Shown: one piece after another, positions 1-64,000 of the stretch | Position numbering within the stretch: the stretch's first letter is position 1 | How the letters are laid out: each line of letters begins with the position of its first letter | NCBI RefSeq assembly: GCF_964194155.1 | Contig: NC_135902.1 | Location: 52,328,001-52,392,000, forward strand | Reading direction: 5' to 3' | Length of the DNA stretch: 64,000 nucleotides | Source: Cetorhinus maximus | Lineage: Eukaryota | The notes under the pieces: generated by a model | Database searches by the model: none | Told to the model about the DNA's origin: nothing | The model's input: only the letters and a program-made list of their open reading frames with translations | Program-made: the position numbers and the translations under genes

Positions 1-345
1 GCCTGTTCCGTCATCCAGTTAGAATATGACTGATCTGCACTTCAATTTCATTTACATTCCTTTGCTGCATATCCCTTAGAACCTTTATCCAACAAAAAAA
101 AACTATTTATCTTAGTCTTGAAAGTTCCAATTGATCCAGCATTCAGTGGGAGAGAGTTCCAGATTTCCACTAACCTTGTGTGAAGAACTGTTTCCTGATT
201 TCACTCCTAAATCTCTTGACTCTAATGATATTCCCTTGGTCTGGATTTCCCCTGACCAGAGGAAATAGATTCTCTCTATCCTATAGAATCCCTTTATCCT
301 TCCAAATATTTTGATTAAATCACCCCTCAAGCTACTAAACTCAAA
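1..345 (-). mobile_element. CR1 LINE 3' fragment
   Basis: 'LRGDLIKIF' and a CR1-type 3' UTR. Confidence 0.8.
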
Positions 346-1294
346 GGAATTTTGGTGTTCGTTCCTTGTGGTTAGAGCTGACCATGACATCAACTAGAAT
401 TCATTGAGATGATGGATGATGTCATGACTTGTGCATGAAATAGATTATAGTGAGGAAGAGTTGCACTGCATCAACCTCAATCTCAAATCCTGTCACATCT
501 GAGTCTAGTACCAAGACAAAGTTGAAACAGCTGGAGATGACTCTGAATACAGTGGGTGACCTTGGTACCTTGAGTGTCTGACCACACTCTCAGCGTTCCA
601 CAATGCTTTGCCTTGTTGCCGTTGGACATTGACTTTGTGTTGAATTCTTCCACCCACAATGCCAAGTTAAAACTTTGCACATAAGGATAGGCGAATCTGA
701 ACTCACTGATGGGGTTTTGCCGAGATGGACTGCCTGAGTGTGGCCACTCTTTCATGCAAACAACTACTTCTGAGCCACAGATGAGATTTGGGTGCCAGTG
801 AGGACCAATGAAAGGTGAACCACTTCGAAGAGTGCGACAAGTCCCCACTTTACAGAGGTACAACCCCTTCCAGATACACCCCATACAAACCAAGTACATA
901 TAACCTGACTTTCATTACTTTAATGTGATACTCAGGGGTCACTGGAATGTGGATGCAGGAGGTTAGAGAGGATATATGTTAAAAAGGACAGAACGCATGA
1001 CTTTCAACTGGGGACTGGATTAAGTCTGTTCCCTGCTTTGATTATTCCAGCCTCACCTCTCTTTGGAGACAACACTTGGTTTTTATCATCACACTCCCCT
1101 CCTCCCCTCAGGTGTGCAATGCCATGGAAGATAAAGTAGCAATTAATAATTGTTGATCATTACAGCTAATATAATGAACAATAAAAATCATAGAATTGTA
1201 TTTGGCCCATCATGCTTGTGCTGGCTCTCTTGAGATATATAAATGACTTAATATTTATATTATTACCAGTACTAGAAAATAATATTGTTAAAAA

Positions 1295-1700
1295 GCTTGG
1301 CTTGATGGGTAGCATGTTCACCTCTGAGTCGGAAGGTTGTGCTTTGAAGGTCCACTACAGAAAGGTGACCACAATTCAACCTAGGCTGTCACTCCGGTGC
1401 AGTACTGAGGGAGTGCTGCACTGTCAGAAGTGCCATCTTTCAGATGTGACCTTGACCTGGGTGGCCTGTCTGACTGTTCAAAGGTCCCGAGGGACTTGGG
1501 AGAGCAACAAAAGCTGACTTAATGGCCCGAGCAACAGCCTTCCCTCAGCTGAAAGGTATTATCAGGTCATTGCTCACTGTGTACAGCAAGTCACCATCTG
1601 CAGAATTCACTGGCACACTCACCACACAGAACAACAAGTGACTACACTGTCTGCAAAGGACATCCTGAGGATGTGAAAGGCTCCACATGAATTAAAGTTG
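1295..1700 (+). mobile_element. Ancient SINE (DeuSINE/SacSINE-like by inference)
   Basis: Core GTGCAGTACTGAGGGAGTGCTGCACTGTCAGA.GTGCC.TCTTTC.GATG. Other copies on - at ~7400-7765, 19225-19635, 45205-45665 and 54810-55430. Confidence 0.7.
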
Positions 1701-1788
1701 CTGATTTACCAATTCCTGAGGTCAACACAGAGCAGACACCAACAATAACCTTTCAAAAAATTAGATTAGAATAGGACAGGGCACAGGG

Positions 1789-1933
1789 ATAAAAACAAAA
1801 AGCTAAAAGCTACTGCGGATGCTGGAAATCCAAAACAAAATAAAAACAGAATTACCTGGAAAAACTCAGCAAGTCTGGCAGCATCAGCGGAGAAGAAATC
1901 AGTCAACGTTTCGAGCCCTCATGGCCCTTCACA
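1789..1933. mobile_element. Single arm of Penelope-like-derived palindromic repeat
   Basis: Closely similar to 10961-11087 (CTACTGCGGATGCTGGAAATCC...CGTTTCGAG). Confidence 0.75.
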
Positions 1934-2083
1934 GGGGGCGGGGACAAGGGCCGGGGGGCGGGGACAGGGGACAGGGGGGGCGGGGACAGGGGCCGGGGGG
2001 CGGGGACAAGGGCCGGGGGGGCGGGGACAGGGGCCGGGGGGGCGGGGACAGGGGCCGGGGGGGCGGGGACAGGGGGAGGGGAC
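1934..2083 (+). repeat. G-rich minisatellite (~21-nt unit GGGGACAGGGGCCGGGGGGGC)
   Basis: About 7 tandem units with G4-G7 runs, visible directly. Confidence 0.95.
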
Positions 2084-2084
2084 A

Positions 2085-2375
2085 TTACCCCAGCGGCCAG
2101 CAGGTGGCGGGTGGGAACCGAGTTCCGGGCGCTGGTTTCGGCCGGACGGATCCAGGTGCCGCGCTGCTCGGGCCTGGGGGACCCGATTGGCGGCTGCACC
2201 CGGGCCGCGGTCATGGTGGTGAGGGGCCTGAGGTGCTTCGTGAGCCGAGGTACCGGCGCCGGGAGCGCGGGGAGAGTCTCCCCCGGGGGTCCGAGCTGTT
2301 TCACCCGGGGGGGGGAATCACACGCTGCCAACCTTCGCCTCTCTGACCGGCGGGGTTTCTGCCTCAGTGAGGAAC
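2085..2375 (+). promoter_or_regulatory. CpG island / TEFM promoter and first exon
   Basis: CpG-dense segment around the TEFM ATG; ATTGG at 2186-2190. Confidence 0.65.
2213..2249 (+). CDS. TEFM: TEFM (mitochondrial transcription elongation factor) coding exon 1
   Basis: ATG (gtcATGG) in a CpG island. Encodes MVVRGLRCFVSR+G, which is Arg-rich and presequence-like. The donor GAG|gtaccg is phase 1, matching the exon 2 acceptor. Confidence 0.75.
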
Positions 2376-2377
2376 CC

Positions 2378-2964
2378 ACCCCCCCTGCTCCCCCTCCCCC
2401 CCCCCCGCTCTCCCTCCCCCGCTCCCCCTGTTCCGCTCCCCCTGTTCCCCCCCCCGCTCCCCCTGTTCCCCCCCCCCGCTCCCCCTGTTCCCCCCCCGCT
2501 CCCCCTGTTCCCCCCCCGCTCCCCCTGTTCCCCCCCCCGCTCCCCCTGTTCCCCCCCCCGCTCCCCCTGTTCCCCCCCCCGCTCCCCCTGTTCCCCCCCC
2601 CGCTCCCCCTGTTCCCCCCCCCGCTCCCCCTGTTCCCCCCCCCGCTCCCCCTGTTCCCCCCCCCGCTCCCCCTGTTCCCCCCCTCCCCCTGTTCCCCCCT
2701 GCTCCCCCTGCCCTCCCCTTCCCCCTGCCCTCCCCTTCCCCCCATCCCCCTGCCCTCCCCTTCCCCCCTGCTCCCCCTGCCCTCCCCCCATCCCCCTGCC
2801 CTCCCCCTCCCCCCATCCCCCTGCCCTCCCCCTCCCCCCATCCCCCTGCCCTCCCCCTCCCCCCATCCCCCTGCCCTCCCCCTCCCCCCATCCCCCTGCC
2901 CTCCCCCCATCCCCCTGCTCCCTCCCCCCCCCGTGCTCCCTCCACCCCCTGCTCCCCCTCCCCT
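2378..2964 (+). repeat. C-rich minisatellite in TEFM intron 1 (CCCCTGTTCCCCCCCCCGCT, then CCCCTGCCCTCCCCCTCCCCCAT-type units)
   Basis: Visible directly; explains the Gly/Pro-rich spurious ORFs here. Confidence 0.95.
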
Positions 2965-3039
2965 CATGGCAGGAGGGTGTAATGTTACTTTATGAAATTT
3001 CTATTGACTTTTTTGAGTTATACAACAACATGATGCCGT

Positions 3040-3500
3040 TAGTGTATTAAAACTCCCCAAGGTGTTTCATAGGAGCATATCAAACAACATTTATCACCAA
3101 ACTACATAAGGAGATATATATTAGGACAGGTGACCAAAGGTTTTGTCAAACAGGTAGGCATTAGGGAATATCTTAAAGGAAGAGAGAGAGGCTGAGACCT
3201 TACGGCCCAGGCAGCCGAAGGCACGGTTGCCAATCACGTGGAGCGATTAAAATCTGGGATGCTGAAGAGATCAAAATTGGAGAAACGCAGAGATTGCAGA
3301 GAATTGTGGGGCTGGAGGAGATTAAAGAGATTGGGAGGAGTGAGGCCATGGAGCGATTTGAAAACAAGGATCAGAATTTTGGTACTGAGGCACTGCCAGA
3401 CTTGGAAGCCAGTGTAGGTCAGTAAGAACAGGTGGTGATAGATGAACAGGACTTGTGCAAGTTAGGACATGGGCAGCAGAATTTTGGAGAGTTGACAGAG
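3040..3500 (-). mobile_element. L2-like LINE 3' fragment
   Basis: Similar to copies at ~31660-31875, 38460-38680 and 40960-41150. Confidence 0.6.
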
Positions 3501-3580
3501 AGTGGAAGGTAGATGGGTGACCGGCCAGGAGAGATGTTTCAAAGCATCACGTCTCATGGAGTGTGTTTGTATTTCCCTAG

Positions 3581-4038
3581 GCCGGCAGTGTGTGTTCCAG
3601 CAGCTGAGGCTCCCCGGCATGGTGAGACACCAGCGCTATCTCCGCTGCACTTGTTGTAAGGAAGGTCACTACACTATGGCGGATCTCCACCACCTCGACT
3701 GCTCACAGCCTGACCCAGAGGCCGAGGACATCGATGAGCGCTACACCCCCCAGCAGCGGGCGGCTGTCCTGCGGGTGCTGAACACAGCCTCCCGGGAGGA
3801 GCTGGCGGGAATCAAACTGCTGCGTGGCCGGAAGTCGGCCAACATTGTGGAGTATAGAGATGAACGTGGGCCATTCACACACCTGCGGTGTCTACTGGAG
3901 GTGCCGCTCTTCAAACACAAAACCATAACGAAAGTGTGTCAGTCAATCCTGAATCCCTGTGAGGAGCCTGGGAGGAGAGACAAGAAACTTCAAGGACTGA
4001 AGTTTATCAAACCTGATGTAGAACGAAAGCGACTTCTG
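3581..4038 (+). CDS. TEFM: TEFM coding exon 2 (HhH-like N-terminal domain)
   Basis: Acceptor tttccctag|, donor CTG|gtaagg. Peptide ...VLRVLNTASREELAGIKLLRGRKSANIVEYRDERGPF...FIKPDVERKRLL resembles vertebrate TEFM. Confidence 0.95.
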
Positions 4039-4069
4039 GTAAGGGCTGAAGTAAACGGCAAGGAGGCTG

Positions 4070-4230
4070 TACAAACAGTACACTGGATATACAAACAGTA
4101 CACTGGATATACAAACAGTACACTGGATATACAAACGGTGCACTGGATATACAAACGGTGCACTGGATATACAAATGGTGCACTGAATGTATGATTGGTA
4201 TACTGGATGTAGAATAGGTATACTGGATAG
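4070..4230 (+). repeat. 20-bp minisatellite (TACAAACAGTACACTGGATA) in TEFM intron 2
   Basis: About 6 well-conserved units followed by decayed ones. Confidence 0.9.
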
Positions 4231-4707
4231 ATAATTAGTATACCGAACATACTCAAAACCCTGAGCTCCTGACAGGCGAGAATTCTGTCGGTGAGCTGCA
4301 GATGACACTGGTGGACGTGCCTAATTACAACATGGCTTATTTAGACCATTTCCTTTAGAAATGTGAGGACAGCAGTTTATAATGCGGGACTGGTATTTGA
4401 TGTTGATACAGAATTGAAAAGCCCGACAACAGAAAGTAAGGTTCTGTTGAAGTGTGTTCGGATGTAAGATTTTGAATCTATAGATGTGATGCTTGGTTGA
4501 TGCTGTTGAAACTGTCTGTGGTGAGGTGGTTTGCTTTGTATGTGCATGCACTTTCCAGAGTGGAGTTCCTGAGCTGAATGTTGCAGGTTGGTGATGTCTG
4601 GCCTACCGCAGAAATAGCCTTTATGTAAGAATACTGTGCGCATGGAAATTGCACACTCTGACCGGGAAAGACGTCCTACCTAAATATATCCTCTCATTTA
4701 TCACAAG

Positions 4708-4857
4708 GCTGCAAAAAGCATTGTGTCAGTCGTGTTTGGAATCCGTAAGATTGCCTGGGCTCACGTGGACCGGAATCTGACTGTTCTAGACTGGAATCAG
4801 GAGACGAGTCATCGCTATATGAAAGGCACCTACCTGCCCTCCGTCTACCTTGAGGAG
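4708..4857 (+). CDS. TEFM: TEFM coding exon 3
   Basis: 150 nt, phase 0/0, cacaag|GCT...GAG|gtaagt. Encodes AAKSIVSVVFGIRKIAWAHVDRNLTVLDW...YLPSVYLEE. Confidence 0.95.
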
Positions 4858-5399
4858 GTAAGTCGCTCAGCAGGTTTTTCTCTCTCCGTTCTCCTGGGCT
4901 CCCACTGCACTCTGCCAGAGAAGTGGCCAGTCCAATTATCGCCAAAGGCTTGTATCCTTTCAAAGATTCAAAGTGGAGGGGTGAGCTAATTGAGGTGTTT
5001 GAGTCGATTCAAGGAATTGATAGAGAGAAACTGTTTCCTCTGAATTTGGGTTGTCAACTCTGTTTGGATGAATTCGTGGAGGTTTCATCACATGACCTCC
5101 TCCCCCAGCCTAAACATCGAGTGAAACAGCCTTATCCCCCATCACTAATATTTTTCTAATGAGTAAATATACCGTTCAAAAAGAATAAATAATGGGTTTT
5201 GTTCAGAGAAGATTAATCCTCAATTCCTGGAGACTCCAGATCAGTACAGGAGGGTTGGCAATGGGTTTCTGGAGTACGAGGAACCTAATCTTAGATTTAG
5301 ATTTAGAGTTATTAGATTTAGAGCCCTTATTCACAGGGCAGTGGAAATCTGGAACTTTCCTTCCTAAAAAGGGGTTGAGGCTGGAGGATTTTTGTTTAA

Positions 5400-5740
5400 T
5401 TCATTCATGAAATGCTGACGATACCAGAATTTGTTGCCCATCCCTAATTGCCCTTGTTCAGAGGGCATCTGAGAGTCAACCACATTGCTGTGGGCCTGGA
5501 GTCACATGTAGGCCAGACTGGGTAAGGACAACAGATTTCCTTCCCTAAAGGGCATTAGTGAATGCAGATGGGTTTTTATTACATTCGACAATGGTTTCAT
5601 GGTCGTTATTAGACTTTTAATTCCAGATTTTTATTGAATTCAAATTTCACCATCTGCCGTAGCGGGATTCAAACCCGGGTCTCCAGAGCATTACCCTGGG
5701 TCTCTGGATTACTAGTCCAACGACAATACCACTATGCCAT
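5400..5740 (-). mobile_element. tRNA-derived SINE (inserted in a CR1 3' fragment)
   Basis: A-box TGGCATAGTGG and B-box-like GGTTTGAATCCC on the - strand; homologous to 48432-48795. Confidence 0.85.
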
Positions 5741-6422
5741 CAATTGAAAATTTCAAAGCTGAGGTTGATAAGATTTTTGTTAAGGCTGGGGTATGAAGGA
5801 TTACAGAACCAAGGCAGGTAGATGGAGTTAAGATACAGATCAGCCATGATCTAATTGACGGAACAGGCTCGAGGCCATCTCCTGTTCCCAGGGAACTGTG
5901 ATTCAGCTTAAGTTAGAGCAGGAGAAGGGTACTCTGCCCTGTGGAGAGGTGCATGCCTCAGCTCACTGCCTGTCCCTCAGTGGCCTCTGGTATTAGCTGC
6001 TGCTCCTCTACAGATCACAGCGGTTTAGAAACAGACTATGTCACTATCCTGAATACTCCTGAGATCTGCAGAAGGTATATGTGCGGAGAGGGGGTCAAAC
6101 TGGCCAGTATCCAAGAGGGCACAGATTTCGAATAATTGGCAAAAGTTCCAGAGGTACACAAGGGGAATTTTATTTTTATGCAGCAAGTTCTGATCTGGAA
6201 TATGCTGCCTGAAAGGGCAGGAGAAGCAGATTCGGAATTGGATAAATACTTGAAAAAGAAACAGTTTGCAGGACCGTGGGGCAAGAGCAGGGAAATGGGG
6301 CTTTCAAAGACCTAGCACAGGAGCAATGGACTGAATGGCCTCCTGTGTGCTGTAAGATTCTAATGTCTTTCCAGATTCCTTGAAAATTCTAACATCCCTC
6401 TTTCTTTTCCATTTATTTGCAG

Positions 6423-6854
6423 ATCTCCACGGCCGTCTCTAAAATCCCCAAAGCAGATTTCTTCATCTTGGAGAAGCCCAGCATCTCGACTCAGAACACC
6501 AACCTGTTCCCTGTGACTCTGCACTTGCGCACAATTGAGGCCATGCTACACGGGCTGCTGGGGGGCAGCTTCCTGGAGGATGGTCAGCACAGGGTGCTGA
6601 GCGTGGTGCGTGCTGCAATTGGGAAGCACTTTGAATTAATGGTGGGGGAATCCCGGACCAGCGGGAGGGAACTGGTGCTGCAGCTCATGGTTGACTCGGT
6701 GATGCAGGAGCACCCACGGGTGCTGTTTCCCCGGGACACACTGGCCCGCTATAGGAGACTGTTTCAGAAGGGAAGTGCAGATCGGGGAGAGGAAATGTGC
6801 GATGCTTTGCTGCAGGCTGTTGCTTTTTACGAATTTCTGTTTAACAGGCCTTAA
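6423..6854 (+). CDS. TEFM: TEFM coding exon 4 (RuvC/RNase H-like pseudonuclease C-terminus)
   Basis: Long polypyrimidine tract then tttgcag|ATC. Encodes ISTAVSKIPKADFFILEK...EEMCDALLQAVAFYE, ending TAA. Spliced CDS is 1077 nt = 358 aa. Confidence 0.95.
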   Translation: MSTAVSKIPKADFFILEKPSISTQNTNLFPVTLHLRTIEAMLHGLLGGSFLEDGQHRVLSVVRAAIGKHFELMVGESRTSGRELVLQLMVDSVMQEHPRVLFPRDTLARYRRLFQKGSADRGEEMCDALLQAVAFYEFLFNRP

Positions 6855-7026
6855 ATATCACATCACGATTAAAGAGGGACTTGATCAGTTACCACCAGTA
6901 TCTTAACAGGTGCCAGTCATGGTCATCCAAGGGCACTGAGGTCAACGATTGTAACCCATTTTGCGCAGAGCATTTAGTACAGAGGGCTGAGCGCATTGCA
7001 AGCAACGGTGAGGAGTAACTTCAGCC

Positions 7027-7240
7027 TAAAATAAAAATAGGAAATGCTGGAAATAGTCAGCAGCTCAGGCAGCATGTATGGAGAGAGAAACAGAGTTAAA
7101 GTTTCAGGTTACTGACCTTTCATCAGAACCGACCCGAACGTTAATGCTGTTTCTCTCTCCACAGATGCTGGATGAGCAGTTGACTATTTCAGCAGTTTCC
7201 TGTTTTTAGTTCATATTTCCAGTATCCGCAGTATTTTGAT
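7027..7240. mobile_element. Palindromic Penelope-like-derived repeat just downstream of the TEFM stop
   Basis: Inverted arms GAAATGCTGGAAATAGTCAGCAG...CTGATGA core (- strand)...CCACAGATGCTG...GACTATTTCAGCAGTTTC. Confidence 0.75.
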
Positions 7241-7399
7241 TTTCAGCTTGTTGCTCAGAGACTATTGAATCAATTCTTCTTGCTTTGTCAAACAGTTTGC
7301 TCCTGCCTCAGTAACGTTAGAGATGATGTTCCCTCTCAACATGTTTGAAGAAAGAACAAACTTCCTTTTAAATGGCAGCTCTCATGACCTCAGTGTCTG

Positions 7400-7765
7400 T
7401 TGTAATGTGGGAAAGGCGACAGCCATTTTGCACATAGGCAGATCCCACAAACAGCAATGTGATAATGACCTGTTAATCTGTTTTTTAATGCTGATGATTG
7501 AAGGATAAATATTGACCCCAGGACACTGGGGCTAACCACCTACTATTCTTCAAATAGTGTTTGAAATCGATTACATCAACATGGGAGGGAAGATGGGGCC
7601 TTCGTGTAATGTCTCATCTGCAAGATGGCACCTCTGTCAGTGCAGCACTCCCTCAGAAGTGCCTGGCTTGTCAGTCTAGATCATGAGCTCCAGAGCCTGG
7701 AATAGAACTTGAACCCACAACCTTTTTGACTCAACTGAGAATGTTGCTGACTGAGCCACCGCCAA
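7400..7765 (-). mobile_element. Ancient SINE (DeuSINE-like)
   Basis: CAGTGCAGCACTCCCTCAG core and a tRNA-like head at ~7700-7765. Confidence 0.75.
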
Positions 7766-10700
7766 CGTAAAGACGAGATCAGTAGGTGAATCCTGTGACC
7801 TTTTTGGTCGGTACGGGGAGAAACACAAGGCCATCAAGAACTAGTTATATTTCTGAATGCTTTTATTTAAAGGGACCGTTGTCTTCTCGGAGCCAGTTTG
7901 ATCAACCCTTTTTGTGTCTTTACAAATGTCCAGTGATGGAAACTGTCTGAGCTTGTCTTTATTGGTTGAAAATTGTCTCACACTAAAATCATACACACTT
8001 TTGCTGCCTTCTCAAGTTTTGACAAACTGTCCTGTATGTGAGAAGTTGCCCCTTTAACTGGTCTACTTGTAAGTGGGATTGACTACGGTGTTCCAACAGG
8101 CCTGTCCCTGACCAGTTGCCGGCAAGGGACACTGTGGTAGTCTTCTAGGTAGTAGTCCTAAAGGACAACTGTGGGTCAGAGTGTTGGGGGTGGCAAATTC
8201 CTGATGATTGGGTTGTGGGGATGGATGTAAGGGGGCACGATGTGGGTGTGAGTGGCATTATGTTGAACTACACAAATACTAGGGCATCAGATTGAAATCC
8301 TGCTCTGTGCTGTTAAGTGATTGTGTCCTTCTGCCACCCAAGCTGCAGTGATTGACCTCACTGTGCCCAGGGTCAGGAGAGGAGAAACCAATCTGGGGCA
8401 GTGGGGTATGCGGAGGAGGATTCAGTTCCTGTTCACCATTCCTTGTTCCCAGCCAGAAAGCAGCTTCTGTGGCTCTTGGGTGAGAATAGAGGTTTGGTCT
8501 TTGTCCTTGCTCTATATTCTTCTTCTTGTTTGGTTCCCAGATGTTGGTAATAATCACTCTAACTTGCTATGCTGCCTTGTACAATAGAAGGACCGGTTTG
8601 ACTGTGCTGTGAAATGTGGCCCCCGGAACACTTGCACAAAACAATTAGTTCCTAGCTCTTTACAGGTAATAGAACGATGTGTAACAGTCCTGATGCCAAT
8701 CCCCATGGGATTGGATAATGGAGAGTAACCACTGCACGTGTACCCCACACCTTGAGAAAGTAGGGATAAGGAGAGAAAACCAGAGGGGAGACATGGGCAG
8801 GGGAGAGTGGGAAAAGAAAGTTTGATATCAGTCAAGAGTTAGCGTTTTTAATTGAGTTTATGTTAAGCCAGTTTCTTCAGATGGTCATAAGTGGATTCTG
8901 AGCCCATTCATGTCCTCACTTCAACACCCACACCCCCAGGACTAGGATGCACTGAACTCGGTTCTGACTTTTACTACTTGAATTTTGGTTTGAATGTTGC
9001 TCAGAGTCAGCAAACAAAGGTCATGTCTATCTTGGTCCGACATGCGCTAAGTTCAGACGTTATCCAGGTCGTGGCCCACAGCTGATGAAGAGGTTCAATC
9101 TCTGGGCTGTGCTGTGTTAACTATTTCAGGCAGGATTGGGGTATTACAACAGATTTTGTTTTGGTTTGAGTGAGAGTGAGAAATAAGATTAGGATTGCTG
9201 TCTGTTGGAAAATGTGCTTGTGCAGCTGAGTTAGTTCCTTCAGGGAAAAACATGGCACGTCTCCCCATTGACTATCTTTGTATCAGAAGTAGTGATTTTC
9301 AAATTCTAGCTGGTGCTGTGTGCAAACCACCCAGGTGTTGATTGATTTGTGCACCAATTGGACTGTGTTACATGGTTTAAACCAGACCCTGCATTAGGAC
9401 TACCACTCATTTGATTTCACTGCTGATCTGCCCTGATTTTTGAACACACCCATCATTGACCAAGTGCTTTGGGATATGTAGGTGATGGAAAGCACTATAT
9501 AAATCAAGTCCTTTAAGAAAATTTATAGTTGTAAAGCTAAGTGATTGTACATTTTAACCTGTCCTGCCTAATGTGGTTATTTATTATTAAACGGTTTCAC
9601 TGTAATCACTTGTCATTTTTGTAATGAATGTATGTGTTTTGACTTTTGACCAGGTAATTCTGAGCTGGATCCCGGCATGAGCTGTGAATATTAATTCACT
9701 AATAATTGGTTAACTGAGGAATCATTCAACATACAGATGGGAGGAGCTGGATTTGCTCTGTAGCTCCTTGCTTGGCAAGTTTCCAATCTCCGCTGCAGTC
9801 ACTGGTGGTGCCGGGGTCAGCCACCCCATCCCCAGGACAGGAAATTGTTCAGCTGGGTCCCTCCCCTCTCCCAGGACAAACACATATAAGGTGAGCCCAA
9901 CCCCCAAGAGATCATCTAATTGTGGGGTTAGGCAAGTGTAGATTGCAGTGCAGTTTTGATGAAATTGCTAGTTACAATCCTGTCAGTAAATATACAACAT
10001 AACAGTAAGTCTTTCAGTAATGACATCACTAATTTACCCTTCAATGAGGCATTTGGCTGGTATGCAGCAAGAAGGAATTTGTATCTTTCAGAAACTTCCA
10101 GTACATAACACCAAGTTTATGAAGTCACTTATGATGGGTGGAGACAGCAGCCATTTTCGAGCACTGTCAGGGGCTTGGATTTTGGCGGGGTGATATATGA
10201 GCATGAATAGAGGATTGACTACTTTTTGCTTTTGGTTTCTATCATGAAAAAGCAAAACAAGAAAACATAAGGAGGGGTGGGGGGGAACTGGATCGGAGAG
10301 AGAACCATGTGTAGCGGTGAAAGGATCAGCCAGTGCCTTCAGCACAGAAAAACCTTAGAGAAAAAACAGGATTGACATCCAAACTTTCAGATGCCCAGAA
10401 CCTAATTCACTCCCATTATCAAGTATGTTTGCCGTTCGCAATTTTGCCATTCACGGGAACATAACCCCCGCCCCCCTGCCAATGGCAGGACTTTATCTTA
10501 TATTTATGACCTTTAGTTCTGGGGTCCCCCATAAGTGGAAATATCTTGATCAATCAAACCCCTTCATAATTTTAAAAACATGCATCAGATCATTAAAGCT
10601 ACATTTTTGTGTTTCGATTGGTTTTTGGGGCATGGGTGTGGAGGTTGGCAAGGAGAGAGAAATCCCTTCGCAGCTCAACACACAACAGACTTAATTTGAA

Positions 10701-10960
10701 TTAATAGCTGAGACTGGGGTGGGGAGAAGAATATTACTCTCTCTGAAGACACTGGGAATAAAGTTCTTTGCTACTAGCTCAGTCTCAAGTGGCAGTTCTT
10801 TCTGTGGAAGACCAGCTAGGCTGTAATCACAGCTGACAAAACTGTGGTGGATCAGGGGACAGCTCGTCTGTTTTTTTCACCAAATGTGGTTCTGCCCCCC
10901 ACCCCGTCCAATTAGATTAAATTTATTAGTGGCCATCTTTGACTTTTATTAAACACAGAG

Positions 10961-11191
10961 ATAAAAACAAAAAACTACTGCGGATGCTGGAAATCCAAAA
11001 CAAAAACAGAATTATCTGGAAAAACTCAGCAGGTCTGGCAGCATCGGCAGAGAAGAAAAGAGTTGACGTTTCGAGTCCTCATGACCCAGTTCTGTTGAAG
11101 GGTCATGAGGACTCGAAACGTCAACTCTTTTCTTCTCCGCCGATGCTGCTAGACCTGCTGAGTTTTTCCAGGTAATTCTGTTTTTGTTTTT
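10961..11191. mobile_element. Palindromic Penelope-like-derived repeat (near-perfect ~90-bp arms)
   Basis: 10996-11087 is the reverse complement of 11100-11191 with ~3 mismatches. Confidence 0.85.
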
Positions 11192-13490
11192 GACTTTTAT
11201 TTATGACTTCTAGTTCTGGTCTCCCCTGCAAGCAGAAACATTTTCTCGTGTCTACCCTATCAAATCCTTCCAGAATTTTCAGAAGAAAAAAATCACCCTC
11301 CGCCATTTTTCTAGAGAAAAGGCCCAGCCTGATCAATCCTTTCTGATAGGGATTAGCTCAGTTTTGGCATCATCCTTGCAAATCTTATCTGAGCTTCTCC
11401 AGTGCCTCTATTTCCTCTTTATAATATGGAAACCAGACTGCAGTTTTCCTGTAGCACACTTATGTCTATCCACTTCACACTCGCTTGAATGCAGTGAGCA
11501 CTCTCTGAAGCTCCCTCACCTCCCCCAGCCAATTTTCAATATTAGACCTAATAAGGAACTTATACAGAGGAACCAATGTTCCTCAGTGCATCAGCCTGTG
11601 CGTTGAGTATAAAATTCACCAAACCAAAGTGGGAGGTGGAACATTTTCTGTTTCAGCCACCAAAACCAGGTCTATAATTAGCAATGAAGTTTAGTGCTGA
11701 ATTAGGGAGTTTTGTTCTCCAGGCCAAAGTTTGTTTACAACTGTCTTAAGATGTTTCAAACTCATTTGATATAGGATCTCCAAAGCCAATATATCAAAGA
11801 AATCTTCTTCACCCAGTTTGATCAGGGATTGAAACCAAAGACCAGAGTGTAATTCAGGGCACCACAATGTTTCCAACTATAGTGGCTTAAGCACAGAGAG
11901 GATAGAGTGATAAGGCCAACTTTCCACAACATGGCCATTTTCCTGCTGCCAGCACCCACAAGTGATCAGTTGTATTGAAATCACAACCTCTGGTTTGTAA
12001 GTCCACCAGGGCTACTGTGCCCATCACACATTCACACTGTCCCGGACAGGCTACTGGGTAGAGATGAGGAGTATCCTTGCTAATTGTCCCCTCTGCATAT
12101 CGCAGTGGCCCCATTTACTGTCTCACCCCAGACCAACTGCATTAACACAGACTGGTGACTGCATTCTATATTGTATGATGTACAAAATTAGATATCAATA
12201 GAGGATTCTACAAACACAAATTCATACCTGCCAAAAGATTGACAAGTCATTTTGTAATCTCTTTTTAAAAAAAAGAGATTAATGTAATTTTGCTCTCCTC
12301 CTTGTTGGATTAAGCAAGGCAACTTACAAATCCCTTGCAGCATTAAAAGGTCAGTAAGAACTGCGGAGTACGACACACAGTTCAGAGAAATGCTTGATTT
12401 AAATTGAGAAACTTTTGCTGTACATAACATAGGAGTTTGCAGTTATACAGCATTTCTCTGATTTATTTAATTCCATATCCAATGACAGAATGGGGTATAC
12501 AATCACACTATACAATACAGGGGCACTCCATCCTTTATAAGATCCACGTAATATAAAAATTGCAACATTAAAAAGCCTTAGTGGACAAGAGGATGGATCA
12601 TAGCCATTCATGATTTATGACAATATTCCCTCTGACCCTGGTTGAGGCTGGCAGACTCCAGTGAGGCATTTACAAACTGGGTCCTCTTCTGAGAGGAAGA
12701 CACTTGTCTAATCTCACTGCTGTCTGTAACTGGCCCTATTTATAACACTTGTGGAAGCTTTCTAAACCAAAGTTTGTAGCTTTGGGTTGAAAGGGTTTTT
12801 TGTGGGGGTGGGTGGGGGGTGTTTGGCACAGAAAGGGAGGGAAGGTTCAGAGGAGACAGAAGAAAACAAGGAGAAAAAAAGGTAAATCAAGACTGCTCGT
12901 TAAACAATATGTGTAATTAAATACTGTTGTAGCCTTGAGCTGGGAAGGGGTGGGCAGAGAGGGCAGGGATATACAAGAAAAAATACGAGTCAGCATTCCC
13001 ACTCCCAATCCCTATCCAGTGACCCCTGCTGGAATGTGTGCAGCGCTAATGTCGGATGAGCACAGGATTGGGTTTGGATGCAATGCCCCGCACAGTCAAA
13101 TAACACCCTCTTTCTTCTACTCGCACATGGATTCTTAGGCAAGATAGCAGAAGGTACCAGCAGGACAGGAGGGGAGGGTTTGTTATTTCTCCACAAGTGT
13201 TATAAATAGACTCCACGCACTCAAAATAAACTATTATGCATCGGATTTTTACATTCTTAGACAGCAGATACTATTATTCCCACTGTAATTAAATTAAGAA
13301 CCCAGCATTCTCCCACACAGTTTCACATCACTTTACTGTACAAAAAATGATTTCACAAAACACACACATATACACAGTGGACAGCAATTACCAAGTAAAA
13401 GACCAGGGGGAAAAATACCCCAGTAATACAGTCTGCCTTGAGTGTGTAATAATTCACTGTACAATAAGTACTGTCAACAAGTTGGGATCT

Positions 13491-13569
13491 TCATGGAAAA
13501 CTAGCGGCAAGGGCTTCCAGAGTGCTTTTAGGCAGCTCCAAGTGCGCACTATCCAAATAATGCAGAAAC
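13491..13569 (-). CDS. ATAD5: ATAD5 coding exon 23 (terminal)
   Basis: tttgcag|G. RFLHYLDSAHLELPKSTLEALAASFP then TGA. Total spliced CDS is 5781 nt = 1926 aa. Confidence 0.96.
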
Positions 13570-13631
13570 CTGCAAAAATAAGACCAGAGTTTGTAAATTA
13601 AAAAGAAAATGATTTGCTACAAATACACATC

Positions 13632-14280
13632 GGCCAGAATTTTTAGCTTGGTGGGTGGGCGTGTGCCTGACCCGACAGAGCGTGAAGTGATGCACGATCA
13701 GCCGAGCGTGCCGACATCAACGTGCAGTCGTGCGATAGCTCGGTTGCCGGGCACACGCCGGAGCCAGTAACGCGCCCACCGGCAATTAAAAGGCCTGTTA
13801 AGGCCATTAAGTTATCAATTGACGTTAATCTTTCACTGCCCGTTCAACCTAACGGTTGGCGAGCAGGCAAAAAAGGTCAAGCGGCCTTTGCATTTTTTTG
13901 GAAACCTCATCCACGGGTGGGATGCGGTTTCCAAAAGCAAATAAAAAAAAGTTTTTATTTTATTTGTAATTGAAAACGACAATGCTCGTGTGACAAAGTC
14001 ACATGAGGGGACATGTTTTCTTACATTTTTCTGCTCTTTTAAAAAAAAATGTCTCTTCCTCTCTAGGTTATTCAGCGCTCTCTTGCGCAAAGTTAGCGCT
14101 AGTTCCGCTCACCCTCCCTCCTCACCCCGCCCGCACAAGCAGCCCCGAGTGCTGCCACTCGCATATCGCCCTGGGCGAGCCTTAATTGGCCCGCTAGTAT
14201 GAAATCGCGGTGTGGTGCCAATCGCGGGCGGTGGTTGGCTTCCCGACTGATCCCGCACGCCAAGGGCAAAATTCTTCCCC
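13632..14280 (+). mobile_element. GC-rich MITE-like element, family A
   Basis: Termini GGCCAGAATTTT / AAAATTCTTCCC, internal GAAACCTCATCC...GGATG.GGTTTC palindrome. Homologous to the copies at 26.7, 33.0 and 34.5 kb. Confidence 0.85.
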
Positions 14281-14400
14281 ACCAGGTCTGATTGAGAGAA
14301 GACAGATGTGGGTTGGTGGACATGAATCTCCGTAGCGTACGTTCCAGGTCAAGACTAGTTTAAACTAGATCTGCTGCAGATAATACACTTCAAGCTCAAA

Positions 14401-14526
14401 CACCGGCGGGCATTGTTGCGGGTGGGATGGGAAAATTTGGAGAGCCGTTAAAAGTCAATGGCTCTCCAAATTTTTCCGTCTGGCTCGTGACGATGCCCAC
14501 TGGTGTCGGGGACGGAAAATCCCGGT
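14401..14526. mobile_element. Short palindromic MITE-like element
   Basis: CACCGGCGGGCATTGT...AAAATTTGGAGAGCC [gttaaaagtcaat] GGCTCTCCAAATTTT...GATGCCCACTGGTG, an imperfect ~45-bp stem. Confidence 0.7.
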
Positions 14527-15428
14527 CTAAGCCTCTGTAAACTGGCAGCAAAATAACAACTCAATTATTCCAAATCATCTTTGTCATTCCACCACCATCC
14601 CACCTGAACAAAACACTATCATCCCAGATTAAATCACCAAACCTAGACAAACAGATTTTAGTAAACCCTAGTGACTGGTAAATGAAGCAGTTGCACTGTG
14701 CCCACTGAACTGTGAAAACACCCAAGAATACAGTTCCAGATGCTGTCCTACTTTTTAAAGAGTGAAGTATTGTTGATGTTAGATTTGTCACTAGTGGTAG
14801 CAGTGAGAGTGAATTAAAATAGTTAGACAGCCTTAAAAACATGTGGCCCTGTGAGACTATTCCTGTGATACCAATACACAAAATAAGTTGTGATAATGTG
14901 GTTTTAAGATATCACAGGATTAGGCTAGTGCTTCAGCGTATGGCTGCATATAGGCTTGTCTGCAATTTATTATAAAGGAATATTTCCATTCTGTGAGACA
15001 AAATCAGTTGGAGGCAGAGCGGCTCCCCACAGGTAGTTTTAATAAGCGAGCAGGGCATGTCACACAGGGGCATTGACACAGGTTTTGGCCAGCTTAAGCA
15101 AGTAGCATAAGGAGAAACCTAGGGGCAGGTCCACCGTAGAGGCTGCTGTCGAGAAATAAGTGAGAGAGGAGATGAAACAAATGATATTCAGAAGGTTCAG
15201 AACTGAATCATAGTGTTTTTAATTGGTTTAGTTAATGAACTCATGGGCTGAATCTCACCTGCACTCTATCCATCCAACTGAAAGGAAAATATAATTTTAA
15301 CATTTAACTTTAACTCTGAGTGGGGATTTTAGAGTGTGAATCAGTGAAGGGAACCATTCTCCTTTGGCCTTTTGCTTCAAATAAATCTTCGCTGATAAGT
15401 CTTTAAATAAAGTTGTGGAGAAACATAC

Positions 15429-15587
15429 CTGCGTTTTAGTTTGCCTTGTTCTTTCAGTTTCTCTGTCCTGCAGATAGTGCGGAGAGCTGGCAGATATTCC
15501 ACAGCACTTGCTCTCCTGTTACCCAGACTTACAAACGCCTTGCTAGAGAATACAGTTTTCAGCACCTCTATTCTTTTAGATGCAGTG
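15429..15587 (-). CDS. ATAD5: ATAD5 coding exon 22
   Basis: TASKRIEVLKTVFSS...GNRRASAVEYLPALRTICRTEKLKEQGKLKR, phase 2/2. Confidence 0.96.
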
Positions 15588-17304
15588 CTGAAAGACAGAC
15601 AACACATGCATATTTCAGCATTTCCCAAGTTCAACCTCAGAAAAAAAATCCTTCAAAAGGTGCTACTGATCTCACATTTATTTTCTCCTGAATGTGCAGC
15701 AGCTTCTCTGATTTTAAGCCGCTTGTACTGACCACACATCTCTATCCTTCACCTTCCTGCAGCTTGATCTGGATATCAAAGTGACTGGATATCAATCTTA
15801 CACCAATCAATACTCACTACATATCAACTTGTTATTCTTTGGCAGAAAGATCAGCTTCAGTTAAAATACCCAGAGGATTGAAAGCAGAGTCTCAGTCAGG
15901 AAGGTTAGGCTTTCTTGTTGGGAGTTCCTGCGCACAGGTGTGAAATGGGACGGAATGGGCTCTTTCAGAGAGAGAGAAGGAAAGGATCTCCCTGAGTGTC
16001 TTTGTTTGACTACATAAGAAGTTATGGAAATATGACAATCGGCAGGAGGGCTAAGTGGCAACTGAGTTGAAATGTCAGCATGGCAACTTAACACTCACTC
16101 AACTCATGCAAGGAAGGGAGACAAGGGAGAGACAATTTGCAGCAAGTGATTATTAAACTTTTTGGTACTGCTCGCTTTAGTGACTTCACCAACATTTCAA
16201 AGCACTAACTAGACTTTGAACCAAATTGCTACCAAACCATTGACAGGAGCAGTTGAAAATATTTTCTAGTTACTGGAGCATATTGGAGATTTGGTGGGGT
16301 GGGTGGATGGATGTGAAGGTAGGAAACAGCGAGCTACAGGTTACATAAATTAAACGGAATTCCCCATACATTAATAATCACTGACAAAGTGACAAACTTA
16401 CTAGAGGAGTGTTGGTGCAAAGTTGAGATATTTGAAGCCTACCATTTATCCTGTACTTGTACAATACATATGCAGAATAATAACCCAAGCAGGTCAGTAA
16501 AGTGCATTTATATATTTTATCAAAAGGTTACGGTCAATCTGAACGCTGGAAGGTCGTACAGGAAATAAACAGGATGAATAACTAGTTAACTAACAGCAAC
16601 AAAAACAGGTCAAGGGAGGCATTGGCCCTTTGTCTAATGCTCTGGTATCTTTTACATCTTTTACATCCACCACAATCAATGGGAGAGACAGATCTTTGAT
16701 TTAAGATCACATCTGAAAGACAGTTTCAGGCAATTCACCACGCTACAGGAATGATCCATTCAAGGTCTAGTATGAAACTTAAATCTACATCTTTTGACTC
16801 AATCAAGTTGACAATGGATAGATTAAGGGAAAAAGAGCCCCCAAGATAATAATTTTACCTATCAAAGGATGTGTGAGGAAACACAGCGAAATTAATTAGA
16901 TTAAAAATTAAGGAGATTTCAGAGCCTGGACGCAAGGCTAAAACAGTGTGGAATCTCTCACAACATCTCTCGTCGTATAAAGAAACACATTGTGATGTTT
17001 GTATGAAATGTTTGACCCATTCTGCTCTGTTGCAGCTGAAAGAGGAAGTAATCCCAAAATAGCACTATCTCAAGTCTCATCTGGGACCGTGAAGGCATGG
17101 TTGGTTACACCTCAAAGATCACCCTTCTAAGAATGTGGATGCTTGTTCATTCTACACTCTTTCCAGGACCTGCACTAACTGAACTGTAAACAGTACACTA
17201 CAGAATGTCACTTTGGCTCAGCAGTGACATACACATTTTTTAAACAGGGAGATGAGGGTCTGAGGTTCACTTGGGCATATAATCCAGACTGGTAGCCAGT
17301 GCCG

Positions 17305-18396
17305 AAGCGGCAGTGCAGAGGGAGCGCCGCGCTGCTAGAGCGGCAGTGCAGAGGGAGCACCGCGCTACTAGAGCAGCAGTGCAGAGGGAGCGCCGCGCTA
17401 CTAGAGCGGCAGTGCAGAGGGAGCACCTCGCTGCTAGAGCGGCAGTGCAGAGAGAGCGCCGCGCTACTAGAGCGGCAGTGCAGAGAGAGCACCTCGCTGC
17501 TAGAGCGGCAGTGCAGAGGGAACACCGCGCTACTAGAGCGGCAGTGCAGAGGGAGCGCCGCGCTACTAGAGCGGCAGTGCAGAGGGAGCGCCGCGCTGCT
17601 AGAGCGGCAGTGCAGAGGGAACACCGCGCTACTAGAGCGGCAGTGCAGAGGGAGCGCCGCGCTACTAGAGCGGCAGTGCAGAGGGAGCGCCGCGCTGCTA
17701 GAGCGGCAGTGCAGAGGGAGCGCCGCGCTACTAGAGCGGCAGTGCAGAGGGAACACCGCGCTACTAGAGCGGCAGTGCAGAGGGAGCGCCGCGCTACTAG
17801 AGCGGCAGTGCAGAGGGAGCGCCGCGCTGCTAGAGCGGCAGTGCAGAGGGAGCACCGCGCTACTAGAGCGGCAGTGCAGAGGGAGCACCGCGCTACTAGA
17901 GCGGCAGTGCAGAGGGAGCGCCGCGCTACTAGAGCGGCAGTGCAGAGGGAGCGCCGCGCTACTAGAGCGGCAGTGCAGAGGGAGCGCCGCGCTACTAGAG
18001 CGGCAGTGCAGAGAGAGCGCCGCGCTACTAGAGCGGCAGTGCAGAGGGAGCGCCGCGCTACTAGAGCGGCAGTGCAGAGAGAGCGCCGCACTACTAGAGC
18101 GGCAGTGCAGAGGGAGCGCCGCGCTACTAGAGCGGCAGTGCAGAGGGAGCGCCGCGCTACTAGAGCGGCAGTGCAGAGGGAGCACCGCGCTACTAGAGCG
18201 GCAGTGCAGAGGGAGCACCGCGCTACTAGAGCGGCAGTGCAGAGGGAGCACCGCGCTGCTAGAGCGGCAGTGCAGAGGGAGCGCCGCGCTACTAGAGCGG
18301 CAGTGCAGAGAGAGCACCGCGCTGCTAGAGCGGCAGTGCAGCGGGAGCACCGCGCTGCTAGAGCGGCAGTGCAGAGGGAGCACCGCGCCACTAGAG
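17305..18396. repeat. 33-bp minisatellite, ~33 copies (CTAGAGCGGCAGTGCAGAGGGAGCGCCGCGCTA), in ATAD5 intron 21
   Basis: Visible directly; 11-aa periodicity in the four overlapping ORFs. Confidence 0.98.
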
Positions 18397-18640
18397 CTCC
18401 CTACAAGGGCAACTAGGGATGGACAATAAATGCTGGCCCAGCCACTGAAGCCCACATCCTGTGAATGAATAAAAAAAAATCTTCAGTTCTGGGGGCTGTG
18501 GTTCGAACCCTCTGCTATGGTACTATAACTCAGTTTCCCCTTTGTCTTTGTTTATGGTTAGCTCATACTAGTTTGGACATAGATACCCGTGGTCCCGCCC
18601 CATGGGAAATTCTATCCCACCACTGGCTTGTATTTTTTTT

Positions 18641-20195
18641 ACATTTTCAATACTGTTGAAGTTATCTGTACTGAACTCCATTTCAGGCATTTCAGCAAAG
18701 ATTTAAATATGCTAAAATCTTGCCTGCACTTCTAAATCTACAACTCATCTTTGCATCATCAGTGACTAACTAGACAGCCTAGATTGATACCGAGATCCCA
18801 GATTATTTACGTACATCAAGACTAGAAGAGGGTTCAAGCTCAGACTGCTAGGATACCGCGCTCCACAGTTACCCTACCTTACCAACACCCACTCTGTACT
18901 TTCTCTTTTGCCAGTTAGTCATCTACATAAATGTCCTATTCCGAAGTTAACACACTGCTCCGACTGACAATCTCAGTCTTTCACAGAGTCAGGCATTTAT
19001 AAAAATAAAACCATGGTGGCAGAAATTTTGCACAAACACTTATTCAAGAAGTTTCACAAATTTTGCAGAAGTTAGTGAGGCAAATAACACGCCAGAGAGA
19101 ACAAGATACAAGTGTCAACTGTTAAATCCCACCTTGTGATTCAAGTATGTTCTATTTGTGGCATCACAGATGCAGAGTTTGCAGTAAAATCTTTCTGACT
19201 TCCTCTTTTAAAAAAGAGGAAGGGAAGAACTTGCATTCACTGAACATTTTCAGTCTCAGGGCATCACACAGCCAACGAAGCGCTTTCGAAGTGTGTCACA
19301 CTTTTAAAGTACAGCAGTCACTTTGTGCAGTAAGCTCCCACTGACAAAAGTGTGATAAACAACCAGGCAATGTATTGCAGTGATGTTGACCGAGGGATAA
19401 ATAACAGCTCCAGGACACTGGGGAGAACTCACTTGCTCTTCTTTGAATAAAGCCATGGGAACTTTTAAGGCCACCTGAGTAGGTTTAACACCTCTTCTAA
19501 AAGACAGCACCGCTGATGGTGTAGCTCTCCTTCAGTACCACACTGGAATGTTGGCCCAGATTTTATCCTCAGACCCTGGAGTGGGGCTTCAGATTCTACT
19601 GACTCAGGGGGAGAGCACTACCCACTGAGCCAAATGGCTAGTGCAGATTCCTATACTTATAGAATCATTAAATCACTGAGATAAATACACATTTTTTTCT
19701 TCACATATAATAATGAGGGAGCCATACAATTTAAAAGCTGGGGAATCTCTACAAGCTCAACTGCACCACCAACAGGTGTTTACTGGCATTGCACCCACAC
19801 AGACAGTGCCGTACTTGGAAAAAAACAATCATTCTTGGGACGTGGGCACCCCTAAAGAGCCAGCTTTTTTTTCTTGTGCATCTCTTGGGCCTTCTTCTTG
19901 AAGCACTTACGTAGATGACTAACTGGCTAATGAGAGTACAGAGTGGGTGTTGGTAAGGGAGGGTAACTGTGGAGCGCGGTATCCTAGCAGTCTGAGCTTG
20001 AACCCTCTTCTAGTCTTGATGTACATAAATAATCTGGGATCTCGGTATCAATCTAGGCTGTCTAGTTAGTCACTGATGATGCAAAGATGTGTTGTAGATT
20101 TAGAAGCAGAGGCAAGGTTTTTAACAGCTTTAAATCTTTGCTGAAATGCATGAAATGAAGTTCAGTACAGATAACTTCAACAGTATTGAAAATGT
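18641..20195. repeat. Long inverted repeat: arms 18641-18926 and 19911-20195, spacer ~984 nt
   Basis: Manual reverse-complement alignment gives ~93% identity, with only 2 mismatches across ~18747-18900. Confidence 0.95.
19225..19635 (-). mobile_element. Ancient SINE (DeuSINE-like) inside the inverted-repeat spacer
   Basis: Homologous to 7400-7765. Confidence 0.75.
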
Positions 20196-21351
20196 GGGGA
20201 AGGTGCTCCCACTGTTAGGAGGCCCGAAGTTTGACACAGCGACGATGATGGAACTGTCAGGGATGGTGTACAACCTGGAGGTGACGGTATCCCCACGGAC
20301 CTGCTGCCCTCCTCTTCCTAGATAGTGGAGGTAACAGATTTGGGAGGTGGCACTGAAAAACCCTTGGTGAGTTTCTGCACTGTATTCTGTGGATAGTGGA
20401 TGCTGCAGTCACAGTGCACCAGTGGTGGAGGGAGTGAATGTTTAAGCCAGTGGGTGTGCTGCCGATTAACTGGGCTGCATAAGAGGATTGCTTAGTACGA
20501 CAAAACAACAGAAAATGTGGAAACACTCAGGAGGTTTGATCCATTTCCTCATGACTGGAAAATATTCGGTCAACAGCATTTACAAAAGAACAGAACAAGG
20601 GAAAGGGGAAAAGGAAAAAGAAATTGAATGTCTTGGGAAATACTTGGGTGAAGGACAGGAGACAGTTAAATGGCAGCAGGAAACAAAAGGAGGTATAGGT
20701 GAGAGAGATCAGAAATAAAAGACGTTTATAGGTGCGTGTGAGAATAGCTAAAAGAGCTGGGTACAAAGAGAAGCCTGAAAAACAGCAGGGGAGGTGGGCA
20801 GCAAAGATTCCTGCTGCCCGGATAACTAACAGAGCCTCATGTACAGGCTGCATCAGCTCGTGGCTCACTGTAGAGTAGGTTGTCCCCAATCCTAGATATT
20901 AATTCCAGAACAGGCAGAAATTTAAAGATTTAACACTGACCAAGTCTGTGAGACATAGCTCCCACATAGCTGGGCGGGTGTGTGGTCGTGCTATAAGCAC
21001 AAAGATGTTGTGCAGGGGACAAACAGGTCGTACACAAACAGTGATCCCTTTAAGAGGCACGCATACTTGGTAAGCTTAAAGGTTTGTGCAGTGCCACAAA
21101 CAGGCCAGACACAGCAAAGGGTTATTAGAGACAACGCTGGTGACAGGGTTGCTAAGTAAAAGTTATACAGTGATGCATTGCAACAGACTGAGAAACAAGT
21201 TCCAAATTTTCCCCTCCACAACTATATATAGGAGTGGGGGGAAGGGGAGGTATATATGCATAGGGAACTGTAATAACATAAAAAAATAGTATCCTGGTGC
21301 AATCCAGTGAATTAAATAATTTTAAAATGCAGTTATAAGCGTCAAACATAC

Positions 21352-22250
21352 CTGGTGTGATAACGGGAAAACTGTGTGAACACAGCATTATGGTTTTGGT
21401 GATTTGGAATGTGAAGGGTGAGCTCCTCCATTGGGTCTTTCGCTGGTTCCTCGCACTTGGTAACTGAAGGATCCACGATTTGTTGAATCTGCGACCGACA
21501 CTTCTTCCAGCTCAAGGCTTCCACAGTCGCTCTCATCTCCCCAAAGCTGTGGGAGGACCACCAATCTCCCGACTCCACACCCCCCTCATCCAACATGCCA
21601 TTTTTAATCTCTGCGGCAGCCCAGTGATAACCACTCTGTCCACATGAACCCTCTCTCTCAACCGCACCTCTGTGTAGACAGCAGTCCAAGAACGAGATAC
21701 TGTCTGTGAACTCGGCCAGAGATCCGAGACACAAAGATACCGCCTCACAACACTTTTGTTCCGCTAGTGTCCTTGGCTTCTTTTCAGTAATTTTGGAGGG
21801 ATCAGTCTCATTCCTGGAGGGACCATCCCCACTCACTCCGCTAGCTTGGCTTTCTGCTGCTTTTCCAGCAACACAAGGTGAGGTAGGAATTTCATTTGGT
21901 AAAGTCACAAAGGTATCGCTCTCATTCAGCTCTGTGTCAAACAAGTCACTGTCATCGAACAAGACGGTTTTTCTGTGTCGTTTCGTTCTGCTCGAGATTT
22001 TTACAGGGCTGGCATCGACTGATGCGTTACCATCCTGAAGCCTTCTTCCTGCTGTACATGCGGGATTGCAGACGGAAGGCTCAGCGTCCTCTGCAATCAG
22101 ATTTTCAGGCCCCGCTGGATCAGGGACAACTCGGACTGGCAGAGGCAGAAGAAACGCCAAGTTATGGAATATGAAGTCCAGCCGTCTCCTCTGGAACTCC
22201 AGGAGAATCTGCACTTGACTTCTCCACTGCTCCAGTGAAATGACCTCCTG
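21352..22250 (-). CDS. ATAD5: ATAD5 coding exon 21
   Basis: tttcag|CAG, 899 nt. LDFIFHNLAFLLPLP...CLGSLAEFTDSISFLDC...ELTLHI. Donor AG|gtatgt. Confidence 0.94.
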
Positions 22251-22900
22251 CTGAAAGGCAAATCACAAACCATACAGATACAGACCAGTATTAAGAAGAG
22301 TCACTGGAGCACCTGCTGTAACCCTCTCAATGTGTCAGAGCTTCAGAGGAAATCTACACTGCAGGCTGTTCTCAACACAGAAGCTATTTTTAAAAAAAAA
22401 TTTGGGTTCACTACTTAAAAGTTTCTTGTATCTACTCATGTACAAGGTAAACTATTTCTTCTGCTACTGTCTGTCCAGGGTGCCACATTTGACTCCCTCG
22501 AGGTAATACCTTACAACCGGTGTGTGGTGATTCCTCACAGCTGAGTTTTATATTTGCCAGTCTCTAGCAGGCTTGTCTTGTCTCTGGGTTCTTTCCATTA
22601 TGAGGCACTTCTAGTCAGCCAGATCGTTAACCTGACTCTCGGCCTCCGACCAGCAGGTGGTATGCTGGCCATTAGTTTGGTTCCTACTTTTCCACTGTTT
22701 GGATGGGCCAACTAGAAGGTTCAGGCGATCAGCTATTTAACTAATCTTCCAGTTTTAAGCTGCCTCCTCCTTTCTGTGAAGGTGCTGACTCCCTATAGGG
22801 TGGCTGCCCTACCACTCCACCACCCCCAGTATCTCGCCCCTCACATATGTACCTCAAACAAGGGAATAACGGTTTATATTTGATAGCGGGGAACAGTTAC

Positions 22901-23097
22901 CTTGAACATGGAAAAGAGATCACTTGAACATCCAGTAGTGTGTTTTAAGCCAAGCAGGTTCTCTGTGCATCCTGCGCTACATTTGGGAACATCCTGAACA
23001 ATGGAGCCGTTCTTTGATGAATTCTCCAGGGTGTCTTCAGCAGCATCAGCATTTCCAACTGATTCTTCTCGATCTGGGCTTGGAACCATACTCATTT
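22901..23097 (-). CDS. ATAD5: ATAD5 coding exon 20
   Basis: The only nearby phase-1 AG (ttgaag|AA). DVPKCSAGCTENLLGLKH...MFK|gtaact. Confidence 0.87.
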
Positions 23098-23562
23098 CTT
23101 CAATTGAACAATGATGAAATCCACATAAAAAGGTAAAGAACGTTTTTTTAAAAAAAAATAAAAAGTACATTTTTAATTTTGAAACAATTACACATTATAC
23201 TAGATATGAAACACAATATCAACCTCTGTAATGATCTTGTGGGACATATGGGATCTCATTTAAGGCCCCTCATGTCTCACAGCAATACAGCAATTTCACT
23301 AGTTGGGTTGGGAGCTGCTATTTTTTTAAAATTCATTCACGGAAGGTGGGCTTCGCTGGCTGGGCCCAGCATTTATTGCTCATCCCTAGTTGCCCTTGAG
23401 AAGGTGGTAGTGAGCTGCCTTCTTGAACCGCTGCAGTCCATGTGGTATAGGTACACCTAACAGCACTGTGGGTCAAAGTAATTCAAAATTCTTGATTCAG
23501 TATTATAAATATGAATCTCATTTGGGAAGAACCAGACTGAACATTATTCAGGTTTCACTTAC

Positions 23563-23743
23563 CTTCAGCAGGGAGAGGCTTATCCACTTGGTAGCCACCT
23601 CCAGTTCTCACCCAGAACTGCAAGTGGAGGATGCTCTGTCGTATGTCACACTTATTAAGAGCAAGTAGTGCAGTGAGGTCCTTAGTATCAGTTCTTAAAT
23701 TTTCAGCTAGGCACAAGAGCTGGAGGTAGCTGGCAACATTTGC
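23563..23743 (-). CDS. ATAD5: ATAD5 coding exon 19
   Basis: ANVASYLQLLCLAENLRTD...CDIRQSILHLQFWVRTGGG. Donor G|gtaagt. Confidence 0.96.
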
Positions 23744-24582
23744 CTGGTGTAAAAGAACAGAAAACAATACCCTTATTTTCATGGAACAAAACAAGGCTGC
23801 ATATGTAGTGATGTCATGAGTATCAGCCAGCTTGGAGATGATTGCAATTCCCCTGTCAATCATGCCTGGAGACAGCTGTGCAGTCAGTAACTGGGATTGA
23901 TTCCACGCACATAATTTGTTTAATGTAACTATCCTCCAACTCACTGCATTTACTGGAGAAATAATCCTGCTTTTATTGGAAGGCTATGTTGTAGTTTCAG
24001 GATGGGTTCTGTTTGCTGCAGTTCATAGAGACTCTGCTTCAATGGGCTGTTCGTTGTAAAATAGACTGTTTGCTGCGAGTCCAGCCACAAGTCCCACCAA
24101 TGTTTGACTTATTGGCCAACACAGTGGCGTCAATACTCACTTTGATAAAATAAGGTAATCTTATGTGAGTTTTAAAAGCTCAATGCGAGGCTTGGTGAAA
24201 GCACTTCATATTTCAACATATGGCCTTGGATGGTTGGTGAAAACAACAGCCTTAACTGGGCGGTTAGCAGCATCTGGTTATGTTCTGGATCCCCCATTAT
24301 CTGTCATAATGGAGGGGACTGCGCTCCACTTCCCCACCAGGCTTACACTGGAAACTAATCAAGAATTCCCCAATTTCAGGGGTCAATGCCAATGAATGAA
24401 TATCCTAGCATGTGAATGAAGACAAATACATCATAAACGAAAGACGATGTAACTTTAATCACCAAACAGCAATTACGGAATGCAAACAATAAATGAAGCT
24501 AGGCAGTGTCCCACACATTTTGCTTTTATCTTAGTGTCCCACACATGCTTTGTTCTGGATTAACTCTGGTTTGTGATAGGGA

Positions 24583-24825
24583 TCAAAAACAGAAAATGCT
24601 GGGAAAACTCAGCAGGTCTAACAGCATCTGTGGAGAGGGAAAAAAAAAGAGTTAACGTTTCAAGTCCTTATGGCTTCTTCAGAGCTCTGAAGAAAAGTCA
24701 TAAAGACTCATAACGTTAACTCTGTGTTTCTTTCTCTCCACAGATGCTGTTAGGCCTGCTAAGTTTTTCCAGCATTTTCTGTTTTTGTTTCAGATTTCCA
24801 GCATCTGCAGTATTTTGCTTTTATC
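24583..24825. mobile_element. Palindromic Penelope-like-derived repeat
   Basis: Inverted arms centred on the perfect palindrome TTCTTCAGAGCTCTGAAGAA (24675-24694). Confidence 0.85.
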
Positions 24826-25854
24826 TATGTAATCAGGATGGTAAATGATAGGTAGGGAGTGGATACCAGTAACTGATATTCGACTTACGAGAAGATTTTA
24901 AAAGGCAAGAGTCATTTCCTTGTGCTACTCACAAAGCCAAAGTAGAGGTGCCAGAGGTGGGTTTGCTGGTTATTCGCTATCTATAGTTAATGCAACGCTT
25001 GAGGAGACTCTGGGAAAACAGATATTGTACCCATATTTGAAACCACCAGGGATGCCCTTTCCAGATGACTATTCTGAAAATAAGGCATTGCATCTATCAC
25101 ATGACTCCCATTCTATGGTTAATAGTATCATCTGCAATAGTATGCTGAATAATTCCTGCCTGAGCTTTGAAGCAGTTTTGTAAACAGGTTACACAAATCA
25201 GTTAAATCCTGTAAGTCACCCGAGAGATAACTTGTCATTTTCTATCACAGGATTTCTTACTGCACGTGGTACGATGGAGAGAATGAAGTTTAACTTCTTC
25301 AAACCAACAATGGGATGAGTGAGGAGAACGTAGGGAAGCCACAAATTGATTTATTTCTGTCACAGTTTACAGAGTCAGATATTATGACCAAAATAGTTGT
25401 AAACACATGGAGAGAGCGTACTCATCCTCACAGCATGGATATAAACTGGTTATCTATATTTTAAATTGCAGCTTGTGTGTAGGCTTTCAAATATATTTCA
25501 TGGGTCCCACTTTTTGAACTGAGAATTTTCTGACACTCAGGTGAAGGACTGAAGAGCTAAATGTGCCCATAAGACTATACCTCAGCACCAGTCAGTCAAT
25601 GCCTGCAGGAAAGGTGAGAAAGCGGGAGATGAGAATTCTGTAATACTCAGAAATAAGTAACAAGAACATAGAATGATAAAGTTGATATATCACAGGAGGT
25701 TGCCATTTGGCCTGTCGAGTTCATGCTGGCTCTCTGTAAGAGCAATTCAGCAAGTTCCAATCTCCCGCCTTTTCCCTGTAACCCTGCAAACCTTTTATCT
25801 CCAGGTAATTATCCAATTCCCTTTTGAAAGCCACAATTGAATCTGCATCCACCA

Positions 25855-26668
25855 GGAGGGAGACAGAAAATAAACTATAGGCCAGTTAGCCCAACATCTG
25901 CCATAGGTAGAATGCTGAAATCCATTATTAAGGAAGTAGTAGCAAAACATTTAGAAAATCATAATAAAAACCATGTTGAGTCTACTTGATTGTATGAAAG
26001 GGAAATCGTGTTTGACAAATTTATTTAAGTACTTTGAGGATGAGTGTGGATAAAGGAGAACCAACGTTATAGTGTATTTGGATTCCCAAAAGGCATTAGA
26101 TAAGGTGCTACCATAAAAAAGTAAGAGTGCATAGTGTTGGGGGTAGAGGATTGGTTAGCTAACAAAACTGATCAACAGAAAAGAGTCAGGATAAATGGAT
26201 CAATTTTCAGGTTGACAAACTATAACTAGTGGAGCGCCACAGGGACCCGGGCTGGGCCCTCAACTATCTACAATTTATAATAAAACTTGAATGAAGGGAT
26301 TGAGCGTATTGTAATTAAATTTGTTGACGATACAAAGATAGGTGGAAAAGCAAGGAGGACACAGGGTCCACAAAGGAATGTAGGTAGGTTAAGTAAGTGG
26401 GTAAAAAATTAGCAGATGGAGTATAATGCAGGAAAACAGGAGGTTATTCACTTCAGTAGGAAGAATAGAAAAACGGAGAGGGTTACAGAATGCTGTGGTA
26501 CAGCGGGATCTGAGTGCCCTCATACATGAATCACAAAAAAGTTAGTATTCAGGGACAGCAAGTAACTAGGAAGGCAAATAGAATGTTGGCCTTTATAGCA
26601 AGGGGGATGGAATATAAAGTTGGGAAGTCTTTCTACAACTGTACAGGGCATTGGTGAGACCACATCTA
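25855..26668 (+). mobile_element. CR1-clade LINE reverse transcriptase fragment (degraded)
   Basis: Remnants of NYRPVS, YLDFQKAFDKV, SGVPQGS.LGP and KFADDTK motifs, with frameshifts. Confidence 0.9.
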
Positions 26669-27252
26669 GGGGAGAATTTTCTCCACGTCAGGGGGGTTGG
26701 ACGGGAGCGGGCGGGCGTGCAGCAAATTGCCGCCCACGATCGGCTGTGCGCCCCCAATTTACGTGGGCGGGCCAATTAAGGCCGGCCCAGCGTGATGCGC
26801 ACCTGGAAACGCTGAGTGCTCCCTGTGCAGGCTGGGGGGAGTAGGCTGAGTCAGGGCCTGTGAGGAACGTAGAAATCTCCCTGAGGCAAAGAGCTGCCTC
26901 AGGGAGATTAGTTTGATTTTTAAAAATTTTAATAAAAGACAGAAAAAAATTAAGACATGTCCCCTCATGTGACAGTGTCACATGAGCTGGGACATTTCAA
27001 TGAATTTTATTGAAAAATTTTCTTAAACTTTAAAAATCTTCATGAAACCTCAACCTGCCCATGGATGAGGTTTCATGACAAATGTGAAGGCTACTTGGGC
27101 TCTTCGCCTACCCGCCAACCTTAAGGTTGGACGGGCAGCTCAGTTAAGCATTTTAATTGATATTTAAATGGCCTTAATAGGCCTTTGACAGTTCGGTGGG
27201 TGCACAGCCGACTCCAGTGCGCACCCGCTGGCCGAACTGAATATCTAGACCC
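26669..27252 (-). mobile_element. GC-rich MITE-like element, family A (between two CR1 fragments)
   Basis: Starts GGGGAGAATTTT; internal ATGAAACCTCA...TGAGGTTTCAT palindrome. Confidence 0.85.
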
Positions 27253-27790
27253 TTAATGATTTTGAACAGCTCAATTAAATCTCCTCTTAACCTTCTCTTC
27301 TCTAAAGAGAACAATCCCAGCTTCCCCAATTTATCCTTGTAACTCAAGTCCCTCATCCCTGGAATCAGCCTCGTAAACCTTTCCTACACCCTCTCTTCAC
27401 ATCCTTCATAAAATGTGGTGCCCAGAATTGGACCCAATTCCCCTGTTGATGCCAAACCAGTATTTCATAACTGTTCATCATAACTTCCTTGCTTTTGTAT
27501 TCCATTGCTCTTTTTATAAAGCCCGAGATCCTGTATGTCCTTTTAGCCACTTGCTTAACCTGCCCTGCCACCGTCAATGCTTTGTGTACATATACTCCCA
27601 GGTCTCTCTGTTCCGGCACCCACTTTAGAATTGCACTGTTTATTTTACATTGCTTCTCCTAGTTTTTCCTACCCTACAAAAATGTATCACTTCACATTTT
27701 GACATTAAATTTCATCGGTCACATGTCAGCCCATTCAGCCAGCCTGCCTATGTCCCCTTTAAGTTCATCACTATCCCCCTCAGTTCACAA
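27253..27790 (-). mobile_element. CR1 LINE 3' fragment
   Basis: QRDLGVYVH, VQFWAPH and LGLFSLEKRRLRGDLIE in the ORF track. Confidence 0.9.
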
Positions 27791-28073
27791 TACTTCCATG
27801 TTTTGTGCCATGAGCATTTGCATAGCACTTTCATGAACTCAGGAAGTCCCAAAGCATTTTACAGCCTATGAGCTACTTTTTGAAGTGTAATTATTGTTGT
27901 AATAGCAATATGCCGTCAAATTGTGCATCGCAAGGTCCTACAAACAGCAATGAGATAATAACCTGAGGAGCTATTTTGTTCTGTGTTAGTTTATTGGCCA
28001 GGGACACTTGAGAACTTAAGATGTTTCATTACAAACTACAACAAACAAACAAAAAAAAACTGAAGAAACTTAC

Positions 28074-28138
28074 TGACGATGGCACTTTAAAGCAGATTTC
28101 TTCGAAGCAGCACTCAAACATTAAACTGAAGTTGGGAT
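28074..28138 (-). CDS. ATAD5: ATAD5 coding exon 18
   Basis: ccttag|AT. DPNFSLMFECCFEEICFKVPSS|gtaagt. Confidence 0.94.
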
Positions 28139-28699
28139 CTAAGGATCAATAACAAACACAAGGGCTGATAACCATTCAATTTTTAAAAGTGTAATATTTC
28201 AACAGAGGTGTACACACGTGACAAAGCACCAACCAGCTGTCAATGGAACTTCCCCATGTTGCTGACTGGCTGCAGGTGGCATATGACAGCAAACAGACCA
28301 GGTACAGATGGCACAATGTTACAACTGGGAGACGCATCAAGACCATTATTTTAAAAAGTAGAACAACCCATTTTAGGGCAACTACTAGATTGTAGTTTGG
28401 TAGAACAGAGACACGTGCCCACAAGTTTCCACTCAGATTCCCCATCTCAAGTTGGGAAGAATTTACTAAATGTGTGATGGTTTCTCTCACTCTGACTGCT
28501 CACCATTGTATTGATCAGGGTTCCGTATTAGTGCTAACCCTGCCTCAGTACTAATTTAGATTATAATTCCCTCTGTCCTCATCTCAATCTAATTCCATAT
28601 TATTCACATTGTAATACAGGATTTTTAAGCTGAACAGTGACAGGATCTCAGTTTAAAACGTCATGAAAAAGATGATGCGATACAACCCCACTTCAGTAC

Positions 28700-29045
28700 T
28701 CAATCTTTTCTTCAGGGTTGATGTCCATGTTCCCATCTACTCTACTAAAGCTCCTTATGATTTGGAACACAACTATCAAGTCTCCCCTAAACCTTCTCTG
28801 TAGTAAAGGAGAATGCTCTCAGCTTCTCCAATCTCCCCACTGGGCTGAAGCCCCTCATTCTGGCTACTATGCTCCTAAATCTCTTCTACGCCTTCTCCAA
28901 GACCGTGACATCCTTTTATTGTGGTGCCCAGAATTGGCCACAATATTCCAAGATCAAAGATTTATAAAAGGTTTAGCATCAACTTTCTTGCTTTTATACT
29001 CCATGCCTCAACTGATAAAGTCAAGGGTCCCATATTCCTCAACAT
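28700..29045 (-). mobile_element. CR1 LINE fragment
   Basis: Decayed QFWAP and LRGDLI motifs. Confidence 0.75.
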
Positions 29046-29327
29046 TTTGATCTACTGTAAAAAGATATTAGTTTCAATGCTCAAAGATCCTCGAATCCTC
29101 AGGTGGAGAAATAAAGGAATAACCTTTAAGTTTTTAGTAACCGCATGCAAATAACTGGTGTGTGTGTGTGTGTGTGAAGAGATAGATGGAATACAAAGTA
29201 ACTAATTATTGCAGGCAGAAAGACATGGAAATTCCCCAACCATTGCTATCTGACTGTTAATCACTCAGCACAAGGAAATGAAGCCGTGTGATCTAAGCTT
29301 TAAATAGAATGCATCACAGATACTTAC

Positions 29328-29421
29328 CAGTGGTGGTGAGTATAACTGGCCGCTTCGCTGTTGCCATGAAGGTCTTAACTGCATTTAGAAATCCAGCATC
29401 ATCATCAAATATTACATCTAC
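29328..29421 (-). CDS. ATAD5: ATAD5 coding exon 17
   Basis: VDVIFDDDAGFLNAVKTFMATAKRPVILTTT. Donor G|gtaagt. Confidence 0.96.
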
Positions 29422-29999
29422 CTGTTAGAAAAAAAACAGAATGAGCAGCATGACCATCACTAAAAGCAACAAGCAGTAGAGAGCTTGGCGAGTTGTGCAG
29501 TGGGTAGAAACTACGATGCAGTGTCTCACTCTTAGAAATGACCAGGTTCATTCTGAGGTCCTGTACTGTACAGTAGGTTGAAATTGATAGGGAGATTGCA
29601 TATACACAGAAACGTGTGTGTTTAAGTGTAGAAGTACATGCTTATGCACAAATGCACACAGAATTGTTACAGTGCAGAAGGCGGCCATTTGGCCTATCAT
29701 GTCTGCACCAGCTCTTCGAATGAGCAATTCACCTAGTGCCTAGTTTCATTTAAACCAGGACCATGCAAGCTTTCCTTCTTTGCATCCACTTAGGCGCACT
29801 GAAAGTAAACTCACAGGCCACATGTAAAGTCTAAATCGATGTCCTCATTAACTCACATGGATCTCGAGCAGCGGATACCAACAGGTCATGGAGTTTTGAT
29901 TTAGGATGTATGCAGTAATACAACAAGTGTTAAGAACAGCCTCTCTGAAACTCAAAATTCAATTCGGACAAACCAACGTGTGAAGGGAAAGGCCTTCAC

Positions 30000-30365
30000 T
30001 GGAACAGGAGGAGGCTATTCAGCCTCTCAAGGCTGTCAATTAGATCATGGCTGTTCTACATCCTCATCAACTTGCTTTGGTTCTGTAATCCTTAATACCT
30101 TTGTCTAACAAAACCCATCAATCTTGGTTTTGAAATTTTCAGCTGATCTCCAGCCTCAGCATTTTTGGGAAAAAGAAAAAAGGAGTTCCAGATTTCCACC
30201 ATCCTTTGTGTGAAGAGGTGCTTCCGACATCATCCTTGAATGGCTTAGCTCTAATTTTAACATTACGCCCTCTTGTTCTGGACTCTCCCAGCAGAGGAAA
30301 TAGTTTCTCTTTATTCAATCTATTAAACACCAGAATTAGATCGTCCCTTCATCTTCTAGACTCAA
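30000..30365 (-). mobile_element. CR1 LINE 3' fragment
   Basis: 'EKLFPLLGESRTRG' and 3' UTR. Confidence 0.8.
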
Positions 30366-30369
30366 GAGC

Positions 30370-31150
30370 CCGGGATTACCCAAACTTGGACATCTGTGTG
30401 ACCACTGCTGCAGTTGGGACATCTCCACTGCAGATCTTTAGCACGTCTAGTTTTATGGAGTGTAATTTCATTTCCTACGTATGCAAAGGAAAACTGTCAA
30501 AAGAATTCAGGTATGATACCCAAGGGTGCTGGATTTTGGACATGAGGCCATGTGGGATTTCGGATTTTCCCAGATTTTGGACGTCCCACCTGGCGTGTTG
30601 TTCGGAGTTGACACGTTTTGTTATCATGCAATAGGTTCAGTCACAGAGAGTTCAATATGTCAAGTTTATATCCAGTTCTCATGCAACATCGATCTTCAGT
30701 TAGCAGTTTGATGTATGTCTGGCTTTTTACATTTTGAGAGCATGTTGCTAAACAGAATCAGATATATAGTGAGCGTTGATAAGCTCCTCATGGTCCAAGC
30801 TAGAGCCAATCCAGGATGGGGTTCCCAGAATCCAGTCATCTGTGCAATGTCTGACCAGCATGCCATTTCAAAAATGTCCGGTTACTGAAATTGCTTTACT
30901 CAAATCGATGTATTTTCTTCTTTGTGGACAGTCATGGTCGAAGGTACTCTCAAGATAACCTAATGTACGACAGCATGTCAATTAGCAGCCTTTTAGCATG
31001 GCTGCTCCGGTTCAAGACTGGCAAGCATTTTTCAAGCAGACAAAAACCAGTGTGCAATGGCTCAAACAATAAAGTTCTCTGCTACAAAAATGTCCATTTC
31101 TGGACAATTCCAGTTTTCAGACAGCCGTATTTTAGGTATTGTACCTGCAA
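30370..31150 (+). mobile_element. Decayed pogo/Tigger-like DNA transposon remnant
   Basis: Repeated GGATTTTGGAC subterminal motifs, ...GTACCTG end, and a residual 'AWLLRFK' resembling the CENP-B-type HTH 'GWLxRFK'. Confidence 0.4.
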
Positions 31151-32089
31151 TGATTTTGCCAGGTAATTTTAATTCCCGTACCTGTTCTATTCTTTTAGTC
31201 ATTTTACTTGTTGTATCAAGTTGCGTAAAAACTAGCAATGGAATGTAAACTGGATTGGGATGACTGAAAGTGTGTGTGTGTCATCTGGTTACAATATACA
31301 CAATACAGTGGCGCACAACAGCTCATTAAAAAACAGTTGTTAACCTAACAGCTTTGCGATCTGCACTCTGGGAAATGTTGGGCCGTTCAGCATTGCAATT
31401 ACTTGCAAGAGAAAGAACCTTCCTCAATGATTCTATTATTCATAGAGCCTAGGAGTTTGGACGCTGCTAAAACATGGATACATTATGTCCATCACAAAAC
31501 TCAAACATTAGCACCTGAAGAGGCCTTTTTCACATCAAATGAAGAGCACACTGATTACCAAAAATGCTGAGTCGCTACAGTTCATGAGGTGAAAGACATT
31601 GAAGCATCACTGGTCGGTTACTATCACACCTAGGCAAAAAACACTCAAAACTAACGACTTTCATTTATAAAGTATCTTTTAACATAGTAAAGCATCTTGA
31701 GGCATTTCATAGGAGCATTATCAAGAATAATGTGACAGAGCCACAAAAGTAAATATTAAGGCAAGTAAAATATTTGGTCACAAAAGTAGGTTTTAATGAG
31801 CGTCTTAAGGGAGAGGTAGAGGAACGGAGAGGTTTCGGGAAGGAATTCCTGAGCTTAGGGCCTAGACAGCTGAACACAATGAAGACATCAGTTTTAACAA
31901 AGCAGTATTACATTTAAACCAATAACTCCAAACTTCTGCAATTTATTGAAATGCTTTACTCATCTGACAGGGAGAACTATCGTTGGAAAAGATAGAAGAG
32001 GTGCCGTGCATGGAGATTTTATCTTTTTATTCTTTTTACCAGTTATGCATTCAGGTGGGCTTGACTGTAGTGAATGTTTGCAAACATAC

Positions 32090-32235
32090 CTCCTCAAACA
32101 GGATGAGTGACGTGGCACTTTTTCTGCTGGATTCTTCAGAGCCTGTGTCTTTGCTCCCAGACACGGAGGGAACCCTAGTTACATCTGTAACCTGGGGGCT
32201 GCTTTTCTGGGCCTTATAATTCTTCCGTGGTTTGT
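32090..32235 (-). CDS. ATAD5: ATAD5 coding exon 16 (start of Walker B)
   Basis: ...EESSRKSATSLILFEE|gtatgt. Confidence 0.94.
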
Positions 32236-32713
32236 CTAAAAAGAGCAGGGAAATCTTCAGCAACTTTCCTCTAATTCTCAGTTTCATCACCAAGTATAGT
32301 TTGAAGTCTGGCCAGATTTCTTTTATGCACAACTCTCAAAAAATAATGCTAGACATTTAGTAGCTTAAGCAACAACACTGTGTGTGAAAACTGGTTTTCC
32401 TGTTTAAAAAAAAAGTTGCCATTTTTACAAAAGCAACAACTTCCATTTATGTAGCACCTTTAAAGTAGTAAGAGATTCAAATGCACTTCACAGGAGTATT
32501 TGCAATCACGATCTCCCACATTCCCACAGAGGGTCAGGCAGCTTCCCCCACAGGAATTTGGGAAATATTTCTAGGGTGGGACTTTGAAATCCTGTGTCAC
32601 AGAGCGACACCACCTGTGATTTCCAAACACAACAAAGTTCCAATTGAGGCCATGCTGCGCGGAGTTACGCTGCATTACTTGATGGGTGCTGGCAGAGTCG
32701 AGAAGGCACATAC

Positions 32714-32890
32714 CATTCATCTCCTTATCTTCAAGTTTTTCTGTTTCTTCACTTCTGTTAGGTTTCGACGGGCCTCTGAAGAAATTGGCTAAAGACATGG
32801 GCGTTAGGTTCTTCTTTGAGCCCCTTCCCTTCGGGGACTGGGGTGCCTTCCTGGGCGACAAGACCACTTTTCTCGGAGAGTTTGCTTTCT
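32714..32890 (-). CDS. ATAD5: ATAD5 coding exon 15
   Basis: ccacag|AG...G|gtatgt. KANSPRKVVLSPRKAPQSPK...SLANFF. Confidence 0.93.
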
Positions 32891-32973
32891 CTGTGGAAAC
32901 AAGGGTCAAATCATTTTAACAGCCAAAAGAAACGATTCAGCTTGCTCCCGTAAATGGGCCCAATGGAGCTATA

Positions 32974-33668
32974 GGGCAGAATTTTGCCCTTGGATGGCGG
33001 GCAGGCCCCACCGGCTCGGCAGCGGGCGGACAGCTGACCCCCACCACCGAAATGGGGCCCGCTGCCATTAAGGCCCGCCCAGCGGCCTGCCCGACAGGAA
33101 GCGCTATACGCTTCCTGTGCAGGGGGTGGAGGAGGGATTCCCCAGCTGTCAAAGTGCGCTTTCTCGTGCATGCGCACAAAAGAGCGCACTGCTCCCTGAG
33201 ACCAAGTGCTATCTCAGGGAGATCACTGACAGGTAAAAAAAAACACCAAAAATAGAAAAAGATTAAAATTATTAACATGTCCCCCTCATGTGACAATGTC
33301 ACACGAGATGGGACATGTTAATAAGAAACACATTAACTTTATGAAACTTTTAAAAAACGGACATGAAACCTCATCCCGCCAGTGGATGAGGTTTCATGTT
33401 TTATCAGAAGCCCGCTGGGGCTCCTGGCCTGCCCGCCAGCCTTAAGGTTGGACAGGAAGGTCTTTAATTATCTTAATTAGCCTGTCAATGGCCTTAATTG
33501 GCCATTGACAGGTTGGCGAGTGGACAGCTGATTTCGCTGTCCGCCCGCCTTCCTGAAAATTTAAAGGGACCGGGATGACGTCGGGGGTTCCTCCCGAGAT
33601 CATCCCGCGTCATTTTCCTGTCGGCAAGCGGGCCCCGCCCCCAAATCGCCGACGGGAAAATCCTGGCC
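32974..33668 (-). mobile_element. GC-rich MITE-like element, family A, full length, 3-bp ATA duplication (PIF/Harbinger-like by inference)
   Basis: ata|GGGCAGAATTTT...AAAATCCTGGCC|ata; internal AACGGACATGAAACCTCATCC...GGATGAGGTTTCATGT palindrome. Confidence 0.88.
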
Positions 33669-34236
33669 ATAATTTGCACACATACAGAATGGTTTCTCAT
33701 TTCAACCATGTTATGATATGCTGTTGTGAACTCAGGAAATTCTCGGATTCCAATACATCTGACTGAACTTGGCCTGGTTAGGTCATGTTTAACGGTGCAG
33801 GCAACTACACAGGATCTATAAAGCGAGGGGTCAATGGCACAGCCATGATGAGCTGAATAATTTAATGATTACTTCAAAGTAAAAGAGCCTTAAAATTGCT
33901 TGCAAGCCAACAGCTTAAGTAAACTGACCTGAGGAAAGTGTTCATTGGTGATATCATTTTAGTTGCAGAGCTACAGAATTATGCAGCAGAAAAGGACGCC
34001 ATTCAGCCCATTGCAGGCTCTTTAAAATACTTATCTAATTAGTCCCCACTCCCTTGCTCTTTTCCCAGAGCTCTGTAATATTTTTCCCCTTAAAGTATTT
34101 AACCAATTTCCATTTAGAATGAATCTACCCAAGGAGCCCATTGCATTCCAGATCATCATAACTTGCTATGTAAAATTAAAACAAATTGTACAAAATAGGG
34201 AATTTGATGGCAGGAGCACTAAGACTTTGTACTTAC

Positions 34237-34402
34237 TCGGAGATTTGGCTGTTTGAGAAGGCAAAATCTTGTTGCTGTTGAAGAAGGCAGGCTTGAGGGC
34301 ATTCGCTCCCTGTTTATCAACTTGGTGAGACTGAGTGGCTTCTTTCAGTTGAGAGAGGATCTGTCTGCCACTTCGCTGTGAGGAAGCATTTACTTCAAAT
34401 AC
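34237..34402 (-). CDS. ATAD5: ATAD5 coding exon 14
   Basis: VFEVNASSQRSGRQILSQLKEATQSHQVDKQG. Donor A|gtaagt. Confidence 0.96.
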
Positions 34403-34483
34403 CTAAAAACATAAACACTCATGTAAGTGACATTCAACACCCAGTCTTGCAGCTTATTCCAACATCCTACAACAAAACATCAA

Positions 34484-35055
34484 GGAAAGAATTTTCTCGT
34501 CGGCAAGCGGGGGCGTGCATCCCGACGTCACCGCTTGTCATTTAGATTTTCAGTTCGGCGGGCGCGCAGTCGAGTCGGCTGCACACCTGCCGAGCTGTAA
34601 AAGGCCTATTAAAAACTAATTGTTATAATTAAATGAGCTGCCCATCCAACCTTAAGGCTGGCGGGCAAGCATGGAGCGCAGGCGGCCTTCGCATTTTTCA
34701 TGGAACCTCATCCATGGGCGGGATGAGGTTTCATGAAGTGTTTAAAAATTCAATAAAAATTATTTTAAAAGTTCACTGACATGTCCCAGCTCATCTGACA
34801 CTGTCACATGGGGAGACATGTTTTAAAAGTTTTTAATTACTTTATTCAGATGTTTAAAAGAGGTGCCTCATGGAGATTTCTGCGCTTGCGCGAAAGTATG
34901 TGGCCCAGACTCAGGGAACACCCCCCCCCGCCCACACAGGGAGCACTCAGCGCTTCTGGGCGAGCGTCAGGATGGTCGGGCCTTAATTGGCTTGCCCACA
35001 TAAAATGGCGGTGCGGACCTGATCGGGTTTGCACTTGCTCCTGCCCGCCCCCCAT
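34484..35055 (+). mobile_element. GC-rich MITE-like element, family A
   Basis: Reverse-complement homolog of 32974-33668; right end degraded. Confidence 0.85.
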
Positions 35056-37008
35056 TTCTAATATTTTAAAAAACAAAGACATTTAAAATGGCTGAAACTG
35101 TGTCTGCCTGTGACCCCCTGAACAAAAGAAGCCACTTGGCAGTTTTAGGAAAACTCACGCGTCATTATCTCTGAGGAGCTTCAAATGACCCCCCTGAGAT
35201 ATTTAACAGTCATTGGAATCCAGAAGATGAAAACACATCCTTCACCAAAAATGGTGGTGAAGTGGGAGTCATGTGACATGGGCTTCCGGCTTGTGGAACA
35301 AGTAATATTGCCTTGCTGAAGTGAAAAGCGCAGTCTGCTGTATAATATCCTACTAGTAAGCCACACCGAAGGAGCTCTGGCCCAGGTTGGACACCTGGCT
35401 CCATCTACCCTACTTCTGCTGGAAGTCTGTATCATTGCCTACTGGACTGATTCATCTCTACATGCCCATCTGATCTTGTGAAGTCCACACCACCGGAAAG
35501 TGAATCGGTTTTCAACCCACAGACCTCATTGGACTTTAACTCTCGACTCTGGAACCCCACATGAAACAGTATTTCTTTTCTCTGTGGTCTCTGTACTGTA
35601 AATCTTTATTTTCTCCATCCCTCTCTTTACTATCTAAATGTGAGGGTGGGGAGGCGTTCAAACACACTTTTTTCACATTTTGTATGTGTGCAGATAAACT
35701 AACTGAGTTCATCCGATCTCGAGTTTGCTGTAGGGTTATAAATAGAAAATTGGACTGCACCAAAACCGAGGGGGTGGGAAATACGCCATTATTTATAGGA
35801 GGGAAACAAATTAGAACACCTTTCTGTTTACGGGTGTGGTGAGAGGAGAAATTAGAGCTGTTTAACTTAACCCTCCTCCTGCCCATAACAGAGGCCAAAG
35901 TTATAAACATATCTTGCTCTGAAGATAGATAGCTGTCAGTCACAATAGTTGACCACATAGGAACTGCTCAAGTGTGAATGGTGCTATATTAACTTGGTGT
36001 TCCTTTTCATACCAACCAGTCGAGGTTCCTACAACATAACTGACTTCATGAATGCAATGTACTGTGCCATAACATTAAATATACATTAAATAACACAAGG
36101 CACATTGGTGACTCATGCACCATCAATGTAACCAACATCAAAGGACAGGGAACCAGAGGTAACTCAATAGCAAGACACGGTGGCAGCAAGAACGCTAAGG
36201 GAGGTGTAACTGCACACTTCCTACTAAAAATAAGATTTCAATTTTTATGGTTGAACTAAATTAAGTTTTATCATTGGAAGCTTATTTTTCTGCCATACCC
36301 ATGATTGATCAATCAGTTTTTTTGGTCTACTGTGCAGAATTACAAGGTAATGCAGAATTTAAAAAACACTAATACCCCCCGATTGTTAAATAGTACAGAT
36401 TTGGGACACTAGATACCTTAAGTTAACCAATGGTCAGGTGGGGGAAGCTACAAACAGCCTAAATACCTCTGGGCTAGGGAGCAGATAATCAGCCAGGGTC
36501 CCAAATCCTGATGGTTATTCAGTAAAGCCCTCCTTCCCACAGAAGTGAATTTATGCAGAGGTTAGCTGAGAGGAGGATTAGACCAAACCCAGTATGGGTC
36601 AGTGCCTTCAGGAAAGAAAAGTGGAGAAAAACAAATGATACTGTACACACCTTAAATTAGCAGGAAACAACATCTACACACATTAGACCTAAACAATGAA
36701 AGGCATTTCCTTCCATCAGAATCTCAAAAGACAATGACAAATTAGCTTACAAAATGAACTGCACGTACTTATAGCCACTTGCACTGGAAATTCCTTCGCA
36801 GGAAGAGTGGGGGCAGGGGGAGAGTTTTTCCTCCTGATTGTCTATTGTGACTTTGACAAACACCAATTTTGTGTCTATCCAGGATTTCCACTGATCTGCT
36901 ACTAAAATGAAGGGAGTCGACTGAGAAAATCCTTGAACAAATTCCCAGTGTCAAAACTTCAGCTGTTTGGGGAAAAAAGGGTATTGTACCCAAAATAGAA
37001 GCACAAAC

Positions 37009-37148
37009 CTTAAAACCCAACTCCTGAGCACAAGCGTAAACTGCAGCCGTTTTCCCAACTCCAGGCGGTCCAGTAATTAGCACGGTATTGCACAAAAAGT
37101 CCTCATCCTCAGAACTCTCCATGTTAAAGTCACTATTGTCCCAAACAT
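37009..37148 (-). CDS. ATAD5: ATAD5 coding exon 13 (Walker A)
   Basis: LCNTVLITGPPGVGKTAAVYACAQELGFK|gtttgt. Confidence 0.97.
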
Positions 37149-38080
37149 CTGAGAATAGAGAGTTAAGAAGAACAAAACAGCTTAGAGATAAAAGCACAGA
37201 CACTGGATATATCAAAACATGACCAGCATCCAAAACAGAAAAATAGCAACTTTGGCTGCAACCGTTAAACTCTTAAATTAAAGCTAGATTTGCACAAAAT
37301 CAAAATCTTTTTAATTTAAAAGAGCCCTGTGTGTTAACATATTTCATCTTATCTATAATGCTATCATTTGAAACAGCAGGGGCTGAGAAACTACCACTGA
37401 ATTTGACAGGGTAAAGAAGCATAAAAGAGATTCAGTAAAACACCAAGATTAACAATGATTCTTTCATACTAAAGTCCAAGTCTAGTCCTAAAATAGCTTA
37501 CAATAGGAGCTTAAATTTACTTCATAAAAAATATTGATCAATTTAATAATATGAACCTTTTCAGAGAGCTCACTGGAGGTCTCCATGAAGAATGAACTCA
37601 AGGTTTCTATTTCCATGAATTGCTGAAATTGTGAAAACACTCAAAAGTAACTTGCATTTATAAAGTGACTTTCAGGATCTCAGGATTCCCCAAAGTGCTT
37701 TAAAGCCAATTAAGTATTTTAAGTGTAGTCACTGTTGCAATGTGGTAAACACAGCAGCCAATTTGCGCACAACAAGCTCCCACAAACAGTACTGTAATAA
37801 TGAGCAGCTAATCTGATGTAGGGATGTTGGTTGAGGGATAAATATTGGTCAGAACACTATTTTGTTACACTGAATCACAGCTTTAAAAACACACAAGTGC
37901 ATTCCATCATATTTTTATTTGAAAGCTGACAGGGAAAACACCAGTTTCTGTTGAGTGAAGCACACATCTCCAGCTCTTGTGACACACAGAGTGGAAATTA
38001 CACCCGAACATTTTGAGACACCACATTGAAATCAAGCTACAACATCACACAGAACAGCAAAGTTTAAGAATGCTGCATAC

Positions 38081-38166
38081 CCAGTTTCTTATCCTTTTCA
38101 GTCTTTCTTTCTTTCTGTTTTTTCTTTTCTTCCTGATCAGCCCTCTTCTTCCATTCCATTAACCAA
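38081..38166 (-). CDS. ATAD5: ATAD5 coding exon 12
   Basis: aacag|T TGG TTA ATG GAA TGG AAG (SWLMEWKKRADQEEK). Donor G|gtatgc. Confidence 0.93.
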
Positions 38167-38689
38167 CTGTTTTATTTCCAAAACACAAAAATATGCATTA
38201 AGTGCATAGGACGACTTGCATATTTGATTCAGACCTCTCCCACTCCCCATGAATACCACACTTCGTTTTCCCATCTAATTCACAGGGCTCTTTTTAAAAT
38301 TATTAACAATCTGATAGTTTGGTTTGTAAATGTCATTCCTGGTATGATTATGAGTATCGAAGACTGGAGAGGCTCATGGTTTAATCTCTGGTTTGTGTTG
38401 TAAGTTAATCGTCCAATTCTGGCCCCTTGAGCATCACCGATTTTTTTTGCTCTACCAGTGGTGGCCCTGTCTTCAGATGCCTAGTCCAAAGCTCTGGAAT
38501 TCCATTCTTAAATCTTTCCACCTCTCTCCTCCTCCTTTAAGAGAATCCTGAAAGCTTTGGTAACCTGTCCTACTATCTCATTATGTGGGTTAGTGTCAAA
38601 TTTTGTCTCATAACATTCTTGTGAAGCTTCTTGGAACATTTTGCTACATTTAAGGGGCTATATAAATGCAAGTTATTGTTAACTGAACA

Positions 38690-39790
38690 CAAGCACAAGA
38701 AATAGGTACAGAAGTAGACCATAGGGCCCAATGAGCCTGCCCTGCCATTCAGTACAATCATGGCTGATCTTAGGCTTCAACACTATTTCCCCACCCACTC
38801 CCCATATCCCTCAATTCCCCGAGTGACCAAAAATCTGTCTATCCCAGCCTTAAATGTTTTCAACAATGGAGCATCCACAAACTTCTGGGATAGAGAATTC
38901 CAAAGATTCACAAGTGAAGTGATGTAATTTCTCCTCATCCCAGTCCTAAATGATCGGCTCCTTATTCTGAGACTGTGCCGTGTTTTAGACTCACCGACCA
39001 CCGGAAACAATCTCTCAGCATCTACCCTACCAAGCCCCTTCAGAATTTTGTAGGGTTCATTGCGATCACCCCTCATTCTTCTAAACTGTAGGAGAATATA
39101 AGCCCAATTTACTCAGCCTCTCATCAAAGCAGAACCCCCTCATTCCAGGTAACAATTTAGTGAACCTTTTCTGTACCGTGTCCAATGTAAGTGTATCATT
39201 GCTTAAATGTGGAGACCAGAACTGCACAGAGTACTCCAGATGCAGTCTCCCTAAAATCCTGTTCAACTGTAGCAAGATTTCTTAATTCTTGTACTCCAAT
39301 CCCCTTGCAATCAAGGCCAGCATGGCATTTGCCTTCCTAATTGCTTGCTGCACCTGCATGCCGACTTTCTGCATTCCTTGTACAAGCACTCCCAAGTCTC
39401 TTTGAACTTATAAGTTTCACACCTTTTAAAAAATATTCTGCTTTTCTACTCTTACAACCAAAGTGAATAGCTTCACACATCCCTACATTATATTCTGTCT
39501 GCCATCTTTTTCCCCCGCACACTTAACCTGTCTATATCTCTGCAGCCTCTGTGTCCTCCCCACAGCTTACCTTCCCACCTAGCTTGTATCATCAGCAAAC
39601 TTTGATACATTACTCTGTTTCTTCATCCAAGTCATTAATGTAGATTGTAAATAGTTGAGGCTCCAGCACTGAACCCTGTGGCCCACTATTCACTGCCTGA
39701 CAACTCGAAAAAGCCCTGTTTATGCCCACTCTGTTTTTATACGTTAAACAATCCTCTATTCATGCTAAAATATTACCCCAAACCCCTCTA
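38690..39790 (-). mobile_element. CR1 LINE 3' fragment
   Basis: HLEYSVQFWSPHL, RMRGD, LWNSL and FADD remnants, plus the 3' UTR. Confidence 0.9.
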
Positions 39791-40635
39791 CCAGAGTCCA
39801 CTTACCAACCAATCTACACTCTCTTCTCAAGGGGTATAAATTGTTGTTCCCTTTACTGTTGGTTTATTTTGCATCTCTGTCGTAATGAGTGCAAGATAAA
39901 AAGCTTTGATAGCATGTCTCTTTTTTCAGCAACACTCAAGTTCTGTACTACCAAACGACTAATTCAACACTCCGTAGTTTGACACTCTCCAAGATTCAAA
40001 AGTAGCACACATTTGTGAAACTTTATGACAACTTCCAGGAGGCATAATCAATGTATAACTACAGTTATTCAGTAGTGGGTGAAAGTTGAGTATGGGTGTT
40101 GACCTTGAAGTTTTGTTTTGACAATTTACTAAGCCGCTTCAGGGTTTTTGGATGAAGGCAATGTGCAGATCAGTATATGTGGGAAGGGGGAGAAGATAGA
40201 AGAATTTTCAGCGTCAAGTGAACAATTACGTCTTCATATATAAATATGAGAAATGGGAAGGTATAATGCAACTGTCAATTATTGTTTAATTCTATTGACT
40301 TTCCAGAAAAGGTTTTTGAAGTCCAATCTGGTTGGGTCAGTGTTGCTGCATGGCAAAGGACATACTACTTGATGAGATCAGCACTAATTTTCAGTCCTCT
40401 ATACTGAATCTAACACTCCCATGCTGTCAAAATCTGAACCACTGTTACTGGGTACTGAAATAATTCTATCCCCACACCCAATTATTCCACAAATAGCTTT
40501 CTGAATCACACCAATCTGATGGACTATTGTAATTAGTGTTTTCTGAGGAAGGCCTTGGATCTTCTATTTTAGGGTAAATGAGTGAAGTCAATTTCAGACT
40601 GCCCAGTAAACACCTGTTACTTGCAAGGAAATTAC

Positions 40636-40732
40636 CTGCGTAATTTCCTGATAGCACTGAGATTTCCGACAAGTTCATTGGAGTGCTGTGGCTGGTATTT
40701 CTCTGTCCATAGAAGATCTTCCCTGATTGGGT
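40636..40732 (-). CDS. ATAD5: ATAD5 coding exon 11 (RFC box II)
   Basis: EDLLWTEKYQPQHSNELVGN; canonical splice sites. Confidence 0.96.
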
Positions 40733-41771
40733 CTGAAAATGAAAATTCAATTAGAATTTCAAATAAAGGAGAAAAAAAAACACCAAAGCTACTTAATGAA
40801 GGATATAGAGGGATAAGACTGCCCCCTTCCCCCTTTCTGGCATTAGAATTGCATGGAGATATTAACAGCACCATAACAGAAGGGACAAAGGTTGGTCAGC
40901 ATCTCCACAGCTGGCAACTGAGCCTACAGTTGTCTAGGCCCTACGCTTGGAAATTCTCTCCGTAAGCCTCTCCGCCTCTCTCTCCTTCCTTTAACTGGTC
41001 CTTAAAACTACCTCTTTGGCGAAGTGTTTGGTCACCTGTCCTTATGTCTCCATCTTAGGCAAAAATTGACACCAAGCCAGATTACATTCCTGTGAAATGG
41101 ATTGGGGCATTTTACTTTGTTAAAGGCACAATACAAATACAAGTTGTTGCTGTTATGTAATATGTCCTAAGTGCGGTTCTCTCATACACAATGAGCTCAT
41201 GATTGCACCTGGACTCCAGTTGGAAAAGCTGCTGAATAGAAAGAAAACTAGGAAGCCATGTCAACCTCATCACTTTCTTATATCTTGTGGCAACCAATTG
41301 AAGAACAGGAATTATAAAAACCTGGGTATAAGTTCTCTGCCTCTTTAGTCAGGGACTTTAACATAGAAGGATAAGGCTGCCTCCTCCCATCTTTCTCATA
41401 AAATAATACAATACCCAAGGCTGGTTCATTGGGTAAATGCACACATGGTGCTGAAGCACATGTGCAAAGGTTCTTTGCTCAAGAAAATTACTGACTGGGA
41501 CAATATTACAGCTTTACCTTGAATTAGTACTGTGAATTATCAAGCAAACATTAAATGTATATTTAATATACATTTTCAGAATTCAGCTTTAAAGATTTTA
41601 GTCTTTCTGAGCCTAGTTGACAACGGGTTTTATTGATAACTGTTAGGGAACAAAAATACAAAGGATAGGGAGCTCAAGGGACTGAAAAGCCTCACTCCTG
41701 TTCCCATGTACGTGGCAAACATAGATCTGACTAAAATTCAAAGGGCTACTCAGTAATGAAAATTAAATTAC

Positions 41772-42200
41772 CGTCAGAAGCAGCAGCTTCCTCCCTCTTT
41801 GGTTGGTCAGTTAATTTAGAAACCCGTGACGGAGCAGGCACATTCTGTGTTTCTGCTGCTCTGGTTTTACATTCCAACTCCTGCTGCTTTATCTTAATAG
41901 ATCGACTAAGGCGATTTTTGGAAGGAGCCACGCAATTCTGATTTTGGGCACCTTTGCTACTTCTCTTGGTAGATTTCTCAGATTGTGCAGACATCTCTGG
42001 AGTGTATTCTTCCACATCAATGATAATAACAGAGTCCTCATCACTGTCAAGTATTTTCCTCCTTTTTTGTTTCTGGTCCTGTCTTTCCTTCTTTCTCTTC
42101 CTTTTACCCAAAGTTTGTTGTGGACTGCTGCACAGAGATAATACTTGTTGGGGCTCACTATCAAGCACTATTACAGAACTGTCCGAATCATTAGAGGATC
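41772..42200 (-). CDS. ATAD5: ATAD5 coding exon 10
   Basis: tttacag|GA...G|gtaatt, 429 nt open, phase 1/1. Contains GKRKRKK and SVIIIDVEE. Confidence 0.88.
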
Positions 42201-42582
42201 CTGTAAATCAAAGGAAAAACACACACAAAGTTTGTAAACCAGCATAAATATGTCATGCATCCTACATAAAACTGAGGGCCCAGAACTCCTCACAAATACA
42301 CAAAGCAGATTGACTGAGGTATGGTGCTGTGACGGTACACAGGGACAGCAAAATCTTCTGTAATTCACCTGATGTTTTGAAATCAAACCTACTACCTTGT
42401 GCAATCATTTGGAAAAGGTCACTGACAAAGGTCATTGATGAGTGAACTGGTGGAAATGTTGTGCACTGTCGTCTTTTCCTGAACTCATTTATGGTGTTTA
42501 AGCTGGCCTAGGATAAACATCTTTGTTACTCTGTTACAACGAGCAGGCTAACCAGTAAAGCAGAACTTAGTAATAAGGGTAT

Positions 42583-42978
42583 AGGGTAGACAGTGTAGCT
42601 GTAATGTCGCTGAACTAGTAACCAGAGGCCCAGGCTAATAGTCTAGGGACTTGGGTTCAAATCCCACCATAACAGCTGGTGGAATTTAAATTCAATGAAT
42701 AAAATCTGGAATTATAAAGTGAATCTCAGTGATAGTGACCATGAAACAATAGATTGTCGTCAAAAACCCTCTGGTTCACTGATGTCCTTTAGGGGAGGAA
42801 ATCTGCCATCCTTACTTGATCTAGCCTAAATGTGACTCCAGATCCACAGCACTGTGGCTGACACTTAACTGCCCTCTGAGATGGTCCAGTAAGCCATTCA
42901 GTTCAAGGGCAATTAGGGATGGCAACAAATGCTGGCCTTGCCAATGACGCCCAAAATCCCATCAAAGAATAAAAAAAA
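42583..42978 (+). mobile_element. tRNA-derived SINE
   Basis: B-box GGTTCAAATCCC; tail GGGCAATTAGGGATGG...AAGAATAAAAAAAA. Confidence 0.85.
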
Positions 42979-43146
42979 CTGTTCAATCCAAATCTTCTTG
43001 TTGCTTGCCTAAATATTGGCTAGGTAAAGGCAAATTCCACAGCGTAGAGTTCACAGGGTTCATTTAGCAGAGTCATTGGTGACTCTGAACTTAAGAATAT
43101 AGAACATTAAAATCCCAAAACATGTGACCCTTTGCCAATCTCCTGG

Positions 43147-43930
43147 TTTTATTTTTTTATTCATTTATGGGATGTGGGCATCGCTGTTTAGACCAGTATT
43201 TATTGCCCATCCCTAAATGCCCTTGAAAAGGTGGTGGTGAGCTGCTGTCTTGAGCTGCTGCAGTCCATATGGTGTAGGTGGACCCACAGTGCTGTTAGGG
43301 AGAGAGTTCCAGGATTTTGACCCAGCGACAGTGAGGAACGGCGATATATTTCCAAGTCAGGATGGTATGTTGCTTGGAGAGGAACTTCCAGGTGGTGGTG
43401 TTCTCATGTATCCACTGCCCTTGTCCTTCTAGATGGTAGCAGACATGGGTTTGGAAGGCGAGTTCCTGTTGTGCATCTTGTAGATGGTACACATTGCTGC
43501 CACTGTGTCATTGGTGGAGGGAGTGAATGTTTATGGATGGGGTGCCAATCAAGTGGGCTGCTTTGTCCTTGATGGCATCAAGCTTCGAGTGTTGTTGGAG
43601 CTGCACTCATCCAAGCAAGTGGAGAGAATTCCATCACACTCCTAATTTGGGTCCTGTAGATGGGAGACAGGCTTTGGGAGTCAAGAGGCAAGTTACTCGC
43701 CACAGGATTCCTAGCCTCTGACCTGCTCTTGGAGCCAAAGTATTTATATGGCTAGTCCAGTTCAGTTTCTGGTCAATGGTAACCCACAGGATGTTGATAG
43801 TGGGGGATTCAGCGATGGTAATGCCATTGAACGTCAAGTGGTGATGATTAGATTCTATCTTGTTGGAGATGGTCATTGCCTGGCATTTGTGTGGCCACTT
43901 GTGAGCCCAAGCTTGGATATTGTCCAAGTT
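43147..43930 (-). mobile_element. LINE 3' fragment (CR1/L2-group); tail shared with the tRNA-SINE family
   Basis: RT C-terminal remnant LDNIQAWAHKW...INILWVTIDQKLNWTSHIN. Related fragments at 18405-18480, 20215-20480, 23320-23480, 44410-44478 and 63820-64000. Confidence 0.85.
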
Positions 43931-44023
43931 TAAACATAACTGTAATTCAAATAATTTAATAAACATAACATAATTTAACCATAACTGTGGACAAACACCA
44001 TCAAAAGATTTCGTATCACTGAC

Positions 44024-44174
44024 CTGCTTTGAGAGCCTCTGCAAGGTGTTCTTTTCGTTTCTGAAGTAATGGTTTGAAAAGTTTCCGTACAGGAAACTCT
44101 GGATTTGATGACTTTATCTCTTCAAGTAAGGACTTCTGGATGTCCTGAGAGAATTCTGTCCTCCAGTTAGATAA
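44024..44174 (-). CDS. ATAD5: ATAD5 coding exon 9
   Basis: gctgcag|TTA...G|gtcagt. LSNWRTEFSQDIQKSLLEEIKSSNPEFPVRKLF. Confidence 0.92.
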
Positions 44175-44947
44175 CTGCAGCAAAAAATTACAAACTTTAA
44201 AGCCGTCTGATTTCTCATACAATGAAAGACAAATTTTCAAAGGGGCCAATTTCCCACAAATTTTATGTACATTCTCTTCCTAATAAACAGCTCCAAAAGC
44301 AAAGTCAGTGCTATCATTTGGACTTTATTGAAGCTTCGTAGAAGATGTGTGAAATTTCCATGCAGCAACACTAAGGTTCTAGCCTTAATATGGTTCAACA
44401 AAGTTTTTAAAAATTCATTCACGGGATGTGGGCTTCGCTGGCTGGGCCAGCATTTATTGCCCGTCCCTAGTTGCCCCTTGTGACAACAGGTGTGAAACTT
44501 TAATTCTGTGTCTCCAAGAACTGTGGAAAAACACAGCAGTCATAGCAGAGCACATTTTATTCCTCCAGAATTGGGTTATACGAACAAGGAGCAGGAGTAG
44601 GCCATTTGACCCCTCCAGAGAGGGTATCCTGAGCTATATATCATGAAGGTGAAATTCTGATGGTAGATCCAACAAGGAGCTGAATTGAAAAATCAGAAAT
44701 GAGGCTTAGTGTGGTGCTTTAAGTATTAGCCTTCTCATGGTAAACTGGTGCAAATAAGTCCAGTGACAACACTGGGGGGCATTTCTAAACACATAACTGG
44801 AAATTTTACAATGTAATCCTATTTGCAACATTAAACTATCATTGTGTTAGAACTGAGTCATAAGGAAGTAGTTTTGTTAGCTGAAACAGCAATTCATACT
44901 TACACTTGCGTCTGAAACATATGAATGCAAATATCAATTACACATTT

Positions 44948-45092
44948 AAATAAAAGCAAAATACTGCGGACACTGGAACTGCAGATAGCAATTCTGAAGA
45001 AGAGTTATATTCAATGTGAAACATTGACTCTGTTTCTCCCTTCACAGATGCTGCCAGACCTGCTGAGTATTTCCAACACTTTGTTTTTATTA
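44948..45092. mobile_element. Internally deleted copy of the palindromic Penelope-like repeat
   Basis: AAAGCAAAATACTGCGGA...CTGAAGA...GAAAC...CACAGATGCTGCCAGACCTGCTGAG. Confidence 0.7.
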
Positions 45093-45850
45093 TTAATTAC
45101 ACATTGCTCAGTACAAGCCATCAGCATCAAATTTAGGGTTTTTCTCCAGATTCGCTATCGCCCTGAAATCCCAAACAGGATTGTGTTTCCAAATTGAAAG
45201 AAAGAACTAGGATTTATACAGCACCTTTCACAATCTCAGAATATCCCAAATGCTCACAACATTCTCACTATTGTAATGGCAGAAAACACTGCAGTCAATT
45301 TGGCAACACAGAAGCTGCTGAGGTTGTTGAAATTTCTTTAACTTTCATCTTTTTTCTTTAAGGGGAGGAAAGAACCTGTATTCACAGAGCACTTTCAATT
45401 CACAGAGCCTCATACAGCCAAAGTAGGAAACACAGCAACCAATTCGTACAAAGTAAGCTCCCAAAAAGACCAAGAGATAAATGATCAGATAATTTGTTTT
45501 TGGTGATGTTTGTTGAAGAATAAATATTTCCCAGAACATTAGGAGAACTCCCCTGCTCTTCTTCAAATAGTTCTGTGGGGTCTTTTACACCCACCCAAGA
45601 GTGCAGGTGGAATTTCGACCTTCTGACTCAAGAGATGAGTGTTATCACTGAACCAAAGCCGACACAAAGACAGGTATCCTGCACCCGGTCTCTGCTACTG
45701 TTGTTCTGAACCAGTGTACTCTGCTGGCTCATTCTCCAATCTTTCTCCATTCTAAACACACATTCTAAGCACGATCACAATTGAGCTCTGTAATAATTAA
45801 ACATCAATAGAACAAATTAAAATTAGAAAGGTACCACGAGAATCACTAAC

Positions 45851-46008
45851 CCCAGTCCAAGATGCAACAGTGGTGGTTGTGTATTTCACTTCAGAGAAAT
45901 CTCCAAGGGCAAGGGAAACTTTCAGAATTCTTTCTATTCCTTCACTCACATCCTGGAGGCGGTTTAGAATAGCAGAGTTGGGCCAAGCTAGGTTCCATAA
46001 CAATGAAA
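45851..46008 (-). CDS. ATAD5: ATAD5 coding exon 8
   Basis: tgtctag|TT...GGG|gttagt. LLWNLAWPNSAILNRL...LGDFS. Confidence 0.88.
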
Positions 46009-46600
46009 CTAGACAACAAAAACAAAACCATGTTCATTTACAGCAACTAGCTAGAATTAATTTATGAAATGGCGATGTGATGTGATGTGCTAAAGGACCA
46101 CATTAGAGAGCAAGTGTAGTAGCAAAATGACCAGAAGTACTCGAAATAGATTATACTACGGCCATGTTATAGCACAAGTAAAACTTTCCATTTGTACAGT
46201 CCTATCGCCACATCAACCAGCTAAACATATTGATCCATGCCAGTGCACAACATGGAAACATCAACACAAGTTTATCTTTGTCCATTTGCCCAACAGGACA
46301 GTTTTTGGTATGCGTAGAAATGATGTGGAAGGAGATCTGATCCTGAAAACTACTAGGACATTTCCTGTGGTGATGGTCATGGCAAGCTGAAGGATGTTAC
46401 CACATTTCTATTTTGACCATTTTTCCCATTGTGAGGATTTATTTTTAAAATGTGTTACTAAGTTGAAGCTTGCTTTAATTGGGTTGAATTCTCAGAACAG
46501 CCCCATGCTGGGGTGTGAATCAGAAACGAGGTGAAGCATTTAGCTAAATGAGTTCAAGCAAAGGAAGCCCGTTAAGAGTCTTCTTCATCACAAAGTCATT

Positions 46601-46708
46601 CAGAGTTCTGAAGAGTCATACAGACTTGAAACGTTAACTCTTGTTTCTCTCTCCACAGATGCTGCCAGACCTGCTGAGTTTTTCTAACATTGTGTGTTTT
46701 TATTTCAC
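46601..46708 (+). mobile_element. Single arm of Penelope-like repeat with hammerhead-like core
   Basis: AGAGTT CTGAAGA GTC..GAC TT GAAACGTT AACTCT followed by the family tail. Confidence 0.75.
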
Positions 46709-47237
46709 ATTTGCCCCTCAAGCCTATTCCACTGCCGTTCATGGTTGGTTTGAACACATCACCTGCCTTGGCTCCATATGCTTTGTTACCCTAGGCTAGC
46801 AAAAAAAATCTATAATAATGCTGCAGCATCTTTATTCTGCTTTCTTAAGCAAATGCAAGTTATGTCCATTAACCTGAGGGATAGATCATAATTCATTTTT
46901 GGTATGTTTCACCATATTGTGAAATAAAGCAGCTTAGGGGATTCCAGCCAAACCTCATTTCTACTATTGTTAGCTCAACCTACCTTCAAGAGAGATTGAA
47001 GAGTTACACGTGAAAGACATAACTAGTGGATCCAGATCACAAGGGAATGCAATTGTTATATCTGATTTATGCTACGTTGCAACTTTTATTTATAAAGCAC
47101 TCAAAATATAGAAAGAAGCATCCCAAGAGGCTTCACAGTGGTGTAATGAGACAAAAATGATATTTAGTCAGTGCCTAAGAACGAAGTCAAAAACGTGGGA
47201 TTTAAAGGAGGGGAAACTCCAGTCTGTGGGGCAGAGG

Positions 47238-47380
47238 CAAAATGTTGGATATGCTGGAAATCTGTAATAAAACAGAAAATGCTGGGAACACACAACAGGT
47301 CAGGCAGCATCTGTGGAGAGAAAGAGTTAACATTTCAGGTTGATATCCCACATCAGACCCATTTTCTGTTTTTATTCTGG
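47238..47380. mobile_element. Decayed copy of the Penelope-like repeat
   Basis: ATGCTGGAAATCTG...CAGGTCAGGCAGCATCTGTGGAGAG...GTTAACATTTCAGGT. Confidence 0.7.
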
Positions 47381-47860
47381 ACCATTGTTCTAGGTAACTG
47401 AAGGCACAGCCAACCAATGATATGGTGAAGGGAGGCAGGCAAATATCAGAGGTCAAACTTGAAAGAACAAAGTTCCAGGGAACTGTAGGAGGTTAAAGAG
47501 ATAGCAGGGTACGAGACACAAAATAACTTAAATGTAAGAGTGAGAATCTCAAATGGCTTTCTCTCAGAGGATTTCCTGACTTTGAGGGAGGGGTGGGGTC
47601 AGAGTGTCGGGGAGGAGGTTGGTTGATGCTATGTGTAGGATGTAGCGTATGGTGCTGCAATCGACTTTGATTGGCAAGCTGCTCCTTTCCTGTCCCTTCT
47701 CACATGTTTGGAATTTTTCAGATGCAAAGAAAGAATTTGTATCTTAAAAACCAAAGTCAAAATCCAAGTATAATATACAAATTAAGAAGCAACATCTCCC
47801 AACTCTGTTAAGTGAACACATCATAAACAGCATTAATGTTCCCAAACTTAAAATTCTCAC

Positions 47861-48042
47861 CTTGACTTTTTTGCTGGACATGAACAACAGTTTGGAAAGC
47901 AGCACTTGCAGCAGAGTAGATCTCCATCACTGCTGCCGTCTTTGCTATGTGTTTTTTCAACGTATCTGGTAATCCACTCATGAGAAACTGACGCTTAGCT
48001 TTAAATTGTTCATCATCCTGAGAGTTTTCTGAACCATTACAA
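47861..48042 (-). CDS. ATAD5: ATAD5 coding exon 7
   Basis: SENSQDDEQFKAKRQFLMSGLPDTLKKHIAK...FQTVVHVQQK. Donor G|gtgaga. Confidence 0.95.
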
Positions 48043-48431
48043 CTTTGTAAAACAAACAAACAGTCATATTATATTTCTTGACCACATTTCCGATATAAAC
48101 AGTGCTCCTTCCAGCCATCAAAGCTTTTTTTCTGTCTCACTGTTACAACATACAAGTTTTGGTTATATACAGGGACAGGGTAGCCACTGAGCAGGCACAG
48201 TGAAATCTGGTGCCTTCAACAGTCTGGTAAACAATCTCTCAAATCAGAAGCTGCTATAATAGCTGTTAGTATTTATACAAGAACAATATTCATCCCACTG
48301 AGGTGGATTCACCATTCTATTAGATGATGGGGTACCTTAATCTACCTGCATTGGTTCTGTAATTCTTAATACCCTTTCCTAACAAAAATCTCAGTTTTTA
48401 AATTTTCAATTTATCCCATGACAACTTCTGT

Positions 48432-48795
48432 AGGGAGAAGGTGGTGTAGTGGCAATGTCACTAGACTAGTAATTCAGAGACCCAGGCTAATGCTCTAGGG
48501 ACATGGGTTCGAATCCCACCATAGCAGCTAGTGGAATTTAAATCTTGAATTATAAAGCTAGTAATGGTACCGTGAAACTATAAATCGTTGTTAAAAACCC
48601 ATCTGGTTCACTAATGTCCTTTAGGGAAGGAAATCTTACCTGGTCTGGCCTACATGTGACTCCAGCCCCACAGCAATGTGGTTGACTCTTAACTGTTCTC
48701 TGAAATGGGGCAACTCGGTTCAAGGGCAATTGGAGATGGGCAACAAATGCTGGCCTTGCCAGCGATGTCTACACCCCTTGAATGAAGAAAGAATT
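48432..48795 (+). mobile_element. tRNA-derived SINE
   Basis: A-box TGGTGTAGTGG, B-box GGTTCGAATCCC. Confidence 0.88.
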
Positions 48796-49317
48796 AAAAG
48801 GCCCAAGGTGACAAAGTTTTTCTCTACTCAACCGAAATTGCAAATTTAATGTAACTTCAAGGCAGAATTCAATATTAAAATGCTCTGAAGATAAAAAAAA
48901 AACCAAGCCCCATATATTAAACAAATGAGATAATGCGTCAAACAGAATATTCCTTTTTTAAAAAAAAAGGCAGGGAGATTCACCAGAATGGCACCAGAGA
49001 TGAGAGACTTCAGTTATTTGAATAAAGAAGCTGGAATGGTTCTCCTTAGAACAGAAAAGGTTAAGAGGCAGCTTCAGCGACGTGTTCAAAATTAAGTGGG
49101 GGTTTCGATAGAGATAAACTGATCTTACTAGCAGGAGTAACTTGTAAACTGGAATTGGATAAATATTTGAAAAGGAAAACTTTACATCATTAAGGGGAAG
49201 AGCAGGCAAATGTGACTAATTAGGTAGCATTTCCAGGGTTGGCACAGGCACAGTGGACTCTTTCTGTGCTCTATGACTCAATTAAAAAGACACAGACACA
49301 GCTAATAAGGTACTCAC

Positions 49318-49405
49318 CTGTTATCGTCAATAATGGTGATGGGTCCTGATGGTATAGCTTTGATTGCTTTTTTACCGCAAAATATGGAAGCAACCTTGAG
49401 GTCAG
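49318..49405 (-). CDS. ATAD5: ATAD5 coding exon 6
   Basis: atccag|CT...AG|gtgagt. DLKVASIFCGKKA...ITIIDDN, phase 1 to 2. Confidence 0.87.
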
Positions 49406-49564
49406 CTGGATCAAGACAAAACTTAAAATTAAAACCAGTTCTTCAAATAGTGAAAGTAATCGTGTGCATTTGGAATGGCTTGCACGTACAGCACAGGTGG
49501 GAGGGGGGCAAACAATTAACAGCATTCACTTCTCAAAGGCAACTAGGAACAGGCAACATTTTTT

Positions 49565-49946
49565 CTTCTCTTTATTCTTTCATGGGATGTGGGTGTCGTT
49601 GGCAAGACTGGCATTTGTTGCTCATCCCTAATCGCCCTTGAACTGAGTGGTTTGCTAGGCCATTTCAGAGGGCAGTTAAGAGTCAACCATACTGCTGTTG
49701 TTCTGGGGTCATATGTAGGCCAGGTAAGGTTGGTGGATTTCCTTCCCTAGTGAACCAGATGGGCTTTTACGACAATCGATGATAGTTTCATGGTCACAGT
49801 TACTAAGACTAGCTTTATATTCCAGATTTATTAACTGAATTCAAATTCCACCAGCTGCCACAGTGGAATTTGAACCCATGTCCTCAGAGCATTAGGTATC
49901 TGGATTACTACTCCAGCGACCTTGCCACTACGCCACTGTCTCTCCT
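49565..49946 (-). mobile_element. tRNA-derived SINE
   Basis: Reverse-complement homolog of 48432-48795. Confidence 0.88.
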
Positions 49947-50619
49947 TAATTAAAATAAGGCAAGTGCAAGGCAGAGTGGATGGAATACTAGAGCAGGAGG
50001 ATAAAACTTTTTGTAGACTTCTAAACAGTTATTCAAACACTATAATTCAATCTTGTGGCATTGTTTTTTTTTAAAAACCAAAATGGCTGTTTTAAAGCTT
50101 TATGTTAAACAAGTACTGTAGAATTATGTTCACAAAGGGCTGTAAAGATCATTCCTAGTTTTCAGGCCAAAAAAAAAATTGGGATTTACTTCAAAAAGGC
50201 CACGCAGTGCCCAGTCTATGTTACCAGGAAATAAACAATGTCTAGGAGTTTGCTACAAGAATATAACATATTTGAAAGCTTTGGATAATATCTAAAGGGC
50301 CTGAGCAAAGACCACACTTTGTATGATTATTCTAAACCCCAAGAGTGTGACTACACATAATTTCTTACCAACAAATTCCACATAGTGAAGTCTCTTCAGT
50401 ATAAGTCTGTTTACTTTGTATAATGTGCCAATTTCTTTATGTAAGCAATATTAGATTCTCACATGCCTTTGTCACTTCCAAACTTGACTATTCCAATGCT
50501 CTTCTGGCTAGTTTCCCATCCACTTCAGCTCATTCAAAACTCTACTGCCATGCTCTATCATCAACTATGTTCACCAATTGCCTTACTGAGCTACACTCAC
50601 TCCTGGTCTTCCAGTGTAC

Positions 50620-51200
50620 ATATAGGAACATGAGTAGGCCATTTAGCCCCTCGACTATGTTCCACTGCCATTCAATAAGATCATGGTTTATCTGAGACCC
50701 AACTCCACAGAGGCACTTTCGCCCCATATCCTTTAATACTTTTAGTTAACAAATGCTTCTGTGCCACTTGTCTCAACTACCTCCTGCAGTCACACAATCC
50801 ACATTCTAACCACTGTCTGCGGAAAGCAGTTTCTCCCAAATACTTCATTGGATTTATTAATGGCCACCTTACATTTATGACCTCTAGTTTGGGACTCCCA
50901 AAAGTGAAAACATTTTCTCTACATCTACCTAACGAACCTCTTCACAATTTGAAAGACCACTATTAGCCTTCTCTTTTCTAGGGAAAATAGCCACAGCTTC
51001 CTCAATCTCTCCTGATGGGTATAATAGCTCAGTTCTGGCTTCATTCATATGTATATATTTTTTTAAACAATTTCTCCAGTGCTTCCATATCCCTTTTTGC
51101 AACATAGAGACCGGAACTGTGTATACCAAATGTGGTCTAATTAAGGTTGCAAGTTAGTTTAACACAACTTCTCTGCTTTTCAATTCTATTCCTCTAGACA
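50620..51200 (-). mobile_element. CR1 LINE 3' fragment
   Basis: Similar to the 38690-39300 region. Confidence 0.75.
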
Positions 51201-51995
51201 ATCCGCCCTTCTTTGCGCAACATCTATTCTTTGATTACACTTTGGGGCGATTTTCCATTGTAGTTCTATATAAAAACACTCTTCGAGATGTAGCCAATGA
51301 GTAAATTTACTGCCAGTCCTGGCAGACATTAGTGGCATATTAATACTGTTTGCACAATTGCCAATTCATTATGGACATTTAAATCTTGGCTCTCAGTGCT
51401 GACATTGCACATCCTCAGAATTGACACTGTGGCCACTGACCCAAAAGGCATGCATCAATGAGAGGCTGTAAGTTTCTGTTCACGTAAAGTGCTGCTGGTG
51501 ACAGTATTTAGGAATACGGCGCTTTGTTTGAATTTAAATGATAGCACTTCATTTACTCCTAATATTAACTAAATAAATGAGTTTCTGAAATTGTTAAATA
51601 GCAGGGTACTGCAGCTGTACAGCATGTTGAGTTGTAGAAACAGGTTTGTGCCAGTTTCTGCCACACAGCAAGTTCCTGATTTCATCTACATTGCCATTAG
51701 GAAGCATTGAGCAGAGACCAAAAAGAGGGAGAGAAAGTCGTTGTAAAAAGGAATGTCCCAGCAAGTTGTTGCACCTCGCTACACAGTGCCACTAGTGAGC
51801 AACTGGCAGAGATTCTACAGCCTGATTTCTCAGCCCTGGCTGAAGAACATGGGCAGAGAAAAGACTTCACAAAAATGTGTAAGGCTGCTCCCTTCAGTAA
51901 ATTACCAAACAGGAAGTTCTACAGGGAAGGGAATTATTTAGACTAAAAAAAAGAAAATATTAATGGAACTGTTATTTGTTTTAGCATGTACTAAC

Positions 51996-52140
51996 CTGTA
52001 GTGCTCTTGGCTGCTGATGTGCTACCTGAATTCTTTTCCAACATGTCACTTAAATTCCTCAATGTTTTGGATTTCTTTTCATGTTGGATTGTACAGTCAG
52101 AATTGCTTGCTGCACTTGAATTCAACTTAACTGTCAAGTC
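51996..52140 (-). CDS. ATAD5: ATAD5 coding exon 5
   Basis: ttgtctag|GAC...ACA G|gttagt. Contains KTLRNLSDMLEK, phase 0 to 1. Confidence 0.85.
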
Positions 52141-53349
52141 CTAGACAAAACAAATGTAAGAAATTTAAAAATCTGTTATCAGGCTGCAGTGATGTTCAAC
52201 AGACAGGACCATCAGAAGTAATATCACTATTACAGATACCAGATATGCAAACAGGATTCTGCTGAAGAGTTTCCACCTGTCATTAGCAAAAATAAAATCT
52301 TGCACATTAGCAGCATTCAGGAATCTCAATGAATTTGTAAAACAGTATAAACATTTAGTAAAAAAAACAAAACAACAGTACAGAACAAGGATGCCGAAAA
52401 AAAGACTACCCTGCCTTAGAGCAACAATGTGTCTTGGAACACAGCATCATACAGCCATCTATATATTTTCCCTCCTGTCTTGAAGGAATGGGCTTCAGCT
52501 GGGGAAATGGTTTCAAAACTGACTCACAACTGGAAGCCTTCATACTAAGTGTCAGTATACTCCATTTATCTAATTTACTGTTTGTTGAACCTTGCTGTGC
52601 ACAAGCTGCTGTCATGTTTTCCCACAAAACAAGTATAAATACTCTTCAACAATAATGCAAAAAGCTACACAAGTCACTTCCTTTGCTCTCCCCGCTGGCT
52701 CGTTTCCCTCCCAACTTCAGTCTAGTTCCTATTGCCTATTTAAAATTGGAGACGTTTCAGCAGGGTAAATACAGGAAGAGGAATTCCATCAAAGACATGG
52801 CTGCCTTTTCTGGTGGTTCAGATGGAGATTAAAGATTTCATGGCAGTATTTTACTGGCAGCAGACAGTTGTGTGCCTGAACAACATTCCTCTCAAAACTA
52901 ACACGAAAAAGATGTCAACTGGTTATTCACCCCATTGGCATTTCTGGGATCTTACTCTTTGTAATTTGGTTGTTGCATTCACCTACATGACAAGACAATT
53001 CATTGTAGGTGAAATGCTGAAGAGTTTCTGACAGAGAAGACAGACACTCTAAATGTGAAGGAGGAGTCAAAACTGACAGGAGAGTGTTGCAATTTTTTTT
53101 TACTAACAAGTTTGGAGGGTTAAAATAACGCAAGATAGGGCTTCACTGGTGGAAACAGAAAGAACAGAGTTTGTGTATATCATATAAACACACACACACA
53201 CAACTGCTAACAGTATAAAGCTGAACATTTTGGTGGACAGATGCTTTGTAGTGCAGTGCTACACCTTATGAGAATTCTCATTTTTCTTCTGTTCATTGGT
53301 TATGATCTAGAATGCAGTGCTTGAAAAGGCAGTGGAAGCAAATTCAATA

Positions 53350-53691
53350 CAGGTACCAGACCCTGTATCTGGGAAGCTAGGGACCAATGTATAACAGATA
53401 TGGGGATTTTCCAGATTTTGGGTCCTGGGGTGGTGAAGGGCGAGGGTTGGGGAGTGGGGGAAAATAAGATAACTGAAGCTAGGCTGATTTCTCCGCCAAG
53501 CAAAGGAAGGGACAGGGGCAGGCCAGGCCGGCTTCCACCGTTAATCCCGGACCCAAAGAACAGGAAATCAGTGCGGCACGAACCAGACATGACAGACAGG
53601 AATGCCAGATGGGGATTTTGGTTTCCAGGGCAGGGACCAGTTTTCGGGTCTTTCCGGATTTTGGGACACCGGATAAGGGGTCCAGTATCTG
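53350..53691. mobile_element. Tc1/mariner-pogo-type MITE with TA duplication, nested in a CR1 3' fragment
   Basis: ta|CAGGTACCAGACCCTGTATC...GATAAGGGGTCCAGTATCTG|ta. Removing it rejoins a CR1-like 'aattcaata gaagctttcaaaaggg'. Confidence 0.75.
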
Positions 53692-54595
53692 TAGAAGCTT
53701 TCAAAAGGGAACTAGATATATACTTTTTTTTCCAGGCCTATGGGGAAAGAACAGGAAAATGGGGCTAATTGGATATCTCTTTTGGAGAGCTGGCACAGGT
53801 GCAATGGGCTGCCTTCTGTACTACAAGATCCTATGTTGGGGCAGGGGATGTCATCTCAAAAGTGGGTCAACTTATAAAATTTTATATGGTAAATGCAGAA
53901 AGAATAAAAATTAATACAAAGGGAAGGATACCTTGTGGGATCTTCAATAAACTGCATTGTAAATCGGCAGAAATTGCATTCAACTTCAACTGCCTGATCT
54001 AGACTGTGCTATGGGGACAGGAGGCAGCCAATCAACAAGACAAGGCAGAAAGCCACCATGAGCCACTCCTGCGCATCTCATTTTGACCAGCACGAGTGAT
54101 GGCTGGGAGCAGATCAGCAAAAACATTCTCTTGGGTAAAGAACAAATATCACATACAGGAATAGATATTTTATTAAAATGCTAGAATCTGACTTTGCAAT
54201 CAGCCAGCTCTCAGGGTGCCTATGCTGATTATTGTTGTTAAGTATCTTAAAAAAACTAAAGACAAATTCGGGTGATTTAAGACATTCATAGTTAACAAAA
54301 TTAAACCAGTTAAAAGCCCTGAATGCATCAGTCTTGGGAATTAGAATAATGACAATAAAACCACATTACGTAGATTTCTAGCACAGAAACAGGAATTTCA
54401 GCCCAACTCATCTGTGCCAGTGTTTGTGCTACATAGAAGCTTCCTCTCACTCCTCTTTATCTCATCCCATCAACAAAGCTTCATTTCTTTTTTCCTCATG
54501 TGTTTATCCAACTTCCCCTTAAAAGTACCAAACCACCACTCCCTGCTTTTCAAATGTTGTTTTAGTTTTTCATAAAATACTTGAAATGCTAGTAC

Positions 54596-54751
54596 CTCAG
54601 TCCCATGAGATTTCTCATCAGATTTGGACTGCTGTCGATTTGACCGCCTAAGAGGCGTAATGGGTTCCACAGGATTTCTGCACTTGCTCTGTTCTTTGGC
54701 TTTTTCAACTAGTCTCTTTGCTTTGACCATATTCTTGGATCTGCACATCCG
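54596..54751 (-). CDS. ATAD5: ATAD5 coding exon 4
   Basis: atttag|CGG...GAG|gtacta. RMCRSKNMVKAKRLVEKAK...PLRRSNRQQ, 156 nt. Confidence 0.88.
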
Positions 54752-55054
54752 CTAAATAACAAAACATTAACAATTAGAAAAATATCACCATATAATGAAA
54801 AAAAGAAAGATCCTGCATTTGTATCACACCTTCCACAATTTTAGGCCATTCCAAAGCACCTTACAGCTAATTAATTACTTTTGAAGTGTAGACACAGTTG
54901 GAGTGCAGGAAACTTGGCAGCTAATTTGCACAAAGCTCCCACATGCGATAATGACCGGATAATCTGTTTTTTTAAAAAGTGATATTGGTTGAGGGATAAA
55001 TATTGGCCAGGACACTGGAAGAACACACTATTCTTCATCAAGAATTAGGGGATA

Positions 55055-56130
55055 AGAACATAAAAACATACGAAATAGGAGCAGGAGTAGACCATTCGGC
55101 CCCTCGAGCCTGTTCCGCCATTTAATAAGATCATGACTGGTTTGTTTCGATTTCCACATTCCCATCTAACCCTGATAACCTTTAATTCCCTTGCCTAACA
55201 AGAATCTATTTACCTCTGCCTTAAAAATATTCAATGACCCCGCCTCCACCACCTTCTGAGGCAGAGAATTCCAAAGTCGCACAACCCTCTGGGAGAAAAA
55301 AATTCTCATCCCTGTCCTAAAAGGGCAATCCCTAATATTAAAACAGAATCGTTTACGTCCACCCAAGAGAGATGTGAGTTTCGTTATGTCTCATCAAAAG
55401 TAGGCACCTCTGACAGTGCAGTACCCTCTAACTTTAGATAATTATACAATTCTCTTTTGAAGGATGACATTGAATCTGGCCCCACCAGTCAAGCAGAACA
55501 TTCCACATCCTAATCATACACCTTTGCTTCTTTTGCCATTCACCTTAAATTAGTGCCCTCTGCTTCTCGACCCTGCTATCAAAGGGAACAGTTTCTCCCT
55601 ATCTAATCTGTCCAAACCCCTCATGATTTTGTAAACCTCTATCGAATCTCCTCTTAAAACTATCTTCTCTTAAGGAGAAGAACCCCAGCTTCTCCAACAT
55701 ATCAACATGGCTCAAGTTCCTAATCCCTGGAAACATTCTCATGAAACTTTTCTGCACCCTCTCTAATGCCTTCACATCCTTCTTAAAGTGTGGGGCCCAG
55801 GATTGGACACAATACTGTAGTTGAGGTCAAACTAGGGTTTATACAGGTTTAGCATAACCTGTACACTATAACCCTAAAGTACAGGATCCTGTATACTTTT
55901 ATTAGCCACTTTCTCAATCGAACATGCCACCTTCAATGATTTGTGCACTTATAACCCCAGGTCCATCTTTTTCTGCACCCCCTTTAGAATTGTACCCTTT
56001 AGTTTATATTGTCTCTCCTCGTTTTTCCTACCAAAATGAATCACTTCACATCTATACATTAAGTTTCATCTGCCACTTGTCCCCCCATTCCACAAACCTA
56101 AGTCCTCTTGAAGTTTACCACTATCCTCAA
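55055..56130 (-). mobile_element. CR1 LINE fragments (nested with a SINE)
   Basis: FFSQRVVRLWNSLPQKVVEA and other CR1 C-terminal motifs. Confidence 0.85.
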
Positions 56131-56405
56131 TTAATTAAAATCAATTAAGCACAATCAATTAAAATGTTGATCTCTAAAATTTCTGTATTTGGGAACATTT
56201 TGTCTACTCTAATATTTTAAAAATGTGAAACGGTTTTTATAAAGAACTCCAATCATATTTTGAAACATCATTCTACAGATTTGAAAGGACAGTATTGTAC
56301 TTCAGTGTAACACATGCACACACACACTTTCTCTCCACCCCCCCCCCGCCCCACTGGTTACAATAAGCCTTATTAAGATAAGGTTCTTTCGGAAAATATA
56401 AACAC

Positions 56406-56496
56406 CTGGATGCTCCTGGGAGTAAATTCCATGTTCTCATCCATTTTCTTTGCTTTTACATTATTTTTTGACCGAGTGATCCGTGTAAACTTCATT
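56406..56496 (-). CDS. ATAD5: ATAD5 coding exon 3
   Basis: tttcag|A ATG AAG TTT ACA CGG (RMKFTRI). Donor CAG|gtgttt, phase 2 to 0. Confidence 0.9.
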
Positions 56497-59156
56497 CTGA
56501 AAAGCCAGTACATAAAATATAGTGAAAATCTCATTCTGCATTTTGTTCACATTACAGTTTTACACTGCAACCCCATTATTCTAGTTACAGTTTACTGCAC
56601 CATACACAGCATCACATTAAATACCACAGCACAGAATTAATCCATTCCAACAACCAGGTCTGTGCCTGTGTTTATGCTCCACAAGTCTCCTCACACCTTA
56701 CTTCATCAACATATCTTTCCATTCCTTTCTTCCTCATTTACTTATCTAGCTTCCCTTAAATATATCTCGGTTATTCATCTCCAGTACTTCATGTGGTAGC
56801 ATGTTACACATTCTAACCATTCTGAGCAAAGATTGATTCATAAAAGTTTAGAATATACACATGGCATTCTAATCATGTATGAGCATATAAGCCACTTGCC
56901 CAGTGATGCACAGGTTTAACGTGGACCTTATTGGGTGTATGAACATAGGAATACTTAGCCCCAAACCTGTTTCTCTATTCTATTAGATCATGATTGACCT
57001 GTACCTCAACTCCATTTACCCACTTTTGCTTTGTATTCCTCTATAACCCTTATCCAATAAAAATCCATTGCCCTCAGTCTTGAAAATTTCAATTGACCCA
57101 GAGGTTACCTGTTTCATACGCAGATGAATCCATTGAAGACATATTAAGATCACTGCAACATCATATAACAAGGGTACCACCCTCTTCCAGCCGTCCCCCA
57201 CCCCGCCACAAACTGTGAGGACAGATTACTCACAGCTACCCTAAAGTCATTTTATAATTGTCAACACAGGTTAGGCATGCAAACAATGAGCCCATTTTGT
57301 CAAGCATTTTATCTCCTTCTCAGAATGATGTGCTCAAGGCTCATCATGCCAAGACATTAAGTGGAAACAAACGATATCAGGGTTGTTACATGCAAGACAC
57401 TGTCAAGGCCAGGCACCAACACAAAGGGGGAAATCCCACCATTCAGGCCTGTTGGTAAAACCAGCACATAACCAAGCTAAAAATTTCAGACTGCACACCA
57501 CTAGCTGAACTCAGCTGGGTAGGAGTGGAGGCACATCTTGCCTCAGTACCTTTGAAGTAAGGAGAGAAGCCAGAGTTCCAGCTCCTATCCAGTAACCCTG
57601 CTGCAAAGTCTGTGCATGGCACCAGTGAGGACAGAATTGGCTTCAGCTGTGAGGCCCCCACATGATCAAATATTATCCAGATGTCCAATGTCTTAAGTTC
57701 ATGCTGCGAGGTAACTACACCACACCATGGGTCACCATCCTCAGGAGAGAAGAAAACTGATTCAAACAAAAAAACAAACACAATGCACATGAAGGGAGAA
57801 GGAATCTATACTTTCAATCTCTCTCTAGTTGGTTACAAATAGAGGCAAATGCTTGTTGCAGGGATCTCCTCAACTTCTAGCTGGGAATGATACACAATCT
57901 TCTTTCCTCTAGTCAGGAATAGTTTAACTTTTTTTTAAAAATCAGGGGCGTATCATCTCAAAAATTATAATAGCACCAAAACAAACTAGCTAAGAACAGA
58001 AAGCTGTGATTGCACATTCATCAGATTCATTTTAGCACTAGCTTAATGTAAGTACAGGTGTGTAGGTCTCCAAGTCACCAATAGTCTTCAATCATATGGG
58101 AGCACAAGAACGTTACAACTCAAGAACGGTAATTCAAGTTTGAACTGATGGTTTACTTGAAATGGACCCACTCACTTTTTCACTTGTTCCCATATCCCTT
58201 AACAGCTTACCCCTGTACATAGTTAAAATGGACACATAAATGTTCATTAGTTTTAAGTATTGAAGGGATACAAATGTTTCCTGGTTAGAATTCAGTATTA
58301 TCACCTGGATCATTTAACATACAGATACTCATTTAGTCAACATACACACAAATTGATCAGCTTTAATGCTCTTCCCATGAGACTTGTGTGATGCTCTCAA
58401 TTCACCCCTTCGAATAGCTCCCATCACTAACACACCTGTAACAGACCTGTAAGCACCAGTAATTCAGAAGACAAACCCCAGAATTATACAGATATCTGTT
58501 TTGCCACAATTTAAAAGATATAAGCATGAAAGTCATATTTTGCACACATGTATGCCATTGCACTACACTGGCATCTTTGTGGTAATACTGGAATCTATAA
58601 ACTCATTTTCCATCCCATCCCTCATACACTGAACTGTTCAAGTTAATCAAAGTTTAAAGTAACTTCCTCATTTCATAAGATAATTTCATAATCTTTGCTT
58701 CATCCCAAGTATTTAGGAAGAAAATATATTGGCACAAGTATATGGAATTTAGATTGTCCAAAAAGAAAGGGCTACAGTAATTTCCACTAACTGAGGACTG
58801 AAAAATAAGTTCTATAATATAATAATTTTCAATCACTAATTACAACAGTCTCGTGTTCTCATATCTCTCTCCTGTCATGTACAGTACTTTCCAACACTTC
58901 CCATATTAATACCATTCACATGCTTACTTGGAACATGTGTCTTGATCTTCCATTAAGCAACAAATTCTAATTGGCTGTAACAAAATGCACCTAAAGCCAT
59001 CAGAAAGGTGAGTGAATCTCTGCAGCCGGATAGAAAAGGGTAAACTGTTTATCAAAATTTAACGGGTGTAACATTTCAGTGTAAATGTAAAAGATAGATA
59101 GATCAAAGAGTCACAACCAATACTTCAACTGTGTGGAGATGTGAAATACACATTAC

Positions 59157-61003
59157 CTGATCGGACTCTTGTTACAGGTCATAGGAATCATTTCTGCTTT
59201 GTAGATGCTATTTTCTCCAGAAGACCAACGTGTCAATTTTGGGGTTGACCTATGAGCTGGAACACTCAGACGATCCACTTCAATGGCTTTATCTGGTGTC
59301 AGGCAATAGTCCAGAGCATCTCTTTGCTGTCTAAGGCTCCTCCGCGTAATTCTACAGGTTTCACTCGATCGAGTCGTTGCTGGATCAAAAGGCTTTGGGT
59401 CTTTTGATTCTTTAGTTATCTTATCGCACGTTTTCAGATCAGGATCAATTTCACAATCATCTGGATTTTTACATTCTGCTTTCCGAACTTTTCTGCGATT
59501 TAGCTTTTTATTCTTTTTCATGGTTGCACCTCCATACTCACTTTTCTCCAGCCTAGAATCTTTACTGCCTTGGTTTGACATCTCAGCTTTTGTAACCTGG
59601 ACAAATTCCTCTTTTCCCTTCTCTAGGCTGTGCTCATCATCACCTCCTTCACCTTGTGTTAAAACTTGCTTTGAGGCTTTTGGTTTCTGCGCCACCTTCT
59701 TGAGTCCATTTTTTTCTGGATCTGAAGAGGGTGGTCGTCTGAAAGCATTCATAAACTGCTCCCTTTCAGCTCGACTACACTTGGCCTTCACGGGACTCTT
59801 TTCAGTGGCGTCCAATACCGACAACTCCAACTCCTCCTCCGCTATCACCACATTGGATCTCCTTGCAGGAGCTGGATCGGTGCTCTCAACAGGACAGGGG
59901 CTCTCCGGTTGGATTTCAACCACTTCGCTTTCAGAGTCAGCTTTCTTACGCAAAAAGATTGATGCTATTTTTTTCTGTTTCCTTTTGGAATTTTGAGCTG
60001 AGGTAGATATAGGGCTAGAGTGAATCTGAACATGGACAGTCACTGTTTTAGGGGAGTTAGGCTGAGGAGCAGCTGAACTCACGTCTTCCATTAAATTGGG
60101 AAGCTTGTTACTTTCCTCGATTATCTCAGAGTCGTCCCCTGCTGCTTTTTCAGCTGAAGACTCTTCGGTTTCTTGGTTCTTTATAAAGTCTTCAAATGAC
60201 ACAGTAACCGTACTGTCATTCACCTGAGAAGTCTCATCAGCTGTAGTATCCAAACCTGTCTCACTGAGACACATTCTTTCACTTTCAATAGCCACAGGAA
60301 TAGTAGCTCCTTTAGCCTCTGGTCTTTCAACCCCCTTTTCACAGCTGTCATCCTTTACCACAAGCTCAACATCTGGCTGCCTTGAGGGATCTTCATAATT
60401 TCCTGCAACCTTTCTTTTTCGTGATTTTTTGGAGAGTTTTTTACTCGAATGATTGACAAGTTCTTTGCAGCTTTTCTTTCTGTTCTCCGGTTTTGTCCCC
60501 CTTCGTACAGTATTGACATCCACATCAACATTGTCCTCATTCTCTTCAAATAGTTCTTGGCTTTCTGCACAAAGTTGAGCAATCAGTGCAGCTGTATCAC
60601 TCCCAAGAACTCCGACACCCGATCTCACGCCGCACACCTCTCCAATGCTCGAATTGCTAGTATCGCTGATTTCAACTACCTCATGACATTCATTCAATTT
60701 ATGGCTTAAGTTAATTCTTCTTCTAAGCCTTTTCCCCTTTGGTGTTTGGTGCTTTCCCTCCGAGACCATCGATGTTTCTTTATTATGGTCCACAGATGTT
60801 ACGGTTGAATTCTTTCTTTCACATTCACTGAATGCATTCGAAGCAAAATTTCGTCCACTTGGAGTTTTCTTGAAGTAATCCATTATGTTACTGGATTTGG
60901 GTGATGGAAAGGCAGTGTCAATGGATTTTGATAATGGTGAAAAGTAGCTCGTGATTGTGTTTGTGGAGGAATCCTCTGCATCTTTTTTCGGTTTCTTACA
61001 TGG
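59157..61003 (-). CDS. ATAD5: ATAD5 coding exon 2 (large, low-complexity N-terminal region)
   Basis: tttacag|CCA...AG|gtaatg, 1847 nt open. PCKKPKKD...TITSYFSP...NIMDYFKKT...RRSNVVIAEEELELSVLD...KSPI. Confidence 0.95.
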
Positions 61004-61378
61004 CTGTAAAACAAACACGTTGAAAAATTCCAGCAGCATATAAAAGCACCAATCACCTGCACATTACAACTCAGTTCCAAAATGACTTTTTAAAATGTGA
61101 CAGCAACACAATTACTGCCCGTTTAATCATCACCAATAAATTCTTGTCCAGTACATCTGATAAGAACCCTTACACTCTGTTTACTTCTTGCCACACATTA
61201 CATACTCCATTAATTGGACCAGCACAGTAATACATTAAAATATGTAAACTAAGTGAATGACAGGTTAACAATTGTTATTGTTACTGTACTTTTAAAAAAA
61301 CTACAGCATGTATTGAAATCCAGAAAGATGCAAGAGGCGTTTGAAAAAAAAGATCAACAGTAATCCAAATACTCTCAC

Positions 61379-61426
61379 CTCATCATATTCCTCCACTGTA
61401 CCAGCCATAGCAATGATCCCAACCAT
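61379..61426 (-). CDS. ATAD5: ATAD5 (ELG1-like PCNA unloader, RFC-like large subunit) coding exon 1
   Basis: MVGIIAMAGTVEEYDE, similar to the human start MVGVLAMA. Donor GAG|gtgaga, phase 0. Confidence 0.9.
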
Positions 61427-61979
61427 ACCAGCAATTTCTACCCTCCTTGGCACTCAGAAAGCAACCTGTGAAGGGACGAGCAAAGAGCACTACATGAGAG
61501 AAACTTTCCTCTGCAATCACACAAATTGGTTTTCTCGCCCAGTATCCAGTAGGCGTTCAAAAATACACATAAGTTAGTGTTTTTTTTTAATCTTTACACA
61601 GCAATAGTGAACGATATGAAACCCATTTCAGACTAAGCCTGTCTCCAACATATGCTAATACATTATACATCCATATTCAAAGCCACACACACACTTGCCT
61701 TTAAGAAACCTCAGGTCGAAGGCCGTGAACCCACATTTCGTTGCTCCCTTTTTGCCCTCTTACAAGAGCTGGGCCCTCAGTCTGAGAAACCTCCTCTTAT
61801 AATTTGCCTTTTAAAATGAAACGGAAAAGCCGCCAATCACTCGCATTAGTTTAAAATTACGCCGCATGTTTTATACAAAACATATTTTAAAACGAAGCTG
61901 ATTACATTATTTTCCCCCCCCCAACGGTTGTCTTGTGGTTTTTTTTCCCCCCTCTGGATACCCCCAGAGAACTGGGAGG

Positions 61980-62340
61980 AGAGGGGGGGGGGGGAAGGGT
62001 TTGGGAAATCCTCTTTCAAACGGGCGCCCGAACCAGCGAGAAATGGCGCCAATTCGCTTTGACCCTTGACCCACCGCCCAACCGGCCAATCGCGCGGCCG
62101 GCCGGCGCGTGCCCGTCAATCGCCAGGCCAGGCCCCGCCCCAAGTCCCCACCCCCTGGATTGGCCCTGCCTACCGGCCACCACCCCCCAGCCGGCTGATT
62201 GGTTTCCCCCCCTCCCCCTCCCCCCATACCGTCAGCTGTCAATCATCCGCCCTTGATTGACGTTAGGAGGAGGGGGGGCCGCTCGAGCAGGCTGAGGAGA
62301 TTGTTGAGGCCGCGGGCCTCACTCATCCTGTCAGACAAGT
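61980..62340. promoter_or_regulatory. CpG-island promoter of ATAD5, probably bidirectional, with cell-cycle-type motifs
   Basis: CHR TTTGAA on the - strand (62015-62020) next to GC palindrome CGGGCGCCCG (62021-62030, CDE-like). E2F-like TGGCGCCA at 62044-62051. CCAAT/ATTGG at 62049, 62086, 62159 and 62198. GC box at ~62132. Confidence 0.8.
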
Positions 62341-62422
62341 CGGACTGGAGCTGCGGGCTCTCTCTCTCTCTCTCTCTCCCCCTGGCTTCACTTCACTTCA
62401 TTATGAACTAATACTCGGGACG
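62280..62422 (+). other. Probable non-coding first exon of a divergent transcript
   Basis: Strong donor CG|GTAAGT at 62422/62423 at the edge of the CpG island. Only ATG-AAC-TAA (62403-62411) precedes it. The start coordinate is approximate. Confidence 0.5.
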
Positions 62423-62710
62423 GTAAGTCTCTTTGAAAACGCTTTTCTTTTTCAATGTTGAAGTGGGAAAACCCTCATCTTTGGTCTTATTGATGCTCCA
62501 AGCGGTGCGGAGACTCTCTGATGGGAGGGGGGGGGGCGGCGACCCTTCCAGAATCATTGGCATTTTGTCTGAAAATCATGATTCATTTTGACATGGGACC
62601 TTTTTTTTTTAATGGTGCGTTTTATTTCTTATCTGTCTTTAGTCTGCACTTTTTTTCATTTAAAAAAAAAGTGCCTTCCCAGAAGTTTTGTTTAAATAAC
62701 CTTGTTTTGA

Positions 62711-62741
<31 letters not shown>

Positions 62742-64000
62742 GATGAGAATTGGTCTGAATCTCCCAAAGTTAATTGGGGGCGAATGTGGTTTTGGCTGCT
62801 GGAAGCACATGGATTTCTGCCTTGCAGAGAAAGTGCATCGTTTTCAATGTGTTTCCCCTTTTTGCAGCTCAGGGAGATAATGCGCCTTTCTTAAGGCCAG
62901 TTGGAAATTGAGTACATTACTGTCGGCTTTTTGTTATTAGGACTCCCTGCCTACTGGTGTTGACTGACTTGGGGGAGCCCACGTAGGAGTGGAAAGTCTG
63001 CCTGTTGTGCATGTGTTCTTATTCTGGTTGTGTTACTTGCTGGTCCCTGGATCCCAGTTTGAGGATCTATCTACCTACCAGGCGCCGTGGGTCACAGAGG
63101 GAGGTCTCACAAGAAGGGGATAATGAAAAAAGGTAGGTCGATTTGTGCTTGCCCTCGCACATCTCGCTACAGCTGCTTTGCAGAGCTAAATAAGGAAACG
63201 TCAGGGACCAGACCGACTAATTCTGTGTTGGAGCGAGGATGATGGAAATGAAGAATGCCCTTCAGTTGCCAGGATGGTATGTGGTGACATAACTGCAGAT
63301 GATCAAGGGAGATTAAAGTTAAGGAGCTCTTAAGTGTAAAAAAAAATTACGATTTAGTTCGCAATATTCCCTGAAGAAAAAAACCTGGAATATTGAACTA
63401 ACATCACACTACTTTTTAGTGTGAACATTTCATGCTGTTTTTGTCTTTTCTATACTCTGTTTAGGATTTTCCCTCCTCAGTTTTTAACATATTATTATAA
63501 ATGTTTTACAATGGACTATGATCATTTCTAACCTCACTTTCTCCCGCCACCCTCAATGCACTGACCCATTTCAGGTTGACTGCAGTACTTCAACCATTTT
63601 TTTAATGTGCAAGTACAGATGCAATTGAGAGGCTATTTAACTATATGGTGCATTTCAGCCGATATCCATGCATATGTGTTTTTTAGATGGGGTCACTTGA
63701 TGGCACTCAGGAGTGGAATCCTTCCATCCCCCCCTCCCCTGTTTCCCAGTTGCCACACTAATTGAGACCAACTCACCCTAACTGAGACCAGCTATAAGCC
63801 AGAAAGCAGACTTTTTTGTTATTGGAATGTGAGCATGCTGGCTAGGTCAGCATTTATTGCCATCCCTAATTGACTCTGAGAAGGTAGTGGTGAGCTGCTG
63901 CAGTCATTTTATGTAGGTACACCCACCACAGTACTGTTAGGGGGTAAGTTTTGACCCACTGATAGTGAAGGAACAGTGATCTCATTCCAAGTTAGGATAG

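Follow-up and report, generated by a model that had tools for sequence, protein, structure and literature searches.

A Minimal Hammerhead Motif in a Likely Head-to-Head Penelope-like Element Insertion of Cetorhinus maximus

The palindrome and its setting

The window analyzed here is a 64,000-nucleotide stretch of Cetorhinus maximus DNA (contig NC_135902.1, positions 52,328,001 to 52,392,000, forward strand). A palindrome sits between two convergent genes that span 3496-6854 on the plus strand and 13491-61063 on the minus strand, for which Pfam gives HHH_3 and AAA domains only, and which we take to resemble TEFM and ATAD5, respectively. The ORF of the plus-strand gene ends at 6854, 4.1 kb from the palindrome, and the minus-strand gene, whose last exon ends at 13491, has its stop ∼2.3 kb away.

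A sequence-only reading of this DNA had placed a minimal hammerhead ribozyme at the center of a palindromic repeat at 10961-11191. Every motif base named in that reading is present at 11088-11126 on the plus strand, and the palindromic setting is confirmed by arms at 10991-11087 and 11100-11196 that are 95% complementary around a 12-nt center. The extent requires correction, as the element comprises the 238 bases of 10951-11188 between 13-bp target-site duplications (TSDs). The features of the locus are as follows.

10938-10950: left TSD, 13 bp, identical to 11189-11201
10951-11087, minus strand: tail-bearing arm, sense copy of a Penelope-like element (PLE) end, 97.8% identity to the 3' end of ORF-bearing copy L067
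10951-10998, minus strand: PLE tail, unmirrored 48-nt extension, predicted distal reverse transcriptase (RT) start site
11086-11091, plus strand: inversion junction with 1-nt microhomology, at the 5'-end hot spot
11088-11188, plus strand: tail-less inverted arm, -4 to +96, predicted cDNA from a proximal RT start site
11088-11126, plus strand: minimal type I hammerhead motif, predicted cut after 11122
11088-11091 and 11123-11126, plus strand: helix I, AGTT and AACT
11092-11098, plus strand: core, CTGTTGA
11095, plus strand: core position 6, U where the consensus is A, a lineage-wide state
11099, plus strand: extra A
11100-11104 and 11110-11114, plus strand: helix II, GGGTC and GACTC, with an ATGAG loop
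11115-11118, plus strand: GAAA
11119-11122, plus strand: CGTC
11118-11121, plus strand: palindromic ACGU
11189-11201: right TSD, 13 bp, identical to 10938-10950

An inverted, 5'-truncated copy, a tail on one end and a TSD are thus found together at 10951-11188. The tail-bearing arm begins only where helix II starts (+8 from C3, which is position 0 in all arm coordinates), a 5' truncation that leaves it no ribozyme core, and its tail runs ∼10 nt beyond the point where most copies stop. We infer the distal start role of this tail from the accessible part of PMC11167929. In the parent element, the junction at 11086-11091 corresponds to a YYAGTT initiator-like or YAG site.

A relaxed minimal-hammerhead descriptor, self-made and tailored to this motif, matched the window twice (11092 on the plus strand and 7126 on the minus strand) and gave no match in 100 shuffles. 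An Rfam scan returned no hammerhead family among its 25 matches at E ≤ 10. A miRNA precursor identity was rejected because the best Rfam score was 72.8 bits against a gathering threshold of 160, and the matches reflect the hairpin only.

The palindrome folds as a single hairpin (-173 kcal/mol, z -25). The predicted pairing probability of helix II falls from 0.82 when the motif is folded by itself to 0.28 within the complete arm, and it reaches 0.00 in the palindrome, where the upstream arm is present. The best fold of the bare motif pairs the core with the cut-site strand, where U6-U7 can pair, and in a plain co-fold of two motifs the hammerhead dimer is not the best structure. Since the other arm is without the core, the motif has no hammerhead partner in cis. 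These models indicate that the ribozyme is very likely inert in read-through RNA from this locus, because a 90-bp hairpin outcompetes the hammerhead fold, and that the motif is probably inert here unless it is transcribed from its own start.

The same reading had counted at least seven copies of the palindrome in the window. Seven related loci were indeed found (1799-1935, 7025-7243, 10951-11188, 24581-24824, 44989-45095, 46556-46714 and 47243-47361), but just three contain full two-arm palindromes (7029-7243, 10951-11188 and 24584-24824), and the remaining loci are single arms or remnants. Complementary stem II sequences had also been claimed for the related copies. Helix II does covary across copies, as described below. 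Small deletions have disrupted helix II or the core at 24649-24686 and 46602-46641. The copy at 1903-1933, described as more decayed, is instead a young arm that has lost its 5' part and whose helix II is compensated. This single tail arm (1798-1933) belongs to a young subfamily with a C-G-swapped helix II, and it stops against a G-rich 20-21 bp tandem repeat close to a CpG-rich region. Four family copies lie inside the span of the minus-strand gene at 13491-61063. The 56 matches in 464 kb of sampled DNA correspond to a density of ∼1 arm per 8 kb.

The parent Penelope-like element

The link to Penelope elements that had been proposed for this repeat is supported. A search for the GIY-YIG family gave 54 matches, and at 24 of the 30 loci examined (L037-L060) the arm is present, generally ∼600 bp beyond the GIY-YIG domain. 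One further copy (L061) encodes a 593-aa frame with RVT_1 (E 1.2e-6; 28.8 bits, just under the cut-off of 29.6) and GIY-YIG domains, and this frame is followed by a 3' UTR and then by the motif, arm and tail. The whole motif, arm and tail also lie upstream of the ORF on the same strand, 400-240 nt before it, in 7 of 25 loci with an N-terminal ORF; others have truncated parts. The same end sequence therefore occurs both downstream of the endonuclease (EN) and upstream of the ORF start, which is the arrangement of a pseudo-LTR (pLTR). Because the first in-frame ATG lies ∼35 nt beyond the tail, the motif is non-coding in the parent element.

At 27 of 34 loci, a CX2-5CxxC linker lies ahead of the GIY motif in the same frame. 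According to the accessible part of PMC8557442, such a linker between RT and EN marks the Neptune and Nematis clades. Judged from its sequence, the parent is an autonomous PLE with RT and GIY-YIG domains and a Neptune/Nematis-type linker. Assignment to Poseidon was rejected because the CX4CXXC linker is of the Neptune/Nematis type.

The remaining 6 of the 30 GIY-YIG loci (L031-L036) form a second family without the arm and with no hammerhead match. They are 91-99.6% identical over 3.2 kb, five of the six lie on contig C24, and they may be either a different element or a large repeat that has been duplicated.

Copies of the young lineage have a donor-like CCAG/GTAATT in the arm (11169-11177 on the plus strand of the window) and an acceptor-like AAG immediately before the ORF ATG (L174, about 1190-1290). 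These sites would define a candidate 5'-UTR intron of ∼95 nt, and splicing would take out the RT start sites because this intron would contain the tail. Older lineages are without the donor GT.

Assembly of head-to-head copies

The center junctions of the 30 copies closest to this palindrome, a set biased toward the query, are unlike one another. A center-unbiased set was collected with a tail 33-mer as anchor (7,731 exact matches), from which 90 of the first 92 listed copies were taken, two neighbors being dropped as they lay inside another stretch; all 90 lie within the initial 35 Mb of contig C1. In every one of these copies the sense arm ends 3' at +129 to +148, mostly at +133 to +137. The starts of the sense arms are spread between +79 and positions beyond -1000, and 31 of the 90 fall at -10 to +9. 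An adjacent inverted piece is present in 48 copies, head-to-head pLTR ends are found in 44, and 27 of these 44 are short palindromes. The tail-less arm ends at +91 to +107 in 33 of the 44 head-to-head copies. At the locus described here the arms end at +144 (tail) and +96 (tail-less), where +134 and about +99 are typical. Next to ORF-bearing copies the inverted parts are longer, at 306, 320, 401 and 1207 bp. The differing centers and the graded arm lengths, which range up to more than 1 kb, indicate that the palindrome is rebuilt at each insertion. Among the individual copies, L103 is a short head-to-tail partial tandem with two pLTR ends, and L063 has its ORF inverted internally, as in LINE twin priming.

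These data bear directly on the earlier proposal of a non-autonomous fold-back element, in which the palindrome would be transcribed and moved as a unit and processed by its hammerhead. Short palindromes are a large size class, and the best 30 matches are 91-97% identical over ∼230 bp, as might be expected of such a unit. However, junctions vary copy by copy and the sizes form a continuous series that grades into ORF-bearing copies. In addition, single-arm stubs with TSDs begin at the same point as the palindromic arms (L122, L142 and L146), and the ribozyme is predicted to be occluded inside the palindrome. We consider spread as a unit very improbable. A self-propagating fold-back or MITE class was rejected since a fixed junction and length are absent among the copies.

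The preferred reading of the locus is that 10951-11188 is a short insertion of a PLE end, made up of the hammerhead, 5' UTR and tail, in which two cDNAs were joined head to head, and we regard this as likely. The element endonuclease would nick both target strands, 13 bases apart, and the reverse transcriptase would copy RNA from each nick to give two short cDNAs that are then joined. Exact TSDs of at least 11 bp flank 34 of 44 inverted copies compared with 6 of 30 single-arm copies (Fisher p 1.3e-6; tallied by hand, leaving out 12 copies beyond -1000 and 4 internally inverted), and those of inverted inserts are 13-15 bp long. Of the 44 head-to-head copies, 19 have a tail-less arm that extends further 5' than the tail arm, 12 show the reverse, and in 13 the two agree within 5 nt. 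That either arm can reach further, together with the 13-15 bp TSDs, favors priming from both target nicks. Twin priming of this kind, from two internal start sites, is a reasonably probable account of how the arms arose.

Palindrome centers are unstable, and as a counterpoint to twin priming, deletions at the center after insertion could also yield variable, lopsided centers. Such deletions would accompany a second route, in which the inverted arm is made by self-priming, or snap-back, as proposed in the accessible part of PMC3846280. The arms that agree within 5 nt fit this route, as does the mirroring of arm variants, which was commoner within copies than between them (12 times against a mean of 3.0 in shuffles, with a maximum of 9 in 1000 shuffles; 27 copies). 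The mirroring counts for twin priming as well, and another 45 arm differences, which are unmirrored, count against it. Together they point to a common source of the two arms without strong homogenization afterward. Snap-back of the first cDNA cannot give a longer second arm, whereas the 19 longer tail-less arms hold up to 644 nt that their tail arm lacks, so two reads of the template are simpler. The tail-less arm also ends 3' at a fixed position, +91 to +107, which is at odds with self-priming. Moreover, the PLE protein of the anole cuts both strands in vitro and extends each of them, with two start sites, one on either side of the tail, and with uncleaved RNA as template (PMC11167929, in its accessible part). 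We consider the snap-back route improbable, and twin priming is preferred.

The distribution of 122 arm ends points to the template used in this process. A hot spot of 48 ends lies at -10 to +9, flanked by 12 ends at -50 to -11 and 11 at +10 to +29. There is no pile-up of ends at the predicted cut (+31), as only 4 of the 122 fall within +26 to +36. The location of the hot spot at the 5' edge of the hammerhead rather than at the cut site suggests that templates are mostly uncleaved and that many begin at the first helix I strand. In the parent, this point reads YYAGTT, which we take to fit the initiator consensus. The hot spot may mark the start of an uncleaved RNA at a helix I initiator, the short copies being similar to strong-stop run-offs, an interpretation for which we judge the case to be evenly balanced.

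A somewhat less probable interpretation attributes the hot spot to processing of the RNA (a 3' splice site at YAG/TTCTG), or to a protein-bound block to RT, instead of to a transcription start. A pyrimidine tract and YAG that resemble a splice acceptor precede helix I and are conserved in all lineages, and the accessible part of PMC4209133 describes a D. virilis intron that ends at helix I. In contrast, no common upstream exon was found in 21 short single-arm copies, and several ends fall at -6 to -11, upstream of the AG. RT stalling on the hammerhead fold should leave ends on the 3' side of the fold. In several short single-arm copies the TSDs adjoin the start of the arm. The stretch was found in 23 sequencing runs, one of them recorded as RNA, and all as contigs, which cannot show starts. 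In the four of these runs that were compared, the presence of the stretch was seen, and the contigs are uninformative on RNA ends.

Core position 6 and relation to known systems

The U at core position 6 had been flagged as either a natural variant or a sign of inactivity. Like-for-like 33-mers of this subfamily give 29 arms with A6 and 12,842 without it, and wider, non-identical patterns give 9,007 and 47,398, respectively; these pattern counts are of arms, and old copies drop out of the exact patterns. At the sequence level, the numbers establish a lineage-wide natural variant, and they reject copy-specific, private decay of A6. Positions 6-7 of tail-anchored loci read UU in 63 cases, CU in 27, CC in 4, AA in 3 and AU in 1. 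The canonical CUGANGA core, with A6, is thus replaced by a U6 core here and retained in older lineages. The non-A6 motifs keep the rest of the core, the extra A and the ACGU palindrome. Most of the A6 arms listed carry a GUU triplet, not GUC, and GUU is the weaker cleavage triplet.

In a tree of 51 endonuclease segments, with a midpoint root and 27 of 48 inner branches left open, two A6 copies are outermost and have the longest tips (0.14 and 0.06). Two further copies, selected because they have A6, fall among the U6 copies. C6 copies in which the helix II pair is swapped are among those with the shortest tips. On the basis of tree placement and tip lengths, the likely order, not rigorously rooted, is A6 to U6 to C6.

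Helix II has been maintained during these changes. In alignment A1, which has 27 hand-picked rows, 93% of cells are paired and three pairs have changed on both sides, a covariation that rests on few inherited events. Slid controls are 16-46% paired, and shuffles reach the same pair count in 28 of 500 cases. Helix II itself is 96% paired, and the swap from U-A to C-G occurs only in the C6 rows of A1. Among 194 parsed motifs, pair 10.4-11.4 is U-A in 175, C-G in 11, U-G in 4, C-A in 2 and other in 2, and pair 10.2-11.2 is G-U in 168, G-C in 12, A-U in 9 and other in 5. As far as aligned sequences can tell, helix II is compensated after the loss of A6.

The consequences of a change at position 6 can be gauged from other hammerheads. 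In the accessible parts of PMC3088659 and PMC7151607, a natural A6C hammerhead is slow but active and prefers Mn2+. Its cleavage rate is under 0.1 per min (PMC3088659), and a change of A6 in one ribozyme gives ∼10^5-fold slower cleavage in 0.3 mM Mg2+ (PMC7151607). Such strong slowing would fit a complete loss of catalysis in the U6/C6 motif, which would then be retained only to bind protein or to act in a promoter. So would the lack of arm ends piled up at the cut site, the ability of U6-U7 to pair with the cut-site strand, and the proliferation of PLEs without a hammerhead (PMC8557442, accessible part). On the other side, the natural A6C hammerhead is active, an anole motif cleaves only with protein (PMC11167929, accessible part), and here the remaining core, extra A and ACGU palindrome are kept while helices continue to be compensated. 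We give loss of catalysis somewhat less weight than its opposite, and lean slightly toward reading the U6/C6 hammerhead as a ribozyme that has been slowed or needs protein, and that would still have its fold under selection in the parent. The fullest scenario is doubtful but worth stating: The recently most successful lineage may have swapped the universally conserved A6 for U and then C with helix II still compensated, keeping the hammerhead fold as a damped or protein-switched 5' leader at the transcription start, and the short copies would be twin-primed strong-stop products.

The literature searched, with Repbase/Dfam and supplements outside its scope, yielded nothing on cleavage by U6 hammerheads and no account of this shark family or of a U6 PLE hammerhead. 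Such core variants may already be listed by Lunse et al. or in the supplements of PMC4209133.

The inverted-pLTR structure and the minimal hammerhead are already known. As described in the accessible parts of the reports cited here and below, EN+ PLE insertions with inverted pLTRs plus a tail (Pen2a_Av and others, PMC3846280; PMC8557442 Fig. 2; D. virilis Penelope, PMC2377424) share with our copies the head-to-head inverted pLTR, the tail on one end, the TSD, the graded 5' truncation and an RT-GIY-YIG parent. In contrast to those insertions as described, an ORF-less miniature of ∼240 bp is here a major size class, arm ends form a sharp hot spot at the 5' edge of the hammerhead, and TSDs are 13-15 bp rather than the 8-10 bp of rotifer examples.

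The motif resembles the minimal hammerheads of metazoan PLEs (Cervera and De la Pena 2014, PMC4209133) in its type I topology, short helix I, G10.1-C11.1 pair, extra nucleotide between 9 and 10.1, palindromic 15.2-16.2, and occurrence both as dispersed single motifs and as opposite-strand pairs. It differs in that the dominant young lineages have U or C at position 6, the core variant described there being U3-A8. PAc (Poseidon of Anolis carolinensis; PMC11167929) likewise has a hammerhead ∼100-140 nt upstream of two end points that flank the tail, and it uses an uncleaved RNA template, as we propose here. Unlike in PAc, the motif and tail in the shark element are non-coding 5' UTR, the linker is a CX4CXXC of the Neptune/Nematis type, and the core is non-A6. 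The A6C hammerhead of phage Bcep176 (PMC3088659, PMC7151607), slow and favored by Mn2+, is also a natural change at position 6, and C6 occurs here too. Bcep176 is, however, a single phage example, whereas here there are tens of thousands of copies, mostly U6, on a minimal dimer-type scaffold. Non-LTR retrozymes (10.64898/2026.07.22.740005) are similarly non-coding and PLE-derived with a type I hammerhead, but they are head-to-tail tandems with one motif per unit; this identity was rejected because the palindrome at 10951-11188 is head-to-head with one complete motif.

The new observations are the genome-wide counts of the core change, the compensation that follows it, and the junction statistics on 90 copies. 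Hammerhead function in PLEs and the origin of inverted ends are both treated as open questions in the accessible parts of PMC8557442 and PMC3846280. A core change of a normally crippling type, amplified to tens of thousands of copies beside older A6 lineages, offers a natural series on whether cleavage matters, and the junction statistics yield a testable model of twin priming. If true, strong-stop twin priming would explain head-to-head pLTRs across the whole PLE class. The locus itself is probably a harmless by-product.

Other repeats are also present in the window. A 33-bp minisatellite at 17174-18480 has more than 33 copies that are 93-96% alike, and several of its reading frames stay open over long stretches. 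Long inverted repeats ∼1 kb apart (190 bp at 96% and 77 bp at 94%) occupy 18641-20195, possibly as a young DNA transposon or an inverted retroelement end. A hairpin center at 14404-14500 belongs to a separate palindromic repeat family with relatives at 13982, 26961, 33282 and 34787.

Follow-up and report, generated by a model that had tools for sequence, protein, structure and literature searches.

The window, that is, the whole stretch of 64,000 nucleotides of basking shark DNA that was analysed, carries on its minus strand a gene whose exon peptide is 100% identical to the NCBI ATAD5 protein labelled as basking shark. Protein mapping places 23 exons of it, including exon 21 (22250-21354) and exon 22 (15589-15428), and the intron between these two, intron 21 (minus strand, approximate bounds 15590..21351), contains the long inverted repeat described here, which is where a preceding sequence-only reading of the same DNA had located it. 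At 3496-6854 lie plus-strand exons of a second gene, tail to tail with ATAD5, which we take to be TEFM. Regarding other repeats, a GC-rich minisatellite with a 33-nt unit (17306-18397; 33 copies, 94% matches, several frames open throughout) is directly followed by the 3' tail of a LINE on the plus strand (18404-18485), and a multi-copy family of short-spacer hairpins, 79-95% complementary, is found at 10991-11196, 24584-24787 and 7029-7211, with further pieces near 1782-1931, 44999-45094, 46599-46712 and 47237-47343.

The inverted repeat

BLAST of the window against itself aligns the left arm (18641..18933, minus strand) with the right arm (20195-19904, i.e., 19904..20195 on the plus strand) over 294 columns, with 93.5% identity, 16 mismatches and 2 gaps (E 2e-123), and a distance of 970 nt between the two arms, which is the spacer (18934..19903). 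These values agree with the arms of ~285 bp and ~93% complementarity reported by the sequence-only reading, and the ~150-bp core with two mismatches that it described is recovered in the 154 nt from 18746 to 18899, where the arms differ at exactly 2 positions. Its further claim, that mismatches cluster towards the arm ends, holds when each mismatch is counted alone (p=0.004) and disappears once events within 10 nt of each other are merged (p=0.5). Two of the mismatches have a particular reading: that at 18727 (the window has C, and the same-species run X4 has T in its contigs of both arms) appears to be an allele or an assembly error, and that at 18931 sits in the junction and derives from the host element of the right arm.

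Origin of the two arms

The left arm is a decayed fragment of a LINE reverse transcriptase, with its sense on the minus strand, whose motifs suggest the CR1 clade. A profile of 24 LINE copies from the shark's own genome, retrieved via the translation of the arm, matches the left arm with 43.7 bits and the right arm with 40.8 bits, and 0 of 200 shuffles reach either value (the scores come from position-specific alignment with shuffles, those of nhmmer lying below significance), which bears out the earlier attribution of the arms to decayed reverse-transcriptase sequence. A tblastn search with the arm peptides against the window and the first loci returned nothing useful. The homology to CR1 runs on weakly and in order from the left arm into the spacer (19110-19265, 24.2 bits, reached by 6/200 shuffles), whereas no continuation is supported beside the right arm, either on the spacer side (20/200 shuffles) or outside (47/200); outward of the left arm, the best match is out of order (9/200 shuffles). 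In addition, the left arm outscores the right arm against this profile by 2-8 bits in 9/9 settings.

The surroundings of the right arm are of a different kind. The sequence outside it comes from the 3' tail of a LINE-like family, possibly HER1/HE1-like, that is present in high copy number; one copy of this tail runs on the minus strand over 20196..20478 (222.6 bits, profile 198-517) and resumes beyond the arm at 19829..19907 (28.0 bits at 19885-19829, profile 574-627). The host-tail profile matches both flanks in order, each with 0/200 shuffles, compared to 118/200 for a control flank. In uninterrupted copies of this host, the two flanks are joined with exactly 8 nt between them in 7/7 joins found with the setting of 20 nt and 5 mismatches, and every join found with the other three settings likewise has 8 nt. 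Since uninterrupted copies keep 8 nt between the flanks, 285 nt (19908-20192), matching 18644-18929 of the left arm, have replaced 8 host nucleotides. The inserted copy is flanked by donor-host microhomologies, of 3 nt at the outer junction (20193-20195) and of 3 out of 4 nt at the inner one (19904-19907); junction matches of 3-4 nt are weak evidence and often arise by chance. As the sequence-only reading had noted, there is no target-site duplication at the right arm, 8 host nucleotides having been lost instead.

As it interrupts an old LINE tail, with microhomology and without target-site duplication, the right arm is most likely a templated inverted insertion from the left arm, the left arm being the likely donor and the right arm the insert within another element. 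The layout is that of a templated insertion and not that of a transposon with target-site duplication. The local inverted duplication after decay that had been suggested before is hence supported, and its direction and junctions can now be read from the interruption of the host element. Twin priming was considered and rejected, as it inverts different parts of one element and does not duplicate one decayed part. Also rejected was the idea that a low-depth contig of one relative (C, see below), which joins 19907 to 20193 over 8 letters, represents the empty allele: paralogous host copies give an identical join, and 62 host copies spanning the relevant part of the profile are present in 1.26 Mb, so that the contig is most likely such a paralogous copy, although it may be an empty allele.

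Facing arms could also stem from a foldback or MITE-like element bounded by terminal inverted repeats, or from two young insertions that arose independently, and a multi-copy hairpin family does exist in the window. Against these origins, the left arm finds just 2 matches in its own genome, the two arms themselves, in a search that skips very common words; the same count disposes of the objection, raised with the initial description, that the arm could be a high-copy young repeat. Furthermore, one arm interrupts another element and the other arm does not, a target-site duplication is lacking, and stops and frameshifts are common to both arms. Such origins are therefore considered highly improbable.

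Age of the repeat

For the comparison with two other species, coded here as relatives B and C, contigs of 7 of 24 runs (X2, X4, X5, X6, X8, X14 and X15) were aligned, same-species runs included, and contig runs guessed to be of RNA origin and a raw capture run were left out. In B, 4 runs, each from a different study, contain the two arms together with their junctions, and so does the single run aligned for C (83% of it read). The flanks diverge from the window at 55/1514 sites in B and at 35/960 sites in C (3.6% each). Among the listed differences from the window (40 of 115), 28 are covered, and B agrees with C at 19 of these, for which reason the two are taken as sister groups. Since both arms are also found in two relatives, the repeat is evidently old and no assembly artefact, and its presence in B and C places it before their split from the basking shark. 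In favour of an artefact it can be said that the same-species runs may come from the assembly's own sample; the distinct left-arm and right-arm paths, with their junctions, in B and C, which come from other studies, leave that explanation a virtually negligible probability. Species-specificity and assembly error, both of which had been raised as possible objections in the sequence-only reading, thus fall away, whereas a third one, neutral divergence, stands in a sense that the divergence between species is roughly neutral.

Part of the differences between the arms is as old as this split. The cluster at 18708..18728 comprises 7 arm differences that predate it: the right arm of the window is identical there to that of B, and the right arm of C shares the 5 that lie outside its deletion. 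That right arm of C has three private substitutions and has lost ~11 nt, and the basking shark's own arms have gathered private changes about as fast as the flanks.

Probable exchange between the arms

The clearest trace of an exchange is an inner tract at 18900..18906, consisting of a 2-nt indel and a substitution. Left arms of the window and of C share the state that is 2 nt longer and a T (the left arm of C shows no gap against that of the window and no other letter at 18901 or 18906), while in all 4 of the 4 runs of B the right-arm state is found on both arms, that is, at both ends of the spacer, up to 18919. The pattern in B is non-reciprocal and involves two linked differences, and conversion is its likely cause; given that B and C are sister groups, it is B that departs from the other two species. 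An inversion of the spacer was rejected as its cause, since it would be reciprocal.

Further towards the middle, the core (18729..18899) holds no arm difference common to the species and is collapsed in the contigs of all three (A 18746-18875, B 18729-18919, C 18780-18900). Where 6.9 differences would be expected in the 191 nt of the core of B, 0-1 are seen (P 0.0015-0.011), with the core having been picked after seeing the data, and over the whole arm of B the deficit is smaller, with 4-5 post-split substitutions against about 10. Contig assembly, nevertheless, collapses near-identical arms and pops isolated differences, for example the known mismatch at 18810, which is missing from run X4; for that reason, collapsed cores are no proof of identity. 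Perfect identity of the arms of B over 275 nt, which the contigs had suggested, was indeed rejected, as run X6 separates two paths that differ by 10 substitutions in 18650-18758. With this in mind, the core of B has probably been homogenised by conversion. A further point in favour of conversion is 18858, where the two arms of the window have G and 5/5 collapsed contigs of B and C have A; this is a CpG site, and parallel decay or a popped bubble may account for it.

How much of this could be had without conversion? If a single templated insertion had taken place not long before the species diverged, and the arms had then decayed neutrally and independently, the clusters would be complex mutations or copying errors. 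In accordance with that, every arm difference predating the split falls in two clusters, the clustering is gone on merging, the deficit in the core of the window (2 differences in its 154 nt, where 5.6 would be expected) does not reach significance (P 0.08), and the lower score of the right arm against the CR1 profile weakly fits errors in the insert. Moreover, the outer parts of the arms (18643-18728) retain arm-specific states and group by orthology across species. What such a history does not easily provide is the left arm of B, whose agreement with the right arm at two linked differences, an indel and a substitution, would take either two exact reversions or the lineage sorting of ancient variants, and the A at 18858 in all five contigs also speaks against it. 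Decay without any conversion is thereby judged unlikely.

The expectation that, along their whole length, the two arms of one species should resemble each other more than their counterparts in other species agrees with the core of B (subject to bubble popping) and fails in 18643-18728. The ongoing arm-to-arm conversion invoked by the sequence-only reading survives in part: one tract in B, and probably its core, support conversion, but not its continuation in the window's own species, where private changes accumulate at about the rate of the flanks. Conversion between these arms looks occasional rather than continuous.

The predicted RNA stem

Folding of the transcribed strand predicts 282 arm-arm pairs, as any long inverted repeat folds. 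A stem of this length invites the idea of co-option, i.e., that selection maintains a long dsRNA in ATAD5 pre-mRNA as an editing substrate or for the control of splicing or stability; conversion would renew the core, selection would favour G-U-compatible changes, and conversion would thereby keep the RNA structure. The presence of the repeat in three species is compatible with this, as is the fact that transition mismatches give G-U pairs on the ATAD5 strand in 6/7 cases in the window and in 9/13 over all species. However, the count for all species stays short of significance (one-sided binomial, about 0.13), in B on its own it is 4/7, and a strand bias of mutation within transcribed regions could also raise the share of G-U. 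In addition, 8 of the 15 substitutions between the window arms are transversions, and there are indels, including the ~11 nt gone from the right arm of C.

The divergence of the arms is likewise ambivalent. Taken together, they differ from those of B at 13/554 sites (2.3%), against 3.6% in the flanks (P 0.06), which would suit conservation; the left arm, with 10/277 sites, is at the flank rate. The right arm of the window differs from that of B at 3/277 sites (P 0.009 against the flank rate, in a post hoc comparison), a value that neutrality does not predict, and the right arm of C is less conserved. No exon is found in the loop, as 115 ATAD5 proteins gave 0 matches in intron 21, and Rfam yields no family at the gathering score, its 2 weak matches lying outside the arms. 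(One ray ATAD5 isoform, P0011, carries an insert of 19 residues where exons 21 and 22 meet, without a match in intron 21 of the window.) Selection for a long dsRNA stem, as put forward in the sequence-only reading, is consequently not supported by the transversions, by the G-U counts or by the content of the loop, and co-option is deemed quite unlikely. The repeat is probably without function.

Frequency of similar pairs

A census of private pairs was carried out over 1.2 Mb in five regions outside the window, for pairs of at least 100 nt and at least 88% identity, at most 20 kb apart and lacking further copies elsewhere in the sampled DNA. It gave 2 inverted and 3 direct pairs, among 12 pairs listed besides that of ATAD5. 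One inverted pair (G000:C20:30172219-30174232; L152) has arms of 394 nt with 92.6% identity and a spacer of 1228 nt, 226 of the 394 nt being a high-copy repeat, and the other (G000:C12:40101298-40101797) has arms of 178 nt with 91.6% identity and a spacer of 146 nt; this second pair and the direct ones were judged private against the 1.26-Mb sample only. Mismatches are evenly spread in both inverted pairs, and a significantly clean core was found in none of the 5 control pairs (p 0.28-0.99).

Proposed history and comparison with known systems

Taking all this together, it appears quite probable that the right arm is a templated inverted insertion from the left arm ~1 kb away, likely followed by occasional arm-to-arm conversion, in a repeat that probably lacks a function. 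A broken or stalled 3' end would have primed on the nearby opposite strand, copied 285 nt of decayed CR1 sequence and rejoined; the copy now stands where the host element had 8 nt, with microhomology and without target-site duplication. The process may have been MMBIR-like or polymerase-theta-like, since the enzyme is not distinguishable from a sequence scar. This insertion predates the split from B and C; later, in the lineage of B, the left arm would have taken the right-arm state over 18900-18906, non-reciprocally, and the core was probably homogenised too. The long stem in the pre-mRNA would be a predicted by-product.

Counterparts are known for both the insertion and the conversion. MMBIR-type templated insertions (MMB-TI) are known germline variants with microhomology (PMC8421209), and short-range template switches have been described in apes, with inserts of median 12 and maximum 128 nt (PMC7954356). 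The ATAD5 repeat shares with them the inverted copy of nearby DNA, the microhomology and the return to the original locus, and it differs in its 285 nt, in a template 970 nt away and in having been fixed before a species split. Given that template-switch surveys seek templates within about 100 nt (PMC8421209), it resembles the process and lies, at 970 nt, outside the strict definition.

Concerning the later history, conversion-degeneration of duplicated blocks leaves copies that are most alike centrally and diverge towards their edges (PMC2588116), neighbouring Alus within about 10 kb are homogenised (as cited in PMC8230782), and template switching between the arms of inverted repeats occurs in yeast (PMC8604942). 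The likeness to our case consists in a pre-speciation duplicate, alike in its middle and diverged at its edges, with non-reciprocal transfer between close copies; the difference is that ours is non-coding, has 0.3-kb arms in a shark intron and offers one clearly visible tract. At the other extreme, the Y-chromosome palindrome P6 has arms of about 100 kb, over 99.9% alike, under constant conversion (PMC3723533). Both cases have arm-to-arm conversion (likely in ours) without detected inversion, and the between-species divergence of the arms, slightly below that of the spacer in P6, is matched here by a trend only; with 0.3 kb and 93.5%, the ATAD5 repeat is unlike P6 in that conversion is rare and old differences are retained. 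Regarding abundance, long inverted repeats reportedly number 6.6 million across the 424 genomes of LIRBase (PMC8728187). Among the top-ranked results of the literature search, no work on the repeat of ATAD5 intron 21 was found.

Templated inverted insertion and occasional conversion are, therefore, kinds of event already known, of which the ATAD5 case is a further example. As it stands, it is a clean and ordinary one, in which the donor, the insert, the site before insertion and a single subsequent conversion tract are all legible; greater importance would follow only from evidence of an effect of the stem on ATAD5 RNA. From 2 inverted pairs in 1.2 Mb, which is a small sample, thousands of such scars per genome would be expected, as a rough extrapolation only, and scars of this type in sharks could form a set for measuring the conversion rate of inverted arms of 0.2-0.4 kb that lie 1 kb apart.
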